Shown in pieces: positions 1-64,000 of a DNA stretch of 64,000 bases (the first letter of the stretch is position 1; every line of letters starts with the position of its first letter). The stretch comes from an uncultured delta proteobacterium. Its GTDB lineage: Bacteria > Myxococcota_A > Polyangia > Polyangiales > Polyangiaceae. Both the position numbers and the translations under genes were made by a program. The notes beneath the pieces are model-generated. The model saw only the letters and a program-made list of their open reading frames with translations, had not been told where the DNA came from and searched no databases. The stretch spans positions 64,001-128,000 of the forward strand of contig CAWAIF010000003.1 in assembly GCA_963782055.1 (NCBI GenBank). The letters run 5' to 3'.

Positions 1-495
1 CGCAACGACGCCAACATCGACTTCGACTTCCGCTCCGACACGCTGAGCAACGCCAACTTCAACCCGGTCTTCCAGATCCAGCCGGCCGCCGACTTCTTCG
101 TCATCGACAACCTGAGCCTCGGCGGGCTGGTGGACTTCACGGTGTTCGACACCAGCGTCAACCTGGGCCCTCTGGGGACGGTGTCCGCCACCAGCGTGGT
201 GCTCTCCTTCCTGTTTCGTGCAGGATACAACGTCCCGCTGGGCGACCACTTCTCCCTCTGGCCGCAGCTCGGCATCGGCGCCGGGTTCATCACCACCAAC
301 AACAACGGCGGCACCTACGGCCTCGTCCCGCTGGACCTCTACGTGCCCCTGATGGCGCACCCCGCGCAGCACTTCACGCTGGGCCTGGGGCCCGGGCTGC
401 ACTTCAACTCCCTGACCAACAACGACATCGCCGGCCTGGGCATCGGCGCCGCGCGCATCGACGTCCTGCGCTTCACCATCGGCGGCTGGCTGTAA
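1..495 (+). CDS. Outer-membrane beta-barrel protein, 5' part outside the window
   Basis: Frame is open from base 1 (RNDANIDFDF..PAADFFVIDNLSLGG). Alternating hydrophobic strands and a C-terminal FTIGGWL beta-signal-like end. Confidence 0.65.
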   Translation, partial: RNDANIDFDFRSDTLSNANFNPVFQIQPAADFFVIDNLSLGGLVDFTVFDTSVNLGPLGTVSATSVVLSFLFRAGYNVPLGDHFSLWPQLGIGAGFITTNNNGGTYGLVPLDLYVPLMAHPAQHFTLGLGPGLHFNSLTNNDIAGLGIGAARIDVLRFTIGGWL

Positions 496-519
496 GCCGC
501 CGGCGCCCGGCGCCGGGCG

Positions 520-1284
520 CTACTTCAGCAGCCAGCCGAAGAGCATGTGCCTGGTCGCCTGGCGAGAGACGATCGCGATGGAGTCCACCAGCGGGATCTC
601 CTTCGGGCAGACCTCCACGCAGTTCTGCGCCTTGCCGCATCCGGCGACGCCGTCCTCGTCCATCAGCGTCTCCAGACGCGCGCCGGCGTGCATGCGGCCG
701 CTCGGGTGCATGTTGAACAGCCGCACCTGGCTGATGGCGGCCGGGCCGATGAAGCCGGAGGAGTCGTTGACCTGCGGGCACGCCTCCAGGCAGCAGCCGC
801 ACGTCATGCAGCGGGAGAGCGGGTACATCTCCTCCTGCTCCTCCCGGCTCTGACGCGGCCCGGGCCCCAGCGCGTGGATGCCGTCCAGGTCGACCCACGC
901 CTTCACCTTCTTGAGCGAATCGAACATGCGGGAGCGGTCCACGACCAGATCGCGCACCAGCGGGAACTTGGTCATCGGCGCGAGGGTGACCGGCTTGCCC
1001 TCCGGGCTGATGACGTCGATGAGGGCGGTGCAGGCCTGCCGCACCTTGCCGCCTACCAGCATGGTGCAGGCGCCGCACACCTCCTCCAGGCAGCTCGACT
1101 CCCACACCACCGGCGCCACGTCCTTGCCGTCCACGGTCCGCGGGCTCTTGCGGATCTCCATCAGCGCGCTGATGACGTTCATCTGCGGGTGCCAGGGGAC
1201 GTCGAACTCCTCCCAGCGGCGCGTGTCCGGCTTGTTCGGGCTGTCCTGGCGGAGGATCTTGAAGCGGATGACTTTCTCGGCCAT
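520..1284 (-). CDS. sdhB: Succinate dehydrogenase/fumarate reductase iron-sulfur subunit
   Basis: SCLEEVCGAC 2Fe-2S motif, CMTCGCCLEACP and CGKAQNCVEVCPK cluster motifs; directly downstream of sdhA. Confidence 0.95.
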   Translation of the reverse strand: MAEKVIRFKILRQDSPNKPDTRRWEEFDVPWHPQMNVISALMEIRKSPRTVDGKDVAPVVWESSCLEEVCGACTMLVGGKVRQACTALIDVISPEGKPVTLAPMTKFPLVRDLVVDRSRMFDSLKKVKAWVDLDGIHALGPGPRQSREEQEEMYPLSRCMTCGCCLEACPQVNDSSGFIGPAAISQVRLFNMHPSGRMHAGARLETLMDEDGVAGCGKAQNCVEVCPKEIPLVDSIAIVSRQATRHMLFGWLLK

Positions 1285-1293
1285 GGCGTTCTC

Positions 1294-3336
1294 TCAGGTG
1301 CTGGTGGTGGCGGGCTTCTCGGTCCTGGCGGCGGCCTTGCCGCTCGTGGCGGTGGCGCTCGCGGCGCCGGCCGTCTCGTACTTGCGGGGGCGCGGCTTGA
1401 CCAGCGAGACGTCCACCTCGTCGGTGACGTGGATGGGCTCGCCCAGCATGGAGTAGTCGAAGTCCCGCACGTACTTGATGCGGTGGTTGGCCTTCTCGCC
1501 GCCGTCCTCGTGGAAGGCGAGGGTGGTGCGCAGCCACTCGGCGTCGTTGCGCTCCGGGAAGGCCGGCTTGTAGTGCGCGCCGCGTGACTCGTCGCGGTTG
1601 CGCGCGCCCTGCGCGACGACGCGCGCGAGCACCAGCATGTTGAAGAGGTGCCGCACGAACTGGGCGCTCGCGTTGGAGCGGGTGCTCCTGTCCAGCACGT
1701 TGCACTTGCGCGCGCGGTCCTCCAGCTCGTCGATCCGGGCGAGCACCGCGTCCAGCTTGGCGTTGTCGCGCTCGATGGTCACGTCGCGCAGCATCATCTC
1801 GCCGAGCTCGTGGTGGATGACGAAGGGGTTCTCCTCGCCGTCCATCTTGAGGATCTTCTCGTACTTCTTCGTCTCGCGCTTCTGCGCCTTGTCGAAGACG
1901 GAGCTCGGCAGGTCGAAGCTGCTCTTGCTCATCCCGGTGCGGTACGACGCCATCGCCGGGCCGGTGACGAGGCCGCCGTAGATGCAGGAGAGCAGGGAGT
2001 TGGCGCCCAGGCGGTTGGCGCCGTGGTACTGGTAGTCCGCCTCGCCGGCGACGTAGAGGCCGGGGATGCTGGTGGCCTGGTTGCGGGGCGAGTCCTTCAC
2101 CAGGCCGCCGTCGGCCGCGCGCTCGAAGTCCGCCCAGAGGCCGCCCATCGAGTAGTGCACCGCGGGGAAGACGCGCATCGGGTTCTCGTAAGGGTCCTCG
2201 CCGACGAACTTCTCGTAGATCTCCAGGATGCCGGCGAGCTTGCGGCGCAGCACGTCCTTGGGGATGTGCGTGAGGTCGAGGTAGACCTCCTTCTCGTTGC
2301 GCTGGCTCTTGGTGTTGTAGACGCCGCGCTTCTCGTGGAAGCACTTCTTGAAGAGCTCGCGGCTGGCGATGTCGCGCGGGACGAGGTTGCCGTAGCCGGG
2401 GTAGCGCTCCTCCAGGAAGTACTCGCGGTCAGCCTCCGGCACGTCGCGGCCGGGGCGCTTCTCCTTGGCGTCGCGCGGGACCCACACGCGCCCGCCCTCG
2501 CCGCGCGCGCTCTCCGAGATGAGGCGGAGCTTGTCGGCGCCGGGGATGGCCGTCGGGTGGACCTGGATGCACTCGCCGTTGGCGTAGCACGCGCCCTGCT
2601 GGTACGCGGTGGCCGCCGCGGTGCCGGTGTTGATCACGCTGTTGGTGGAGCGGCCGAAGATGATGCCGGGTCCGCCCGTCGCCAGGCACACCGCGTCGCC
2701 GGGGAAGGCCTCCATCTTCATCGACTTGAGGTCCTGCGCGACGATGCCGCGGCAGGTGCCCTCCTCGTCCAGGACGAGAGAGACGAAGTCCCAGAACTCG
2801 TGCTTGCGCACCATCTTCTCGCCGCGGATGGCGGAGCCGGTCTCGTCCTCCACGTCCACCGTCTCGTAGCGGCGCACCTGCTCGTCCAGGGCGTAGAGGA
2901 GCTGCTGACCCGTCGTCGCGCCGGCGAAGGCCGTGCGGTGGTAGAGGGTGCCGCCGAAGAGGCGGAAGTCGAGCAGGCCCTCCGGCGTGCGGTTGAAGGG
3001 CACGCCCATGCGGTCGAGCATGTAGACGATGCCCGGCGCGGCGTCGGCCATGCCCTTGACCGGCGGCTGGTTGGCGAGAAAGTCGCCGCCGTAGACCGTC
3101 TCCTCCAGGTGGATCTGCGGGGAGTCGCCCTCGCCCTTGGTGTTGACGCTGGCGTTGATGCCGCCCTGCGCGCACACCGAGTGCGAGCGCTTCACCGGGA
3201 CGAGCGAGAAGAGATCCACCGGGACGCCGGCCTCGCACAGCTTCAAGGTGGTGCTGAGCCCGGCGAGGCCGCCGCCGACGACGATCACCCTGCGGACCTT
3301 GCCGCCCTCGCTCTTGGTTCGGGTCTTCTTGGCCAT
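1294..3336 (-). CDS. sdhA: Succinate dehydrogenase flavoprotein subunit
   Basis: VVGGGLAG Rossmann motif, RSHSVCAQGG covalent-FAD His motif, HYSMGG and HGANRLGANSL motifs. Confidence 0.96.
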   Translation of the reverse strand: MAKKTRTKSEGGKVRRVIVVGGGLAGLSTTLKLCEAGVPVDLFSLVPVKRSHSVCAQGGINASVNTKGEGDSPQIHLEETVYGGDFLANQPPVKGMADAAPGIVYMLDRMGVPFNRTPEGLLDFRLFGGTLYHRTAFAGATTGQQLLYALDEQVRRYETVDVEDETGSAIRGEKMVRKHEFWDFVSLVLDEEGTCRGIVAQDLKSMKMEAFPGDAVCLATGGPGIIFGRSTNSVINTGTAAATAYQQGACYANGECIQVHPTAIPGADKLRLISESARGEGGRVWVPRDAKEKRPGRDVPEADREYFLEERYPGYGNLVPRDIASRELFKKCFHEKRGVYNTKSQRNEKEVYLDLTHIPKDVLRRKLAGILEIYEKFVGEDPYENPMRVFPAVHYSMGGLWADFERAADGGLVKDSPRNQATSIPGLYVAGEADYQYHGANRLGANSLLSCIYGGLVTGPAMASYRTGMSKSSFDLPSSVFDKAQKRETKKYEKILKMDGEENPFVIHHELGEMMLRDVTIERDNAKLDAVLARIDELEDRARKCNVLDRSTRSNASAQFVRHLFNMLVLARVVAQGARNRDESRGAHYKPAFPERNDAEWLRTTLAFHEDGGEKANHRIKYVRDFDYSMLGEPIHVTDEVDVSLVKPRPRKYETAGAASATATSGKAAARTEKPATTST

Positions 3337-3368
3337 CCGATGCTCCTGTGCTCCCGGTGACGCCTACC

Positions 3369-4067
3369 TCATCTGGAGGTGGGGTTGCACGCCGGGTCGG
3401 CCGTCTCCGACGGCGCGGGCAGAAGGAAGCGCGACCCGGTGGCGAAGTAAAGGACCGTGCTGGTGCCCATCAGGAAAAGGACCGCCCCGAGCGCAGCCGA
3501 CGCGTAGCCCAGACGCTTGCGGGTGAGGCCGTCCGGGGCGAAGCCCCAGGTGGTGCCGAAGTCGAAGAGGCCGTTGGCGAAGTGGAAGACGGTGGACGCG
3601 AGGCCGAGGAGGTAGCCGCACGCGATCCACGGGAAGCCCCAGCGCGTGGAGGAGAGGTGCATCTCCAGCACGGTGTGGAAGCTCTGCGGCGACATCCCGA
3701 ACAGCCACTGGTGGATGCGGAATTCGTAGAGGTGAAACGCCACGAAGACGAGGGTGAATGCGCCCGTCACCCGCTGCATGAGGTAGAGGCGGCCCGCCGT
3801 GGTCCGGGGCTGGAGCGCGGGCCTGCCCGCGATCGCCAGCTTGATGCCCCACCCCGCGTGGAAGGCGAGCGGCAGGTAGATGAGCAGCACCTCCACCACC
3901 GGCAGGGCGGGCGTGTGCTGCAGCATGTCCACGGCGCGGTCGAAGGCGGCGCGCCCGCGCAGCGCCGACGCGTTGGTGCCGAGGTGCAGCAGCAGGAAGA
4001 GGCCGAGGGGCACGACGCCGGCCAGCGACTGGAGCTTGCGGAGCTGCTGCGCGCGGGAGGGAGACAC
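3369..4067 (-). CDS. sdhC: Succinate dehydrogenase cytochrome b558 subunit
   Basis: About 5 TM segments with His ligands (LLHLGTN, AFHAGWG, AFHLYEF, FHFANG); first gene of sdhCAB. Start placed at GTG 4067, 9 nt after a TACATT hexamer; 4088 is the alternative. Confidence 0.85.
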   Translation of the reverse strand: MSPSRAQQLRKLQSLAGVVPLGLFLLLHLGTNASALRGRAAFDRAVDMLQHTPALPVVEVLLIYLPLAFHAGWGIKLAIAGRPALQPRTTAGRLYLMQRVTGAFTLVFVAFHLYEFRIHQWLFGMSPQSFHTVLEMHLSSTRWGFPWIACGYLLGLASTVFHFANGLFDFGTTWGFAPDGLTRKRLGYASAALGAVLFLMGTSTVLYFATGSRFLLPAPSETADPACNPTSR

Positions 4068-4097
4068 GTGCCGAGCAATGTAGAACACTTCGCCGGG

Positions 4098-6008
4098 ATG
4101 ACCGCGTGCTACCGTCGCCTGGTGAGCTCGTCGCGCGCGGCACGGCGCCTCGTGGGGGCCTCATCGCCGGGGCTCCTCCTCGTGCCCCTGTTGCTGGGGG
4201 CGTGCGCCGGCCCGCGCGTCGGCGAGACGGCCGTCCCGACGCTGGCCTCCAGCACCGACTCGGCCACGGCGTGGGCAGACATCCGCGACTCCTTCGCCCA
4301 CGACAGGCAGAGCGGCGCCGCCGGGGCGCTGCGCCTGCGCATCCAGCGCTTCCTCGTCCGCTTCCCGCACGACGAGCTCGCCCCGCTGGCGCACATCTAC
4401 CTCGCCAACCTGATGATCGACGCGGGCGACGTGCGCTCGGCCACGCCGGAGATGGACGCCATCGGCACGCTGCCGCCGGGCAACGCCCACGACTTCCAGG
4501 TCGCCACGCGCGCGCGCCTGCTGCGCCTGGCCGGGCAGCCCGGCGACGCCATGGCGATGCTCAGCCCGCTGGTGGGCAAGGTGGTGGACCCTGCGCTGCG
4601 CGGGCTGGTGCTGGAGGAGCTCACGCTGGCCGCCGTCCAGGCGAAGCGCGACTACGAGGCGGTCGCGTACATGGACGCGTGGCTGCGCTCGGCGCCGGAG
4701 CAGGACAAGGACGCGATTCGCAAGGAGCTCGCCGCCGAGCTGGCGCGCATGTCGCCGGTGGCGCTGGAGGGCTCGCTGCGCGCCATCGTCAGCGGCGAGG
4801 GCGGCGGCTACTCGGCGGAGCTGGGGCGTCTGCTCGCGCAGCGCGTGGCGCAGCAGGCGATCGACGCGCAGGACAGCAAGCTCGCGCAGTGGCTGCTCGG
4901 CTCCAGCTTCGGGGCCAGCCTGGCCACCAGCAAGACGGGCCAGGACCTCCGGGACCTCGCCACCAGCCTGCGCGGCGTGAGCACGGTGGCCGGCCGGACG
5001 ATCGGCCTGGTGCTCCCGACAGCCAACGCCGACCTGCGCTACGCCGCGGCGGACGCGGCGCGCGGCGTGGCTTTCGCCCTGAACCTGCCGCGCGCGACGC
5101 CGGACCCGGGCGCACCCCGGCTGGTCACGCGCGGCGACAGCGGCGGCAAGGACGGGCTGGAGATCGCGCTGGAAGAGCTCGCGGGCGCGGGCGCGGCGGT
5201 GATCCTCGCCGGCTTCGGCGGCGACGAGCCGGACCGCGCGCGACACTGGAGCGAGGCCAGCGGCGTGCCGGTCATCATCCTGGGCGTGCCGAAGGACAAG
5301 CCCATTCGCTTCTCCTTCGTGGCGGGGGAGCCGCCCGACGCGAGCATCGCCCTCTTGCTCGGCGAGCTGGCGTCGCGGGCGTCGCGCAGGGGCGCGGCGG
5401 GACCGCTGAAGGTGGCGACCGCGGTGGGGGCGATCGCGCGCGACGCGCTCGCCGCGGCGAAGACCCCGCTCACCCTGCTCCCGCCCGTCTCCTGCGAGCC
5501 CCCGCTCTCGAGCGCCCGCTTTCCGACGGCGAGCTGGTCGCACGACCACGTGCGCGACTTCCTCGCCGCCGGTCCGGAGGCGTGCACGCGCGCGCTCTCG
5601 CGGGCGCTGCCCGCGGGCGACGTGACGCTGGCGCTCACGCTGGAGGCCTCCGGTGGCGTGGACGTGTCGACCGCCAGCATGCACGTGCTCACCATCGGGG
5701 CGGGAGCGCTGCCCGCGATCCCGAAGAAGATGGACCCGCGTATCCTCACGTACAGCAAGCAGCTCGGCGACGAGCCGACCTGGTGGACGGCGATCGGCCA
5801 CGACGCGGCGGTGCTCGCCGCCGCCGCCGTCGCCCCCCTCCCGACCGACAAGGCGGAGAGCGCGACGGAGGTCACCAGGCGGCGAGAGATCGCCCGGCAG
5901 GGTCTGGTGGCCGCCAAGGCCTCCCTCTGGACCACCGACGCCCAGGCCTTCGGCGACGACCACCTCCTGCCCCGCACCCTCACCGTGGTCGAGCTGCCCC
6001 GACGCTGA
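4098..6008 (+). CDS. Lipoprotein, LppC/LpoA-like (TPR-like N-terminus plus periplasmic-binding-type domain)
   Basis: LLLGAC lipobox; helical repeat region, then RTIGLVLP and GHDAA motifs typical of PBP-I-fold LppC-like proteins. Start uncertain (4098 or 4122). Confidence 0.55.
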   Translation: MTACYRRLVSSSRAARRLVGASSPGLLLVPLLLGACAGPRVGETAVPTLASSTDSATAWADIRDSFAHDRQSGAAGALRLRIQRFLVRFPHDELAPLAHIYLANLMIDAGDVRSATPEMDAIGTLPPGNAHDFQVATRARLLRLAGQPGDAMAMLSPLVGKVVDPALRGLVLEELTLAAVQAKRDYEAVAYMDAWLRSAPEQDKDAIRKELAAELARMSPVALEGSLRAIVSGEGGGYSAELGRLLAQRVAQQAIDAQDSKLAQWLLGSSFGASLATSKTGQDLRDLATSLRGVSTVAGRTIGLVLPTANADLRYAAADAARGVAFALNLPRATPDPGAPRLVTRGDSGGKDGLEIALEELAGAGAAVILAGFGGDEPDRARHWSEASGVPVIILGVPKDKPIRFSFVAGEPPDASIALLLGELASRASRRGAAGPLKVATAVGAIARDALAAAKTPLTLLPPVSCEPPLSSARFPTASWSHDHVRDFLAAGPEACTRALSRALPAGDVTLALTLEASGGVDVSTASMHVLTIGAGALPAIPKKMDPRILTYSKQLGDEPTWWTAIGHDAAVLAAAAVAPLPTDKAESATEVTRRREIARQGLVAAKASLWTTDAQAFGDDHLLPRTLTVVELPRR

Positions 6009-6265
6009 CCGGTGGGGGGTGCATCCCCATGAAATCCGGGCGAAACGTCGGATTGCTAGCATGCGCACAATGGGCACGCTCCCGCTCCGCGTAGGAGTGA
6101 CGCGGGGGGGGGCCGCAAGCCGAGCGGTCGGACGGTGCGACGCCCAGCCCGAGCGGCGCCGGCCGCGCGATCGTTCGCCTGCTCGCGATCCGACGGAGGG
6201 GCGCATGGGCGGAGGGCATGCCCCCCGAAGTTGCCCGGCCCTGCCGCCGGCCATAGCTTCCCACC

Positions 6266-7288
6266 GTGCGCCTCGCGCTCTGCCTCCCCGTCTTCGCCCT
6301 GGCCCTGCTCGCCTGCTCCGAGCCGACGCACCCCCCCACGCTGGATACGGGCAAGAACATCCCCCCGCCCGGCGGCAGCACCCAGTCCGATGCCTCCGCC
6401 GATGCCGCCGCCGGCGTCCAGTCGCTCGCCACGGCCGATCACCCGCACGGCATCGCCGTCGGATCGGGATACGTGTATTTTACAAATTACGTCACCGGCG
6501 CGCCGGGCGAGGGCTGGGTGGGGAGCGTGCCCGCGGCCGGCGGCGCCTCCACCCTCGTGGCGAACAGCCTGGACGGACCGTGGGCGCTCGCCCTCACCTC
6601 CACCGACGTGGTGTTCACCACCTCCCCGGCGAGCGGCACCGGCGGTGTCTACTCCGTGCCGCAGGGGGGCGGCGCCGTCGCCGCGCTGGAGACGAACCTG
6701 CTGCTCGCGGTCGGCGTGGTCGTGGACTCGACGAACGCCTACTGGGTCGACCAGAACGGCGGGCTGGTGGTCGAGCGCGCGACACTGGACGGCGGCACGC
6801 CGCAGGAGATCGGCAACTACGGCGGCGTCGTCGATCCCGCCGGCCTGGCGCTGAGCGGCCTCGACCTCTACTTCTCCGGCTCCGGGCCCAACGGCGGCGC
6901 CTTCCACGTCGTCGCCACCGGCGACGGCGGCGTGGCCGACGTGCTCGACGCGCCCCAGTCGCTGCCCTTCGCCGGCGTCGCGGTGGACACCACCAAGGTC
7001 TACGTCGCCATCGCCGACGACACTCCGGCGGGCCAGATCCTCGCCTATCCCCGCGGCGGCGGCGTGCCCGTCGTCCTCGCCACCGGCCTCGACCGGCCCA
7101 CCAGCCTCGCGCTGGACGGCGCCAATCTGTACTTCACCAGCCCACGCGCCGGCACCGTGTCGGTCGTGTCGACCACGGGCGGGACGCCCCAGGTCGTCGC
7201 CGATGGGCTGAAGGATCCCGTTCCGCTCGCCGTGGGTGACGCCCTCTACGTCGGCGTCGACGACGCCGTCCTGCGCATTCCGAAGTAG
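6266..7288 (+). CDS. Beta-propeller repeat lipoprotein
   Basis: LALLAC lipobox; repeats such as P.gIAVd..yVYFT / LALDGANLYFT / vP..GG. Confidence 0.75.
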   Translation: MRLALCLPVFALALLACSEPTHPPTLDTGKNIPPPGGSTQSDASADAAAGVQSLATADHPHGIAVGSGYVYFTNYVTGAPGEGWVGSVPAAGGASTLVANSLDGPWALALTSTDVVFTTSPASGTGGVYSVPQGGGAVAALETNLLLAVGVVVDSTNAYWVDQNGGLVVERATLDGGTPQEIGNYGGVVDPAGLALSGLDLYFSGSGPNGGAFHVVATGDGGVADVLDAPQSLPFAGVAVDTTKVYVAIADDTPAGQILAYPRGGGVPVVLATGLDRPTSLALDGANLYFTSPRAGTVSVVSTTGGTPQVVADGLKDPVPLAVGDALYVGVDDAVLRIPK

Positions 7289-7554
7289 GCGCAGCCATTC
7301 GAAGTTCCACGCGGCGGGGAATATCCTGCGCCGTCAAAGGTTCTCGGGCCGGTCCGCCAAAGGTCACCATGCGGTCCGCCAACGCGGGCCCGAGCCAAGG
7401 CGGATCCCAACGTTGACACGAGGTGCCCCCTGGCTAGGATGCGCGCTCTGCAATTCCCAGCTTTTTTCGAGCTGTCGGACTGCCGGCTCGAGAGAGCCCG
7501 GTCGGGCACGATGGCTCGCCGCTCGGCTCGAAAGCCGCGCACGCAGGAGGTCGG

Positions 7555-8718
<1,164 letters not shown>

Positions 8719-8721
8719 GCC

Positions 8722-9582
8722 ATGGCAACCGACAAGACCACCTCCGTCGCAGAGCTCGGCTCCCGGTCCAAGGACCGCGACGCCGACAAGCCCAGGGCCA
8801 GGGCGACAGAGCCGGGGGGCGCCGCGGCGTCCGCCGGCTTCATGTACTCGGTCCGCAACACCCTCACGATCGCCAAGCGCGAGCTTCGCGCCTACTTCGA
8901 CTCCCTCGTCGCGTACGTCGTCATCGGCCTGAGCATGTCCCTGCTCGGCCTCTACTTCTTCTTCTACCAGGGCGGCTTCTGGCAGGTGGACCGCGCCACG
9001 ATGGCGCGCCTCTTCGACTTCGCCCCCGCCGCGCTCTGCCTCGTCATCCCGCTCGTGACCATGGGCGTGCTGGCGGAGGAGAAGCGCTCCGGCACCATCG
9101 AGCTGCTCATCACCATGCCGGTCAAGGACACCGAGGTCATCCTCGGCAAGTACCTCGCCGCGCTGGCCATGTGCACCATCCTCCTCGTCGCGACGATGAC
9201 CTACCCCGTCGCCATCTTCGTGTGGCCGTGGCACCTCGGCCCGCTCGACTGGGGTCCCGTCTGGACCGGCTACCTCGGACTGTTTCTGTACTGCGGCGCC
9301 GGCGTCGCCATCGGGATGATGTTCTCGGCCTTCACCGAGAGCCAGATCATCAGCTTCTTCGTCACCGCGGCGACGCTCACCGTCCTCTTCATCCTCGGCG
9401 TGCTCGTCCAGGATCTGCCGGGCGCGCTGGGCGACGTCGTCAGCTTCGTCAGCCTGCAGAGCCGCTTCCTGCCCTTCGCACGCGGCCTCATCGACACGCG
9501 GGCGATCGCCTACTTCGTGTCGATCGCCATCGTGTGCCTGCTCGTATCGTTCCGCTCCCTCGAGAGCAGGAAGTGGAAGTGA
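8722..9582 (+). CDS. ABC-2 permease (GldF-like)
   Basis: IAKRELRAYF, LAEEKRSGTIELL..P and ILGKYLA motifs; about 6 TM segments. Confidence 0.9.
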   Translation: MATDKTTSVAELGSRSKDRDADKPRARATEPGGAAASAGFMYSVRNTLTIAKRELRAYFDSLVAYVVIGLSMSLLGLYFFFYQGGFWQVDRATMARLFDFAPAALCLVIPLVTMGVLAEEKRSGTIELLITMPVKDTEVILGKYLAALAMCTILLVATMTYPVAIFVWPWHLGPLDWGPVWTGYLGLFLYCGAGVAIGMMFSAFTESQIISFFVTAATLTVLFILGVLVQDLPGALGDVVSFVSLQSRFLPFARGLIDTRAIAYFVSIAIVCLLVSFRSLESRKWK

Positions 9583-9585
9583 CCC

Positions 9586-11448
9586 ATGGCCATGGAACGT
9601 AGAACCAAAGCCGCTACCGAGAGCCTCATCCTCGTCGTCGTCATCGCCCTCATCTGCGTGGCGGTGAACGCCCTCGGCGCCTTCGGCGTGTACGCCCGCA
9701 AGGACATGACCAAGGCCGAGCGCTACACGCTGTCGGAGGGCAGCGCCCGCCTCCTGCGGTCGATGAAGCAGAACATGACCGTCGACGCCTACGTCACCAA
9801 GGGCCTGCCCAAGCTGGACGCCTTCGTGCGCGACCTGCGGGACCTGCTCCAGGAGTACAAGCAGGCGAGCGGCGGCAAGTTCGACTACACGATCATCGAG
9901 GCCAAGGACGACGACCAGAAGAAGAAGGACGCCGAGGCCGCGGGCCTCAAGGCCGTCCCCTTCGGCGAGGCCAGCGAGACCGACGAGAAGGTCGGCGTCA
10001 CGCAGGGCTACATGGGCCTCGTCTTCAAGTACGGCGTGGAGAAGGACACCATCCCCTTCCTCTCCCCGGACCAGGGCACCGGCCTGGAGTTCTGGATCAC
10101 CAACAAGATCCGCGAGCTTCGCGACCGGGGCGACAACATCAAGCACAAGATCGGCCTGCTCACCGGCGACGACGAGATGAAGCTCTCGGAGGGCAACCTC
10201 GTCCCCGGCGGCGGCGGGCAGGGCAAGCCGTCGATGCAGGACGTCATCGCGCGCAACTTCCCCTTCTACAACTTCGTCGACGTGGACCTGAAGGGCGGCG
10301 ACCAGCCCATCGATGACTCCCTCGACGGCCTGATCATCACCCAGCCGGGCAAGGACCTGAAGGAGAAGGAGCTCCGCCGCATCGACGAGTTCGTCATGAA
10401 GGGCAAGAGCCTCGCCGTCTTCGCCAGCGCGGTGAACGTGAAGCCCAGCGACGCGACGATGAACGCGACGCTGAGCACCCACGGCCTGGACAAGCTGCTG
10501 GACGGCTACGGCATCGAGCTCCGCAAGGACGTGGTGCTCGACTTCGGCCGCGCCTTCCACGTGACGATGCTCACGCAGGCGGGCCTCGCCAGCGTGCGCT
10601 TCCCGCAGCTCCTCGACGTGCTGGCGGACACGCGCTTCACCGGCGACAACCAGCTCCTCGACACCAGCTTCCCGCCCTTCTTCCGGCAGGAGCAGGTGGT
10701 GCTGCCCTTCGCCTCGTCGATCGTCCTGCACAAGGACAAGCAGCCGAACGCGTCGGACATCAAGATCGTCGCGCGCAGCTCCCCGCGGTCCATCCGCAAG
10801 ACGGACGACACGGTGGACCTCTCCCCCTTCCAGGCCTGGCGGCCCAAGGGCGAGTGGCAGCAGTTCGGCGTCGCGGCCGTCGTCGAGGGCAAGCTGAAGA
10901 GCGCCTTCCCCGCCGGCGACAAGCAGGGCGTGGACGCCGCGCCGGAGGTGCCGGAGGGCAAGAGCGCGCGCGTCTTCGTGCTCGCGTCCAGCCAGTTCAC
11001 CGCCAACCCCTTCGCCCGCGCGGGCAACGGGCAGGACATGAGCCAGTTCGGCATGCACATGCCGATGGGCGGGGACCAGAAGCTCCTGCAGATCGCCGGC
11101 CCCTACGCCGACATGTCGCGTGGCGCGGCCCCGCTGCTCTACGCGATCCTCACCGTCAAGAACACGCTGGACTGGCTGAGCGGCGACGTCGACCTGCTCG
11201 CCGTCTCGGCCAAGATCCTCAGCGACCCCGGCCTCGTCTACGGCGACGTCAGCGCGCCCAAGTTCGACGAGAACGAGACCGAGGACGACATCAAGCGCGA
11301 CGAGAAGCAGATGCGCGAGGCGCGCAAGTCCACGCAGCGCGACATCGGCCTCTTCCTCACGTTCTTCGCGCCGCTGGCCTTCATCGGCTACGGCGTCGGT
11401 CGCTGGCGCTGGCGCACCAACCGCCGTATGAACGTGAAGCTCGCCTGA
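9586..11448 (+). CDS. GldG-family ABC accessory protein
   Basis: N-terminal TM, DMT...RYTLS..S..LL motif, DLLQEY, a GATase-like middle domain and a C-terminal TM; operon context. Confidence 0.85.
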   Translation: MAMERRTKAATESLILVVVIALICVAVNALGAFGVYARKDMTKAERYTLSEGSARLLRSMKQNMTVDAYVTKGLPKLDAFVRDLRDLLQEYKQASGGKFDYTIIEAKDDDQKKKDAEAAGLKAVPFGEASETDEKVGVTQGYMGLVFKYGVEKDTIPFLSPDQGTGLEFWITNKIRELRDRGDNIKHKIGLLTGDDEMKLSEGNLVPGGGGQGKPSMQDVIARNFPFYNFVDVDLKGGDQPIDDSLDGLIITQPGKDLKEKELRRIDEFVMKGKSLAVFASAVNVKPSDATMNATLSTHGLDKLLDGYGIELRKDVVLDFGRAFHVTMLTQAGLASVRFPQLLDVLADTRFTGDNQLLDTSFPPFFRQEQVVLPFASSIVLHKDKQPNASDIKIVARSSPRSIRKTDDTVDLSPFQAWRPKGEWQQFGVAAVVEGKLKSAFPAGDKQGVDAAPEVPEGKSARVFVLASSQFTANPFARAGNGQDMSQFGMHMPMGGDQKLLQIAGPYADMSRGAAPLLYAILTVKNTLDWLSGDVDLLAVSAKILSDPGLVYGDVSAPKFDENETEDDIKRDEKQMREARKSTQRDIGLFLTFFAPLAFIGYGVGRWRWRTNRRMNVKLA

Positions 11449-11476
11449 CGCGCACCTGAACCCCAAAGAGCGAGAA

Positions 11477-12499
11477 ATGGAACGGAACGCGAAGATCGGC
11501 ATTGCCCTCGTCGTCCTCGGCGGCCTGGGGGTGGGCGTCTACTTCCAGGCGAAGAAGGACGCCAAGCTCGGGACGGAGGCCGGCAAGCCGGACCTGCCCG
11601 CGCTGGTCGCCACCGACGACGTCGACAAGATCGACATCACCAACGGCAGCAAGGGCGAGGTGGTGATCGAGAAACGCGGCGACAAGTGGGAGATCACCAA
11701 GCCCCTGGAGGTGATCGCCAACCAGCAGAACGTCAAGAGCCTGCTGGACAACCTGAAGGAGCTGAAGATCTCCGACAAGGCGGTGACCAACGCCGACCAG
11801 GAGACCATCAAGAGCTACGACCTGGGCGCCGACAAGGGCGTGCACGTCGTGACCTTCAAGGGCAAGGACAAGAAGCTGGACGCGACGTTCGGCAAGTCGG
11901 GCGGTCTGGGCGACAGCGTCATGATCCCCGGCAAGCCGGACATCTACCTCGCCAAGGGCTACTCCGGCTTCATGTACACGCGCGAGCTCAAGGACTGGCG
12001 CGACCGCGAGATCTTCAAGTTCGACGACGCCAACGCCATCTCGCTGGAGATCGAGAACAAGAACGGCAAGTTCAGCTTCACCAAGGGCGACGACAAGTGG
12101 GCCGGCACCTTCAAGGGCGCCGCCATCCCGCACTTCGACCCGCAGAAGGTGAAGACGGCCCTCGGCGCCTTCAAGAACCTCACCGCCGAGGACTTCGGCG
12201 ACGGCAAGACGCCCGCCGAGACGGGCCTCGACGCCCCCGAGGAGACGGTCACCATCGCGCTGAAGGACAACGCCGGCACCTTCACCCTCAAGGTGGGCAA
12301 GGCCGCGGGCACCGCCCACTACGCGCAGAAGGACGGCGACTCGACGATCTACACCATCGGCAGCTTCCCCTACGCGTGGGTGACGGCCGAGGAGTCCAAG
12401 TTCGAGGAGAGCGCCGACGCCGGGGCCAAGGCCGGGAGCGCCAAGCCGGCCTCGAGCTTCAAGCTCCCGCCGATGCACCCGCCGCTCAATCACCCCTAG
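11477..12499 (+). CDS. DUF4340-like membrane-anchored protein
   Basis: N-terminal anchor, two repeated domains (W.I.kP..AN..V..LL; tGLDaP..vti; lkVG), WRDR motif; usual fourth gene of GldAFG-like operons. Confidence 0.75.
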   Translation: MERNAKIGIALVVLGGLGVGVYFQAKKDAKLGTEAGKPDLPALVATDDVDKIDITNGSKGEVVIEKRGDKWEITKPLEVIANQQNVKSLLDNLKELKISDKAVTNADQETIKSYDLGADKGVHVVTFKGKDKKLDATFGKSGGLGDSVMIPGKPDIYLAKGYSGFMYTRELKDWRDREIFKFDDANAISLEIENKNGKFSFTKGDDKWAGTFKGAAIPHFDPQKVKTALGAFKNLTAEDFGDGKTPAETGLDAPEETVTIALKDNAGTFTLKVGKAAGTAHYAQKDGDSTIYTIGSFPYAWVTAEESKFEESADAGAKAGSAKPASSFKLPPMHPPLNHP

Positions 12500-12548
12500 C
12501 CTCTTCGGCTTCCCACGCGCGCCGGCTGGCACTACAGATCGGTCCTCG

Positions 12549-13595
12549 ATGGACCTCTTCGACAAGCTCAACGCGTACGACTACGGGGAACTGCACTTCA
12601 AGTTGGACAAGGCGACGGGCCTCCGCGCCATCGTGGCCATCCACGACACGCGCATGGGCCCCGCGCTCGGCGGGTGCCGCTTCATCCACTACGGCACCGA
12701 CGACGAGGCGCTCATCGACGCGCTGCGCCTCGCGCGCGGCATGACGTACAAGGCCGCGCTCGCCGGCCTGGCCCACGGCGGCGGCAAGAGCGTCATCATC
12801 CGCCCGCGCCAGCACTTCGATCGCGTCGCCCTCTTCCGCGCCTTCGGCAAGTTCATCGAGGACCTGCGCGGCCACTACATCACCGCGGAGGACAGCGGCA
12901 CCGGGCTGGAGGACATGGAGGTCATCCGCACGGTCACCAAGCACGTCACCGGCATCGACCCGTCCCACGGCGGCTCCGGCGACCCCTCGCCCTTCACCGC
13001 CCTGGGCGTCCGCCGCGGCATCGAGGCGGCGGTGAAGTTCAAGCTGGGCAAGGAGGCCCTCTCCGGCGTGCACGTCGCGGTGCAGGGCGTCGGCCACGTG
13101 GGCTACCACCTCTGCAAGGAGCTGCACTCGCAGGGCGCCAAGCTCACCGTGGCGGACGTCGACCCGCTCAAGAGCGAGCGCGCGCAGCGCGAGTTCGGCG
13201 CGGCCGTCACCACCATCGACACCATCGCCGCCGTTTCTTGCGACGTCTTCGCCCCGTGCGCGCTGGGCGCCGGGCTCAATGACGACACCATCCCGCAGCT
13301 CACCGCGGGCATCGTCGCCGGCGCCGCCAACAACCAGCTCGCCGAGCCGCGCCACGGCGACGATCTGCACGCCCGCGGCATCCTCTACGCGCCAGACTAC
13401 GCCATCAACGCGGGCGGCCTGGTCAACGTCGCCCAGGAGGTCCGCGGCTACGACGCCGAGGCGGCGCGCCAGAAGACACTCCAGATCTACGACACCATGA
13501 TGGAGATCTTCGAGCGCTCGAAGAAGGTGGGCGCGCCGACCTACAAGGTCGCCGACATCATGGTCGAGGAGAAGCTGGCGGCTGTGGGGCGCTAG
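12549..13595 (+). CDS. Glu/Leu/Phe/Val dehydrogenase (leucine dehydrogenase-like)
   Basis: GPALGGCR, GMTYK, GGGKSVI, YITAED, VQGVGHVG, GAANNQL and PDYAINAGG motifs. Confidence 0.93.
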   Translation: MDLFDKLNAYDYGELHFKLDKATGLRAIVAIHDTRMGPALGGCRFIHYGTDDEALIDALRLARGMTYKAALAGLAHGGGKSVIIRPRQHFDRVALFRAFGKFIEDLRGHYITAEDSGTGLEDMEVIRTVTKHVTGIDPSHGGSGDPSPFTALGVRRGIEAAVKFKLGKEALSGVHVAVQGVGHVGYHLCKELHSQGAKLTVADVDPLKSERAQREFGAAVTTIDTIAAVSCDVFAPCALGAGLNDDTIPQLTAGIVAGAANNQLAEPRHGDDLHARGILYAPDYAINAGGLVNVAQEVRGYDAEAARQKTLQIYDTMMEIFERSKKVGAPTYKVADIMVEEKLAAVGR

Positions 13596-15018
13596 CGTCC
13601 GGCGGCTTGTCCTTCAGCTTCACCCGCGGGCGTAGCTCTCGCTCGAGCACGTCCATCGGCACGTCGCCGAAGGCGAGCCACGCCGACGCGCGAGGCCCGG
13701 CGGCGGCCATTCCTTGACGCATCAACCATTCGACCGCGAGGCCGCGGCCGATCGCCTCCACCGGCCGCGTCGCCGCGAAGCGCAGCAGCCGCCCCTCGCG
13801 CTCCGGCGGGAGGAACGCCATCGGCTTGACGATCGCGTCCAGCACGCCGGTGCCCGCGCCGTGAGCCAGCGCGATGGCCCACCGCGCCGCCACCACCTGC
13901 GCCTGCATCGACATCAGGACGACGAGCTGCTGGTCGGCGGTCTGCGCCTCCTCCAGCGCGGGGCCCAGGGCGCAGATGCCCGCGCGCTCCGGCGGCGGCT
14001 GCATCCTCCGCAGCCGCGACGGCGTCTGCGGCGCGGGGCAATCGCCGGGCGTACGCAGCGCGTCGTCCACGGCCGCGGCGTAGCCCTCGTCGGTGGCCTT
14101 CACCACCATCAGGGCGTCCACTGCGGCGCGTAGCTGCCTGTCCTCCGACTCGAAGAGCCGCGAGAGGGTCTCCGGCGTGAGGGTGGTGCCCACCTGCGCG
14201 GCCAGCGCCGCGGCCACCTCCTTCCAGCGGTCCTTGCCGGCGGGCGCGACCTGCATGTTCTCGGCGGCGATGCGCAGCCGCGTCAGCGCCGCCTGGCTCC
14301 GCGGCCAACCCACCTCCACCTTCGTCTCGAGGGGGTCCAGCGCGTCCTCAAGATCCTCCCGCTCCACGAGGGAGAGGGCGCCGGCGGTGAGCGAGGCCGC
14401 CACGGCGTCCAGCCGCTTCGCCAGCCACTCGTCGCGCTGCGCGAGGGCCTGCGGCGTGCGTGGCGCCCTCCACCCGGCCACCAGCCCCCGCACCAGCGTG
14501 CCCGCGGAGCGCGGCAGCTCGCGCTCCGTCCGGAGCCGCGAGCGCTCTGCCGTGAGCCAGCGTCCGAGCAGCTCGCGCTCCAGCTCCGGCTGCAGGTGCC
14601 GTCCGGGCGCCGGGTCGGCGATCGGCCGCTTCCACCCGGCGAGCACGCCCGCCGCCGCGGTCAGCGCGCGCCCGCGAGCGTCGAAGGAGAGCACGTCGGT
14701 GCGGCCGCCCTCCACCCCCACGTCGGGGTCCTCCGCGAGGATCGCCCCGACCACCGACTTGCGAAGCTGGGCGTCGGAGGGCGAGACGCGCGCGCGCAGG
14801 GCGATGCGCGGGTCGGTCGCGGCGAGCAGCGTGACGATGCGGTCCTCGTCGGCGAGGAAGCGCCCGAGCGCGCTCCGGTCCGCCCTCGCCTCTGCCCGCG
14901 CGCGGCCGGCCTCGTGGGGCGGAGGCGCCGCCGGGCCGCACGCCGCGCACGCGACGGCGAGCAGCGCGCCGAGGATCGCCCTGGACCGCAGGCGCGCCGG
15001 TCGCGGGGACGCTCTCAA
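13558..15018 (-). CDS. Hypothetical lipoprotein
   Basis: C-terminal part of the 1277-aa track ORF. TTG at 15018 overlaps the yjbQ stop (TTGA) and is followed by a signal peptide ending VACAAC. Confidence 0.6.
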   Translation of the reverse strand: MRASPRPARLRSRAILGALLAVACAACGPAAPPPHEAGRARAEARADRSALGRFLADEDRIVTLLAATDPRIALRARVSPSDAQLRKSVVGAILAEDPDVGVEGGRTDVLSFDARGRALTAAAGVLAGWKRPIADPAPGRHLQPELERELLGRWLTAERSRLRTERELPRSAGTLVRGLVAGWRAPRTPQALAQRDEWLAKRLDAVAASLTAGALSLVEREDLEDALDPLETKVEVGWPRSQAALTRLRIAAENMQVAPAGKDRWKEVAAALAAQVGTTLTPETLSRLFESEDRQLRAAVDALMVVKATDEGYAAAVDDALRTPGDCPAPQTPSRLRRMQPPPERAGICALGPALEEAQTADQQLVVLMSMQAQVVAARWAIALAHGAGTGVLDAIVKPMAFLPPEREGRLLRFAATRPVEAIGRGLAVEWLMRQGMAAAGPRASAWLAFGDVPMDVLERELRPRVKLKDKPPDASAPQPPASPRP

Positions 15019-15428
15019 AACCCGAGCACCTTGACGATCACCCGCTTGGGGCGCTGGCCATCGAACTCGGCGTAGAAAATGCGCTGCCACGGCCCGAGGT
15101 CCAGCCGCGCGTTGGTCACCGGCACCGTCACCTCGTGGTGCACCAGCATCGACTTCAGGTGGGCGTGCCCGTTGTCCTCGCCGGTGCGGTGGTGCAGGTA
15201 CTCCGGCCCCTCCGGCGCGAGGTGTTCCAGCCACTTCCAGATGTCGTGGTGCAGGCCGGCCTCGTCGTCGTTCACGAAGACCCCGGCGGTGATGTGCATC
15301 GCCGAGACGAGCATGAAGCCCTCCTCGATGCCGCTGCGCTCCAGGAGACCCTCCAGCGTCCCGGTGAGGTGCACCAGCTCGCGCTTCTTCTTCGTGGTGA
15401 AGGTGAGGTACTCGGTGAACGACTTCAT
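15015..15428 (-). CDS. yjbQ: YjbQ/UPF0047 family protein
   Basis: HITAGVFVND, YLHHRTGEDNGHAHLK and LGPWQRIFYAEFDG.R motifs. Confidence 0.92.
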   Translation of the reverse strand: MKSFTEYLTFTTKKKRELVHLTGTLEGLLERSGIEEGFMLVSAMHITAGVFVNDDEAGLHHDIWKWLEHLAPEGPEYLHHRTGEDNGHAHLKSMLVHHEVTVPVTNARLDLGPWQRIFYAEFDGQRPKRVIVKVLGF

Positions 15429-15513
15429 CGCTTCCCTGGCCGCCGCGAAGCCTACTACGCCCCGGGCCGGCGGGCTTCTCTTCGGTCCTGTGGCCAGCTA
15501 CAACTACAAGGCC

Positions 15514-17532
15514 ATGGCCATGCCGTCGTCCTTCGACCTTGCTTCCCGTCCTGCGCCGGCGGCCGCCCCGGCCCCGTCGCCGGCGCGCCCGCCGGTCGCC
15601 GCGGTCGAGGCGCCCACCCCGACAGCGGAGAAGCCGATGGTGCGCGCGGCGCGTGTGGCCGAGCGCCTGGCGACACGCGCGGCACGCGCGCTGTGGCCGG
15701 CGGTGCAGAAGTTCAACGTGGCCTTCGAGCGCCCCGCGCCCCATCCGAAGTGGGCCCCCCGCCCGCTGATGAAGCGCCGCGAGAAGACCTTCCCCCAGCT
15801 CGGCTGGCCGCGCGAGACCGACTCCCTCTGCCCCCGCTGCGTCAAGGAAGTGCGCGGCGACATCCTGGACGGCGTGCGCGATCTCTCCACCCTGGTGGAC
15901 GGCAAGCCGGGGGAGATCCGCGCGACGATCCTGGAGCAGGACGGCGAGCTCCTCATGGTGAAGGAGTGCGCGAAGCACGGCCGCTTCGAGGACGTGATGA
16001 GCATCGACCCGGAGTTCACGCGGCGCATCGAGCGCCTCTACCCGGGCCGCGACTTCCTCGCGCCGCCGACGCCGCTGCGCAACCACGGCACCTCCAGCGT
16101 CAAGTACGGCCGCGGCAGCGTGCTGACGGTGGACCTGACCAACCGCTGCAACATGATGTGCGACCCGTGCTTCATGGACGCCAACCAGGTCGGCTACGTC
16201 CACGAGCTGGAGTGGCACGAGGTCCAGCAGATCCTGGACGACTCGCTCACCATCAAGCCGCGCCGGCAGCTCAGCGTGCAGTTCTCCGGCGGCGAGCCCA
16301 CGCTCTCCCCGCACTTCCTCCGCGCCGTCCAGTACGCGCGCGACGTCGGGTACTTCTGCGTGCAGTGCGCGACCAACGGCATCCGCTTCGCGCAGGACCG
16401 CGACTTCTGCGTCCAGGCGAAGGAGGCCGGCCTGCGCCTCGCGTACCTGCAGTTCGACGGCGTGACCAACGCGGCCAACGGCCACCGCAAGGTGGGCAAC
16501 CTCTTCGACGTGAAGAAGCGCGCCATCGAGAACCTGCACGCCGCCGGCGTGGACGTGGTGCTCGTCGTGACCGTCGTCAACGGGGTGAACAACGACCAGG
16601 TCGGCCCCATCCTGGACTTCGCCATCGCCAACGCCGACAAGATCACCGTCGTGTCCTTCCAGCCGGTGAGCTTCACCGGTCGCGACGAGGACATCTCCGA
16701 CGCCGATCGCGTGCGCCAGCGCTACACGCTCTCGCACCTGGCGCACGACGTGAAGGTGCAGACCGGCGTGACCGAGCCCCTGCGCGACTGGTTCCCCCTC
16801 TCGGCGATGGGTCCCTTCAGCGATCTGGCGGACCTGCTGCAGGACCCGACGATGGAGTTTGGCGCCCTCAACTGCGGCTGTCACCCCAACTGCGGGATGG
16901 GCACCATCCTCTTCGTCAACAAGAAGACCAAGCAGATGGTCCCGCTCAGCCAGTTTTTGGACATGGACCAGTTTCTGCTGGACCTGGGCGACATCAACGA
17001 CGGCGCCCAGCCGCGCCCGGTGACGATGGCGCAGACCGCGCTCGCCCTGCTCAAGAACTTCCGCCCGGACAAGGCGCCGCCCAACTACACCTTCGCCGAC
17101 CTGATCCGCCAGTTTCGCAGCCAGACGGGCACGCGCGGCAAGAAGATCGGCGAGTACGAGACCGACGCCGGCGAGTTCGAGTGGCGCGTGCTCTTCGTCG
17201 CCGGCATGTGGTTCCAGGATCTGTTCAACTACGACTTCCGCCGCACCGAGATGTGCATCATCCCCTACGGCACGCAGATGGGGGAGATCAGCTTCTGCGC
17301 CTACAACACCGGCGTCGGCTGGCGGAACGTCATCGAGAAGATGAAGGCGAACGCCTCGGTGGCGGAGTGGTACAAGACGCGCGGCCGGCACCCCGTCTAC
17401 GCGAAGAACCAGGAGCTGCCCCTGCCGGAGGAGCTCGGCACGGTCGTGATGCCGCGGTCGGCGCAGGAGCTAGAGAAGCGCGACGCCGAGAAGGCGACAC
17501 GCAAGCGGGTCCGCCTGAACATCGTCCACTGA
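15514..17532 (+). CDS. Radical SAM enzyme, tetraether synthase (Tes/MJ0619)-like
   Basis: SLCPRC..KECAKHG metal site, DLTNRCNMMCDPCF, QFSGGEPT, YLQFDG, FQPVSFTGR, HPNCG and C-terminal FQD..N.D.RR...C...Y......FCAYN. Start at 15514 or 15520. Confidence 0.8.
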   Translation: MAMPSSFDLASRPAPAAAPAPSPARPPVAAVEAPTPTAEKPMVRAARVAERLATRAARALWPAVQKFNVAFERPAPHPKWAPRPLMKRREKTFPQLGWPRETDSLCPRCVKEVRGDILDGVRDLSTLVDGKPGEIRATILEQDGELLMVKECAKHGRFEDVMSIDPEFTRRIERLYPGRDFLAPPTPLRNHGTSSVKYGRGSVLTVDLTNRCNMMCDPCFMDANQVGYVHELEWHEVQQILDDSLTIKPRRQLSVQFSGGEPTLSPHFLRAVQYARDVGYFCVQCATNGIRFAQDRDFCVQAKEAGLRLAYLQFDGVTNAANGHRKVGNLFDVKKRAIENLHAAGVDVVLVVTVVNGVNNDQVGPILDFAIANADKITVVSFQPVSFTGRDEDISDADRVRQRYTLSHLAHDVKVQTGVTEPLRDWFPLSAMGPFSDLADLLQDPTMEFGALNCGCHPNCGMGTILFVNKKTKQMVPLSQFLDMDQFLLDLGDINDGAQPRPVTMAQTALALLKNFRPDKAPPNYTFADLIRQFRSQTGTRGKKIGEYETDAGEFEWRVLFVAGMWFQDLFNYDFRRTEMCIIPYGTQMGEISFCAYNTGVGWRNVIEKMKANASVAEWYKTRGRHPVYAKNQELPLPEELGTVVMPRSAQELEKRDAEKATRKRVRLNIVH

Positions 17533-17563
17533 CGTCTCTCCCGGGGGAGGTCGTGACCGAGGC

Positions 17564-18535
17564 CTACTTCTCCTCGCAGACGCCCGAGACGGTGCGGCGG
17601 CCGAGGACCAGCGTGCACTGCTTGAGGATGTCCATCGCCAGGACGCCGTCGCGCGGGCAGAAAGGATCCTCCGCGCCGGGAATGAGGTCCACGTTGCGCA
17701 TCGCCTCCACCGCTCCCACGTTCATCCTGGCGCCCCTCACCGTGCGGGGCGTGACCCGCCCCGACGCCGCGTAGACCGCCTCCTTCGACTCCTCGCTGCG
17801 CGGCAACAGCGCCTTGCCCACCTTGGACGTCATGAGCAGGTCCGACTGGTGGGCGCCGGTGTCGATGAGCAGGCGCGCGTCGTGGCCCTCGACCGTCGCG
17901 TTCACCACGAAGGCGAGGCCGTGGAAGGGGCTCTCGTCGTCCACGCACGCGTGCGGCGGCTCCAGGGTGAGCAAGCTGCCGACCGCGGTGGGGGTGGCGT
18001 CCACCGCGATGGTGCGCATCTCGGAGTGGGGGAAGTCGAGCACGACATCGAGGCCATCCCCGGCGAGCTGCTGCGGCGAGAGAAACACGCCGATGCCGAG
18101 GCGCGAGACGGCCTCCGGCACGTCGGTCACCAGCATGGACTGGTCTGCGAGCTCGCCCCAGCCGTCGATGCTGACGTGCGGGTGCGGCGCCCGCCGCGTC
18201 TCGATGGGGCGGCCGACGTGGTCGGTCCCGGTGTCCCCCAGGCTGAGCGTGGTGAGGCCCACCTTGCGCGCGAGCCACCCGGCGATGACGTGCGAGTTGG
18301 CGCCGGTGTCGACCAGGAAGATGGTCTCCTCGCCGGCGACCTTGCCGTGGACGATGGGCAGCGGGAAGGGCTTGCCGTTGAGGGTGAACTCCAGGTCCAC
18401 CTTGCGCGGGCCCTCGCCTCCCACCGACGCCTTCGTCCCGCGGTGCGCGCTCGACGCGCCCTTGCCGCCGGAGGACGAAGGGCCGCACGCTGCGAGCAGC
18501 AGGCAAGTGGCGAGCGCCACACGATGGGACGACAC
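17564..18535 (-). CDS. Lipoprotein with two retropepsin-like aspartic protease domains
   Basis: LLAAC lipobox; FLVDTGA and LLIDTGA motifs; DGVLAMDIL near the C-terminus. Confidence 0.75.
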   Translation of the reverse strand: MSSHRVALATCLLLAACGPSSSGGKGASSAHRGTKASVGGEGPRKVDLEFTLNGKPFPLPIVHGKVAGEETIFLVDTGANSHVIAGWLARKVGLTTLSLGDTGTDHVGRPIETRRAPHPHVSIDGWGELADQSMLVTDVPEAVSRLGIGVFLSPQQLAGDGLDVVLDFPHSEMRTIAVDATPTAVGSLLTLEPPHACVDDESPFHGLAFVVNATVEGHDARLLIDTGAHQSDLLMTSKVGKALLPRSEESKEAVYAASGRVTPRTVRGARMNVGAVEAMRNVDLIPGAEDPFCPRDGVLAMDILKQCTLVLGRRTVSGVCEEK

Positions 18536-18690
18536 GACGAGAACACACTAGGTCGCTGGGAGCGATTCGGCCATGCCGAAACGCGCCCGGTCGCCCCTCC
18601 GTGTGGCCTGCAGCGCCCTGGACGGCTGAGGCGGGCTCCGGGACACCCGGGTGGGACAATCCTTCGCGTTTCGTTGACCGGCGGTCCTTG

Positions 18691-18708
18691 GATGAATCAT
18701 CATTCATC
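18691..18708. promoter_or_regulatory. Palindromic operator upstream of TetR gene
   Basis: GATGAAT-CATC-ATTCATC perfect 7-bp inverted repeat 2 nt before the GTG start; a TTGACC -35-like hexamer lies at 18674. Confidence 0.65.
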
Positions 18709-18710
18709 AA

Positions 18711-19358
18711 GTGAACGCGGCGATCCGCAAGCGCGCTCCGTCCTCGCGCCGCGCCGAAGCCAAGGCGCTCTTCCGCAACGCCATCCTGGACGCGGCCGAG
18801 GAGGTCTTCGCCGAGAAGGGCTTCCACGCCGCGCGCATCCAGGACATCGCCGCGCGCGCGCGCACCGGGGTCGGCACCGTCTACAACCACTTCGAGCAGA
18901 AGGAGGACGTGCTCGTCGCCCTGCTCGACGAGCGCACGCGCGTCGTCGTCGCGGCGATCGAGCCGAGGCCGGGGGACGGCAAGGACTTCGAGCGGCGCGC
19001 GCGGGCGCAGCTCGCGCGGATGCTGGCGGCGCTGGCGAAGCACCGCGCCTTCTTCGGCGTGGCGTTCGAGTACGGGCTCATCGGTCCGGCGAGCGCGGCG
19101 GGCGCCCTCGTGCTGAAGGGTCGCCGCGTCAAGCAGCCGGAGCGGTTCCGAGCCGCCATGCTCGCCCTGCTGGAGGATGGCGTCGCCTCCGGGGCGCTCG
19201 CCCCGCGCCAGCCGGTGCGGCTGGTGCGCTTCCTGGGCGGGGCGCTGCGGGCCTTCATGCTGGACCCGCAGTCGACGAACGAGCCGTTCGACCCCGAGGA
19301 GCGCGCCGCGCAGGTGGTGGACCTGTTCCTGCACGGCGCCGCCCGCCGCGGGCGGTAG
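18711..19358 (+). CDS. TetR/AcrR family transcriptional regulator
   Basis: ILDAAEEVFAEKGF..DIA..GTVYNHF..KE HTH motif. Confidence 0.93.
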   Translation: MNAAIRKRAPSSRRAEAKALFRNAILDAAEEVFAEKGFHAARIQDIAARARTGVGTVYNHFEQKEDVLVALLDERTRVVVAAIEPRPGDGKDFERRARAQLARMLAALAKHRAFFGVAFEYGLIGPASAAGALVLKGRRVKQPERFRAAMLALLEDGVASGALAPRQPVRLVRFLGGALRAFMLDPQSTNEPFDPEERAAQVVDLFLHGAARRGR

Positions 19359-19445
19359 CGGCGAGAGGCGCGCCGCCCCGGCGGCGACCCTTGACCCCTC
19401 CAGCGCGTTGGGTAGCCTCCGTCCCCCTATCGAAGGAGCGCCCCG

Positions 19446-20372
19446 ATGCCCATGACCGACCGCGTGAAGCAGATCCTCTCCTTTTATGGCTCCGACAGCC
19501 CGGGCGTCAAAGCCAACCTGTATCGCATGCTCAACCACGGCGCGCTCGCCGGCACGGGCAAGATGGTCATCCTGCCCGTCGACCAGGGCTTCGAGCACGG
19601 GCCGGTGCGCTCCTTCCAGCCCAACCCGCCTGCCTACGATCCCGACTACCACCCGCAGCTCGCGGTCGACGCCGGATGCAACGCGTACGCCGCGCCGCTC
19701 GGCTTCCTCGAGGCGGTGGCCGATCGCTACGCCGGGCAGCTCCCGCTGATCCTCAAGCTGAACAACTCGGACACCCTCGCCAAGGTCTCGCAGCCCTGCA
19801 GCGCGGTGACCGGCTCGGTGGAGGACGCGCTGCGCCTCGGCTGCGTCGCCATCGGCTACACCATCTACCCGGGCTCCGGCGATCGCAACATCATGTACGA
19901 GCACCTGCGGGAGCTCATCCTGGAGGCGAAGGCCCACGGCCTGCCGACGATTGTGTGGGCGTACCCGCGCGGCGCCGGCATCTCCAAGGAGGGCGAGACC
20001 GCCGTCGACGTGTGCGGCTACGCCGCGCAGATCTCCGCGCAGCTCGGCGCGCACGTCATCAAGATCAAGCCGCCGAAGGACTTCCTGGAGCAGGATCTGG
20101 CGAAGAAGGTCTTCGAGAAGTACAGCATCCCGACCAAGACGCTGTCTGACCGCGTGCGCCACTGCGTGCAGAGTGCCTTCAACGGCAAGCGCATCCTCAT
20201 CTTCTCCGGCGGGGAGTCGCGCGGCACCGACGAGCTGCTCGCCGACATCAAGGAGATCGCCAGGGGCGGCGCCTTCGGCTCCATCATGGGCCGCAACGCC
20301 TTCCAGCGGCCGCGGAAGGAGGCGCTCAAGCTCCTCGGCGACGTGATCGCGATCTACAAGGCCGCTTCCTGA
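19446..20372 (+). CDS. fbaB: Class I fructose-bisphosphate aldolase (DhnA type)
   Basis: ILPVDQGFEHGP, WAYPRG, HVIKIK Schiff-base Lys, FSGG and GSIMGRNAFQ motifs. Confidence 0.92.
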   Translation: MPMTDRVKQILSFYGSDSPGVKANLYRMLNHGALAGTGKMVILPVDQGFEHGPVRSFQPNPPAYDPDYHPQLAVDAGCNAYAAPLGFLEAVADRYAGQLPLILKLNNSDTLAKVSQPCSAVTGSVEDALRLGCVAIGYTIYPGSGDRNIMYEHLRELILEAKAHGLPTIVWAYPRGAGISKEGETAVDVCGYAAQISAQLGAHVIKIKPPKDFLEQDLAKKVFEKYSIPTKTLSDRVRHCVQSAFNGKRILIFSGGESRGTDELLADIKEIARGGAFGSIMGRNAFQRPRKEALKLLGDVIAIYKAAS

Positions 20373-20522
20373 CGGACGCCGCGCCGCCACAGGCGCCCAC
20401 AACGTGGGCGTTCACCCCCTACTCCCCAGGGAGTATCGACAAGCTCGCTGCATGGAGATGCACTGGACCGATGCGGGGCCATGCGCAGCGAACGCTGGCG
20501 CGGTGCCCCGGGGAGGACCATC

Positions 20523-22221
20523 ATGAAGCGAACGAGGGCTCTGGCGGTGTACGCGTTCACGTTGACCGGCGTCGTGGGGGGGGGGTTGGGGGCCTGCTCC
20601 ACGCGCCCACAGGAGGAAGCCGTCGCACGTTCGTCCGCAGGTCTGACGATCGCGCCGAACCAGCCCATACCAGGACCTCCCTGGCTGCACGAGACAGCGG
20701 TCGCCGCGGTGCTCGACCCGCAGACGCAGATGCGTAGGTGGGTGGTCGGATCCAACAACTGCCAGGACCCGCTGCACTGCAATGGCGGCAAGGTACCCGC
20801 GTGGTCGTTCTCGACCGACCTCACCGGCACGTCCTGGACCACCAGCCTGATGAGCACCGGCGCAGACTGGGGAGATCCGGGCATCGGCTCCAATGGCGTA
20901 TCTTTCGTGCCGGGCGGCGGGCTCCTGGGTGATCCGGGGCTCGCTGCAGTGACCGATCCCTCGATCTCGAACAACGGCTCTCGCGTCATCTACACCAGCG
21001 TCGCCTATGACGGCGCCGGAAACGTGAACTCACCCAGCGACATCGTGGCCGCAGTCTCCGACGACGGGGGAGCGCACTTCCACGACGCACAGTACGTCGA
21101 CATTCCGCTGACGAGCTGCGCAGTGAAGACGGGGGGTTGGAGGAAGAAGTGTGGCGCCGGGGGTACGGATGGCCCCTTCATCCAGTCCGACGCCAGTGGT
21201 CCCTTCAGTACGTACGTATCGTGGACCGCTGGTGGGGACGGATGGATCAACTGGATCCGATTCGATGCGCCGAATGCCGGCGGCGGCTTCACGAGGGGGC
21301 ACTCCAGTCCGGATTCCGAACGACGCCGATACTGGGAGCATCCACCCCAAGTTCGCGTTCGGTACCTTGATCGCGTGCTCGACGCAGACAGAACATGAAG
21401 CGCTGTACGTGGCCTGGCCGGAGGTGGTCTCCGGGCTCTACGCGGGGAGGTGCAATGGTACGCAGTCTTTGGTGCACGTCAGCTGGCGCTGGGCTGTGTA
21501 CGACACGGTGGACCAGGTCTGGTTCCCTCCCGTGGGGAACTGGACCATCGACGACGACACGGCGTGGCCCAACTGCGTGGGCAACCCGATCAACGTCGGC
21601 TACCCCACCGGATGGAACTCGACGAACCAGCCCTTCGCATCGGTCGCCGCGTTCCACAACCAGGTCGCCTTCGTCCACGACCGCTCCGGCTCCCACGGAC
21701 TGGGCACGCGAGTCAGCATCCACGACTACGCGTTGGTTTGCAGCGGCGGGACCCAGGTGCCCGCGCCGGGCCCCATCTACGAAGCCCCGGATCCCTGCTA
21801 CAACACCGCCGGGTGCAACTTCGTCGACGGTGGCCCCGGCGGGAACGGACCGGACGGTGGAGTCGTGGTGGCGGACGAGTGGGGCGCCGTCCTGTCGTTT
21901 CTTGGACCGCCTGCCGTTCCGAACCAGGAGCTCTTGCTGACCTGGTACGGTATGCGCGACGACACCACCTTCAACAACCAGTTTGCACGCGTCTACGGCG
22001 GCGTCACGGGCAACATCTGGGGTAATCCGTTCTTGATGATGCAGCCTGTCGCCGTTGGCACGCCGGGCCAGGCGGTTCCTTGGGACCACAACCTCGCGCC
22101 GTGGTGGGACTATCAGGCCATCGGGGCGGACGCCACATCCAACTCCTTCCTGGCCGCATGGGGCGGGGACGCTCGCTATGGCGGCCCGACGGCCATCTGG
22201 ACGGCGAGGGTCTTCCCGTGA
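20523..22221 (+). pseudogene. Secreted lipoprotein (BNR/Asp-box-like), split by a +1 frameshift (real or sequencing error)
   Basis: GGAGG RBS, LGAC lipobox and SDDGG.hF Asp-box-like motif. Removing one G from the G5 run at 21295-21299 joins track ORFs 20481..21398 and 21151..22221 into one frame (GFTRGTPVRIPND). Confidence 0.65.
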
Positions 22222-23186
22222 CGCAGCGCATCCGCCGTGGGCTGTCGCTTGCGGCCCTCGGACTCTGCGCTTGCGGGAGCACGCCCTCCGGGACGCCGGC
22301 AGACGCCGGCCCTCCGGAGGCGAGCGATGACGCCGGCGCGCCCCGGTGCGACGTCTCCGCTCCGTTCCAGGCAGCCGTACCCCTCGCGGGGATCGACACG
22401 CCCGACCACGACGAATACGACGTGCGGCTGACGCCCGACGAGCTCACGGCGTACTTCGTCAGCAACCGCGCGAGGGCGATGGCGAATCAGTCGGACGTGT
22501 TCGTGGCGACGCGCGACGCGGTCGGGGTGCCCTTCGGGACGCCAGCGCTCGTGCCGGGCATGGCGAACCCCAACGCGTCGGCCGAGGATCCGAACGTCAC
22601 GCCGGATCAACTCTCGCTGGTCTTCATCGGGGCGTGTAACAACATCTTCGACAGGCCGCCGCGTCTCTGCCAGGCGACGCGCCCGAGCACCTCGGTACCC
22701 TTCGGGACGCCCACGTTCATCACCACCGTGAACACCGGAGGCAGTCCCTATGTCGTTGACGATGGGCTCACCGTCTACTTCGAGACGAACCAGTGGGGCG
22801 GCGCGGACATCGGGGTGTCGCGGCGACCGGCGGTGGGCCAGCCCTTCGGGACCGCCCCGGCCATGGTGAAGGTCACCGGGATGGGAGACGCCGGCCCCGT
22901 GCTGCTCAACGGCCCCGTCCTCACGCCGGACGAGCGGACGATGTTCTTCTACCGGGCGGAGCTGCTCTCCGGACGGCAGATCGGCAACATCTGGCAAGCA
23001 ACCCGCGCGTCGACGGACGCGCCGTTCGGGGACGCAGGCGCCGTCGCCAGCCTCGCCACCGCCGCCGGTGAGTATGCGAACTGGATCTCCCCGGACGGCT
23101 GCAGGCTCTACTTCACCCGCGCGATCCCCACCGACCCCGCGGGGGATTTCCAGCAGGACATCTACGTGAGCGAGCGTGTGCACTGA
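22218..23186 (+). CDS. PD40/TolB-like beta-propeller lipoprotein, copy 1
   Basis: GTG start overlaps the upstream stop (GTGA); LCAC lipobox; repeats LTPDE.t.yF / ATR....pFG.P / ISPDGCRLYF. Confidence 0.8.
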   Translation: MTQRIRRGLSLAALGLCACGSTPSGTPADAGPPEASDDAGAPRCDVSAPFQAAVPLAGIDTPDHDEYDVRLTPDELTAYFVSNRARAMANQSDVFVATRDAVGVPFGTPALVPGMANPNASAEDPNVTPDQLSLVFIGACNNIFDRPPRLCQATRPSTSVPFGTPTFITTVNTGGSPYVVDDGLTVYFETNQWGGADIGVSRRPAVGQPFGTAPAMVKVTGMGDAGPVLLNGPVLTPDERTMFFYRAELLSGRQIGNIWQATRASTDAPFGDAGAVASLATAAGEYANWISPDGCRLYFTRAIPTDPAGDFQQDIYVSERVH

Positions 23187-23232
23187 CGCGGCACTCCGGG
23201 TGTCCCATCGTCGGATGGCACAAGTCGTGAAC

Positions 23233-23397
23233 GGCACGCAGGGCCAGACGGTTCCGTGGCACCACAACCTCGCGCCGTGGTGGGACCACCAGGCCATCGG
23301 GGCGGACGCCACATCCAACTCCTTCCTGGCCGCATGGGGCGGGGACGCTCGCTATGGCGGCCCGACAGGCCTCTGGACGGCGAGGGTCTTCCCGTGA
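23233..23397 (+). pseudogene. Duplicated 3' fragment of the 20523-22221 gene
   Basis: Encodes GTQGQTVPWHHNLAPWWDHQAIG..WTARVFP, matching the end of the upstream protein with several substitutions. Confidence 0.85.
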
Positions 23398-24362
23398 CGC
23401 AGCGCATCTGCCGTGGGCTGTCGCTTGCGGCCCTCGGACTCTGCGCTTGCGGGAGCACGCCCTCCGGGACGCCGGCAGACGCCGGCCCTCCGGAGGCGAG
23501 CGATGACGCCGGCGCGCCCCGGTGCGACGTCTCCGCTCCGTTCCAGGCAGCCGTACCCCTCGCGGGGATCGACACGCCCGACCACGACGAGTACGACGTG
23601 CGGCTGACGCCCGACGAACGCACGGCGTACTTCATCAGCAACCGCGCACGCGCGGACCCGACCCAGTCGGACGTGTTCGTGGCGACGCGCGACGCGGTCG
23701 GGGAGCCGTTCGGGACGCCGGCGCTCGTGCCGGGCATGGCGTATCCCAACGCCTCGGCCGAGGATCCGAACGTCACGCCGGATCAGCTCTCGCTGGTGTT
23801 CATTGGCGCGCCCAACACCATCTTCGACAGGCCGCCTCGACTCTGCGAGGCGACGCGCCCGAGCACCTCGGTACCCTTCGGGACGCCCACGTTCATCACC
23901 ACCGTGAACACCGGAGCCGCGCCCTACCTCGTCAACGATGGGCTCACAGTGTACTTCGTGACGCACCAGTGGGGCGGCGAGGACATCGGGGTGTCGCGGC
24001 GACCGGCGGTGGGCCAGCCCTTCGGGACCGCCCCGGCCTTGGTGCCAGTCACCGGGATGGGAGACGCCGGCCCCGTGCTGCTCAACGGCCCAGTCCTCAC
24101 GCCGGACGAGCGGACGATGTTCTTCGTGCGGGTGGATCTGGTGTCGGGGCGGGTGCTCGGCAACATCTGGCAGGCCAGCCGCGCGTCGACGGACGCGCCG
24201 TTCGGGGACGCCGGCGCCGTCGGCAGCCTCGCCACCGCCGCCGGTGAGGCTGCGAACTGGATCTCCCCGGACGGCTGCAGGCTCTACTTCACCCGCGCGA
24301 TCCCCACCGACCCCGCGGGGGACTTCCAGCAGGACATCTACGTGAGCGAGCGGGCGCGCTGA
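23394..24362 (+). CDS. PD40/TolB-like beta-propeller lipoprotein, copy 2
   Basis: Same length as copy 1, with clustered amino-acid differences. Confidence 0.8.
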   Translation: MTQRICRGLSLAALGLCACGSTPSGTPADAGPPEASDDAGAPRCDVSAPFQAAVPLAGIDTPDHDEYDVRLTPDERTAYFISNRARADPTQSDVFVATRDAVGEPFGTPALVPGMAYPNASAEDPNVTPDQLSLVFIGAPNTIFDRPPRLCEATRPSTSVPFGTPTFITTVNTGAAPYLVNDGLTVYFVTHQWGGEDIGVSRRPAVGQPFGTAPALVPVTGMGDAGPVLLNGPVLTPDERTMFFVRVDLVSGRVLGNIWQASRASTDAPFGDAGAVGSLATAAGEAANWISPDGCRLYFTRAIPTDPAGDFQQDIYVSERAR

Positions 24363-24487
24363 CGCGTCATTCCGGGTGCCTCGCCTCGTTCGTGCCCACG
24401 CCCGGCAAGACCGGCTGGCGACACTCACCTCAGAGTGACGCGGTCTCCCTTGTGCTTCCCCCCACCTGGGGCGAAATAGCGCCCGCC

Positions 24488-25519
24488 ATGACCGAGAGCC
24501 TCTCGCACATCCCGCCGGCCGCCGCCCCGCTGGTGGGCACCACCCTCCGCGACCACGTCCTGGCCGGGATGCGCGCCGCGCCGGGCTCGACCGGCGAGTT
24601 CACCTCGCTCCTCAGCCACGTCTCGCTGGCCATGCGCATCATCGCCATGCGCGTGCGCAACGCCGGCCTCGCCAACATGCTCGGCTACACCGGCGACACC
24701 AACGTGCAGGGCGAGGCGGTGCAGAAGCTGGACGAGTTCGCCAACGAGGTGCTCATCAACGTGCTCGAGCGCAGCGGGCACTGCGGCATCCTCGGCAGCG
24801 AGGAGCTGGACACCGCGCGCATCGCCGGGCATCCGGGCAAGTACGTGGTGCTCTTCGACCCCCTCGATGGCTCGAGCAACATCGACGTCAACGTCACCAT
24901 CGGCACCATCTTCGCGGTGCTCCGGCGCCTCGACCCCACCTCGCCGCCGACCGTCCACGAGGCGCTGCGCCCGGGCCGCGACATCATCGCCGCCGGCTAC
25001 TGCCTCTACGGCCCCTCCACCGTGATGGTGCTCTCCACCGGCCACGGCGTGCACTCCTTCACCCTCAACCCGACCGTCGGCGAGTTCTTCCTCTCCCACG
25101 CCAACGTGCGCTGCGCCGCGCGTGGCGGCACCTACTCGGTCAACGAGGGCAACCACGCCCGCTGGACCGACGGCGTGAAGAAGTGGAACGCGTGGATCAA
25201 GGGCGAGGACAAGGAGGAGGGCCGCCCGTACGGGCACCGCTACGTCGGGTCGCTGGTGGCCGACGCGCACCGCACGCTCCTGCGCGGCGGCGTCTTCGCC
25301 TACCCCGCCGACAAGAAGAGCCCCAAGGGCAAGCTGCGGCTGCTCTACGAGGCCAACCCGATGGCCTTCATCTTCGAGCAGGCGGGCGGCGCCGCCATTG
25401 ACGGCGAGCATCGCATCCTGGACATCGTGCCCCAGACGCTCCACCAGCGGGCCCCGCTGATCCTCGGGTCGAAGGACGACGTCGAGGACTTCCGCGCGTT
25501 CGCGACCGGCGCCCGCTGA
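24488..25519 (+). CDS. fbp: Fructose-1,6-bisphosphatase class 1
   Basis: NVQGEAVQKLD, SEE, FDPLDGSSNIDVN, RYVGSLVAD.HR and KLRLLYEANP motifs. Confidence 0.95.
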   Translation: MTESLSHIPPAAAPLVGTTLRDHVLAGMRAAPGSTGEFTSLLSHVSLAMRIIAMRVRNAGLANMLGYTGDTNVQGEAVQKLDEFANEVLINVLERSGHCGILGSEELDTARIAGHPGKYVVLFDPLDGSSNIDVNVTIGTIFAVLRRLDPTSPPTVHEALRPGRDIIAAGYCLYGPSTVMVLSTGHGVHSFTLNPTVGEFFLSHANVRCAARGGTYSVNEGNHARWTDGVKKWNAWIKGEDKEEGRPYGHRYVGSLVADAHRTLLRGGVFAYPADKKSPKGKLRLLYEANPMAFIFEQAGGAAIDGEHRILDIVPQTLHQRAPLILGSKDDVEDFRAFATGAR

Positions 25520-25596
25520 ACGCGCTCGCGTCCCTTTGACGCCCGGCCGTCGGGCGGGTTACTCCTGTTCGCCCAAGGAAGGAAGAGGATGGCTCC

Positions 25597-26391
25597 ATGA
25601 AGAAGCTCGCCGTCGCGCTCGCGCTCGTCACGCTGGTCGGATGTCACAAGACGGAGAAGGCTACCGCTGCCGGAGACTCCGGCGCCGCCGCCACGTCCAC
25701 CACCGAGACACCCTCCGTGGTGCAGAAGGCCCTCTCCTTCGTGACGGGCAGCACGCCCTTCGAGGGCGACATCACGATGAACGTGTCCGACCACGGCAAG
25801 CCCCCGCAGACCATCACCTACGAGGTCAAGGGCAGCAAGATGCGCTTCGACGCGCCTACGGGCAGGCCAGGCGGCTCGGGCTACGCCATCATGGACACCA
25901 GCAACAAGAAGATGATCACCGTCGTCGACGCCCAGAAGCTGGCGATGGTCATGAACATGGACGACGTCGGCAAGGGCGCCGGGCCCGCCGCGGCCGCGGG
26001 GGCCGCCGCCGCACCCAAGATCGACAAGACCGGAAAGACCGACACCGTCGCCGGCTACCAGTGCGACATCTGGAACGTCACCGCGCAGAGCGGCAACAAG
26101 AGCGAGGTGTGCGTGACCAAGGGCATCACCTGGTTCTCCTCCATGAAGGACCCCTCCAAGGCGTGGATGAGCACGCTCACCGGCGAGGGCATGTTCCCGC
26201 TCCGCGCGGTGACCAGCGACCCGACCGGCAAGGAGGTCTCGCGCATGGAGGTCACCAAGGTGGACAAGAAGTCGATCGACGACTCCCGCTTCGAGGTCCC
26301 CGCCGGCTACAAGACGATGGACATGGGGGACATGATGAAGAACCTCGGCAACATGCGGGGCATGGGCGCGATGGGGCACCACCCGCGCTGA
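25597..26391 (+). CDS. DUF4412-like lipoprotein
   Basis: LVGC lipobox; KTGKTDTVAGY.C, FPLR and FEVPAGY motifs. Confidence 0.75.
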   Translation: MKKLAVALALVTLVGCHKTEKATAAGDSGAAATSTTETPSVVQKALSFVTGSTPFEGDITMNVSDHGKPPQTITYEVKGSKMRFDAPTGRPGGSGYAIMDTSNKKMITVVDAQKLAMVMNMDDVGKGAGPAAAAGAAAAPKIDKTGKTDTVAGYQCDIWNVTAQSGNKSEVCVTKGITWFSSMKDPSKAWMSTLTGEGMFPLRAVTSDPTGKEVSRMEVTKVDKKSIDDSRFEVPAGYKTMDMGDMMKNLGNMRGMGAMGHHPR

Positions 26392-26392
26392 G

Positions 26393-26439
26393 CCTCACCC
26401 TCCGTCTCCCTCTCCACCTCGTGGAGAGGGGGAGGAGGG
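26393..26439. terminator. REP-like hairpin / bidirectional terminator between convergent genes
   Basis: Stem CCCTCTCCAC (26408-26417) / GTGGAGAGGG (26421-26430), preceded by CCTCACCC. Confidence 0.55.
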
Positions 26440-27096
26440 TCACACGCCCTTCGCGTCGGGCGGCCAGATGTACTTGTGCATCTGGAGCTGCACCCGGACG
26501 GGCAGCGCGTCCTGCAGCACCCACGCCACCAGCTCGCGCGCGGCGAGGCGGCCGAAGACGGTGCTCGCCAGCAGGTTGGGGGTGCGCTCTGCCAGGTGCC
26601 GCTCCCGCACCGTGTCGCGCATCCACTCGTAGTCGCGCCGGTCCTGCAGCACGAACTTGATCTCGTCGCGCGCGGTGAGGTGCTCCAGGTTGCTCCAGCG
26701 GTTGCGCGGCGACTCCCCGGAGCCCGGCGCCTTGAGGTCCATGATCTTGTGCACGCGCGCATCCACCCGCGAGACGTCCGCCTCGCCGCTCGTCTCGACG
26801 AGCACCGTCTTGCCGGCGTCGCACAGCTCGGTCAGGAGCAGCGGTACGCCGGGCTGCAGCAGCGGCTCGCCGCCTGTCAGCTCCACCAGCCTCGTGCCCA
26901 GGGCCAGTGCCTTCGCCAGCACCTCTTCTCTTCGCATGCGCGTCCCGTCGTAAAACGCCTGAGGCGTATCGCACCAGGCGCAGCGCAGGTTGCAGCCGGT
27001 GGTCCGGACGAAGGCGCACGGCAGCCCGGCGAAGGTCGATTCGCCCTGGATGCTCGCGTAGATCTCGTGGATGACGAGGGTGTCTTCCTTGGCCAT
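26440..27096 (-). CDS. queE: 7-carboxy-7-deazaguanine synthase (radical SAM)
   Basis: EIYASIQGES, FVRTTGCNLRCAWCDT, TGGEPLLQ and LQMHKYIW motifs. Confidence 0.9.
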   Translation of the reverse strand: MAKEDTLVIHEIYASIQGESTFAGLPCAFVRTTGCNLRCAWCDTPQAFYDGTRMRREEVLAKALALGTRLVELTGGEPLLQPGVPLLLTELCDAGKTVLVETSGEADVSRVDARVHKIMDLKAPGSGESPRNRWSNLEHLTARDEIKFVLQDRRDYEWMRDTVRERHLAERTPNLLASTVFGRLAARELVAWVLQDALPVRVQLQMHKYIWPPDAKGV

Positions 27097-27121
27097 GGCG
27101 CGGGAGGCGTGACGGGGTGGG

Positions 27122-27346
27122 CTACGGGGAGAGCTCGATCGGGATCTCGCTGGGCGGCGCTCGCGGCGCCGACGCGGTGGCCGGCGGGCGAGGCGCGGGC
27201 CGCGGCCGGTAGTGCAGATAGAGGGCATAGACGGCTCCGCCCACCGCCACCAGCGCCAGCAGCACGATACGCAAGAGCCCGCCGGTGACCACCGGGACCC
27301 GCTGCGGCTGCGACGGCTTCTGGAAATGCGGCTTGCCGAGGCTCAC
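27122..27346 (-). CDS. Small single-TM Pro-rich protein
   Basis: GTG start; hydrophobic LLRIVLLALVAVGGAVYALY followed by a Pro-rich tail; fills the gap upstream of queE. Confidence 0.55.
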   Translation of the reverse strand: MSLGKPHFQKPSQPQRVPVVTGGLLRIVLLALVAVGGAVYALYLHYRPRPAPRPPATASAPRAPPSEIPIELSP

Positions 27347-27390
27347 GCCGAGGTTTTGACATTGGTGGCCGGCGGGGACAACGTCAACCC

Positions 27391-29595
27391 GTGCGAGCCC
27401 CGGTGTTCTCCCACGTCCGCGCCATCGCCCTCGGGGCGTGCGTCGCGGGGGCCGGGTGCGCCGTGCCAGGGAGCGTCCCGCCCGCGCCGGCGTCCGCGGC
27501 CTCCTCGCCCGCACCGCGCCACGTGACCGAGGCGCGGGCCACCCCGCCGCAGGGGTCTTACTGGCAGGACGTGGCGTTCTCCGTCGCGCCCGGTCCGGCC
27601 TCGCGCGTCGTGCCCCTCGCCCCCGACGAGCTGGCCGTGCTGGCGATCGCCCAGGCCCAGCTCGGCCCGCGCCCGGCGGAGGCGGAGGAGGCGCTGCGCA
27701 AGGCGGGCGTGGTGGTGCTGCCCGCGACGGACCACCAGGTGTCGATGGGTGCATTCTACACGCACCTTCTCGAGGCGGGCGTCCCCTACGTGGTGACGAT
27801 GGACGCCCTGTTCGGTGTGGCGCGCGCCGCGGTCGACGCCGCGCTGGAGGAAGCCGACCGCCGCGTGACCATGCCCGACCTCGCCGCGCTGCTCGGCGCC
27901 ATGGCCGCAGCCCTGGAGCGCGAGCGCGTGGCGTCGCGTCCGGACACCGTCGCCGCCTGCGACATGCTCCGCGCGGTGGTCGCGGTGGCGCGCGGGCTCC
28001 TCGACCCGGCGACGCCTCCGCCGGCGGACCTGGCCGCGGAGGTGAAGGACGAGCTCGCCCGGGTGAACGCCCACGTGGGCATCGGGCCGAGCCCGGTGCT
28101 GCGGCGGCCCGTCGACTACGCCGTCTTCGACGCGCAGCGCGGGCTGCTCGGCACCGACCCGCGCGTCGGCGCCTTCCGGGCCATCACCTACCTCGCCCAG
28201 GCGGCGATGGAGCTGGCCCCGCGGCCCGGCGCGCGCGCGCCGGTGACGGTGGAGCAGATGCGCACCTTCACGCGCGCGGCGATGACGGCCTCGCGCCTGC
28301 TGCACGCGGGTGGCGACGCGACCGCCACCGCGGCGTGGGAGCGGCTGGACGATCTGCGCACCTTCGCCGAGGGACCCGCCGACGATCTGGGGCCGCGCGA
28401 TCTGTGGCGCGTGGCCGCCTCCCTGGGCGTGGACCTGCGCGACGGCGAGTCGGTGGTGGACGTCGCGCGGGTGGACCGCCTGCGGCGCGGCGCGGCCCGC
28501 AACGCCGCCGGCTCGCGCGTGGACGACCTGGGCGTGCGGGCGCCCGCCGGGACGCTCGACTCCCCCCTCGTCGTCTTCCGCGTGCTGGGGCCGAGCGCGC
28601 CGCCCGACGTCCTCGCGCTCGCGAGGCTGACCGGTCCGCGCCTGGGCGCCCTGCGCGGCGATCGCCCCACGGCGACGGCCCAGGGCGGCGTGCGCGCGCT
28701 GCCCACCGCCCTGGACGTGGCGGCCGCGTTCGGGTCCTCCGCCGCGCGCGACGCGCTCCACGAGGCCGGGGACGACGCCTACGAGGGCTTCGACGGCGCG
28801 CTGGCCGACGCGCGCCGCGCCCTCCCCGCCGCGTCCGGCGCGAGGCACCGCTCGCTCTACCTCTCCTTCCTGGACGCCATCGCGACCTACCTGCAGCCGT
28901 CGGTCGCCGACGCCACGCAGCCGGCAGCCGGCTCGGTGGCGGAGGCGCGGCGGAGGGTGAACGCGGCGCTCGTGGCGTGGGCCACCCTCCGGCACGACAC
29001 GGCGCCGCTATCGCGCGACGCGGCGCGGGACGTGGCCGAGGAGGACCCGCCGCCGCCCGTCGCAGGCCCGCCGGCGATGGTGGAGCCTCACCCGGAGACC
29101 ATCGCGCGGCTGCTCGCGCTGGTCCGGCAGACCTCACGCGGGCTGCGCGCGCACCGCGCGCTGAGCGACGACGGGCCCGCGGCCGCGCTGCTGGCGCGCG
29201 CGGAGTCGGTGCTCGCCGACGCGCTCGCCGTCGCGGTGACCGAGACGGACGGGAGGAAGCTGACGACGACGCAGCAGCGCGCGGTATGGGCGATGCCGGC
29301 GGAGCTCGCGGGGATCGAGCAGCGGCTGGGCGTCGGGCTGGGTGCCCCGCGCATCGCGACGGTGCACGTGGACGTGCCCAGCGGTCGCGCGCTGCAGGTG
29401 GGCACGGGCTTCGTCCGGCGGGAGTGGCTCGCGCTGCGCGCGCCGGGGACCACCAGCGCGGAGGCCTTCGCCGGCGCGTTCGTGCCGCAGTACGAGGTGG
29501 CCGACACGCTCCGGTGGACCGACGTCGCGTGGGCGAGGCGCCTGATCGAGGCGCCGCCGCCCGAGCCGGCGTACACGCGCGTCCTCGCGCTGTGA
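27391..29595 (+). CDS. DUF3160-like exported protein
   Basis: Signal/lipobox; PYVVTMDALF, RALPTALDV...GS and AW..LRHDT motifs resembling DUF3160. Confidence 0.6.
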   Translation: MRAPVFSHVRAIALGACVAGAGCAVPGSVPPAPASAASSPAPRHVTEARATPPQGSYWQDVAFSVAPGPASRVVPLAPDELAVLAIAQAQLGPRPAEAEEALRKAGVVVLPATDHQVSMGAFYTHLLEAGVPYVVTMDALFGVARAAVDAALEEADRRVTMPDLAALLGAMAAALERERVASRPDTVAACDMLRAVVAVARGLLDPATPPPADLAAEVKDELARVNAHVGIGPSPVLRRPVDYAVFDAQRGLLGTDPRVGAFRAITYLAQAAMELAPRPGARAPVTVEQMRTFTRAAMTASRLLHAGGDATATAAWERLDDLRTFAEGPADDLGPRDLWRVAASLGVDLRDGESVVDVARVDRLRRGAARNAAGSRVDDLGVRAPAGTLDSPLVVFRVLGPSAPPDVLALARLTGPRLGALRGDRPTATAQGGVRALPTALDVAAAFGSSAARDALHEAGDDAYEGFDGALADARRALPAASGARHRSLYLSFLDAIATYLQPSVADATQPAAGSVAEARRRVNAALVAWATLRHDTAPLSRDAARDVAEEDPPPPVAGPPAMVEPHPETIARLLALVRQTSRGLRAHRALSDDGPAAALLARAESVLADALAVAVTETDGRKLTTTQQRAVWAMPAELAGIEQRLGVGLGAPRIATVHVDVPSGRALQVGTGFVRREWLALRAPGTTSAEAFAGAFVPQYEVADTLRWTDVAWARRLIEAPPPEPAYTRVLAL

Positions 29596-29677
29596 GGCGG
29601 CGGCGCCTGGGTGACAGTGTGCTTGCTGCGCTTCGCCCCGGGCAGGCGAGCGCAGTTCGCGCTACCATCGCCGCCCC

Positions 29678-32600
29678 GTGTCCATCGTCGTTCGCACATC
29701 CACGTCGGCCGCCGTTCGTCTCGCCGAGGCGGCGCGGTGGCTCCGCTCGCAGGGAGCGGCGCGCGAGCTGGTGATCGTGGCCGCCACGCACGAAGCGGCG
29801 GCGGACCTGGCACGCGACGTGGCGGCGGAGCTCGGCGGGGCGTTCGGGTGGCACCGGACCACGCTGGTGCAGCTCGCCGCCGTGCTCGCGCAGCGGGCGA
29901 GGGCGGAGCGCGGGCTCACGCCGGTGGGCGGGCTCGCGGTCGAGGCGGTGTGCGCGCGGGTGGTGCACCGGGCGCATCGCGAGGGGCGGCTGGAGCGCCT
30001 CGCGCCCATCGCCGAGCTGCCGGGGCTGCCGCGCGCCCTCGCGCGGACACTCGCCGAGCTGCGCATGGTGCGCGCCGACGCCGCGTCCATCGTCGACGGG
30101 GACCTGACACGCGCGCTCGCCGATTACACCGCCGAGATGGAGCGGAGCAGCCTGTGCAATCGCGCCGACCTCCTCGCCCTCGCCGCCGGCGCGATCGCCC
30201 GGCAGGAGCCCGCGGACCTGGTCGGCAAGCCGATCCTCTTCGTCGACGTGCCCGTGCGCACCGCGCTCGAGCGGGACCTGGTGGGTGCCCTGCTCCAGGC
30301 GTCCGGCGATGGGCTCGTGCTCTTTCCGGAGGGCGACGAGCGCACGCGCACCTCCGTGGAGGCGCTGGGCCACTGCGCCGAGCGCCTCGCCGCCACCGGG
30401 CCGGTGCACGCCATGCAGGAGCAGCTCTTCTCCGAGCGCGCGGACCTGGCCGGCGCGCCCTCCGCGCTCAGCATCTTCTCCGCCCCGGGGGAGAGCCGCG
30501 AGTGCGTGGAGCTCGCCCGCGCGTGTCGCGAGGAGGCGGAGCGCGGTGTGCCCTTCGACGCGATGGCGGTGGTGCTGCGCAACCCGACGCTGTACCGCGC
30601 GCACGTGGAGGAGGCGATGCGGCGCGCGGGCATCCCGGTGCACTTCGCGCGGGGCTCTTCGCGGCCGGACCCTGCGGGGCGCGCGCTGCTCGCCCTGCTC
30701 TCGTGCAAGGTGGAGGACCTCTCCGCCACGCGCTTCGCCGAGTACCTCTCGCTGGGGGAGCTGCCCGCCGCGTCGGCGGACGGCGCGCCGCCTCCGGAGG
30801 CGCCGGTCGAGGCGCGTCGCGTGCCGCCGCCGGACGAGGCGCTCCCGCGCACGGTGGAGCGAGACACCGAGCAGGCGGCGGAGGAGGCGACGCCGGCGGC
30901 GGAGGCCGGCGACAACGCCGTCACCGCGGGCACGCTGCGCACGCCGCGCCACTGGGAGCGGCTGCTCGTCGAGGCGGCGGTCATCAAGCGCAGCGATCGC
31001 TACAAGCGGCGGCTGGACGGCCTGGAGAAGGAGCTGCGCCTCGCGCTCGAGGAGCCCAAGACGGAGGAGGCGCTCGCGCGGCGCATCCAGGGTGACCTGG
31101 ACGCCCTGGACAGTCTACGCAACTTCGCGCTGCCGCTGCTCGCCGCCCTGGAGGCGCTGCCGGAGCAGGCGACATGGGAGGAGTGGATCGACACGCTCGG
31201 TGCGCTGGCGACGCGCGCGTTGCGGCGCCCGGAGCGGGTGCTCGCGGTGCTGGCGGAGCTCAACCCCATGGGCGAGGTGGGTCCGGTGGAGCTGCGGGAG
31301 GTGCGGCTGGTGCTGGAGCGCCGGCTGGGCGAGCTCACGGTGCGTCCCGCCGGCCGTCGCTACGGCCGGCTCTTCGTCGGCACGCCCGACGAGGTGCGCG
31401 GCATGGCGTTCGAGGTGGTGTTCGTGCCCGGCCTCGCCGAGCGCGTCTTCCCGCAGAAGGTGGTGGAGGACCCGGTGCTCCCCGACGCCGCGCGCGAGCG
31501 CGTGGAGGCCGCGTCGCCGCTCCCGGTGAACGCCGATCGCGCCATCGAGGAGCGTCTCGCGCTGCGCCTGGCGCTCGGCGCGGCGCGGCGGCGCGTGGTG
31601 GCGTCGTACCCGCGGCTGGACCTGGAGCAGGGGCGGCCACGCACGCCGTCCTTCTACGCGCTGGAGGTGGTGCGCGCGCAGGAGGGCGCGCTGCCCGGCT
31701 TCGACGAGCTGGCGCGCAAGTCGAGCGAGGCGTCGCAGGCGCGCATCGGCTGGCCGGCGCCGGAGGAGGCGTCGCAGGCGATCGACGAGGCGGAGTACGA
31801 TCTCGCCATCCTGGAGCGCCTGCTGCGGATGCCCGCCGGCCTGAGCGCCGGCGCCGCGCGCTACCTGCTCTTCGCCAACCCGCACCTGGGGCGCGCGCTG
31901 CGCTTCCGCGCGCAGCGCTGGGCGGTAAAGAAGTGGTGGCGCGCCGACGGCCTGGTGGACCCTGCGCCACGCGCGCTCGCCGCCCTCGCCGAGCACGGGC
32001 TGACGAAGCGCTCCTTCTCCCCGACGGCGCTGCAGAACTACGCCGCGTGCCCGTACCGCTTCCTGCTGCAGGCCGTCTTTCGCCTCGCCCCGCGCGAGGA
32101 GAAGGCGGAGCTGGAGGAGCTGAACCCGCTGCAGCGCGGCACCATCATGCACGAGACGCAGTTCGAGACGCTGGTGGCGCTGCGCGAGGCGAAGCTGCTG
32201 CCGGTGACCGCGCGCAACATGCCGCAGGCGCGCGCCATCCTGGACGCCGCGGCGGCGAGCGTGGCAGCGCGCTTCGCCGACGAGCTGGCGCCCGCCATCC
32301 CGCGCGTGTGGGAGGATGGCATCGGCCAGATCAAGGCGGACCTCGCCGAGTGGCTGCGGCGGATGCCGGAGGACCCCGACTGGGTGCCCTCGCACTTCGA
32401 GCTGTCCTTCGGACTGAAGCAGAAGCGCTCGCAGGAGGACGAGGGCAGTCAGGAGGCGCCCGCCGCGCTGGACTGCGGCATCCAGCTGCGCGGCTCGATC
32501 GACCTGGTGGAGCGGAGCACGACGGGCCGCCTGCGGGCGACGGACTTCAAGTCGGGCAAGGTCCGCGCGACCGACGAGACGGTCATCGGCGGCGGCAGGA

Positions 32601-32935
32601 CGCTGCAGCCGGTGCTCTACGCGCTGGCGCTGGAGAAGATCTTCCCCGGCACGGTGGTGGAGGAGGGGCGGCTGTACTACTGCACGTCGGTGGGGGAGTA
32701 CCGCTCCTACGCGGTGCCGCTGCGCGACAACCCCGACGCGCGGGAGGCCGCCGACATGGTGGCGAGCACGGTGCGCGGGGCGATCGACAAGGGCTTCTTG
32801 CCGGCCGCGCCCGCGGAGCGGGAGTGCACGTACTGCGACTACCAGTCGGTGTGCGGGCCGTACGAGGAGCAGCGGACGGCGCGCAAGCCGAAGGGGCCGC
32901 TCTTGCCGCTGCGCCGCCTGCGGGAGCGCGCATGA
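29678..32935 (+). CDS. addB: AddB/RexB-like helicase-nuclease subunit
   Basis: Inactive helicase-like body; C-terminal FSPTALQNYAACPYRF, LRGSIDLVE, DFKSG, Q..LY and C..C.....C Fe-S staple. Confidence 0.8.
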   Translation: MSIVVRTSTSAAVRLAEAARWLRSQGAARELVIVAATHEAAADLARDVAAELGGAFGWHRTTLVQLAAVLAQRARAERGLTPVGGLAVEAVCARVVHRAHREGRLERLAPIAELPGLPRALARTLAELRMVRADAASIVDGDLTRALADYTAEMERSSLCNRADLLALAAGAIARQEPADLVGKPILFVDVPVRTALERDLVGALLQASGDGLVLFPEGDERTRTSVEALGHCAERLAATGPVHAMQEQLFSERADLAGAPSALSIFSAPGESRECVELARACREEAERGVPFDAMAVVLRNPTLYRAHVEEAMRRAGIPVHFARGSSRPDPAGRALLALLSCKVEDLSATRFAEYLSLGELPAASADGAPPPEAPVEARRVPPPDEALPRTVERDTEQAAEEATPAAEAGDNAVTAGTLRTPRHWERLLVEAAVIKRSDRYKRRLDGLEKELRLALEEPKTEEALARRIQGDLDALDSLRNFALPLLAALEALPEQATWEEWIDTLGALATRALRRPERVLAVLAELNPMGEVGPVELREVRLVLERRLGELTVRPAGRRYGRLFVGTPDEVRGMAFEVVFVPGLAERVFPQKVVEDPVLPDAARERVEAASPLPVNADRAIEERLALRLALGAARRRVVASYPRLDLEQGRPRTPSFYALEVVRAQEGALPGFDELARKSSEASQARIGWPAPEEASQAIDEAEYDLAILERLLRMPAGLSAGAARYLLFANPHLGRALRFRAQRWAVKKWWRADGLVDPAPRALAALAEHGLTKRSFSPTALQNYAACPYRFLLQAVFRLAPREEKAELEELNPLQRGTIMHETQFETLVALREAKLLPVTARNMPQARAILDAAAASVAARFADELAPAIPRVWEDGIGQIKADLAEWLRRMPEDPDWVPSHFELSFGLKQKRSQEDEGSQEAPAALDCGIQLRGSIDLVERSTTGRLRATDFKSGKVRATDETVIGGGRTLQPVLYALALEKIFPGTVVEEGRLYYCTSVGEYRSYAVPLRDNPDAREAADMVASTVRGAIDKGFLPAAPAERECTYCDYQSVCGPYEEQRTARKPKGPLLPLRRLRERA

Positions 32936-35900
32936 CGCCGCAGGTGCTGGCCGACCAGGCGGATCGCGACGCGATCCGGCAGGACCTGGACGCGACCCTG
33001 GTGGTGGAGGCCGCGGCGGGGACGGGCAAGACGACGGAGCTGGTGGCGCGCGTGCTCGCGTTGCTCGTCAGCGGGCGCGCGCGGCTGGCGACGATGGCGG
33101 CGGTGACGTTCACCGAGAAGGCCGCCGGCGAGATGAAGCTGCGGCTGCGCACGGAGATCGAGAAGGCGCGCGCGCGCGCGGCCCCCGCCGAGCGCAAGCG
33201 GCTGGACGTGGCGCTGAGCGAGCTGGAGACCGCGCACATCGGCACCATCCACTCCTTCTGCGCGGAGATCCTGCGCGAGCGTCCGGTGGAGGCGCAGATC
33301 GACCCGCTCTTCGCGCCCGCCGACGAGGGGACGCAGGAGCGGATCTACGACGAGGCGTTCGACCGGTGGTTCCAGCGGGAGCTCGCCGACCCGCACGAGG
33401 GGGTGCGCCGGGTGCTGCGCAAGCGCTTCCGGGACAGGGAGAGCGGCGGGCCGCGCAACCTGCTGCGCAGGGCCGGCTTGCAGCTCGTGGAGCAGCGCGA
33501 CTTCGACGCGCCGTGGCGGCGGGACCCGTTCGACCGCGAGGAGGTGCTGGACCGGCTCGTCGAGCGGCTGCGCGCGGTGGGCGACCTCTGGGAGAAGGCG
33601 AACGACAAGACGTGGTGGCTGTCGCAGAACCTGGCCGAGATCCGTCGCTTCGTCCACGAGCTGGACCGTCGCGAGGCGCTGACGACGGGAACGAAGCGCG
33701 ACTACGACGGCCTGGAGCAGGAGCTTCGCACGCTCTCGCGCGCGCGGACGTGGAACTACAAGGGCGGGTGGAACCAGTTCGGCCCGGGGCTCCTGAAGCA
33801 GGACGTCCTCGACCAGCGCGACGCCGTCCGGGAGGAGCTGGCGCGGGTGCTCGCCCTGTGTGACGCGGACCTGGCGGCGTGTCTGCACGCCGACCTGCAG
33901 TCGCTGGTCGTGGAGTACACGGAGCTGAAGCGGCGGGCGGGGCGGCTGGACTTCCTGGACCTGCTGGTCATCGTGCGCGATCTCATCGTGGGCCAGCGCG
34001 CGGTGCGGCAGGAGCTGCAGGCGCGCTTCACGCACGTGCTGGTGGATGAGTTCCAGGACACCGACCCGCTGCAGGCGGAGATCCTGCTGCTGCTCGCCGC
34101 CGACGACCCGGCGGAGATCGACTACCTGCGCGCGCGGCCCATCGCGGGGAAGCTCTTCGTCGTGGGGGACCCGAAGCAGTCGATCTACCGCTTCCGCCGC
34201 GCCGACGTGATGCTCTACGAGGGCATCAAGCGGCGCCTGGTCGCCAACGGCGCGCGGCTGCTGCACCTCTCGACGAGCTTCCGCGGGGCGCCGTCCATCC
34301 AGGCGGCGATCAACGCGTCGTTCGCGCCGCGGATGCAGGGGTCGGAGGACGGGAGTCAGGCGCGCTACGTGCCGCTGGAGCCGTTCCGCCCGGAGCCGGA
34401 GGGGCGTCCGACGGTGATCGCCCTGCCGGTGCCGCGCCCCTACTCCGACCGGAGCGGCAAGATCACGTCGTGGGCGGTCTCCAGCTCGGCGCCCGACGCC
34501 ATCGGCGCGTTCGTCGACTGGCTGCTGCGCGAGAGCGGCTGGACGGTGGTGTCCGGCGGGGAGCGGGTGCCCGTGGAGGCGCGGCACGTGTGCCTGCTCT
34601 TCAAGCGCTTCGTGAGCTTCGGCGACGACATCACGAGGCCATACGTGCGCGCGCTGGAGACGCGGCGCATCCCCCACGTGCTGGTGGGCGGGCGCTCCTT
34701 CTACAAGCGGGAGGAGGTGATGGCGCTGAAGAACGCGCTGTCCGCGGTGGAGTGGCCGGACGACGAGCTGTCGGTCTTCGCCACGCTGCGGGGGCCGTTC
34801 TTCGCCATCGCCGACGAGTCGCTGCTCGCGTACCGGCACGACGCGAAGACGCTGCACCCGATGCGACGACACGACGACGTGGCGCTGGACGATCTGACGC
34901 GGCCGGTCGCCGACGCGCTGGAGGTGCTGCGCGGGCTGCACGTGGGGCGCAACCGGCGGCCCATCGCCGACACGATGGCGCAGCTGCTGGAGTGCACGCG
35001 GGCGCACGCCGGCGTCGCCATCTGGCCGACGGGGGAGCAGGCGCTCGCCAACCTGCTGCGGCTGCTGGACGACGCGCGGCGGTTCGAGGCGCAGGGCGCG
35101 ACGAGCTTCCGCGCCTTCGTGCGGCACCTGGACGACGAGGAGGAGCGCGGGGGCGGCGCGGAGGCGCCCGTGGTGGAGGAGGGGACCGACGGCGTACGGA
35201 TCATGACGGTGCACAAGGCGAAGGGGCTGGAGTTTCCGGTCGTCATCCTGGTGGACCCTGCGGCGCCGCTCTCCAACGACAGGCCGTCTCGGTACGTGGA
35301 CGCGGCGCGCCGGCTGTGGGCGGCGCCGCTCGCGGGGAGCGCGCCCATCGAGCTGCTGGAGAACGCGGAGCGCGTGAAGCGGCACGACGCGGAGGAGGCG
35401 GTGCGGCTGGCGTACGTGGCGGCCACGCGCGCGCGCGACCTGCTGGTCGTGCCGGTCGTCGGCGACGAGGCGGTGGACGGGTGGGTCTCGGTGCTGCACC
35501 CGTCGCTCTACCCCGACGTGGACAACTGGCGCAGCCCGCGCACGGCACCAGGGTGTCCGCCCTTCGGCGATGACTCGGTGCTGGAGCGCTCCGAGCGCGC
35601 GGAGCGCGACGGCGCGATCTCGGTGCGGCCGGGCCTCCACGAGCCGAAGGAGGGGACGCACGGGGTGGTGTGGTGGGATCCGCGCGCGCTGCGCCTTGGG
35701 GCGGAGGAAGACGCCGGCCTGCGGCAGCAGCACATCCTGTCGGTGGACGAGCAGACGGGGCGGGACGCGGCGAGCGAGCGGGAGCACGCGGAGTGGCAGG
35801 CGCGGCGCGCGTCGGCGCTGGAGCGGGGCACGACGCCGTCGCACCGGGTGGTGGTCGTGACCGGGGCGGCGGCGGGCGCGGGGGCGGGCGCGGGCGCGGG

Positions 35901-36429
35901 GGCGGGCGCGGTCGCGGGGGCGGGCGCGGGCGCGGCGAGCGAGCCCTTCGCCGACCTCGCCGTTGTCTTGGAGAGGACGGACGCGCGGCGCGATGGTCGC
36001 CCGCGTGGCAAGAGTTTCGGGGTGCTGGTGCACGCCCTGCTGTCGGTGGTCGACCTGGATGCGAGCGCCGAGGCGGTGGCGCAGGCCGCGCACGTCACCG
36101 GTCGCCTTCTCGGCTCCGGCGATGACGAGGTGGCGTGGGCCGCGCAGGCGGCGCTCGCCGCGCTGAAGCACCCGCTCCTCCGCGCTGCCTCGCAGGCGGA
36201 GGTGCGCCGCGAGGCGCCCGTCGCGCTGCGCCTGGACGACGGCAGCCTGCTGGAGGGCGTCCTCGACCTGGCCTTTCGCGAGGAGGCCGGGTGGGTCGTC
36301 GTCGACTTCAAGACCGACGCCGACCTGGAGGCGAACCGCGCCGACTACGAGCGGCAGGTGCGCATGTACGCGGCCGCCGTGCGCAAGGCGACGGGCAAGG
36401 CGGTGCGTGGCGTGCTGCTGGGCGTGTGA
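32932..36429 (+). CDS. addA: AddA/RexA-like UvrD helicase with C-terminal PD-(D/E)XK nuclease
   Basis: ATGA overlap with addB; EAAAGTGKT, VTFTEKAA, TIHSFC, VDEFQDT, VGDPKQSIYRFR, TVHKAKGLEF, YVAATRAR and LDLAF..VDFKT motifs. Confidence 0.9.
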   Translation: MTPQVLADQADRDAIRQDLDATLVVEAAAGTGKTTELVARVLALLVSGRARLATMAAVTFTEKAAGEMKLRLRTEIEKARARAAPAERKRLDVALSELETAHIGTIHSFCAEILRERPVEAQIDPLFAPADEGTQERIYDEAFDRWFQRELADPHEGVRRVLRKRFRDRESGGPRNLLRRAGLQLVEQRDFDAPWRRDPFDREEVLDRLVERLRAVGDLWEKANDKTWWLSQNLAEIRRFVHELDRREALTTGTKRDYDGLEQELRTLSRARTWNYKGGWNQFGPGLLKQDVLDQRDAVREELARVLALCDADLAACLHADLQSLVVEYTELKRRAGRLDFLDLLVIVRDLIVGQRAVRQELQARFTHVLVDEFQDTDPLQAEILLLLAADDPAEIDYLRARPIAGKLFVVGDPKQSIYRFRRADVMLYEGIKRRLVANGARLLHLSTSFRGAPSIQAAINASFAPRMQGSEDGSQARYVPLEPFRPEPEGRPTVIALPVPRPYSDRSGKITSWAVSSSAPDAIGAFVDWLLRESGWTVVSGGERVPVEARHVCLLFKRFVSFGDDITRPYVRALETRRIPHVLVGGRSFYKREEVMALKNALSAVEWPDDELSVFATLRGPFFAIADESLLAYRHDAKTLHPMRRHDDVALDDLTRPVADALEVLRGLHVGRNRRPIADTMAQLLECTRAHAGVAIWPTGEQALANLLRLLDDARRFEAQGATSFRAFVRHLDDEEERGGGAEAPVVEEGTDGVRIMTVHKAKGLEFPVVILVDPAAPLSNDRPSRYVDAARRLWAAPLAGSAPIELLENAERVKRHDAEEAVRLAYVAATRARDLLVVPVVGDEAVDGWVSVLHPSLYPDVDNWRSPRTAPGCPPFGDDSVLERSERAERDGAISVRPGLHEPKEGTHGVVWWDPRALRLGAEEDAGLRQQHILSVDEQTGRDAASEREHAEWQARRASALERGTTPSHRVVVVTGAAAGAGAGAGAGAGAVAGAGAGAASEPFADLAVVLERTDARRDGRPRGKSFGVLVHALLSVVDLDASAEAVAQAAHVTGRLLGSGDDEVAWAAQAALAALKHPLLRAASQAEVRREAPVALRLDDGSLLEGVLDLAFREEAGWVVVDFKTDADLEANRADYERQVRMYAAAVRKATGKAVRGVLLGV
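35863..35937 (+). repeat. (Gly-Ala)n low-complexity repeat inside addA
   Basis: GGS-GCG hexamer repeats encoding GAAAGAGAGAGAGAGAVAGAGAGAA. Confidence 0.85.
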
Positions 36430-36430
36430 C

Positions 36431-37030
36431 TCAGACGCTCTCCGAGCTCATCGCCGTCAGGGCGCGCCGGAGCTCGCTGTCGTGTCGCTCCTTGCGAGCT
36501 CGCGCGCGCCGCTCGCGGCTCGCCTCCCGCTGCGTCCAGAATCCGTACTCGCCGTGCATGTCGAGTGACGCTTCGTCGCCGAACCCGACGCGGATGCGCA
36601 TGCAGAGCATCTTCAGACGCTCCCGCGCGCGCGCGCACGCCTCCGGGGCGGGCCAGGCGCGCTCGCTCGGCGTCAGGGCACCGTCCAGCGCGAAGCCGAC
36701 GTGCCCGATGAGCACCAACCCATAGAACGCGCGCCGCACGAGCCGGCGCCCCTCCGGCGTGAGCGCGACGATGCACTCGCGCCCGGCGCGCCGCCGCTTG
36801 ACCAGACCCAGCTGCTCCAGCGAGCCGAGCATGCGGCTGATGGTGGAGCGCGCCACGCCCAGCCCGCGACGCAGGTTGCTCTGAAGATTCGCCGAGCCCG
36901 TGCCCAGCCGGTAGAGAGCATCGAGCAGGTCGAAGCGCGCCGCCGTCAGCCCCATGGCCGCCAGCGCCCGCCGCGTCAGCCGCAGTGTCGCGTAATACGC
37001 CCGCTTGATCGTGAAGAAGATGGGGTCCAT
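36431..37030 (-). CDS. MarR-family winged-helix protein
   Basis: GLTAARFDLL..Q..LRR.LGV.RSTISRML.SLE.LGLV.R..V.LT.EGR pattern. Confidence 0.8.
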   Translation of the reverse strand: MDPIFFTIKRAYYATLRLTRRALAAMGLTAARFDLLDALYRLGTGSANLQSNLRRGLGVARSTISRMLGSLEQLGLVKRRRAGRECIVALTPEGRRLVRRAFYGLVLIGHVGFALDGALTPSERAWPAPEACARARERLKMLCMRIRVGFGDEASLDMHGEYGFWTQREASRERRARARKERHDSELRRALTAMSSESV

Positions 37031-37042
37031 CCCGCCCCCTAC

Positions 37043-37058
37043 AGCACTCCCCATGCCA
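37043..37058 (-). promoter_or_regulatory. Sigma54-like promoter upstream of the MarR gene
   Basis: Minus strand TGGCATGGGGAGTGCT, with correct GG-N10-GC spacing, 12 nt before the ATG. Confidence 0.5.
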
Positions 37059-37346
37059 ACGCCCCCACCCCCCCCTCCTCCACGCATCTCGGATCAAACG
37101 TCGGATTGCTAGCACGCTGGCCAACCGACGTTTGGCTGGTCGGATGGGGAAGGGGGTGGGGGGAGGGGTGGCGATGCCAGGGGAGGTTTGGGACGTGAGG
37201 GGTGTCCGGGGACAGGGAGAGGGGACAGGGGGGACAGGGGGGCGAGGGGAGAGAGGGGAGAGAGGGGGAGAGGGGGAGCACGACGCCATCGCCGGGACGC
37301 GCTACCACGCCGAGCAGATGAAGCACCTGGACCGTGAGCCCGTCGC

Positions 37347-39167
37347 TCACCCGGCGCCGGCGAGCACGTACACCGCCGCGCCCCAGCCGGGGAGCGCGAC
37401 CTCGTCCCCCGCGACGACGGACCCAGCCACCGCCTCCGGCGCCGTCGTGAACGCCAGCTCGAACCGGCCCGCCACCGCCGGCACCGGGACGCGCACCGCC
37501 TCCTCGCCGAAGTGAAGCAGCACCACCGCGCGGGAGGCGCCCGGGTCCCCTCGCACCACCGTGACCCACCCCGCAGCCTCGTCCACCCCGACCTGCGTGA
37601 GGTCCTTCCGGCAGTTGCCGAGCGCCGGGCAGCGCGCGCGCAGCGCGAGGAGATCGCGGTGCAGCGCCAGCACCGCCGCGCCGGGCGGACGCGTCGCCCG
37701 CGAAGGGTCCAGCTTGCACGCCTCGAACGTCTCTGGCGCCTGCGGGTCCGCCGTCTCCCCGCGCCAGCCGAACTGCTCGTGCTCCCGCTCGCGCCCCTCC
37801 CGCACCGCGCGCACCAGCGCGACGTCCCCGTGGCTCACGAAGTAGTGAAACGGCGCCGTCTCGCCGTACTCCTGCCCCATGAACAGCAGCGGCACCTCCG
37901 GCGCGGTGAGCAGCGCCACCACCGCCAGCGCCTCCTTCGCCGCGCCCAGCGCGCTCCCCATCCGCTCCCCGTGGCAGGGGTTGGCCACCTGGTCGTGGTT
38001 CTGCACGTACGCCACCAGTTGCTCGCCCCCCACCTCCGCCGACGAGCTGCCGAAGGCGCGCCCCCGGTAGCGCGACCAGCCGCCGTCGTGCACGAAGCCC
38101 TCTCCCACCGCCTTGCCCACGTCCGCCACGCGGCCGAAGTCCGCGAAATACCCGCGGCGATCGCCGGTCAGCGCGGACCACACCGCGTGGTGGAAGTCCT
38201 CGTTCCACACCGCGTCCAGCCCGCGCCCCTCGCGCGACGCGGGGCGCACCAGGCGCGCGTCGCACTGATCGCTCTCGGCGAACAGGTGCGCGCGGCGGCC
38301 TAGCTCGCGCGCCCGCGCGCCGAAGCGCGCGCCGAGCTCCTCCAGCACGTGACGGGGGGAGGCGTCGAAGATGGCGTCCACCGCGTCGAGGCGAAGCCCG
38401 TCCACGTGATGCTCCTCCAGCCACGCCACCGCGTTGTCGACGAAGTGCGCGCGCACCCCCGCGGCGTCGGGCCCGTCGAAGTCCAGCGCGTCCCCCCACG
38501 GCGAGTGGCGGCGCGCGGTGAAGTACGGCGCGAACTCGGGGAGGTAGTTCCCCTCCGGACCGAGGTGGTTGTAGACCACGTCCAGGATCACCGCGAGCCC
38601 CTCGCGGTGGCACGCGTCGACGAGCGCGTCCAGCCCGGCGGGCCCCCCGTACGTCGACTGCGGCGCGTAGAGGTCCACGCCGTCGTAGCCCCAGTTGCGC
38701 GCGCCCGGAAACTCCGCCACGGGCATCAGCTCGATCGCGGTGACGCCCAGGTCTCGCAGCGCCGCGAGCCGCGGGATCATCGCGGCGAACGTCCCCTCCC
38801 ACGTGAAGGTGCCGACGTGCACCTCGTAGATCACGTGCTTCTCCAGCGCGAGGCCCCTCCAGCCCGCGTCGGTCCACGCGAACGCGCGCGGGTCCACCAC
38901 CCGCGAGGGGCCGTGCACGCCCCGAGGTTGCCATCGCGAGCGTGGGTCCGGCCGCCCGGGGCCACCGTCCAGCACGAACAGGTAGTCGTCGCCGGCGCCC
39001 ACGCCCTGCACCACCGCGCTCCACACGTCCTCCGCACCGCGCGCGAGGGGCACCCGACGCCCCCTGGCTCCAGACACCTCCACCGCCACCGCCCGCGGCC
39101 GCGGAGCCCACACCGCGAACCGCGTCGCGCCACCGGGGAGCGGCGCGGCCCCGAGCGCGTCAGCCAT
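37347..39167 (-). CDS. treZ: Malto-oligosyltrehalose trehalohydrolase
   Basis: [52 protein letters not shown] and FMGQEY motifs. Confidence 0.92.
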
Positions 39168-42100
39168 CCTCCTCCGGAGGACCCGCGTCCGACGCGCCCG
39201 CGGCGTTCTGCCGCTCCTGCAGCGCGAGCACCTGCCGGATGCACCGGATGGGCACCGACAGCCAGTCCGGTCGACTCTCCAGCTCCTGACCCAGCTCGGT
39301 GAGCGCGGCCTCCAGCAAGAAGACGTCAAGCAGCGTGCGAAGCTCCTGGCGGTCCGCCGGCACGAACAGCGCGCGGTGCGAGGCGTCCAGGTAATAGCTG
39401 AGAAACGCCGCCGACGCGAAGGCGCGCCACACCTCTGCCCACGGCTCCAGGATGGCGACCTCGCGCTCGCCGAAGATGCCGCGCTCCGTCTGCGCGCGCA
39501 GCACGCTCTCGGCCGCGTAGTCGAAGGAGCGCAGCATTCCGGCGACGTCACGCAGGGGGGAGCGCTTGCGGCGCCGCTCGCTCAGCGGCCGCGCCGGGTC
39601 GCCCTCGAAGCCGACGAAGAGGAAGTCCTTGCCCGTGTAGAGCACGTGGCCGAGCCGCAGGTCGCCGTGGCAGCGCGTGCGCACCGCGGTGACGCGCCGG
39701 TCGAGGAACGCCCCGAACGTTCGCACGATGCGCGCCTCCTCCGGCAGCACCGCCTCCGCCTCGGTGCGCACGCCCGCCGGCAGCCCCGCCACGCGCCCGC
39801 GCAGCGCGCGGAACACCTGGGCGGCGTGGCTGCGCATCGACTGGTAGGTCGCGCGCTGGTGGAGCGAGGAGTACGGCTCCGGGGCGAAGTCGGGGTCGCG
39901 CACCTCCGAGGCCAGCGCCACGTGCAGCTCGGCGGTGCGCCGGCCGAGGAGCCGAGCCGCCGCCAGGTAGGAGCCGAACAGGTCGCTCACCTCGCGCTCC
40001 GGCGGCCTGCGCACCAGCTCGAGCAGCGGCATGTCGACGTCCGGCCGGGCCACCGACTTGTTCGTCAGCACGCGCTCGAAGAAGAAACGGATCTCCTCCT
40101 GCGTGTAGCGCCAGCCGTCGGTGCGGTGCGGGGCGTAGGCGTGCAGCACGCCGAGCGCCAGCGGCGCCTTGGGCTCCGAGCGGTACTCCAGGTGACCGAA
40201 GAGGCGTGACGCGCCGGAGAACTCCCGCAGCGTCAGCACCCGGCCGATCTCCACCGCCGGGCTCGGCCCGTCGTCCAGCTTGCGGAAGAGCTCCAGCGAC
40301 AGCCGCTCCCCGTAGACGATGGACGTCATCGCCGGTCCGGCGTGCGTGGCGCGCGGCTCCACGTCCCCGCGGTGCACCTCCGGGTCCGCCAGGAGCGTCG
40401 CCGCCGTCTCCCCCGCCCTGCCGCGCACCTTGCGCCGGCGGTCGAACAGGCCGAGCGCGTGCGCCGCGAAGTCCGGGTCGACGCTGGCGTCGACGATGGA
40501 GCCGTGCGTGTGCACGCCCTTGTCGTTCAACGTCAGCTCGGCGATCACCGCGCTCGGCTCGCTCGACTGGATCTGCCGCGCGCGCTCCCCTGTGAGGAAG
40601 GAGAGCGGCAACAGGTACGTCTCCGACTCACCCTCCGCGTACTGCACCTCCAGCAGGCCCAGCCACACGCGCGTGTCGCCGTTGAGGGGGAGCTCGTCGA
40701 CGAAGTGCGCGCGCGCCACGCTGCGGCCCTTCCCCAAGAACCACTTGCACCGCGAGAGGTATGCCGGAAGCGTGCGCTCGAGCGCCTCTTTCTGCTCGCC
40801 GCGCACGTAGCCCTCCCACGTGCCGCGCGCCTGGAGACGCGCCGGGTAGAAGCCGCTGGTGCCGGTGTGGCCCACCTCCTCCTCGCGCGACTCCAGCAAG
40901 AACCAGTAGAAGTCGTGCGGGCCGAACATCACGCGGTACGGCCCCTCCTCGATGCGCGGGAAGCGCGTGTGCGAGAAGAGCTCGCGCGGCTCCGCCCCCT
41001 TGAAGGCGGACAGGTCCAGGTCGGCGTACTGCGCCAGGCGCGACAGGTTCGCGACCACCAGGATGCGCTCGTTCTCGTGGCGGCGCACGAAGGCGAGCAC
41101 CTTGTGGTTGGGCGTGCTCACCCACTCCAGCGACCCCCGGCCGAACGCCTTGTAGCGCTTGCGAAGGGCGATGATGCGGCGCATCCACCAGAGCAGCGAG
41201 TTGCGGCTCTGCTCCTGCGCCTCCACGTTCGTCGTCTCGAAGTGGTACGGCGGGTCGGTGACCACCGGCAGGATGAGGCGCTGCGGGTTGGCGCGGGAGA
41301 AGCCGGCGTTGCGGTCGGCCGACCACTGCATCGGCGTGCGCACGCCGTCGCGGTCGCCCAGGTAGACGTTGTCCCCCATGCCGATCTCGTCGCCGTAGTA
41401 GACGACGGGCGTGCCCGGCAGGGAGAAGAGCAGGCCGTTGAGCAGCTCGATGGTGCGGCGGTTGCTCCCGAGCAGCGGCGCCAGGCGCCGGCGGATGCCC
41501 AGGTTCAGGCGCATGCGGTGGTCGCGCGCGTAGGCGCGGTACATGTACTCGCGCTCGTCGTCGGAGACCATCTCCAGGGTGAGCTCGTCGTGGTTGCGCA
41601 GGAAGAGCGCCCACTGCGAGGCGTCGGGCAGCACCGGCGTCTGCTCCAGGATGTCGGTGATGGGGAGGCGGTCCTCCATGTGCACCGCCATGAACATGCG
41701 AGGCATGATCGGGAAGTGGAACGCCATGTGGCACTCCTCCTTCTCGATGTACGTGACGGCGTCCTCCGGCCACTGGTTGGCCTCCGCCACGAGCATGCGG
41801 TCCTCGTAGCGGGAGTCGATGTGGCGGCGCAGCTTCTTGAGGAAGGCGTGCGTCTCGGGCAGGTTCTCGCAGCTCGTCCCCTCGCGCTGGTACAGGTACG
41901 GGATGGCGTCGAGGCGCAGGCCGTCGACGCCGAGCTCGAGCCAGAAGTCGAGCACCTTGAGCATCGCCTTGTGGACGGCCGGGTTGTCGTAGTTCAGGTC
42001 CGGTTGGTACTGGTAGAAGCGGTGCCAGTAGTATGCCTTGGCGACCGGGTCCCACGTCCAGTTGGAGGGCTCGAAGTCCTGGAAGATGATGCGCGCGTCG

Positions 42101-42537
42101 GTGTAGCGCTCGGTCGTGTCGCTCCAGACGTAGAACTCGCGCTCCGGACTGCCGGGCGGGGCGCGCCGCGCGCGCTGGAACCAGGGGTGCTGATCGGAGG
42201 TGTGGTTGAGCACCAGCTCGGTGACCACGCGGAAGCCGCGGGCGTGCGCCTCCTTGAGGAACGCCTTGAAGTCGGCGAGGGTGCCGCAGTCCTTGCGGAC
42301 GCTGGTGTAGTCGGCGATGTCGTAGCCGTCGTCGCGTAGCGGCGAGGGGTAGAAGGGCAGCAGCCAGAGGACGGTGACGCCGAGGCCCTCCAGGTAGTCC
42401 AGCTTCTTCGTGAGGCCGGCGAAGTCGCCGATGCCGTCGTCGTTGCCGTCGAAGAAGGAGCGGACGCGCAGCTCGTAGAAGATGGCGTCCTTGTACCAGG
42501 TGGGGTTCCGCTCGGTCGCCGCCGCAGTGCGCTTCAT
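39160..42537 (-). CDS. treS: Trehalose synthase-maltokinase fusion (TreS-Mak)
   Basis: [38 protein letters not shown], then a kinase-like C-terminal domain ([20 protein letters not shown]). Confidence 0.93.
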
Positions 42538-42703
42538 CGACTCTCCAGTCGTGGCGTTTCCCCTCCGGTTCGTGGCTGCCGATCACACTAGACTGTGATG
42601 GGGGACGGTCAAGGGGAGAGGCGAGGCGAGCGATCGATGTGCGCATGATCCCTGGCTCCCCCCGTTGCCCGTGGGGCGCGTGGGCGCTACCGTCAGGGTC
42701 GCC

Positions 42704-42949
42704 ATGTCCGACGAAGACCTGAAGGCCGAGCTCGACCGCCTGCGCGCGGAGAACGAGCGTCTGAAGCAGAAGAGCAGCCGCGCCACCTCCCTCAAGGTGT
42801 CCGACAAGGGCGGCGTGTCCGTCTACGGCCTCGGTCGCTTCCCCGTCACCCTCTACAAGGAGCAGTGGTCCAGGCTGCTCGACATGGCCGACGAGATCCG
42901 CGCGTTCATCAAGGAGAACGAGGCGAAGCTCAAGACGAAAGGCGAGTAG
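42704..42949 (+). CDS. Conserved small hypothetical protein (coiled coil plus KVS.KGGVSVYGLGRFPVTLY motif)
   Basis: Strong GC3-biased codon usage and a recognisable conserved motif; function unknown. Confidence 0.8.
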   Translation: MSDEDLKAELDRLRAENERLKQKSSRATSLKVSDKGGVSVYGLGRFPVTLYKEQWSRLLDMADEIRAFIKENEAKLKTKGE

Positions 42950-42993
42950 CAAGCGGTCTGCCGCGCCGCGGGCCGTTCGGCTATGCTCGCATC

Positions 42994-43440
42994 ATGAGAC
43001 GACACTCCCTCTCTCTGGCCCTCGCGGGCTCGCTCCTCCTGGCGGTGGGCTGCGGCAAGGAGGTGGGGCGCATTCCCCTCGCGGGGGAGGGGGACGGCGA
43101 CACGGCCGTCACCCTGAAGTCGGGGCAGCACCTCGCGCTCTGGACGCACCTCGACGTCTCGTGGGACGGGCCGTTCGCGGCGCACTACGACGTCGAGCTG
43201 CGCGACGCGTCGTCCAAGGCGGTCGCCACCGCGACGTGCAACCCGCTCGACGTCGGCACCAAGATCGGCAGCGTGGAGACCACCCTGGGGAGTCACCACT
43301 CCAAGAGCTACAACGGCAAGATGCGCTGCGAGCTGGTCGCCCCGGCGGCGGGCAAGTACACGGTGCACACCGCGCTCCACTACGACACCAAGCCCAGGAC
43401 GCTCACGGTCAAGGACGCCAGTCTGGTGCTGAAGCTCTGA
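42994..43440 (+). CDS. Hypothetical lipoprotein
   Basis: LLAVGC lipobox; beta-rich body with two further Cys. Confidence 0.7.
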   Translation: MRRHSLSLALAGSLLLAVGCGKEVGRIPLAGEGDGDTAVTLKSGQHLALWTHLDVSWDGPFAAHYDVELRDASSKAVATATCNPLDVGTKIGSVETTLGSHHSKSYNGKMRCELVAPAAGKYTVHTALHYDTKPRTLTVKDASLVLKL

Positions 43441-43480
43441 GCCGGCCGCTGCGGCGGGGGAGGTGGCGCGGGCGTCGGCG

Positions 43481-44341
43481 TCACCGCGCCTTGCACGTCG
43501 CGACGCCGTCGCGGACGCCGAAGGCGAGCACGCAGCGGTGGAGCACGTCGAGGCCCACCACGCCGTCGTACTTGCATGCGGCGGATGGGGAAACATGGTC
43601 GCTCGAGAGGTAGACCTTGCCGCCGCCGCGAAGGTCGCCCTTCCCGTCGCGCGAGGGAAGCACGAAGCCCACGTCTACCCTCTCGCCGGCCACCCCGGGC
43701 ACCACGTCGGCGACGCGCTCGGCGAAGAGGGCGCTGTTCGCTCGTCCGGTGTCCACCTTCAGCGCGAACGGCTCGCCCTCGATGAGGACGCGCATGCGGT
43801 AGCTGCGCGACGGGAAGGCGGCCGTGGGGGTGCACGCGTCCAGGCCGAGGGTGACGCCGGCGCCCAGCCGGGAGGCGAGATCGCCAGCCGACACCGTCGT
43901 CATGGTGCGCCGCGACACGTCGACGACGACGTCCTCCCCGTCCCGCGCAAGGAGCTGAGGCGAGAGGATGCCGGCGATCCCGTTCGCCTCGACGCCCATG
44001 CGCGGAGGAAGATCGATCGACAGCATGCTGTGCTGCGGCACCCTCCACCCACCGTCGAGCACGGTGTCCACGCCGTCGACGACCGGCACCGCGTCGCCGT
44101 CGAGCACCAGATCGTGCGGCGTCATCCCGAGCGAGCGCGCGAAGGTCCGGGTCACGACGTGCGTGTCCGCCCCGGAGTCCACCGCGAACAGCGCGTCGTG
44201 GTCGTTGACGCGGACGTGGACGAGGGGGATGTCCATCGTCCCGGTAGGCGCGTCGAAGACCAGCGGCGTGGAGGGTGGACGCGCCGACCCCGCGCAGGCC
44301 GCCAGCGAGAGGAGCGCGAGCGCGGGAAGGGACGACTTCAT
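43481..44341 (-). CDS. Lipoprotein with two retropepsin-like aspartic protease domains
   Basis: LAAC lipobox; FAVDSGADTH and LKVDTG motifs, GILSPQLL, DGVVGLDVL; resembles 17564-18535. Confidence 0.7.
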   Translation of the reverse strand: MKSSLPALALLSLAACAGSARPPSTPLVFDAPTGTMDIPLVHVRVNDHDALFAVDSGADTHVVTRTFARSLGMTPHDLVLDGDAVPVVDGVDTVLDGGWRVPQHSMLSIDLPPRMGVEANGIAGILSPQLLARDGEDVVVDVSRRTMTTVSAGDLASRLGAGVTLGLDACTPTAAFPSRSYRMRVLIEGEPFALKVDTGRANSALFAERVADVVPGVAGERVDVGFVLPSRDGKGDLRGGGKVYLSSDHVSPSAACKYDGVVGLDVLHRCVLAFGVRDGVATCKAR

Positions 44342-44449
44342 ACGGCATGCTACGTCGCCGGGCGCGCGAGGCTTCCCGCGCGCGGGCAGCTTCAGGCCGG
44401 CGTGGCGTGGCGCGTCGGTTGGGGCGCGCGACGCCCGCCGCGTCGCGCT

Positions 44450-46986
44450 GCCCGGCACGCCGAGCGATCTGCTCTCCGAGCGCTACGCCGCGCGCTGGTA
44501 CACCCAGACCGCCACCTTCGACGGCGCCGATCGGCCCACCTCCCAGTCCACCGGCGCCCAGGTCGCCGAGCTCCTCGGCCAGAACCAGCAGAGCTTCGTC
44601 ACGACCGACTACACCAAGCGCGGCACGGTGAAACATGTCGGCTCCTCGTACGGCGATCTCGTCGCGCACGTCTACCACGACGCCGACGGTCTGCCGTACC
44701 AGGTCGAGTACGCCGACCTCGCGCACACCACGACCGACTTCGGCCACGACGATCGCCGCCGCCTTCGCACCGTGCAGACCTACCGCGGCCCACCCGCGGA
44801 GTGGACCAGCCCGCCCGTCAACTACAGCCCGCCTCCCCAGTACGGCCAGCAGACCCCCACCGACTTCCAGCTCATCCTCGAGGACGCCGAGTTCACCTAC
44901 GACGAGGTCGACAACCCCACCGAGATCCACGACTGGCGCACGCCGAGCAACTGGCCAGCGGGTGCCAAGCCCGTCACCCGCAAGGCCCAGTACGACGATC
45001 TCTATCGCCTGACGAAGATCGACTACCAGTACAGCGGCGGCGACGACACCTGGACCGACCCCTTCTACAACGAGGACCAGGGCCAGTACCCCGACTCCCG
45101 CCAGGCCAGGCCGAGCCCCCACGTCTCCTTCGACAAGCGCGTCCTGTCGCAGACCTACCAGTACGACTGGCTCGGCAACATCACCCAGTCCGGCGACGAC
45201 GCCCGCGGCTTCTACGACCGCTCCCTCGGCACCCAGACCCACGACGGCGCCAAGCCCTACCAGCTCCAGTCCGCGACGGGCGCGGTCTCGACCCGCGACG
45301 GCGCGCTCACCCTCGCCTACGACGACGCCGGCGACCTGACGAGCATGGCCCTGCTCCGCAACGGCCCGTGCATCGGCGGCGTGTGCTCCCAGCGCTTCGT
45401 CTACGACTGGGACGAGGTCGGCCGCCTCGCGAGGGCCCGCCGCTGGGACCAGCAGAATCCAGGCCTCGCGACCGACCCCGTCCCGCAAGCGACCCCCGAC
45501 GTCGACCTCCGGTACGCCTACGACGCGGGCGATCAGCGCGTCATCAAGACCGCCGTTGATTCCAACCAGACCGAGGTCCACACTCTCTACGTCTTCGCGT
45601 CGCTCGAGCTGCGGCGCACGTACCTTGAAAACGGAGACTACGCCGACACCCGGGACACCGAGGTCGCCTACCTCTTCGCGCACGGCGTCCGCCTCGCGCG
45701 CCTCCACTACGCCGAGGACAGCCTCCCCAGCCTGACCAGCGGGCACCTCCACGTCCTGCTGGAGCTCCCCGACCACCTCGGGTCGTCGGCGATCGTGATC
45801 GACAGGGAGACCAGCGAGCTGGTGGAGCGCAGCACGTACCAGGCGTACGGCGGCGCGGACAGCGACTACCGGCCGGGGAGGTGGGAGGGGTTCCGGGAGG
45901 ACTACCGGTTCACGGGGAAGGAGGAGGACGCGGAGGCTGGGATTGACTACTTCGGCATGAGGTATCTCAGTCCTGCGCTGGGGAGGTGGCTGAGCCCGGA
46001 CCCGCCCGGACCCGCTGGCGGTGCATGGGCTGGGGGCGGACCCGAACCTGTATGCGTACGTGCACAGTGGGGTGCTGAGGGCGACGGACCCACTGGGACT
46101 TAGGACGGATGACATCAGCCTTGGCGCACAGGCTGATTCTAAGGAGGCAGCCGCACGAGAAGCGGAAGGCGTTCAAGAGCCATATCAAACAAAGACGGCG
46201 GCTGGAGCGGTAGCTGAGGCGCTTCTGGACGTCAAGGCCGGCAACACCAGGGCGGCCAGCCACGACATCGCGCGGGGCGGCATTGCGATGCTGGGGCCTG
46301 CGCTGGGTACGATCCCACTGACCAAGTCGGCCCTGGCCGGCACTGCGGTGGGGCTCAAGCACCGGTCGCTTACTGCGGCAGAGGATGCAGCATGGCACGA
46401 GCAGCTCCGAGAACTCGCGCTGGGTGCACCGTCCGTCCCGCTGTTGTCCGCGAGCGCCGAGGCGATGGACAGCGCCAGCGTGGCCATTAGCGCCAAGGAT
46501 CCAAGGACTCGTGCGGGCGCAGTCACCGACGCGGTCGTTCTCTTCGTTGCCGCCATCACCCAGGTCGTCGCGTTTGCCGCTGGATCCAAGGCCGGGGCAG
46601 TGGAGGCGTCCGAGGCCGATCTCGAGGGGGCCGCTGCTCCACAGCTGCCACCCTTCAAAAAGGGCGGCAAGACCGCCGGCGTGCTACGGACTGCGAGCGG
46701 AGACACGTCGCTCATCAGTGGCTACAAAGGGCCTTCGGCCAGCATGCCACGAGGAACGCCGGGTATGAACTACAATATCAAGTCCCACGTGGAGGCACAC
46801 GCCGCCGCGTTGATGCGCGAGCAGGGGATTCAAGAGGGTATGTTGTTCATCAACAATGAGCCTTGCAAAGGGGTGACAGGGTGTGCAGCAATGCTGCCAA
46901 GGATGCTTCCAGAGGGCGCACGGCTCCGGGTCGTGGGCCCCAACGGCTACCATAAGACGTTTGTGGGCATACCGGACAAGCAATGA
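44450..46986 (+). pseudogene. 5'-truncated, frameshifted RHS toxin with DddA/SCP1.201-like deaminase C-terminus
   Basis: YD repeats, DHLGS, YRFTGKEED, YFG.RY, GRWLSPDP, NLYAYV and DPLGL motifs, then HVEAHAA..MR..GI.EG.LFINN.PC.....C. A 10-bp duplication at 45994-46015 shifts the frame. No credible start codon; left boundary approximate. Confidence 0.88.
45546..46090 (+). repeat. RHS core-end repeat, copy 1 (copy 2 at 47656-48191)
   Basis: About 540 bp near-identical, from AAGACCGCCGTTGATTCC to the DPxG codons; sequences diverge abruptly afterwards. Confidence 0.95.
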
Positions 46987-47369
46987 AGATTCTCGTGGGC
47001 TGGGACGATCAGGAGGCGCGCGTCGGCGGCGTGCAGGAACTTGACGACCTCCTTGACCGCCTGCAGCGTGAATTCGCGGCGGATTTGCCCCATTTGGTGA
47101 CTGTGGAACTCGAAGCTGGCGACAGTCTTGCCATTGGGCTTGGGCTGCCATGGAGCGTACTGAGCTTTGTGGCCGCAAGTAGAGAGCCGCCGTACTACGT
47201 AAGCGTAGGCGACGGGGGTTTCGGTCAGGACATCGGCTTCGTCTTCGGCGGTGAGTTGTCGGAGTATCCTTCACGCAATGTGATACCGTTGTCGGTGGCG
47301 CGCACAGCCCTTAGACAGTTTTGTCTTACCGGTTCGCTACCCGCAACAGTAAGCTGGGAGGACGCGTAG
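46983..47369 (+). CDS. Imm1/DddI-family immunity protein
   Basis: ATGA overlap with the deaminase stop; L.IGLG, PPYY.S.G, F..GG..SEYP..IP...AR.A..F..TG..P..V.WE pattern. Confidence 0.85.
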   Translation: MKILVGWDDQEARVGGVQELDDLLDRLQREFAADLPHLVTVELEAGDSLAIGLGLPWSVLSFVAASREPPYYVSVGDGGFGQDIGFVFGGELSEYPSRNVIPLSVARTALRQFCLTGSLPATVSWEDA

Positions 47370-47466
47370 TAGGCCGTTTCGAATCGAGGCGCCGTACGGA
47401 TCTCCCCGGATCTCCCTCCGGCACGTCGTGCTACGAGAAGCGTCACGAGCGGGGCCTTGCCGCGCG

Positions 47467-47673
47467 CGCCGCCCCGTCTCGGCGCGGCCACCCCATCCTC
47501 CCCGCATGGCGCGCGGAGCGCGACATCGAGGGGAGGAAGCTCGCGCGCAGGGCCCACGCGCAAGCGCCCGTGCGGGCCGCCGCCCGTGATCTCGCCCCCA
47601 TCGCCGGTCCGCGCGGGCGCGAGCATGGGCCCGAGCACGAGCTGGAGGGGCTCCAAAGACCGCCGTTGATTCC
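47467..47673 (+). repeat. About 205-bp repeat, copy A (copy B at 50966-51171)
   Basis: Near-identical stretch ending in the first 18 nt of the RHS core repeat. Confidence 0.9.
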
Positions 47674-49168
47674 ACCCAGACCGAGGTCCACACTCTCTAC
47701 GTCTTCGCGTCGCTCGAGCTGCGGCGCACGTACCTTGAAAACGGAGACTACGCCGACACCCGGGACACCGAGGTCGCCTACCTCTTCGCGCACGGAGTCC
47801 GCCTCGCGCACCTCCACTACGCCGAGGACAGCCTCCCCAGCCTGACCAGCGGGCACCTCCACGTCCTGCTGGAGCTCCCCGACCACCTCGGGTCGTCGGC
47901 AATCGTGATCGACAGGGAGACCAGCGAGCTGGTCGAGCGCAGCACGTACCAGGCGTACGGCGGCGCGGACAGCGACTACCGGCCAGGGAGGTGGGAGGCG
48001 TTCCGGGAGGACTACCGGTTCACGGGGAAGGAGGAGGACGCGGAGGCGGGGATTGATTACTTCGGGAAGAGGTATCTCAGTTCCGCGCTGGGGAGGTGGC
48101 TGAGCCCGGACCCGCTGGCGGTGCACGGGCTCGGGGGCGGACCCGAACCTGTACGCGTACGTGCACGGGGGAGTGCTGAGGGCGACCGACCCCGCCGGCT
48201 TGGACGACGGAGATCCCCTCGCGTCGAAGCAGGAGCCGACGACCGGCGCGATGGTAACGGACACCAGCGAGTCCACGTTCAGCGCGGGGAATCCGGATGT
48301 TCCTGCAAACCTGCAGAACGACGACGGGTTCAACAGGACGATAGAGTTCTCGACGGATTACTGCACCGCCCAGGGAACCCCTCGCCCTGCGATTCCTGGC
48401 AACGCGGCGCCGCCGACCAGGACACAGCCACACGACGCACCGGTCCGTCTAGCGACCGAACAAGAGCAGTTCGAGGCGGCGAAGATCGGGATGTGGAACG
48501 GCGTCGTCGATCTCGCGACCGCCTTGACCGCCGGAACGAATCCGAAGCTCGCCGAAATTGCCGACGGGATGATCGGGCCGCTTCGTCTGCCGCCGCCGAG
48601 ACTCACGGGCAATGCGCTCCACGACTACGAACTCCAGGGGAGCTACAAGGGCGGCGGCTATTTCACGCTGACGGTATCGATGGCCCTGCCCATGGCGGGC
48701 GAGGGCGAGGGCTTTGGCGTCCTCAGCTCGGAAGGCAGCGGACTGTTCGGGGTCGAGGAGGCCGCCGCTGGCGCTGGAACGGCGGCTGGCGGTGCCGCGA
48801 GTGGCACGGCCGCAGAGGGCGCAGAGGCCTCGCTGGTCGCGAGGGCCGAGCAGATCCATGGTGCGCTTGACACAACCGCACAGGGGATGCGAACGACGGC
48901 CGTGCTCGACACATCTGCGGGACGAGTGGTTGCGAGCGGCGGCAGGGACCTGACGCCTGGACAGCGGGCGTTGTTGCAGGCGGGCGAGATGTACAACGTC
49001 GCGCCCGGCGTCCATGCGGAGGTCACGGCGATCACGGGAGCAAGGCAGATCGGGGCGCAGTTGCGCGCCATTGGAACGACCCGCGACTTCTGCCCCTTCT
49101 GCATCGACTACATCGAGCAGAGCGGTGGGATGATTACGGGCCCGCGCACGGCCGTCTGGCCTCAGTAG
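47656..49168 (+). pseudogene. Orphan RHS module with a second deaminase-like toxin C-terminus
   Basis: RHS core end without a start codon; one extra base at 48132-48137; DPAGL motif; C-terminal GVHAEVTA...RDFCPFC Zn-deaminase motif. Confidence 0.85.
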
Positions 49169-49174
49169 GTGGAG

Positions 49175-49807
49175 ATGAACGTGGTGACCCTTCGCTTCGA
49201 TGAACCGGCGCTTCGACGGCAGCTTGATCGCCTCCCTCGGGAGCAGCGTGCCGCCTTCGCGGCGGCATGCGCGGAGCGGCTTTTCTCGGCCTACCTGCGC
49301 TTCTCGCACGAGGCTAGGACTGCCGACCCCAAGACGCTGCGGGCAGCGCTGGATGCTCTGTGGGACGACCTTACGGGCAAGCCGCTGTCGGAGCTGGAGC
49401 TTCGAGCGACAGTGAAGAAGTGCCGAGCGCTCGTGCCGAGCGAGAAAGACGAACCGTCCGACCAACAATTCTGCGCAGAGGACGCGGTTGTTGCGCTCGT
49501 CTATGCGCTTGAGGCGAGGATGAAGCACAGCAGCCAAGAAGCTGCGTGGTGTGCACGGCACGCCTACGAGGCGCTCGATCACTTCATCATGTTTGACGAC
49601 TCGGGCGTGGTTGTAACGGCGAACGAGCAGCGCTTGTTGGAACACCCTCTGGTGCAAGCCGAGCTGGCTAGGCAGAAGCGGGATCTAGACCAGCTGCAAG
49701 CCGCCGAGGGTCAAGACGTACGAGACGTAGCCGCTCGGCTTCGAGATCGCGCGAAGGAGGATGCGGGGATCGTCTTCGGGGGCAACGACAGCAGCGGGTC
49801 GAGCTGA
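49175..49807 (+). CDS. DUF416/YjaG-like helical protein, putative immunity
   Basis: L...QR.AFAAACAERL...Y..F...LR.ALD.LW and P....E...Q..DL motifs; directly follows the toxin stop. Alternative start GTG 49169. Confidence 0.7.
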   Translation: MNVVTLRFDEPALRRQLDRLPREQRAAFAAACAERLFSAYLRFSHEARTADPKTLRAALDALWDDLTGKPLSELELRATVKKCRALVPSEKDEPSDQQFCAEDAVVALVYALEARMKHSSQEAAWCARHAYEALDHFIMFDDSGVVVTANEQRLLEHPLVQAELARQKRDLDQLQAAEGQDVRDVAARLRDRAKEDAGIVFGGNDSSGSS

Positions 49808-49996
49808 TCGAGGTCGGCCCGCAGCACCCAGCACCCCCAGCACCACCATCGAGACCCATCGAGACTCGCTGAGACCACGCGGTGAGGTCGCCTCGCTGGG
49901 AGCATGGGAAATCGTAGCGCGATCGAGCGAGAACGAAGACAGGATTCATCCGTTTCCGACATCGCGTGGAGACACGGGAGGAGGAGGTTTCGCTCA

Positions 49997-50295
49997 ATGG
50001 GGTCACTTGTTTTGAAAGACGTGCTGATGCATGCTGATGATTACGCGCCGGAGCTTATCGTATACGTTGCCGTTGCCTCCGAGATTTCTGGCCCGTCCGA
50101 AGTGGAGCTCACGGAGTGTGTCGGACCTGGGACTAGCGTGCCTGGCGGCAAGCAGTATCTGCTGAGTACTGGGGATATTCGTGCGTGCTAGATACGTGAT
50201 CAAAGTGGCGCAATGGCCGCATCCCAACCGCTGAGGAGCGAGCTGAATCCGTAATGTTCTATTCGAGGTATGATGGATACTTACCCGTGGACTGA
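49997..50295 (+). pseudogene. Small orphan immunity-like gene with frameshift and internal stop
   Basis: Strong GGAGGAGG RBS. MGSLVLKDVL..YLLSTGDIR continues in another frame as VLDT*SKWRNGRIPTAEERAESVMFYSRYDGYLPVD*. Visibly lower GC. Confidence 0.55.
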
Positions 50296-50379
50296 TGCGG
50301 TCGGTTTGCGCAACGTTGGCAGGTACGCACGCGGCAAGGAGCTTCTGGAAACTTTTCACGCACGATTCGTCCCAGCCGC

Positions 50380-50945
50380 TCATTCCCGCAGGTTGCCACG
50401 GCGTGAACTCACGACGCCGGAATCGCTCACGCTGGGTGGTTCGACGTGAGGATTCGAATCGGCGAAGACGGCAGACGATGTTGGGTAGTCTTGCGATGGC
50501 ATCATGCAGCTCGAACGGGAGAAGGGCGGCGATGATCAACGGCCAGAGGATGCTCGTGAGCTTCCACGGGTCGCACGACATCGGTCGCGAGGTCGCCGAC
50601 GGCGGCGGGGCGCTCGGGGGGGGGGAGGCTCGGTCGGGAGCGAGCATCGCGCCCAGAAGCACCTTCGCGTAGGGCCAGGCGAGGGTCGTGTCGTCGCGCC
50701 AGTTGGGCAAGAGGTCGAAGCCGCAGAGGGACTTCCACCGCTTGAACTGAAGCTCGACCTGCCAGCGGAGCCGATAGCCTTGTAGGCATCGGTTGGCATC
50801 GAGTCGCGAGCGAGCGGCCGTCGTGAAGAGCAGGACGTACTTCGCCGCCTCGAAGACGCGCGGCGAGAGGTTGGCGCCCTTCTCGCGACGCAATCTCTCG
50901 CGGGCGCGCTCGACGGCATCGGCGGGGAGCTGGTGGTGGCGAGGG
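50380..50945 (-). mobile_element. IS4-family transposase C-terminal remnant
   Basis: YVLLFTT...YRLRWQVELQFKRWKSL, the Y-2-R-3-E-6-K signature; N-terminus missing; boundaries approximate. Confidence 0.75.
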
Positions 50946-50965
50946 GGGTCACCCACGTCGGTGAT

Positions 50966-51171
50966 CGCCGCCCCGTCTCCGCGTAGCACCCCATCCTCCC
51001 CGTATGGCGCGCGGAGCGCGACATCGTGGGGAGGAAGCTCGCGCGCAGGGCCCACGCGCAAGCGCCCGTGCGGGCCGCAGCCCGTGATCTCGCCCCCGTC
51101 GCCGGCCCGCGCGGGCGCGAGCATGGGCCCGAGCACGAGCTGGAGGGGCTCCAAAGACCGCCGTTGATTCC
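50966..51171 (+). repeat. About 205-bp repeat, copy B
   Basis: Matches 47467-47673; stops after ..GTTGATTCC. Confidence 0.9.
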
Positions 51172-51449
51172 GACAAGAGTTCGACGAGGTCTTGTGGGAG
51201 GGGGTGGTGAGGCCAGCGAGCCTTCCACTCCGCGAGTCCCGCCGCGGAGATGCCCGAGCCAAGGACGTGCCCCGTCCGACGAACGCGCCGCTCGACCGTG
51301 TGTCGCGGGTCCGCCACGAGGTCGGTCAGCCGCATTCCGCCGCGCTGGTGAAGGTCGGCGACGAGCTCAGGGGTCGCGACGCGCACGTCGTCCTCGCCGG
51401 TGCGGCCCGGCTCCGCGGCCACCTTCTGCAGGAGCTCGTCGAGGGTCAT
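51172..51449 (-). pseudogene. 3'-truncated gene, possibly SMI1/KNR4-like immunity
   Basis: ATG at 51449; ends GISAAGLAEWKARWPHHPLPQDLVELLS, resembling the start of a SUKH domain, and is cut at repeat copy B. Confidence 0.4.
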
Positions 51450-51599
51450 CTCGTCAGCCTACGAGCAAACCCGGGCTGAGGCTGCGCCGGCACGTGACGT
51501 GGGAACCCCGCGCCACGGTGACCGAGGGCCAGACAGACCCGCAGAGAGGGCCGGCGGTAAAGCTCGGCGCGCCGGCGGACTTCATCCGGCGGCTACCCG

Positions 51600-51847
51600 C
51601 GCCCCTGCAGCTCGCCAAGCTCACCATCGACGGCGTCACCAAGATGGCGTTCGGCGGCAGCATTCACCAGCTCGGGGCGCGCACGGGCCAGATGTCGTGC
51701 TCGGAGCCCAACCTGATGGGACTGCGGCGCGCGAAAGAGGTCCGAGTCCGCATCGTGGCGCCGCCGGGCATGAAGCTCATCGTCGCCGACTACGCCAACA
51801 TCGAGATGCGCGTCCTCGCCGACCAGACCGGAGACGAGAAGCTCGAC
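51600..51847 (+). pseudogene. Family A DNA polymerase fragment
   Basis: IHQLGARTGQMSCSEPNL and LIVADYANIEMRVLA..TGD..L (PolA motif A). Confidence 0.75.
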
Positions 51848-52374
51848 CACTTCTTCTTTCCGGTCTTGAGTTCCCAGACGACGGGGTGGTGTTGTATTTC
51901 TACAACCGCGTCCATCGCGCCGACGAGCGGCAGCGGATGTATCTCCCCCGTGACGGGGTGTGCGAGCTCGAGGCTGAAAGGTACTTCCACCCCGTGCACC
52001 TTCTCCGGGAGCGGGACGCGGGCGAGAAATACATCCAGCATCGAGAGGGCGACGTCGACGACCGTGCCGGCGTCTTGTTCTTCTTCCTCGAACAGGACGG
52101 GCACGCCGTCACCCTCGATGCCGCGGACGATGCCGTCGCGCAGGTGGGCGCGCAGCTCGTCGACAGGCACGGGAGACCCGGGACGCGACCGGAGCAGGTG
52201 CTCGCCGATGGTGGCGTGCCACGCCGTGCCGAACACCAGGGCGAGCGGCCGGAACGCGGGCGTGGCCCGCTGGATGTACTGGTAGAAGTACTTCCGCGGG
52301 CACTGCAGGTAGCACTTCACCTGGGAGACGGACGTGTGCGGCCGAGCGCGCAGCTCGGCGAGCGATGAATCCAT
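51846..52374 (-). pseudogene. PD-(D/E)XK (RecB-like) nuclease, 3'-truncated
   Basis: SVSQVKCYLQCPRKY, FGTAWH, VEVPF, GAMDAV and WELKT motifs; abuts the PolA fragment. Confidence 0.8.
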
Positions 52375-52451
52375 GAGGGGACCTCGTTCGTGGAGCGCGC
52401 GGCCTGGGCCGCAGCGCGGGGTTGAATGGATGAAGCGCGAAGCGCAGTCAC

Positions 52452-52480
52452 TTGACAGACTATGCCATCAGGCACATATT
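52452..52480 (+). promoter_or_regulatory. Sigma70 promoter with operator for the TA operon
   Basis: TTGACA-N17-CATATT, with the imperfect palindrome TATGCC-ATCA-GGCACA in the spacer. Confidence 0.7.
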
Positions 52481-52534
52481 GTGCGCCGAGGCGACGGTGC
52501 CGAAGCAGGAGCGCTTGGATTGGAGAGGTAGGCG

Positions 52535-52907
52535 ATGGGCGTAGAGGTGGTCGTCACGGACGAGTTTGCGGCCTGGTACGAGGGCCTCTCCGAGTCGGAA
52601 CAGGACCGTGTGGCCTTCACGATTGGGCTGCTCGAGGAGCGCGGCGTGACGTTGCCGCACCCCTACTCCAGCTCCATCAAGGGCGCGTCGTTCGCCCTTC
52701 GAGAGCTGCGCACGCAGGCGGAAGGTGATCCTCTGCGAACCCCTGCGAACCCTGTACGCCTTCGACCCGTCGAGGCACGCCGTCCTGCTCATCGGCGGCG
52801 ACAAGACCGGAGATGACCGCTTCTACGCGAGGATGATCCCCCTCGCCGAACGGCTCTGGACCGAATACCTGGAGGAGACCGACCAGAACAAGCCCAAGAA
52901 GAAGTGA
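52535..52907 (+). pseudogene. RelE/HigB (Gp49-like) toxin, frameshifted
   Basis: TDEF..WY..L, LL.E.G..L..P.S..IKG, LRELR; removing the 10-bp duplication at 52733-52752 restores DPLRTLYAFDP.R.AVLLIGGDKTG. Confidence 0.88.
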
Positions 52908-52951
52908 CCCATGACCCGCCGAGACGGCGGACGTATTTCAGGAGCAGCATT

Positions 52952-53254
52952 ATGGCCACGCACAAGTGGAGCGAGTTGAAGGGCAAGATGGCGCCCGCGC
53001 GCAGGGCGCGGGTGGACGCGGCTGTCCGCCGAGAGCTTCTCACGATGGAGCTGCGCGAGCTGCGCGAGGAGGCCGGCAAGACCCAGGCGGAAGTCGGCGA
53101 GATCGCCGAGATGACGCAGGCCGAGCTGTCGAAGTTCGAGCGCCGGGAAGACCACCTCATCTCGACGCTACGACGCTACGTGACGGCCCTCGGTGGAGAG
53201 CTCGAGGTCGTCGCAGTGTTCGACAACAAGCGCATCGCGCTGAAGGGCGTCTGA
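52952..53254 (+). CDS. XRE/HTH antitoxin (HigA-like)
   Basis: LRELRE..GKTQ.EV......Q..LSK.ER.ED...STLRRYV.ALGGEL pattern; downstream of the toxin. Confidence 0.88.
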   Translation: MATHKWSELKGKMAPARRARVDAAVRRELLTMELRELREEAGKTQAEVGEIAEMTQAELSKFERREDHLISTLRRYVTALGGELEVVAVFDNKRIALKGV

Positions 53255-53529
53255 AACACATCAAACGGCCCTCTTGCGTAGACTCGGCGCCGGAGACCGC
53301 CGGCTGGAGCCACGGCGGAGGCGTCCACCGGAGACCCCCGCCGCCCTCCGCCGCTCTCTTCTACGACCGCGTCCCGTTCGCGCCCGACCACTCGTCGAGC
53401 AAGGCGCTCGCCTCCCGCCGGGTCAGGTTCTGCGGCGCGTCCTTGCCCGTCCGTTCGATGAGCGCCGCGCCCAGCGCCGCCGTAGAGCTCCGACCCACCA
53501 CCAACGCCCAGGCCGCCCGGAGGCGCACG

Positions 53530-53742
53530 ATGAGCGCCGCCCGCTGGGTCAGCGTGGCCGTCGCCGCCGAGCTCCTGGGACTGCCGCCGAGGAGCCTCCG
53601 CCGGACGCTCGAGCGTGCCTCCGGGCGCGTGGCGGATGGCGGTGTGGAAGCTCGCGTCGATGGCGTGCGCGGCCGCAAGTTTGGGCACCTGTGGCGCGTC
53701 CAGTTCAGCGAGAGCTGGCTCTCGACCAGGCCGCCGTCATGA
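53530..53742 (+). CDS. Small HTH, excisionase-like protein
   Basis: WVSV..AAELLGL....LRR.LER and RKFG..WRV; lies at the island edge beside the tRNA. Confidence 0.5.
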   Translation: MSAARWVSVAVAAELLGLPPRSLRRTLERASGRVADGGVEARVDGVRGRKFGHLWRVQFSESWLSTRPPS

Positions 53743-53869
53743 AGCTGAACGCCCTGCCGCGTGCTACCTTCCGGGTCTCTCCCAGGTGCTCGGGGATGCC
53801 GGAAAGGACACCGGCATGACCGTTCACAAGTACGTGAGGCGTGGGAATCTGTAATATGTACAGGTACTT

Positions 53870-53954
53870 GGAGGAGTGGCCGAGTGGTCTAAGGCAGCGG
53901 TTTTGAAAACCGCCGTACCGCAAGGTACCGGGAGTTCGAATCTCTCCTCCTCCG
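53870..53954 (+). tRNA. tRNA-Ser (anticodon TGA), CCA not fully encoded
   Basis: Acceptor stem GGAGGAG/CTCCTCC, anticodon arm GCGGT-TTTGAAA-ACCGC, long variable arm GTAC-CGCAAG-GTAC, T loop TTCGAAT, discriminator G followed by CCC. Confidence 0.95.
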
Positions 53955-54212
53955 CCCTTCCTTTCCGACGGGTGCGAAAGCTCCACGGCGACAAGTTGCG
54001 CCATGACCGCACATATTGCCGTCCGGAAGCAGCTCCTGTAGCTCGGCTCAGCCCCGGCCTTGCCCATCTCTCGCCCTGCCCGGCCTCCTTCGCGGGGCTC
54101 CTTTGCGCTGTGGGTGACCTTCGGGGCCTTCTCCCGCACCGGGCGCGCGAAGTGCGTCCGCGTCTCCGGGGAGCGACGCCGCGGTTGGCACCCACATTGC
54201 TCTGCGGTGGTC

Positions 54213-54857
54213 GTGTATGCAGCCCCCCAGCCGTCGACGACATTTGCGAAGCTGAAGCAGAAGGTCGACCACAACCTGGAGCGAGGGCTCGCCACCCTCG
54301 TCGAGAAGGGTGTGAGGTTTGCGAGCTCGGAGGTCAGGAGCCGGGTCGTCTTCCGCGACGCCACCCGCGTGGGTGTCGGAGTACGGATCGTCGGAAGGTC
54401 GCCCCGGATCAACAACGCGGGAGGGTCGCTCATCGTCGGAGACAACGTGCTGTTCGACGCGCCGATCACGCCGATCTACTTCGATGTCCGGCGAGACGCG
54501 CTGCTGCGTATCGGGGCTGCTTCCTACATCAACGATGGCGTCTGGTTCGGCTGTACCAAGCGGATCACCATCGGCGACCGTGCGCTGATCGGCCCCGGAG
54601 TGCGCTTCTTCGACAACCCGTACCACGGCATCTACAAACGCGAGGTGCCGCCCGCGTCGCGGCCGATCACGATCGAGGACGACGTGTGGATCGCGTCCGA
54701 CACGATCATCCTGCCCGGCGTGACGATCGGGCGCGGGGCCATCGTCGGGGCTCATGCGGTCGTGGTGGCCGACGTCGCACCGTTCACGGTCGTCGCCGGC
54801 AACCCTGCACGGGCCGTTCGAACTCTCGATCCGACGCGCTTCGTCCAGACCGCCTGA
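54213..54857 (+). CDS. Hexapeptide-repeat O-acyltransferase (maltose acetyltransferase-like)
   Basis: ITIGDRALIGPGV, PITIEDDVWI, ILPGVTIGRGAIVGAHAVV and VVAGNPAR motifs; start uncertain. Confidence 0.85.
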   Translation: MYAAPQPSTTFAKLKQKVDHNLERGLATLVEKGVRFASSEVRSRVVFRDATRVGVGVRIVGRSPRINNAGGSLIVGDNVLFDAPITPIYFDVRRDALLRIGAASYINDGVWFGCTKRITIGDRALIGPGVRFFDNPYHGIYKREVPPASRPITIEDDVWIASDTIILPGVTIGRGAIVGAHAVVVADVAPFTVVAGNPARAVRTLDPTRFVQTA

Positions 54858-55001
54858 GCCGCGAAACGGGCGCTTCGTCGCTCGGGCTGGAGTCGCAGAC
54901 TGCGGCGGCGCAACGTCCTCCCGTGCGCGCGCCCGAGCCGCGCGACGACGCAGAGAGGCCGCGCCTTGCGTGCGCCTTCACGGCGCATGTAGCGTGGGTG
55001 C

Positions 55002-55448
55002 ATGGCCGAGCTCTGTCCGTGTCCAGGGTGCCGGCGGCACGTGCGCGCCGGCGAGCCCTGTCCCTTCTGCGGCGCCGTGGCGCCGGAGGCGCCGCGCGCC
55101 AGCTCGTCCCTCGGGCGCTCTTCGCGCGCGGCGCTGGTCGTGCTGGTGGCGGCTTCGCCGGGCTCGCTCCTCGACTGCCACAATCCCGCGCCCATGGGGG
55201 CGGTCTACGGAGGGCCGCCGCTGGCCGTGATGGACGCGGCGCCGCCGCCCGCGGTGGCGGACGCCGGTGCGCCTGCGCCGGACGTGCCGGACGCCGCAGC
55301 CCCGGCACCGGACGTGTCGGACGCCGCCGTCGCGGCGCCGCCCGCGCGCGACGCCGCGGTGAAGCCGGCGCCGCCCGTGCCGTACCGCCCGCCCGCGACC
55401 ATGTACGGTGGCCCGCCGCCGTGGGACCACCCGAAGCTCAAGCGCTAG
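55002..55448 (+). CDS. Small Cys-rich/Pro-rich protein with two YGGPP motifs
   Basis: CPGCRRHV....PCPFCG N-terminus, a hydrophobic segment ending in Cys, then AVYGGPP and MYGGPP. Confidence 0.7.
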   Translation: MAELCPCPGCRRHVRAGEPCPFCGAVAPEAPRASSSLGRSSRAALVVLVAASPGSLLDCHNPAPMGAVYGGPPLAVMDAAPPPAVADAGAPAPDVPDAAAPAPDVSDAAVAAPPARDAAVKPAPPVPYRPPATMYGGPPPWDHPKLKR

Positions 55449-55584
55449 ATCGGCGTTCGTGATCCTCGAACGCCGATCTTCGCGAGCAAAAGCGAGCGCC
55501 ACGTGGGGGTGGGCCGGCGCGTGCCGCCCGTGAGACAAGACCTAGTCGGACGAGCGCGATTCGGAATCGCGCTCGTTCATTTAG
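55445..55584. repeat. CTAG-bounded double-hairpin element (REP/MITE-like)
   Basis: 13-bp perfect stem 55447-55459/55467-55479 and 12-bp perfect stem 55550-55561/55565-55576; CTAG at 55445 and 55542, TTAG at 55581. Confidence 0.6.
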
Positions 55585-56101
55585 TCCCGCACCTCATGCG
55601 GTAGCGCACCTCGTCCGCCGTCGCGCCCAGGACCTCCCGCCGTTCCTCCGCGCCGTCCGCGCGCCAGCCAGCCGCCTCGTAGAAGCGGCGCGCGCGGTCG
55701 TTGCCGCGCACCATCCAGAGCACGGCCTCCTCGTGTCCGAGCAGGCCGAGCGCGCGTGTCGCCGCCGCGAGGAGCACGCGCCCGGCGCCGCGGCCCCACG
55801 CGTCGGGGTCCAGGTTGATCGCGTAGAGCTCGCCCAGCCCCAGCCCCTCGCGATCCGGCCCGATGCCCGCGAAGCCGACCGGCGCGGCGCCGCCGTCCTC
55901 GCACACGACGAGGACGCGCTTCGCGGGGTCGGCGGGCCGCTCCAGCCGCTGCCGCCACGCCGTGGCGCGCTCGAGGACGTCCAGCCCGTCCAGGTACGCA
56001 TCGGTGAAGACGCCGCGATACGCCGCCTGCCAGGCGCGCACGTGCACCCGCCCGAGCGCGTCAGCGTCGCCGGCGACCGCGTCACGGGTGACCCACGTCA
56101 T
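55577..56101 (-). CDS. GNAT N-acetyltransferase
   Basis: HVRAWQAAYRG, ELYAINLDP..WGRGAGR and N.RARRFYE..GW motifs. Confidence 0.9.
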   Translation of the reverse strand: MTWVTRDAVAGDADALGRVHVRAWQAAYRGVFTDAYLDGLDVLERATAWRQRLERPADPAKRVLVVCEDGGAAPVGFAGIGPDREGLGLGELYAINLDPDAWGRGAGRVLLAAATRALGLLGHEEAVLWMVRGNDRARRFYEAAGWRADGAEERREVLGATADEVRYRMRCGTK

Positions 56102-56185
56102 GAGGGACAGAGTACGCCCCGACGCGAACGCACGCGATGAGACGGCGCGAGCGCCTCCTGCGATCCGCCTTACGTTGGCCGTGCC

Positions 56186-56466
56186 ATGACGAAGGAAGCT
56201 CGCAGCCACGTCGACGACCTGCGTGGCGCGAGCCGGCTGGTGATCGAGGCCACCGAGGCGGTCACCGGGGTCGTCGAGGCCATGCATCGCACGATCGCGG
56301 GCGGGCCGGAGGTTCTCGGCCGGCCGCTGGAGCGCCCCGTCCGCGGGATCACCGATCGCTCACCCTGGCCTTTCCCCCATCGCACCGGTGGATCGCCTTC
56401 GGGGCCGGCCACCTGGCTCTCCTGAGCAGCCCGGCGGTGTACGAGACGCTCTGCTCCTGGCTCTGA
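56186..56466 (+). pseudogene. Internally deleted alpha/beta-hydrolase (PGAP1-like) gene
   Basis: N-terminus DLRGASRL..EAT..VT.VVEAMH.TIA joined out of frame near 56353 to the C-terminus LAFP....W......HL.LL..P.VY..L..WL. Confidence 0.65.
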
Positions 56467-56601
56467 CCTCCCGCGCGCCGCCGGGGCGCCCGCCGGGTCG
56501 CCCTGATCGCCCGGCCCTTCGTGGTAGGTTGCACGAGCGATGAGCGCGCAGATCAGGCCCGTGGCGTGCGGAGACGTCGCCGCCAGGAAGGGAGGCGCGT
56601 G

Positions 56602-58830
56602 ATGGACGTTCACGCCTGGCTCGTCGAGGTGGTCACCGGCGCGACGTCGGCGGCGGACGCGCTGGACTCCGCCGCGCGCGTGGTGGCCGAGGCCCTGAGC
56701 GCCGACACGTGCAGTCTCTTCGTCCGCACCCGGGACCACCAGCTCGACCTGCGCGCGCACGCCGGGCCGGTGCCGGAGCCCGCGGCGTGGGGCGACGAGG
56801 CGGCGCTCGCCCACAAGGCCCTGGACGCGACCCGCCCGATGACGAGCGAGGCCTCCGGGTCGGCGATCCTGGCGGTGCCCATCGCGGCCATCAACCAGGC
56901 AATCGGCGCGATCGTGGTGCGCCGCCCAGCGGGCGCCGCGTTCACGGCCGAGGAGATCATGCGCCTGTCGGGGGTGGCCTCGCAGCTGGTCGCCGTCGTG
57001 GAGAGCGCGCGGCTCTCCGACACGCTGGATCGCAGCGGCGCGGCGACGCCCCTCGCCGAGCCCGAGCCCGAAGCGCTGCTGGCGTCCACCGGAGAGCGGG
57101 TGCTCGAGGGCGTCGCCGCCTCGCCGGGCATCGCCATCGGAACGGCCACCTTCCGCAGCGTCTTCCCGCGCGCCATCCTCCACCAGGAGAAGACCTACCG
57201 CGGGGAGGAGGCCGAGAACGCCCGCGTGCGCGACGCGTACGAGAAGACGCGCAACGACCTCGTCCGCCTGCAATCCGCCGCGGCGAGCGAGATCGGCGAG
57301 GAGGAGGCGCTCATCTTCGGGACGCACCTGCTCTTGCTCCACGACCCGCTGCTCACCGGCCTCGTCGGCCGGGGGATCGCCTCCGGCCGCACCGCGGCGG
57401 TCGCCGTGAGCGACGGCTTCGACGAGATCGCGCGGCGGCTGCGCGAGACGCACGACCCCTACATCCAGGAGCGCGTCGAGGACGTCGAGGACCTGCGCAC
57501 GCGCGTCCTGGATTACCTCGTGGGTGCGGAGCGGCACGGGGAGCTGGACGCGCGGGTGGTCGTCGGCGCCCGCACCACACCGTCGCTCGTCGTCGAGCTG
57601 AAGGGCCGCGGCGCGCTGGGGATCGCGAGCGAGCTCGGCGGGTCGACGTCGCACGGCGTGCTCCTCGCCCGGGCCCTGGGCGTGCCGGCCGTCACCGGCG
57701 TGGCGAACCTGATCGGCCAGGTGGGCGCCGGCGACGAGCTGGTCGTCGACGGCGACGAGGGACGGGTGGTGCTGCGACCGACAGCGGAGACGAAGGCGGA
57801 CTACGCGCGGCGCGCGGAGGCCATCGAGAAGCAGCGCACCGAGTTTCTCCGCTACCACGACGTGCCCGCGAGCACGGCGGACGGCGTGCGCTTCCAGCTC
57901 CAGGCGAACATCGCGCTGGGCGCCGACATCGCGATCGCGCGGGCGAACGGCGCCGACGGCATCGGCCTGTACCGCACCGAGTTCCCCTTCATCGTGCGTG
58001 ACGCGCTGCCGACCGTGGAGGAGCAGGTGCGCATCTACGCGAAGCCCTACGAGGCCTTCCCCGACGCGCCGATCACCTTCCGCCTCCTGGACCTCGCTGG
58101 CGACAAGTTCCTCCCGAGCCGCGAGCTCGGTGTGGTGCACGATGCCTTCCACGGGTATCGATCCATCCGCATCCTGTTCGACTACCCGCACGTCCTGCGC
58201 GACCAGGTCCAGGCCTTCGCGCTCGCTGCCGCCGGCAAGCCGCTGCGGATCTTGATCCCGCTGGTGACGTCGGTACAGGACGTGGTGCGCATCAAGCAGC
58301 TCGTGGAGGCCGCGCTGGCGCAGCTCCCACCGTCGTGCAAGCGAGGCCCCCTGCTGTACGGGGCGATGGTGGAGACGCCGGCGGCCGTCGAGATGGTGAG
58401 CGAGCTGGCGCGAGAGGTCGAGTTCTTCTCCATCGGCACCAACGATCTCATCCAGTACTCCCTGGTGGTCGACCGGGAGGACCCGCGCATGGCGACGGGA
58501 CGGCACGCATACCACCCGGCGATCCTGCGGATGCTTCATCGCGTCGTGCAGCGCGCGCGGGCTGCCGGGAGGCACGTCGCCGTCTGCGGCGAGATGGCGG
58601 GCCGTCCGCTCCTCGCCATCACACTACTCGCGATGGGCGTCGATGCGCTGAGCGTCACGCCGCGCGCGATCCCCGAGCTCAAGCAGGCGCTGGCGCAGAC
58701 GCCGCTCGAACCGCTGCGGGGGAGCGTCGAAGCGCTGGTCGCCCTGCCGAGCACAGAAGCCGTGGAGACGGCGCTGCGGCAGTACGCGCGCGACGGGAAG
58801 CCCGTCGGCGAGGCGTCCCCGGTGGCGTGA
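56602..58830 (+). CDS. ptsP: Phosphoenolpyruvate-protein phosphotransferase (EI) with N-terminal GAF domain
   Basis: GAF-like N-terminus, ASPGIAIG, GGSTSH phospho-His, GIGLYRTEF, SIGTNDLIQY and CGEMA motifs. Confidence 0.9.
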   Translation: MDVHAWLVEVVTGATSAADALDSAARVVAEALSADTCSLFVRTRDHQLDLRAHAGPVPEPAAWGDEAALAHKALDATRPMTSEASGSAILAVPIAAINQAIGAIVVRRPAGAAFTAEEIMRLSGVASQLVAVVESARLSDTLDRSGAATPLAEPEPEALLASTGERVLEGVAASPGIAIGTATFRSVFPRAILHQEKTYRGEEAENARVRDAYEKTRNDLVRLQSAAASEIGEEEALIFGTHLLLLHDPLLTGLVGRGIASGRTAAVAVSDGFDEIARRLRETHDPYIQERVEDVEDLRTRVLDYLVGAERHGELDARVVVGARTTPSLVVELKGRGALGIASELGGSTSHGVLLARALGVPAVTGVANLIGQVGAGDELVVDGDEGRVVLRPTAETKADYARRAEAIEKQRTEFLRYHDVPASTADGVRFQLQANIALGADIAIARANGADGIGLYRTEFPFIVRDALPTVEEQVRIYAKPYEAFPDAPITFRLLDLAGDKFLPSRELGVVHDAFHGYRSIRILFDYPHVLRDQVQAFALAAAGKPLRILIPLVTSVQDVVRIKQLVEAALAQLPPSCKRGPLLYGAMVETPAAVEMVSELAREVEFFSIGTNDLIQYSLVVDREDPRMATGRHAYHPAILRMLHRVVQRARAAGRHVAVCGEMAGRPLLAITLLAMGVDALSVTPRAIPELKQALAQTPLEPLRGSVEALVALPSTEAVETALRQYARDGKPVGEASPVA

Positions 58831-58884
58831 GCCGAGGCGCGAGGCGCGCTCCTCCAGGCGCGCGCCGCGGGCGAGGGCGGCCGA

Positions 58885-59337
58885 TCAGCCGGGATACCGG
58901 CCGACGATGTACCCCTCGAGCTGGGTGATCGCCGCGCGCTGCTCGCTGATCAGGCGCTCGACGAGATCGCCGATGGAGATGATGCCCACCAGACCCTCGT
59001 CGCCCACCACGGGCAGGTGCCGCACACGCCGCCGCGTCATCATGCGCAGCGCCTCCTCCACCGTGCAGCCGGGCTCCACCGTGACGACCGGCGTCGTCAT
59101 GATCTCGCGCACGGTCGTGTCGCGGGAGGAGCGCCCGCGAAGGATGACCTTGCGGGTGTAGTCGCGCTCGGAGACGACACCGACGAGCTCGTCGTCGTCG
59201 TCCAGGACGAGCAGCGCGCCGATCTGCTTGTCGCTCATCACGCGGATCGCGTCGAGCACCGTCTCGCCGGCGCGGATGGTGAAGACGCCGTGACCCTTGA
59301 CGTCCAGGATGGACGCGATGTCGTCGAGGAAATCCAT
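58885..59337 (-). CDS. CBS-pair protein
   Basis: IGALLV, GVVSERDY, V.EIMT, RHLPVV and GIISIGDLV motifs. Confidence 0.92.
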   Translation of the reverse strand: MDFLDDIASILDVKGHGVFTIRAGETVLDAIRVMSDKQIGALLVLDDDDELVGVVSERDYTRKVILRGRSSRDTTVREIMTTPVVTVEPGCTVEEALRMMTRRRVRHLPVVGDEGLVGIISIGDLVERLISEQRAAITQLEGYIVGRYPG

Positions 59338-59348
59338 GCCCTCCACGT

Positions 59349-59364
59349 AGCAAGCGCGGTGCCA
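59349..59364 (-). promoter_or_regulatory. Sigma54 promoter of the CBS gene
   Basis: Minus strand TGGCACCGCGCTTGCT, near-consensus -24/-12, 11 nt before the ATG. Confidence 0.7.
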
Positions 59365-59549
59365 CCGTGGCGTCGCGCGGCCGCATGAATTACGCCCAGC
59401 GCAGCCGCGTGCGCCCGCGTGCTCTCGCCGCGACGAATGGTCGCGCTGTGATCGGTCGGCCGCGCGCACGGCGCAGGCGCACCATGTGCCGCACGAAGAG
59501 CGCGCGACCGAACTTCTTGCGGCGCGTATGGCGTGCTGGGCGTCGCGGC

Positions 59550-60047
59550 TCAGCGGGCGCCGGAGAGATCGTAGGTGATGGTGCAGGGCAGCGCGTCGTA
59601 CATGCCGCCGGACGCGCTGAGCTGGTCGGAGCAGGTGGAGTCGGAGGTGGCGGTGAAGGTGTACGAGAGCGTGCCGGTGAACCCGGACGGCGAGGCGCCG
59701 TCGCCCAGCGTCAGGTCCAGCGCGTCGGTGCGCGTCATGGTGCACGCGCCCGGGCCGGCGTCGGTGGCGTCGACGTTGGCGGTGGAGGTGGAGGTCGTGC
59801 TCATGCTCGACCCGGTGAGCGCGCCGGAGAGGAGCGGCGCGCCGTCCATCGTGTTCCAGTAGAGCTTGTCCGGCGTCTTGGAGAGCATCACGCGGAAGGT
59901 CCACGGGTCGGGAGCTTGCGGCCCGGTCCCGCACGTGTTGGCGGTGACGTTGCCCGTCACCGTGTAGACGCCGAGGGTGTCCCCCGGCATGGAGCAGCTC
60001 GCCGTCCCGAGCCCCAGCACCAACGCGACCCAGAGGATCCTGCGCAT
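59550..60047 (-). CDS. Hypothetical lipoprotein, Thr/Cys-rich
   Basis: Signal peptide ending TASC; four further Cys. Confidence 0.7.
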   Translation of the reverse strand: MRRILWVALVLGLGTASCSMPGDTLGVYTVTGNVTANTCGTGPQAPDPWTFRVMLSKTPDKLYWNTMDGAPLLSGALTGSSMSTTSTSTANVDATDAGPGACTMTRTDALDLTLGDGASPSGFTGTLSYTFTATSDSTCSDQLSASGGMYDALPCTITYDLSGAR

Positions 60048-60110
60048 CCCGACTGATCAGCACATCCCGCCCGCGCGGGCCAAGCAAACGCCGACCCGCC
60101 GCGAAGCCGC

Positions 60111-60422
60111 TCAGATCCGGAACGCGTTCGCAGGCACCAGCAAGGAGAGGAGCGCCACGAACACCACCGGCCCCAGCACGCCAAGGCCCACGCCGACCAG
60201 CGCCTGCCCGCGCCCTCGCCGCTCCCGCGCGACGATCGCCCCGACCCCGCCCACGACCAGCGACAGCAGCGCCAGGGGCAGGACGGCCAGCATCCCGACG
60301 AGCGCCGTCGCCCCGCCATCCTGGCCCTGCAGCGCGGCGGCGAGCGCGAAGAAGACGCCGGTGAACATCGTCAGGCAGCCGACGATGAGGCCGAGCATGG
60401 CGACGAGCGTCCGGACGGGCAC
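60111..60422 (-). CDS. Small 3-TM membrane protein
   Basis: Three hydrophobic segments; start placed at GTG 60422, 6 nt after TAGCAT (60428 is the alternative). Confidence 0.6.
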   Translation of the reverse strand: MPVRTLVAMLGLIVGCLTMFTGVFFALAAALQGQDGGATALVGMLAVLPLALLSLVVGGVGAIVARERRGRGQALVGVGLGVLGPVVFVALLSLLVPANAFRI

Positions 60423-60474
60423 GGACACATGCTACCGCCGAACTCCGCCGTGCGGCGCTACCATGCACGCGCCC

Positions 60475-61668
60475 ATGCGCCGCCTCCTGCCGCTAGCCTG
60501 TCTCGCCGGCATGGCCGCCGTCACCTGCGGTGGGCGGACCCAGCTCGGCGTACCCCGGCGCGACGGCGGGACGATCGGCTGCGTCCCGGCGCGACCACCC
60601 GTCGCGCACTGCACCGCCTGGGTGGCCGGCACGCCCCTCACGATCGCGCCGCCGCCGCCCTCCAACGGCGGGCTGCAGCTCGGCGGGGCCGCCGCCGTCA
60701 CGTGCGGCGCGCTCGTCGCCTGGTACACGGTGACGCCCGAGCCGAGCGGCGCGCTCACGTGGAGCACGCGCCTCGTCGGCTTCGACGGGGCACCGCTCGC
60801 CCAGGCGGTCACGCACCCGGCGCTCGGCTCGGCCACAGACACCTCCGCGGCGATCTCCCTGGCCGTCGGCGGTGCGCGCGTGGGGGCGCTGGTGTCCGAC
60901 GCCGTCGGCTGCAAGTTCGGCACACTCGATATGGAGGGCCACGACACCGCCGGCGCGCTCCCTCTCGGGACCGGGCGCTGCTTCGGTCTCGCCGCCCGTG
61001 GCAGCGGGTGGAGCTTCCTGCGGGCCGCGGGCACCGACAGCACCCCGCCACTGCAGCTCGCCGAGCTGGACTCCGCCGGCCACGAGCTGGACGAGACGCT
61101 GGCCGCGGCGGTCGATCAGACCGCGTGGGAACGCCTCACCTTCGGCGACGGCAGCTTCCTCCTCGACACCTTCCGGGAAGATCTCTCCACCAGCACCGAC
61201 ACCAACTGGCTCACGCCCTACGACGCCGCCGGCGACGCCCTCGGGCCACGCGTCGCGGTGGACGGCTTCGACAGCGCGCCGGTGTGGCTCGTCGCCGCGG
61301 GCCAGAGCGCGCTCGCCTTCTGGTCATGGGACGCGCTGTACGCGCGGCCCGTCGGTCGCGAGGGCGTGGCGACCGGCGCGTCGAAGAACGTGAGCGGCAA
61401 GGCGACGATTTACGAGCTGCGCGCGGCCGCGCTCCCCGACGGCGACGTGCTGATGGTGTGGAAGGCGCTGGAGGCCGCCAGCCGCTTCGGCCTGTACGCG
61501 GTGTCCCTGGCGCCGGACGGCACCCCGCGCGGGACGCCGACGCGGGTGGCCGGCCAGCTGGAGTCCTCCTTCGTGGAGATCTCGGTGGAGCCCACCGGCG
61601 CCCGGGCGGTGCTGATCAGCGACGAGGTGGGCGGCCTCCAGGCGCTGCCGATCACCTGCGCGCCGTGA
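60475..61668 (+). CDS. Hypothetical lipoprotein
   Basis: Signal peptide followed by CGGRTQL; beta-repeat-like body. Confidence 0.65.
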   Translation: MRRLLPLACLAGMAAVTCGGRTQLGVPRRDGGTIGCVPARPPVAHCTAWVAGTPLTIAPPPPSNGGLQLGGAAAVTCGALVAWYTVTPEPSGALTWSTRLVGFDGAPLAQAVTHPALGSATDTSAAISLAVGGARVGALVSDAVGCKFGTLDMEGHDTAGALPLGTGRCFGLAARGSGWSFLRAAGTDSTPPLQLAELDSAGHELDETLAAAVDQTAWERLTFGDGSFLLDTFREDLSTSTDTNWLTPYDAAGDALGPRVAVDGFDSAPVWLVAAGQSALAFWSWDALYARPVGREGVATGASKNVSGKATIYELRAAALPDGDVLMVWKALEAASRFGLYAVSLAPDGTPRGTPTRVAGQLESSFVEISVEPTGARAVLISDEVGGLQALPITCAP

Positions 61669-61746
61669 CCCGAGCTCCGGGCCGCAGGCCGGCTGTCGCT
61701 TTTCGTGACGGATCGAGGCGCGAGCGGGCATCCGACCTTGCCACGC

Positions 61747-62436
61747 ATGACCACCGGGACAGCAGCCGTCGCCTTCTTCCGGACCCGCTTCCGGGCCGAG
61801 GGCACACCGGAGCGCGCGCAGGGCAACAAGGCCTACCTGAAGAGCACCCTCCTCTTCTACGGCGTCCCGCAGCCGGGCATCCGCCGCGCCGCGGGGGACT
61901 ACCTGCGCGCTCACCCGCTGCGTGACGCGGCCGACCTTCGCGCGGTGTGCCGCGCCCTGTACGCGACCGAGGAGCACGAGCTCTGGTCGGTCGCCATCGC
62001 CCTGCTGGAGAAGCAGCGCGCGCTGCTGCAGGCCTCCGATCTGCCGTGGCTGGTGGACCTGGTGCGCCGCTCGGCGGGGTGGGCGTACGTCGACTGGCTC
62101 GCCGCGAAGGTCGTCCCCGCACCGCTGGCGAAGACATCCAGGCCGGAGACGCGCGTCCGGCGCTGGGCGCGCGATCCGGACCTCTGGGTGCGCCGCACCG
62201 CCCTGCTCTGCCAGCTCGACGCCCTCCGCCACGGCGGCGGGGACTTCGCCCTGTTCGAGGAGATCGCAGCGCCGATGCTCGTGGAGAAGGAATTCTTCAT
62301 TCGCAAGGCCATCGGGTGGGTGCTGCGCGACGTGGCGCGCAAGCGGCCCGCGCTGGTGCGAGGCTTCGTGTCGCGACACCGGGGCGCGATGAGCGGCCTG
62401 ACCCTGCGCGAGGCGACGCGCCACCTCGGGACGTGA
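61747..62436 (+). CDS. DNA alkylation repair protein (AlkD-like HEAT repeat)
   Basis: AYLKS.L.FYGV, W..VD, W..D.D.WVRR and EFFIRKAIGW.LR motifs. Confidence 0.85.
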   Translation: MTTGTAAVAFFRTRFRAEGTPERAQGNKAYLKSTLLFYGVPQPGIRRAAGDYLRAHPLRDAADLRAVCRALYATEEHELWSVAIALLEKQRALLQASDLPWLVDLVRRSAGWAYVDWLAAKVVPAPLAKTSRPETRVRRWARDPDLWVRRTALLCQLDALRHGGGDFALFEEIAAPMLVEKEFFIRKAIGWVLRDVARKRPALVRGFVSRHRGAMSGLTLREATRHLGT

Positions 62437-62519
62437 GGCCCCGCGCCCGGCGCGCGCCTGATCGCCTTGACTCCGCGGTACGTGGTGTCATAGCGCCCAG
62501 ATCCTTCGCGGCAGCACTC

Positions 62520-63587
62520 ATGAGACACCCACTCCTTCCTCTCCTTGCGGCCCTCCTCCTCGGGGGGTGCTCCTCCTCCCTCTCTCCTGCCAACCCCGGG
62601 GGCGACGACGCCGGCACCGGCGACGACGCCGCCACGCCGGACGCGGGCGATGGCGCTGCGCCGCAGGGCGACGCGGGTGTCTCCGGGGACGCCGCGCCGC
62701 CGCCAAGCAGCCAGATCCGCGTCATCGTGGAGCCGAGCGACAAGGGCGCCGCGCTCCTCGCCGCGATCCAGAACGCGACCAAGTCGGTCCACATGACGAT
62801 GTACCTGCTCACCTCCAACGAGATCGTCTCGGCGCTGGTGGCGCAGCACCAGGCGGGTCACGACGTGAAGGTGGTGCTGGACAAGAACGGCGTGCAGAGC
62901 AGCAACCAGAGCGCCTACGACACGCTGAGCAAGGCGGGCGTGGCGGTGCACTGGGCGCCGAGCAACTTCACCTACACGCACGAGAAGTGCGTCATCGTCG
63001 ATGCCACCCAGGCGTGGATCATGACGATGAACGCGACCTACTCGTCGCCCACGAGCAACCGCGAGTACCTCGCCGTCGACGACGGCGCCGCCGACATCGC
63101 CGAGGCGGAGGCGATCTTCCAGGCGGACTACGCGAACAAGGCCATCACGCCGAAGGGCCCGCTCGTCGTGGCGCCGGTCAACGCGCGCGACGACCTTGTC
63201 GCGATGGTGCAGACCGCGAAGAAGACGATCGACATCGAGGCCGAGGAGATGAGCGACACCGCCTTCGTCGACGCCCTGGACACCGCGTCCGACGCCGGCG
63301 TCGCCGTGCACATCGTCCTGTCCGACGCGACGCCGTACGCCTCCCAGGACACGGCGGTCGCGCTGCTGAAGCAGCACGGCGTCAAGCTGGTGCAGGTCTC
63401 CAAGCCGTACATCCACGCCAAGTCGATGGTCGTCGACGGCGCGACGGCGTTCGTCGGGTCGGAGAACTTCAGCGGCGGCTCGCTCGGCTACAACCGGGAG
63501 GTCGGCGTCATCTTCGGGATCCCGTCGGAGGTCCAGAAGGTACTCACCACGACAGTCGCCGATTTCGGCAAGGGCACGCCGCTGTAA
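62520..63587 (+). CDS. Phospholipase D-family lipoprotein (two HKD motifs)
   Basis: LLGGC lipobox; HEKCVIVD and HAKSMVVD..FVGSENFS..NRE motifs. Confidence 0.88.
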   Translation: MRHPLLPLLAALLLGGCSSSLSPANPGGDDAGTGDDAATPDAGDGAAPQGDAGVSGDAAPPPSSQIRVIVEPSDKGAALLAAIQNATKSVHMTMYLLTSNEIVSALVAQHQAGHDVKVVLDKNGVQSSNQSAYDTLSKAGVAVHWAPSNFTYTHEKCVIVDATQAWIMTMNATYSSPTSNREYLAVDDGAADIAEAEAIFQADYANKAITPKGPLVVAPVNARDDLVAMVQTAKKTIDIEAEEMSDTAFVDALDTASDAGVAVHIVLSDATPYASQDTAVALLKQHGVKLVQVSKPYIHAKSMVVDGATAFVGSENFSGGSLGYNREVGVIFGIPSEVQKVLTTTVADFGKGTPL

Positions 63588-63646
63588 CCCTGCCGTCACA
63601 CCTTTCACAACCACGCGCCACGGGCTCGGGGTATATGCCGACTGTC

Positions 63647-64000
63647 ATGCCCCGCTTCACCCTCGCCCTCCTCTGCCTCACCGCCGGTCTCGCCCTCGCC
63701 GGGTGCGCCACTGCGGTGGAGGCCAACCTCGGCGATGACGACGCCGGTCAGGCCGATCACGCCTCGCCCGGCAAGGACGGGTCGAGCGGGTCGGAGGGCG
63801 GCACCGGCTTCCCCGACGCGGGAGCCGGTGACGCGGCCACGGACGATGGCTCGGTCGTCCAGGACGCGGGACCGCCCGCCGATGCGTCGCCCTGCGCCGC
63901 GAGCGGGACCCTCGCCACCTACGACTTCACCGGGGAGCCCGGTAACCAGAGCTCGACGGCGTCGGCCTCGGCGGTCGCCGGCATCAGCGCGGGGAGCATC
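63647..64000 (+). CDS. Hypothetical lipoprotein, runs off the window
   Basis: MPRFTLALLCLTAGLALAGC lipobox and DAG-rich linker; no stop before the window end. Confidence 0.7.
   Translation, partial: MPRFTLALLCLTAGLALAGCATAVEANLGDDDAGQADHASPGKDGSSGSEGGTGFPDAGAGDAATDDGSVVQDAGPPADASPCAASGTLATYDFTGEPGNQSSTASASAVAGISAGSI

Follow-up and report, generated by a model that had tools for sequence, protein, structure and literature searches.

The locus and its family assignment

The window analysed here, a stretch of 64,000 nucleotides, carries on its forward strand an open reading frame for a 672-residue radical SAM protein that stands alone between a divergent yjbQ gene and a convergent aspartic protease gene, neither of which is conserved past close relatives (Table 1). 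The frame contains no internal stops, and a GC3 of 0.97 indicates strong coding bias. The start is uncertain: the database version of the same gene is 680 residues long, and because the first 41 residues of the 672-residue form are rich in Ala and Pro and many close homologues measure ~635 residues, the ATG at 15637 is also a possible start. A promoter scan of the gene returned no signal exceeding shuffled controls, and a search of a plasmid collection at 1e-30 returned no match.

The protein contains two Pfam domains, radical SAM and the HMPTM N-terminal ribbon. Its best NCBIfam match was Tes (NF045702; 330.8 bits, E 1.3e-98), across profile positions 2–481 of 486, while the TrsS radical SAM (seleno)protein family (NF045646) matched at 210.6 bits, below its cut-off of 490. 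The sole strong relative in the PDB was GDGT-MAS (7TOL, E 2.9e-66; runner-up E 1.7e-4), with an alignment covering residues 135–619. These figures, far outside the range of chance, make the protein a genuine homologue of archaeal Tes/GDGT-MAS, and the Tes-like identity that a sequence-only reading of this DNA had proposed is upheld. It is a divergent variant and not canonical Tes, because its score falls below the 450-bit cut-off of NF045702. Since two defining tests come out against it, Tes proper is the wrong label; yet in every sequence test related to catalysis the protein is Tes-like. The genome, 97% complete, has no other Tes-like gene.

Table 1. Features of the Tes-like locus, in window coordinates (residue numbers refer to the 672-residue form)
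Feature	Position	Strand	Basis and remarks
YjbQ/UPF0047 gene, divergent neighbour	15015..15428	-	Next to the gene in 7 close genomes; missing from the conserved neighbours of 80 distant loci
Tes/GDGT-MAS-like radical SAM gene	15514..17532	+	672 aa; candidate starts 15490, 15514, 15520, 15637
Rubredoxin-like site C106, C109, C152, H155 (= MJ0619 C9, C12, C33, H36)	15829..15981	+	PF23545, 7TOL alignment; ~20-residue insertion; invariant in 199/199
Loop NHGTSSVKYGRG, residues 190–201, in place of the N-terminal [4Fe-4S] ligands	16081..16116	+	Alignment with the MJ0619 C73/C77/C80/His segment
Radical-SAM CxxxCxxC (C212, C216, C219; residues 212–219)	16147..16170	+	Pfam, 7TOL alignment
FQPVSFTGR loop, residues 382–390: Q383, S386, T388, R390 (= MJ0619 Q268, S271, T273, R275; 5'-deoxyadenosine binding and gating)	16657..16683	+	Alignment, compared with PMC9433317 Extended Data Fig. 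4 legend
CGCHPNCG (HPNCG = 457–461): C460, predicted C-terminal cluster ligand; C454 and C456 clade-invariant	16873..16896	+	Clade conservation
Helical segment, residues 462–562, corresponding to the C-terminal region of Tes, a likely site of lipid-pocket helices	16897..17199	+	7TOL alignment and hydropathy
GMWFQD...EMCIIPY...SFCAYN: M565 (= Met439), C581, Y585 (= Tyr459), C595; FQD 567–569, FCAYN 594–598	17203..17307	+	7TOL alignment, clade conservation
Clade-specific C-terminal W619...H626 motif	17368..17391	+	W619 199/199, H626 198/199
Predicted lipoprotein gene, two retropepsin-like aspartic protease domains, convergent	17564-18535		Adjacent in 4 close genomes

Metal sites and residue conservation

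The comparison with MJ0619 is based on alignment to 7TOL, for which the chain numbering is offset by 20. Four metal centres are described for MJ0619: a rubredoxin iron with Cys3His ligands, an N-terminal cluster on the surface (C73, C77, C80 and a His), the cluster that cleaves SAM, and a C-terminal one bound by three Cys and a labile Met439, to which the first lipid radical is tethered by a C-S bond (PMC9433317, PMC13459092). Conservation was scored over 199 sequences of the clade to which the protein belongs (119 database homologues and 80 loci from genome searches); the 80 loci were retrieved with patterns containing M565 and C212, and the counts for those two residues are therefore partly circular there.

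No Cys occurs from residue 153 to 211, and the ligands of the N-terminal auxiliary [4Fe-4S] cluster are absent. The Cys-free loop NHGTSSVKYGRG aligns with the corresponding MJ0619 segment, in agreement with the earlier suggestion that the Cys-rich N-terminal stretch of the archaeal enzyme had been replaced, and its H191, invariant in the clade, aligns with the middle Cys. Residues 172–203 are likewise free of Cys in 193 of the 199 sequences, the other 6 having one Cys. All of the metal ligands listed in Table 1 are invariant across the 199 sequences, with Y585 present in 198. Residues of the SAM and 5'-deoxyadenosine site that match MJ0619 include C212, C216, C219, F220, G260, Y311, D315, T353, Q383, S386, T388 and R390; the exceptions are Arg210, for which R325 or K326 stands here, and Asn108, which corresponds to D222. 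Given their conserved positions, C460, C581 and C595 are the predicted ligands of the C-terminal cluster. As judged by alignment, it is the surface N-terminal cluster that is lost and the catalytic set, including the C-terminal cluster, that is retained. The motif order put forward by the sequence-only reading is present in full, although its match to MJ0619 is one of position and not of identity, MJ0619 having HQHCG, FMD and FCTYN.

The likeness to MJ0619 Tes/GDGT-MAS (7TOL, 7TOM; NF045702; PMC9433317, PMC8941075) extends to domain order, the Cys3His site, the SAM cluster, the SAM-site residues, Met439, Tyr459 and the C-terminal Cys positions, in an alignment that spans almost the entire chain. 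Unlike MJ0619, this bacterial protein carries an N-terminal extension, an insertion in the rubredoxin domain and a C-terminal tail, in addition to lacking the N-terminal cluster ligands, and its clade has a set of invariant residues of its own (H191, H324, C454, C456 and H626, the last in 198 of 199 sequences; W619 is also invariant). H324 and H626 are absent at the equivalent positions of the canonical Tes rows. These extra residues, W619 aside, could mark a changed chemistry. Within the helical segment, hydropathy correlates at r 0.81 with bacterial canonical rows and 0.60 with archaeal-type rows (best shifted controls 0.21 and 0.28). Because distant relatives also reach 0.48, the pattern hints only weakly at a lipid pocket.

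Phylogeny of the cluster-less clade

Both trees were built with the lost N-terminal loop left out and were rooted on distant relatives. The cluster-less proteins formed one group in the first tree (41 of 71 rows, SH-aLRT 100) and again in the second (19 of 46 rows, 100/100), which used LG+G4 without a mixture, omitted 25 rows of the first as long branches or near-duplicates, and took its group names from the first. This clade is nested in a bacterial Tes-like group together with canonical acidobacterial proteins, including those of the Solibacter usitatus Acid_5929 type (545 aa, 40% identical to MA_1486; PMC10087280 supplement), at 100/100, and the distant relatives fall apart from it and the Tes-like rows. 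A constrained tree that joined the canonical and archaeal-type rows and left the cluster-less clade outside was rejected (p-AU 0.019). The phylogeny proposed as a check by the sequence-only reading thus places the clade inside the Tes-like rows, in trees whose archaeal-type rows score above the cut-off (two of them named Asgard) and whose rows include no biochemically characterised Tes. The Polyangia rows form a single subgroup amid acidobacterial rows.

A separate protein that scores above the Tes cut-off (P0211, 584 bits) is also missing the N-terminal cluster motif; it is recorded together with P0278–P0280, and members of the cluster are named Candidatus Parcubacteria. Its position far from the clade in the tree makes this loss look like an independent event.

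Distribution in Myxococcota

The closest named homologues belong to the Polyangiaceae, including Pendulispora at 76–77% identity, and the Polyangia homologues as a whole are 62–86% identical with every ligand retained. Pendulispora albinea and P. brunnea are examples of cultured carriers. In the Myxococcota genome sample, 12 of 17 genomes from the organism's own family carried the clade, as did 1 of 233 others; a further 26 genomes held distant relatives only, and none held a protein above the Tes cut-off. A sample of relatives gave 13 of 24 genomes for the family and 2 of 16 for other families of the order. The gene is carried by all 6 congeners searched, in three of them in pieces or split across contigs. 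Within Myxococcota the clade is nearly confined to the Polyangiaceae. This narrow occurrence weakens the link that the sequence-only reading had drawn to the organism through the iso-branched ether lipids of myxobacteria, which are documented chiefly in Myxococcus xanthus (PMC9131029). The literature searched on diabolic acid and myxobacteria, consisting of titles and abstract openings and mostly without subscription journals, gave no mention of such lipids spanning the membrane in myxobacteria, Polyangiaceae included.

Tes-family radical SAM genes that are more distantly related also occur in other Myxococcota (L140–L155), where a single contig sometimes carries two or three near one another; the N-terminal cluster motif is present in most of them.

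Distribution in Acidobacteriota and relation to iso-diabolic acid

Clade members were counted with the 672-residue protein as query at E 1e-120, a threshold that leaves out canonical copies (which score 1e-90 to 1e-108). Each acidobacterial group was named after a centre genome that had been picked as a carrier and is included in its count; the unpublished genome G068 is counted in the 401-genome phylum sample and in one class (9 of 41), and G759 in the Acidobacteriaceae family. Members were present in 58 of 61 genomes from the Acidobacteriaceae family, 45 of 51 from a Bryobacterales family, 59 of 61 from the Blastocatellia class and 37 of 61 from the Vicinamibacteria class (not found in 24), groups that correspond to subdivisions 1, 3, 4 and 6. 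Two further classes were patchy (9/41, and 22/41 with two partial). None of 51 genomes from another class, which we take to be Holophagae, had a match at E 1e-60. Across the phylum sample a Tes-like match occurred in 244 of 401 genomes, of which just 43 passed the canonical cut-off.

[quoted passage not shown] The non-producers listed there include Holophaga, Geothrix, Thermotomaculum and Thermoanaerobaculum, and three tested Holophagae strains make none. The distribution of the clade fits the iso-diabolic acid of aerobic Acidobacteria, as it would fit any core function; the match is not independent evidence, because few related lineages are involved and any core gene there would show it. A possible exception is S. 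usitatus, in which iso-diabolic acid was below detection (PMC10087280) and whose Acid_2410 (714 aa) is probably a clade member.

A rare divergent paralogue (P0127 from T. roseus, P0133 and P0153; L180–L182) keeps the rubredoxin and SAM motifs, and the three proteins inspected have lost some or all of the C-terminal cluster Cys. P0127 has lost these Cys and would run contrary to the model if it were the sole copy of its strain. Close matches to these degenerate paralogues were found in 3 of 401 Acidobacteriaceae-family genomes, each also carrying a full-length main-clade copy; T. roseus itself lies outside that sample.

Gene neighbourhood and the rest of the genome

No lipid gene recurs across phyla in the neighbourhoods of the close genomes and of 80 distant loci. 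Lipid-A genes lie beside the clade gene in up to 17 of the 80, mostly from Blastocatellia, and were read as lineage synteny. In two acidobacterial genomes (L071:5902-11183 and L078:5845-10294) a canonical Tes-like gene sits near the clade gene on the same strand; in L078 this canonical copy appears split across two frames. One acidobacterial class has an Rrf2-family regulator gene preceding the clade gene (L175, L176 and L178 by scan, L179 by eye), which may point to regulation linked to O2 or Fe-S; in L175 and L176 a TIGR03960 B12 radical SAM gene also adjoins it, divergently.

Elsewhere in this genome, the ElbD domain set (reductase, AMP-binding, carrier and acyltransferase) occurs in one protein (C3:5158580-5164096), and a Ger/PlsA-like protein has two BcrAD domains and a DUF2229 (C3:5012620-5016384). 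A scan of the genome for the Mss motif gave no credible match, and the radical SAM motif of the 672-residue protein reads CNMMCDPC, against the CNxxCxGC of Mss. The genome also contains a TIGR03960-family B12 radical SAM gene (G000:C2:35370-38354; 680 bits, above cut-off), which was rejected as an Mss candidate, the supplement on Mss listing TIGR03960 as a different protein. None of the four E1-alpha genes in the genome could be assigned to a branched-chain ketoacid dehydrogenase, which would supply iso-fatty acids.

Two other parts of the window were recorded. Positions 7555-12499 hold GldA/GldF/GldG-like ABC transporter genes and a DUF4340 gene, all under the Gld cut-offs, and the best protein-cluster matches of the GldG-like protein are from Myxococcota. 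Positions 22026-24362 hold two successive open frames with near-identical peptide stretches, suggesting a tandem duplication of ~1.1–1.2 kb; the frames scanned there had no Pfam or NCBIfam match.

Relation to published systems

Bacterial Tes homologues have been in print since 2022, when 456 were collected and a candidate role in brGDGT synthesis was proposed for them (PMC8941075). Sorangium, Labilithrix and Minicystis homologues appear in the supplementary tree of that paper, so that Tes homologues of myxobacteria as such are already published; loss of the cluster in a subclade was not found described in the available parts of the literature searched, which was mostly without subscription journals and included 10.1101/2022.04.07.487437, PMC13274423, PMC12042123 and 10.64898/2026.09.04.749484. 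Canonical acidobacterial Tes proteins, which score above the cut-off and have the N-terminal cluster motif, are 36–37% identical to this protein. Longer acidobacterial homologues, S. usitatus Acid_2410 (30% identity, E 4e-62) and one from E. aggregans (32%, E 4e-61), are given in a supplement (PMC10087280). Their lengths and weak scores fit the cluster-less clade, members of which reach ~710 residues in Bryobacterales, and we infer that both belong to it; in the available text of PMC8941075 and PMC10087280, homologues of the Acid_2410 type figure merely as weaker BLAST hits.

Among the sources examined, including the accessible text of PMC8941075 and PMC11868695, no bacterial Tes homologue has a confirmed activity, and the latter still termed it unconfirmed in 2025. 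Chen et al. 2025 is cited elsewhere for the involvement of Tes in diabolic tetraesters (PMC13023045) and, going by that citing paper, may already cover part of what is reported here. The role proposed below resembles that of Mss, a radical SAM enzyme shown to couple bacterial fatty-acid tails; Mss is a remote relative of Tes with a CNxxCxGC motif, found in anaerobes and absent from the Acidobacteria screened (PMC13159169).

Discussion

The enzyme encoded at this locus, a member of the Tes family without the N-terminal cluster ligands, probably makes membrane-spanning lipids by coupling lipid tails. The data establish homology, conserved residues, membership of the clade, its distribution and the ether-lipid genes of this genome; the cofactors as well as the substrate, reaction and product are inferred. 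Two fatty-acyl or alkyl tails would be joined at their terminal carbons, yielding lipids of the iso-diabolic-acid or branched-GDGT type. As in MJ0619, SAM would be cleaved at the C212/C216/C219 cluster and the resulting 5'-deoxyadenosyl radical would take a hydrogen from a tail methyl, after which the tail radical would be stored on one sulfur of the C-terminal [4Fe-4S] cluster (C460, C581 and C595 being the predicted ligands, with labile M565). A further tail radical, generated by a second SAM, would then displace the sulfur and make the C-C bond. Electrons would arrive from the surface rubredoxin-like iron without the N-terminal cluster, and any ether links in this organism might be made by the ElbD-like or Ger/PlsA-like proteins.

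Tail coupling is favoured because the only strong PDB relative is GDGT-MAS and because the SAM site, the equivalents of Met439 and Tyr459, and the metal ligands are kept; because in MJ0619 the lost cluster is the surface one and the C-terminal cluster the catalytic one; and because the clade nests among Tes-like rows (100/100, p-AU 0.019). It is further favoured because the clade is common in iso-diabolic-acid subdivisions that are without Mss and reaches 0/51 in the presumed Holophagae, and because this genome has one protein of ElbD architecture, another that is Ger/PlsA-like, a single Tes-like gene and no credible Mss motif. Counted against it are the score of 331 bits against a cut-off of 450, neighbours without a recurring lipid gene, the patchiness of the clade in two classes, and the undetected iso-diabolic acid of S. 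usitatus.

The alternative that survives best, though we consider it unlikely, keeps lipid tails as the substrate and changes the product, to a macrocyclic diether or diester formed within one molecule, a lipid containing sulfur, a desaturation, or a cross-link placed on some other hydrophobic component of the membrane. MJ0619 itself also yields macrocyclic archaeol and a thiolated lipid intermediate (PMC9433317), the invariant Cys/His set peculiar to the clade lies close to the C-terminal cluster, and the coexistence of canonical and clade copies in some Acidobacteria, even side by side, suggests divided labour; the literature searched, moreover, did not mention membrane-spanning lipids from Polyangiaceae. 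Against a different product, the distribution follows the subdivisions that produce iso-diabolic acid, where most genomes are without canonical Tes, and the counterparts of Met439 and Tyr459 are retained.

A more remote alternative, to which we give little credence, is a Tes-fold enzyme acting on a non-lipid substrate (a cofactor, small molecule or peptide), as in more distant members of the family. Automatic annotation does name some homologues pterin dimethyltransferase, the TrsS profile gives a weaker match (211 bits against 490), and the neighbourhood is uninformative. The pterin-methylase assignment of MJ0619, however, was not corroborated by Lloyd et al. (PMC9433317), and the clade groups with Tes-like rows, away from distant relatives, with the hydropathy pattern of the helical segment kept. 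Polyangiaceae fatty acids are largely straight-chain, and this, with the patchiness of the gene in its own family (12/17 and 13/24 genomes), speaks for a last and least probable account, in which tails are coupled in Acidobacteria while the Polyangiaceae make no meaningful membrane-spanning lipid, the product being trace or condition-specific or a partner electron donor being needed in place of the lost cluster, against which stand the gene's presence in 6 of 6 congeners (three in pieces or across contigs) and Polyangia homologues that stay 62–86% identical with all ligands kept.

A broader proposal goes beyond tail coupling as such and is advanced tentatively, the balance lying somewhat against it. 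The clade, with three metal centres, may be the so far missing enzyme that couples tails in aerobic soil Acidobacteria, responsible for iso-diabolic acid and much soil brGDGT and overlooked at ~30% identity to archaeal Tes, which is where published thresholds lie. Membrane-spanning or branched-GDGT lipids would then have an unrecognised source in the Polyangiaceae, with the clade gene as the only Tes-like synthase alongside ElbD-type genes.

Branched GDGTs are widely used as palaeotemperature and pH proxies. In aerobic Acidobacteria, from which Mss is absent and where canonical Tes explains few producers, the clade offers one candidate, which is highly conserved and whose occurrence matches the subdivisions with producers. 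Should the proposal be false, a near-core acidobacterial radical SAM enzyme would remain to be explained. Genomes that carry this Tes-like gene alone, as here, are suited to a clean test. If the proposal is true, the tail-joining enzyme would be named, soil myxobacteria would join the producers, and one of the three iron-sulfur clusters of Tes would be dispensable.

Follow-up and report, generated by a model that had tools for sequence, protein, structure and literature searches.

A dispersed hairpin element with its fixed end at the edges of orphan RHS cassettes in a decayed toxin-immunity row

The window, i.e. the whole stretch of 64,000 nucleotides of DNA analysed here, contains a decayed orphan row of RHS toxin-immunity cassettes, in which the parent gene is absent and both deaminase tips are out of frame, with both immunity genes intact. 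The edges of its cassettes have probably been made by a hairpin element dispersed in the genome, the fixed end of which was likely joined into the RHS core, a reading based on sequence comparison to which we give a probability of roughly 0.6. The element likely creates spare cassettes, as the same kind of repeat, in many cases accompanied by a gene for a small nuclease, starts spare cassettes in ~10 related genomes. The novelty of the locus resides in this element, which the sequence-only reading had called a leader, and not in the pairing of two deaminases, as the row of deaminases is in itself unremarkable and broken.

Organisation of the RHS cassette row

All features of the row are on the forward strand unless stated otherwise. 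Core 1 (44430..46091, RHS coding frame 44442) is a fragment, truncated on its 5' side, that covers the last quarter of an SpvB/FG-GAP/TcdB_midN-RHS gene, without start or secretion part, and is followed by the CT1 toxin tip (46090..46986) and the intact Imm1 immunity gene (46983..47369), the start of which overlaps the CT1 stop. Next are copy A of the hairpin element (47467..47655; model R1 145 bits), the terminal block of a DUF559-linked element with its right end abutting core 2, and core 2 itself (47656..48192), an orphan duplicate of the terminal 540 bp of core 1 that begins exactly at the element end. Downstream of these are the CT2 toxin tip (48193..49168), an intact DUF416 gene (49169..49807), relic ORF pieces of low GC (49904..50440; 0.57-0.60), an IS4-type transposase fragment on the reverse strand (50714..50902; PF01609 at 22.1 bits, slightly below cut-off), copy B of the element (50966..51153; model R1 157 bits) with a junction identical to that of copy A, and an 18 bp stub of a third core copy (51154..51171), the rest of this cassette being lost. 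The RHS core ends in DPxG, after which come an unrelated tip with its immunity gene, and this pattern recurs with partial cores.

The sequence-only reading had described this order of cores, tips, immunity genes and repeats, and it was confirmed by the core repeat (45546-46091 vs 47656-48192, 94.5% identity over 547 columns), the element repeat including the 18-bp core stub (47467-47673 vs 50966-51171, 95.7% over 207 columns) and the matches to PF14428, PF14430 and PF04222. Its assignment to a probable myxobacterium also holds, as the row lies in a myxobacterium-like genome. The proposal of an orphan immunity relic found no backing, since 49904-50440 has neither a Pfam match nor a usable Atlas match, and the ORF at 49997-50188 has neither a family nor an Atlas match. 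Scanning for promoters and terminators gave signals at chance level only, and the search for synteny of the left flank of the island in genus relatives returned distant paralogues only.

Intact homologues of the carrier gene, one of them bearing a DddA-like tip, are present in relatives and have pre-core regions of 2,194-2,277 aa. Homology of core 1 begins at ~44430, equivalent to residue ~1690-1750 of these regions, with 70-71% identity to residues ~1660-2205 of the homologues; ~75% of the gene is absent from core 1, and tblastn searches with three intact homologues as queries found no family sequence 5' of residue ~1660 anywhere in the source genome (G000; 97% complete, 3 contigs). A 10-nt tandem duplication (break 1, 45994..46013) shifts CT1 out of the frame of core 1, and one extra base near 48132 (break 2, outside the coverage by independent reads) does the same for CT2 and core 2. 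An assembly error at break 1 is disfavoured by an independent short-read contig of run X1 (depth 3.7; the run may be the source sample), which spans 45524-46085 with 1 differing letter and 0 gaps. Internal starts with a ribosome-binding motif were limited to two weak candidates late in CT1, with none in CT2.

These findings bear on the proposal that the row is a live, deaminase-specialised cassette system, in which recombination between the core repeats would swap CT2 onto the main RHS. The similarity of the core repeats, the presence of two toxin-immunity pairs and the intact homologues in relatives are in its favour, but toxin swapping by the array is not possible as proposed, because core 1 lacks most of the gene, the parent is absent and neither toxin is in frame across its core junction. 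Moreover, any single crossover between the cores retains at least one break, because the break in core 1 lies 5' of the position matching the break in core 2. Lack of a full-length parent RHS in this or related genomes had been named as counting against the proposal, and it applies to the source genome and not to the relatives. Specialisation in deaminases is likewise not supported as a property of a system, with only two tips here and with the scanned tips of relatives' arrays being of other or unknown kinds and giving no sign of a preference for deaminases; in the part of PMC3482391 consulted, deaminases rank second in frequency among the nucleic-acid-acting toxin classes of such polymorphic-toxin systems. 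We therefore consider live swapping highly improbable, and a decayed orphan row the better description of the locus.

Toxin tips and immunity partners

Both tips had been read as dissimilar Zn-deaminases, which for CT1 is borne out by profile searches and for CT2 by its modelled fold. CT1 is an SCP1.201/DddA-like deaminase domain, with PF14428 above cut-off (80.2 bits vs 25), an HxE motif (HVE at 46786), Zn cysteines (PC-x5-C from 46861) and an Imm1 neighbour (PF14430, 61.5 bits), and phmmer comparison with DddA chains gave E-values of 8e-12 to 6e-10. It thus resembles the SCP1.201 deaminases (DddA, Sdd) with Imm1/DddI-type immunity in the PF14428 and PF14430 pair, the HxE motif and the Zn-ligand cysteines, whereas it differs from DddA in its cysteine spacing and in being out of frame with its carrier. 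According to the accessible part of a preprint on the SCP1.201 family (bioRxiv 2023.05.21.541555), the majority of members act on single-stranded DNA, and therefore activity of CT1 on dsDNA is not implied. For Imm1, a sequence search for a solved relative found none.

With regard to CT2, matches to deaminase profiles were weak and below cut-off (16.7 bits), yet the structure model of its ~118-aa domain (pLDDT 89.7) has a deaminase fold, with blasticidin-S deaminase as best structural match (Z 9.4, rmsd 3.2, 94 aligned) and nearly all top matches being deaminases. The family comprises 749 cluster representatives at E<=0.001, several homologues being located at the C-terminus of long RHS proteins, and in an alignment of 47 sequences the H and E of HxE (HAE at 49013) are nearly invariant and both C of CxxC (CPFC at 49091) invariant. 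On the basis of the model, CT2 represents a deaminase-fold family distinct from CT1. By description, it is similar to the sce3516-like Tox-Deaminase clade as presented in sections of PMC3482391: the CT2 model shares the HAE motif and, following the last helix, a beta-hairpin at the C-terminus, and RHS and TcdB/TcaC-type carriers and a myxobacterial prototype are also alike. In those sections the listed immunity of the clade is Imm-SUKH, whereas relatives of CT2 precede DUF416. In 7 of the 10 distinct loci, the CT2 homologue is followed by a DUF416 gene, and judged from this gene order, DUF416 (PF04222, 85.5 bits in the window) is likely the immunity protein of the CT2 family, which assigns it as a likely deaminase-toxin immunity family; titles and opening lines of abstracts in the literature contained no pointer to such a system.

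The hairpin element

The repeat in front of core 2, which had been taken for a part of the cassette, is not RHS-derived: it has 54 matches across the source genome (63 by covariance model), and the covariance model finds it in 7/7 genomes of the genus. This genome-wide distribution also rules out an RHS-specific promoter or recombination site. The hairpin block of ~160 nt shows covariation, with two-sided changes in 15 of 46 pairs (0/500 shuffles; 2-7 pairs in slid controls), and each of the two strands folds well (z -4.4 and -3.0). Against Rfam covariance models, the only matches were two at chance level (E 1.5 and 3.9). Full units have the order hairpins, leader and DUF559 nuclease, sometimes with an IS481-like transposase, and from its sequence the element is a mobile-looking unit; copies A and B in the window carry neither DUF559 nor transposase. 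Titles and first lines of abstracts on DUF559 gave no pointer to a repeat- or mobile-element-linked system.

Copies always retain the hairpin end, which carries a variable tail of 5-10 nt, and are shortened to a varying degree at the opposite end: among the 54 copies of the source genome, the left extent is 0-34 nt in 37, 66-403 nt in 9 and 584-676 nt, reaching into DUF559, in 8. The ends do not form clear inverted repeats, and several copies have a TGT-type far end, to which the hairpin end is loosely similar or not similar at all. A fixed end with a short variable tail and a gradient of left truncations would fit an RNA route, i.e. target-primed reverse transcription carried out by an enzyme of a host retron or group II intron, with the hairpin end as RNA 3' end, the tail untemplated, the left ends as 5' truncations and the RHS junctions as insertions with target loss. 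Reverse transcriptase genes do occur in the source genome, but none is linked to full copies of the element, some shortened copies retain the TGT-type far end that is typical of DNA transposons, and an RNA route alone leaves the duplicate of upstream DNA to the right of the junction unexplained, all of which makes this route improbable.

Mostly, the element behaves as an ordinary extragenic repeat, as 39 of the 54 copies are at most 50 nt from a convergent stop codon, compared with 8% expected. In this it resembles REP/REPIN-REPtron systems as presented in part of PMC3733652, which are also multi-copy palindromic extragenic repeats near stop codons with a minority flanking a small nuclease gene, whereas the partner of the element is a PD-(D/E)XK DUF559 protein and not a HUH RAYT, its ~160 nt of nested helices are on one side of the gene only, and it forms duplication junctions. 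RAYT genes were absent between divergent element pairs, where the gaps hold DUF559, a reverse transcriptase fragment or host genes. The element is also not the 100-bp end module of ISCR, which differs in sequence and borders other RHS fragments.

Element-RHS junctions

The fixed end of the element is joined to RHS coding DNA at ~20 positions, in several RHS classes and several genera, and such junctions were found in 10 of the 13 genomes with readable, hand-curated orphan edges. In the source genome, two RHS families have such junctions, at three different positions in all, and there is one more in a uvrA-like gene, each flank being a 92-98% copy of DNA elsewhere; ~0.1 RHS junctions are expected by chance, given an RHS share of 0.24% (Poisson P ~3e-4). 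Elsewhere, there are six positions in G158, two each in G053, G108, G163 and G138, and one each in G076, G020, G010, G102 and G122; where a reference set included non-RHS frames, junctions were counted only if inspection by eye or a separate search agreed. An automatic motif rule, written after the hand-set edges had been viewed, was satisfied by 17 of the 33 listed edges, compared with 0.7% of random positions. The model built from copies of the source genome only found 26 matches outside the window at E<=1 in 400 kb, and 13 of these lay at orphan edges, with weak scores in other genera (14-24 bits), and in an unbiased survey starting from DUF559, 6 of 22 loci with ~1.5 kb readable faced RHS DNA, four of these six using a same-genome reference. 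Orphan edges without the element were seen in G067, G132 and G004, at 2/9 edges in G158 and 1/5 in G108, and at core 1 of the row in the window.

These edges lacking the element, together with the many copies lying behind stop codons like ordinary repeats, would suit a passive marker, with cassettes arising by ordinary recombination and deletion, the element inserting later in silent cores, where insertion is safe, and deletions trimming the 5' DNA, so that the element would merely seem to set the edge. Silent cassettes do tolerate insertions, as IS, ISCR end modules and IS4 relics occur within these rows. However, in the printed junction contexts the core is always on the hairpin side and in one orientation, with the missing 5' part of the core absent beyond the element, and the same geometry is seen where the element stands between tandem copies of non-RHS genes. 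A passive role is therefore rather unlikely, and an element joined into the core is the reading which we prefer, albeit that all support for an element-driven origin of cassettes is comparative, and that the enrichment of junctions in RHS DNA may reflect retention of spare immunity genes and not targeting.

A possible origin of orphan cassettes

The row is similar to the rhs orphan or 'dissociated tip' arrays described in the portion of PMC2935791 at hand, in which a partial core repeat likewise precedes an unrelated tip plus immunity gene, the set recurring downstream, with variable core lengths and decay by frameshifts, whereas the row in the window has no intact head gene, and a specific dispersed element has its end at the cassette edges. 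The displacement model (Jackson et al. 2009, PMC2935791) invokes, in that portion, homologous recombination only, with no integrase known to co-occur, and requires a circle, the first origin of which is left open. Although orphan toxin cassettes are ubiquitous, the making of the first partial-core copy and the arbitrary start positions of cores are also open in this standard model.

We tentatively propose that a widespread myxobacterial DUF559 nuclease element with a structured end acts as a one-ended duplicator, cutting its hairpin end and grafting it onto upstream DNA, and that the resulting circles and duplications could found orphan cassettes of several RHS classes. An element downstream of an immunity gene would transfer its end onto an upstream core site, giving a tandem duplication or a circle of core fragment, toxin, immunity gene and element. 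This circle would recombine into a homologous core, and, following the published displacement model, the resident tip would be pushed downstream behind an element-core junction; later circles excised through recombination between core repeats would inherit the same junction, as may be the case for copies A and B. Subsequent deletion of the carrier gene and breakage of the tips would leave a row acting mainly as immunity against the SCP1.201-type and CT2-type deaminases of rivals. If true, the one-ended duplicator would supply the first step that the displacement model lacks, as well as a first function in mobile elements for DUF559. This common domain of unknown function would thereby gain a testable role. 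The edges bear the nucleotide-precise signature of one element in many genomes, which names candidate enzymes and provides a junction that PCR could target.

One-ended transposition is found with IS91/ISCR, in which flanking DNA can be carried; the element differs from these in having no linked HUH transposase. A further likeness is proposed to the copy-out mechanism of IS481/IS3/IS30, in which, as outlined in excerpts of PMC9333248, an attack by one end on a target in the same molecule is followed by replication that copies out a circle, whereas the ends of the element lack clear inverted repeats and an IS481-like transposase follows only 5 of 87 DUF559 matches in 65 partly overlapping loci (3 genomes). 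The catalyst could conceivably be the DUF559 nuclease, and a linked IS481-like transposase acting in trans is a slightly less favoured, doubtful candidate; fragments of such transposases are also present in the source genome.

Layout and decay of the RHS row

The genome (G000; 7.58 Mb in 3 contigs, 71.6% GC, 97% complete) carries the row in the order given by the sequence-only reading: an RHS core fragment (core 1), a toxin tip (CT1; PF14428, 80 bits), Imm1 (PF14430, 61.5 bits), a repeat (copy A, 47467-47655), a 547-bp copy of core 1 with 94.5% identity (core 2), a second tip (CT2), a DUF416 gene (85.5 bits), relic DNA, a second copy of the repeat (copy B, 50966-51153) and a third core copy, an 18-bp stub. 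The part of the relic DNA which had been read as an orphan immunity relic (49904-50440) had no Pfam match and could be assigned to no family. Further downstream lies an island remnant (51400-53960) ending at tRNA-Ser(TGA) (53869-53957), which holds a DNA polymerase A fragment, a PD-(D/E)XK_1 nuclease, an XRE antitoxin and a Gp49/RelE-like toxin broken near 52725 by a short tandem duplication.

Intact homologues of this RHS protein in related genomes are 2,300-2,900 aa long and combine SpvB, FG-GAP and TcdB_midN with RHS parts, often with a HINT domain and with varied tips. Core 1 corresponds to no more than the final quarter of these proteins, beginning at about 44430, and tblastn searches with three intact homologues as queries found the missing 5' part nowhere in the genome. 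CT1 is put out of frame by a 10-nt tandem duplication (45994-46013; break 1), and CT2 by one extra base near 48132 (break 2); break 1 is spanned gap-free by one short-read contig (depth 3.7, possibly from the source sample), and break 2 has no read coverage. Because break 1 lies 5' of the site matching break 2, any single core-core crossover retains a break. With both tips out of frame and the 5' part absent, the proposed swapping of CT2 onto the main RHS very probably does not hold for this genome. The Imm1 and DUF416 genes are both intact, and the present-day role of the row would be immunity only. The second RHS family of the genome is likewise truncated and frameshifted; an intact teneurin-like YD protein of 2,680 aa (contig C2:3815-11854, minus strand) is unrelated to the window core.

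The hairpin element

The repeat, previously described as a leader, is a dispersed genome-wide element, with 54 HMM matches in G000 and 63 by a covariance model, which also matched it in 7/7 genomes of the genus; Rfam contained no matching family. In its nested helices 15 of 46 pairs are altered on both sides, compared with 2-7 in slid controls and equalled in 0/500 shuffles, although the copies are related and the shuffle figure is thus not a probability. By our own rough gene caller, 39 of the 54 copies end at most 50 nt from a convergent gene's stop codon (random intergenic places: 8%). At the element end, G-rich sequence precedes 5-10 variable bases, and no strict target motif emerged from the junctions compared. 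The element is distinct from the 100-bp ISCR end module of this genome.

In full copies, a leader of ~330 nt to the left of the hairpins leads into a divergently oriented DUF559 gene of 120 aa (PF04480, 101.6 bits), of which 3HRL is a solved relative. The copies reach leftwards to different degrees, 37 being short, 9 intermediate and 8 full, with the hairpin end retained; neither window copy carries an enzyme gene. DUF559 matches occur in 86/151 genomes of the family, with a maximum of 27 per genome. An IS481-like HTH+rve transposase lies directly behind DUF559 in 5 of 87 matches, these being drawn from the loci fetched, with overlaps included and flanks often short; shortened copies, among them those at the head of the second RHS row, retain fragments of the IS481-like transposase and a far end of TGT type.

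In contig C3:4287212-4287420 and other full copies, the first ~23 nt of the DUF559 gene's coding part recur inverted in the leader, and this inverted copy would mask the DUF559 start codon in the mRNA. At C3:917500-918900 (minus strand) the same transposase stands behind a small gene other than DUF559, presumably a four-helix-bundle gene, with a CRISPR-like repeat array adjacent. Another element copy truncates a reverse transcriptase ORF within its first RT motifs (C3:1154362-1155234, minus strand; Pfam RVT_1 13.7 bits only), which we take to be retron-like, and a short inverted repeat upstream of it could represent retron RNA ends.

Orphan edges at the element end

Rows of orphan RHS cassettes and tips of the deaminase type are already known (PMC2935791, PMC3482391, PMC7901873), and the deaminase row itself is of this kind. 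Many orphan edges, the 5' starts of the partial core copies heading spare cassettes, coincide with the end of the hairpin element, and of such element-defined edges we found no description in the literature searched at the level of titles and abstract listings. The H-repeat beside E. coli rhs genes is a possible analogue.

Seven copies in G000 have a right flank which is a 92-98% copy of a gene interior or 5' end elsewhere, beginning within a few bases of the element end. The DNA copied is that of the window core, of a uvrA-like gene and, at two sites, of the second RHS family; two of these junctions recur, in the stub of the window and in a copy split by an IS. This gives three distinct RHS junctions vs ~0.1 expected (P about 3e-4, uncorrected for selection). 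At loci chosen by RHS query, the element was present at 26 of 35 orphan edges in 10/13 genomes (G000 5/7, G076 2/2, G138 1/1, G163 2/2, G158 7/9, G108 4/5, G020 2/2, G010 1/1, G122 1/1, G102 1/1; G067 0/1, G132 0/2, G004 0/1), being absent from core 1's own edge and eight others, in a hand-curated count of readable edges excluding those at contig ends. An automatic rule, written post hoc, passed 17 of 33 listed edges vs 0.7% of random positions. As a check built without these edges, a model from G000 copies only gave 26 non-window matches (E<=1, 400 kb), with weak scores, of which 13 were at orphan edges. Starting from DUF559 instead, 22 of the 30 best loci were readable for ~1.5 kb and six faced RHS DNA (same-genome reference used for four of these); RHS starts 360-630 nt from the gene in four, as the geometry predicts, and at about 500 nt (weak score) and 1.1 kb in the other two. 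Several core positions per genome meet the same element end (two each in G053, G108, G163 and G138, six in G158), with about 20 distinct junctions overall in at least 4 RHS classes. Tandem copies of non-RHS genes are also separated by the element, and retention of spare immunity genes could have inflated the RHS share of junctions.

The second, unrelated TcdB_mid-type row (C3:5244000-5257000; loci L001 and L149), 5'-truncated and frameshifted, has two orphan cassettes that both begin with a mini-element made up of a TGT end, the 3' tail of the transposase and a hairpin end; further pieces lie at C3:4420849, 4437816 (IS-split) and 4463007. Two short orphan cores in G158 (L088:19000 and L089:987) begin at another common sequence, distinct from the hairpin element.

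Possible origin of the junctions

Sequence comparison demonstrates the element with its fixed end, as well as the junctions and their spread; the route to them is proposed as follows. The end of an element 3' of an immunity gene would be linked to some position within the core lying upstream, and such a joint would yield a duplication or a circle of core fragment, tip, immunity gene and element, which could then recombine into a homologous core and shunt the old tip downstream, as in the published displacement model, where a circle enters a homologous core and the resident tip is moved downstream (PMC2935791). There, circles come from recombination of existing repeats, and the question is posed how the first one arises. 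We reason that repeat-repeat recombination merely regenerates an existing edge, and that a new edge requires a new joint; copies A and B, with one common junction, fit such re-creation of an existing edge. That the element is only a passive marker at orphan edges is, in our judgement, unlikely. The joint could be made by DUF559, by the IS481-like enzyme or by a host pathway; copy-out, with one end attacking the same molecule, is established in IS30-type elements (PMC9333248). To the DUF559 nuclease being the duplicator we assign a probability of roughly one in three.

Toxin tips and immunity genes

CT1, with its SCP1.201/DddA-like domain, can be aligned to DddA chains (E 8e-12), with HVE present and a different cysteine spacing. 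Of the SCP1.201 proteins that have been tested, most act on ssDNA (bioRxiv 2023.05.21.541555), and proteins of this family are inhibited by small downstream genes (PMC13034033). The CT2 family has 749 cluster representatives, several of which are tips of long RHS proteins. For the CT2 structure model (pLDDT 89.7), Foldseek gave no match at E<=0.001, although its top rows were cytidine deaminases, and VIA-align gave blasticidin-S deaminase at Z 9.4 (rmsd 3.2, 94 aligned), SsdA at Z 7.5 and DddA at Z 4.5; CT2 is like the sce3516-like clade by the published description of that clade only (PMC3482391). A DUF416 gene follows CT2 homologues in 7/8 loci of a first set, the eighth being interrupted by an IS, and in 0/2 further distinct loci; this 7/10 overall, which omits one duplicate locus and three weak matches, suggests that DUF416 is likely the cognate immunity protein of the CT2 family.

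Elements beside other gene families

At C3:2259199-2267800 (minus strand) two full DUF559 elements are each joined to a copy of the 5' part of the uvrA-like gene, the source being at C3:2224608. At L120 (G136), L136 (G093) and L119 (G127), DUF559 elements also lie between tandem paralogues, encoding PEGA-domain or PD-(D/E)XK_2 (Rpn-like) proteins, and between the copies of a duplication of 2.9 kb.
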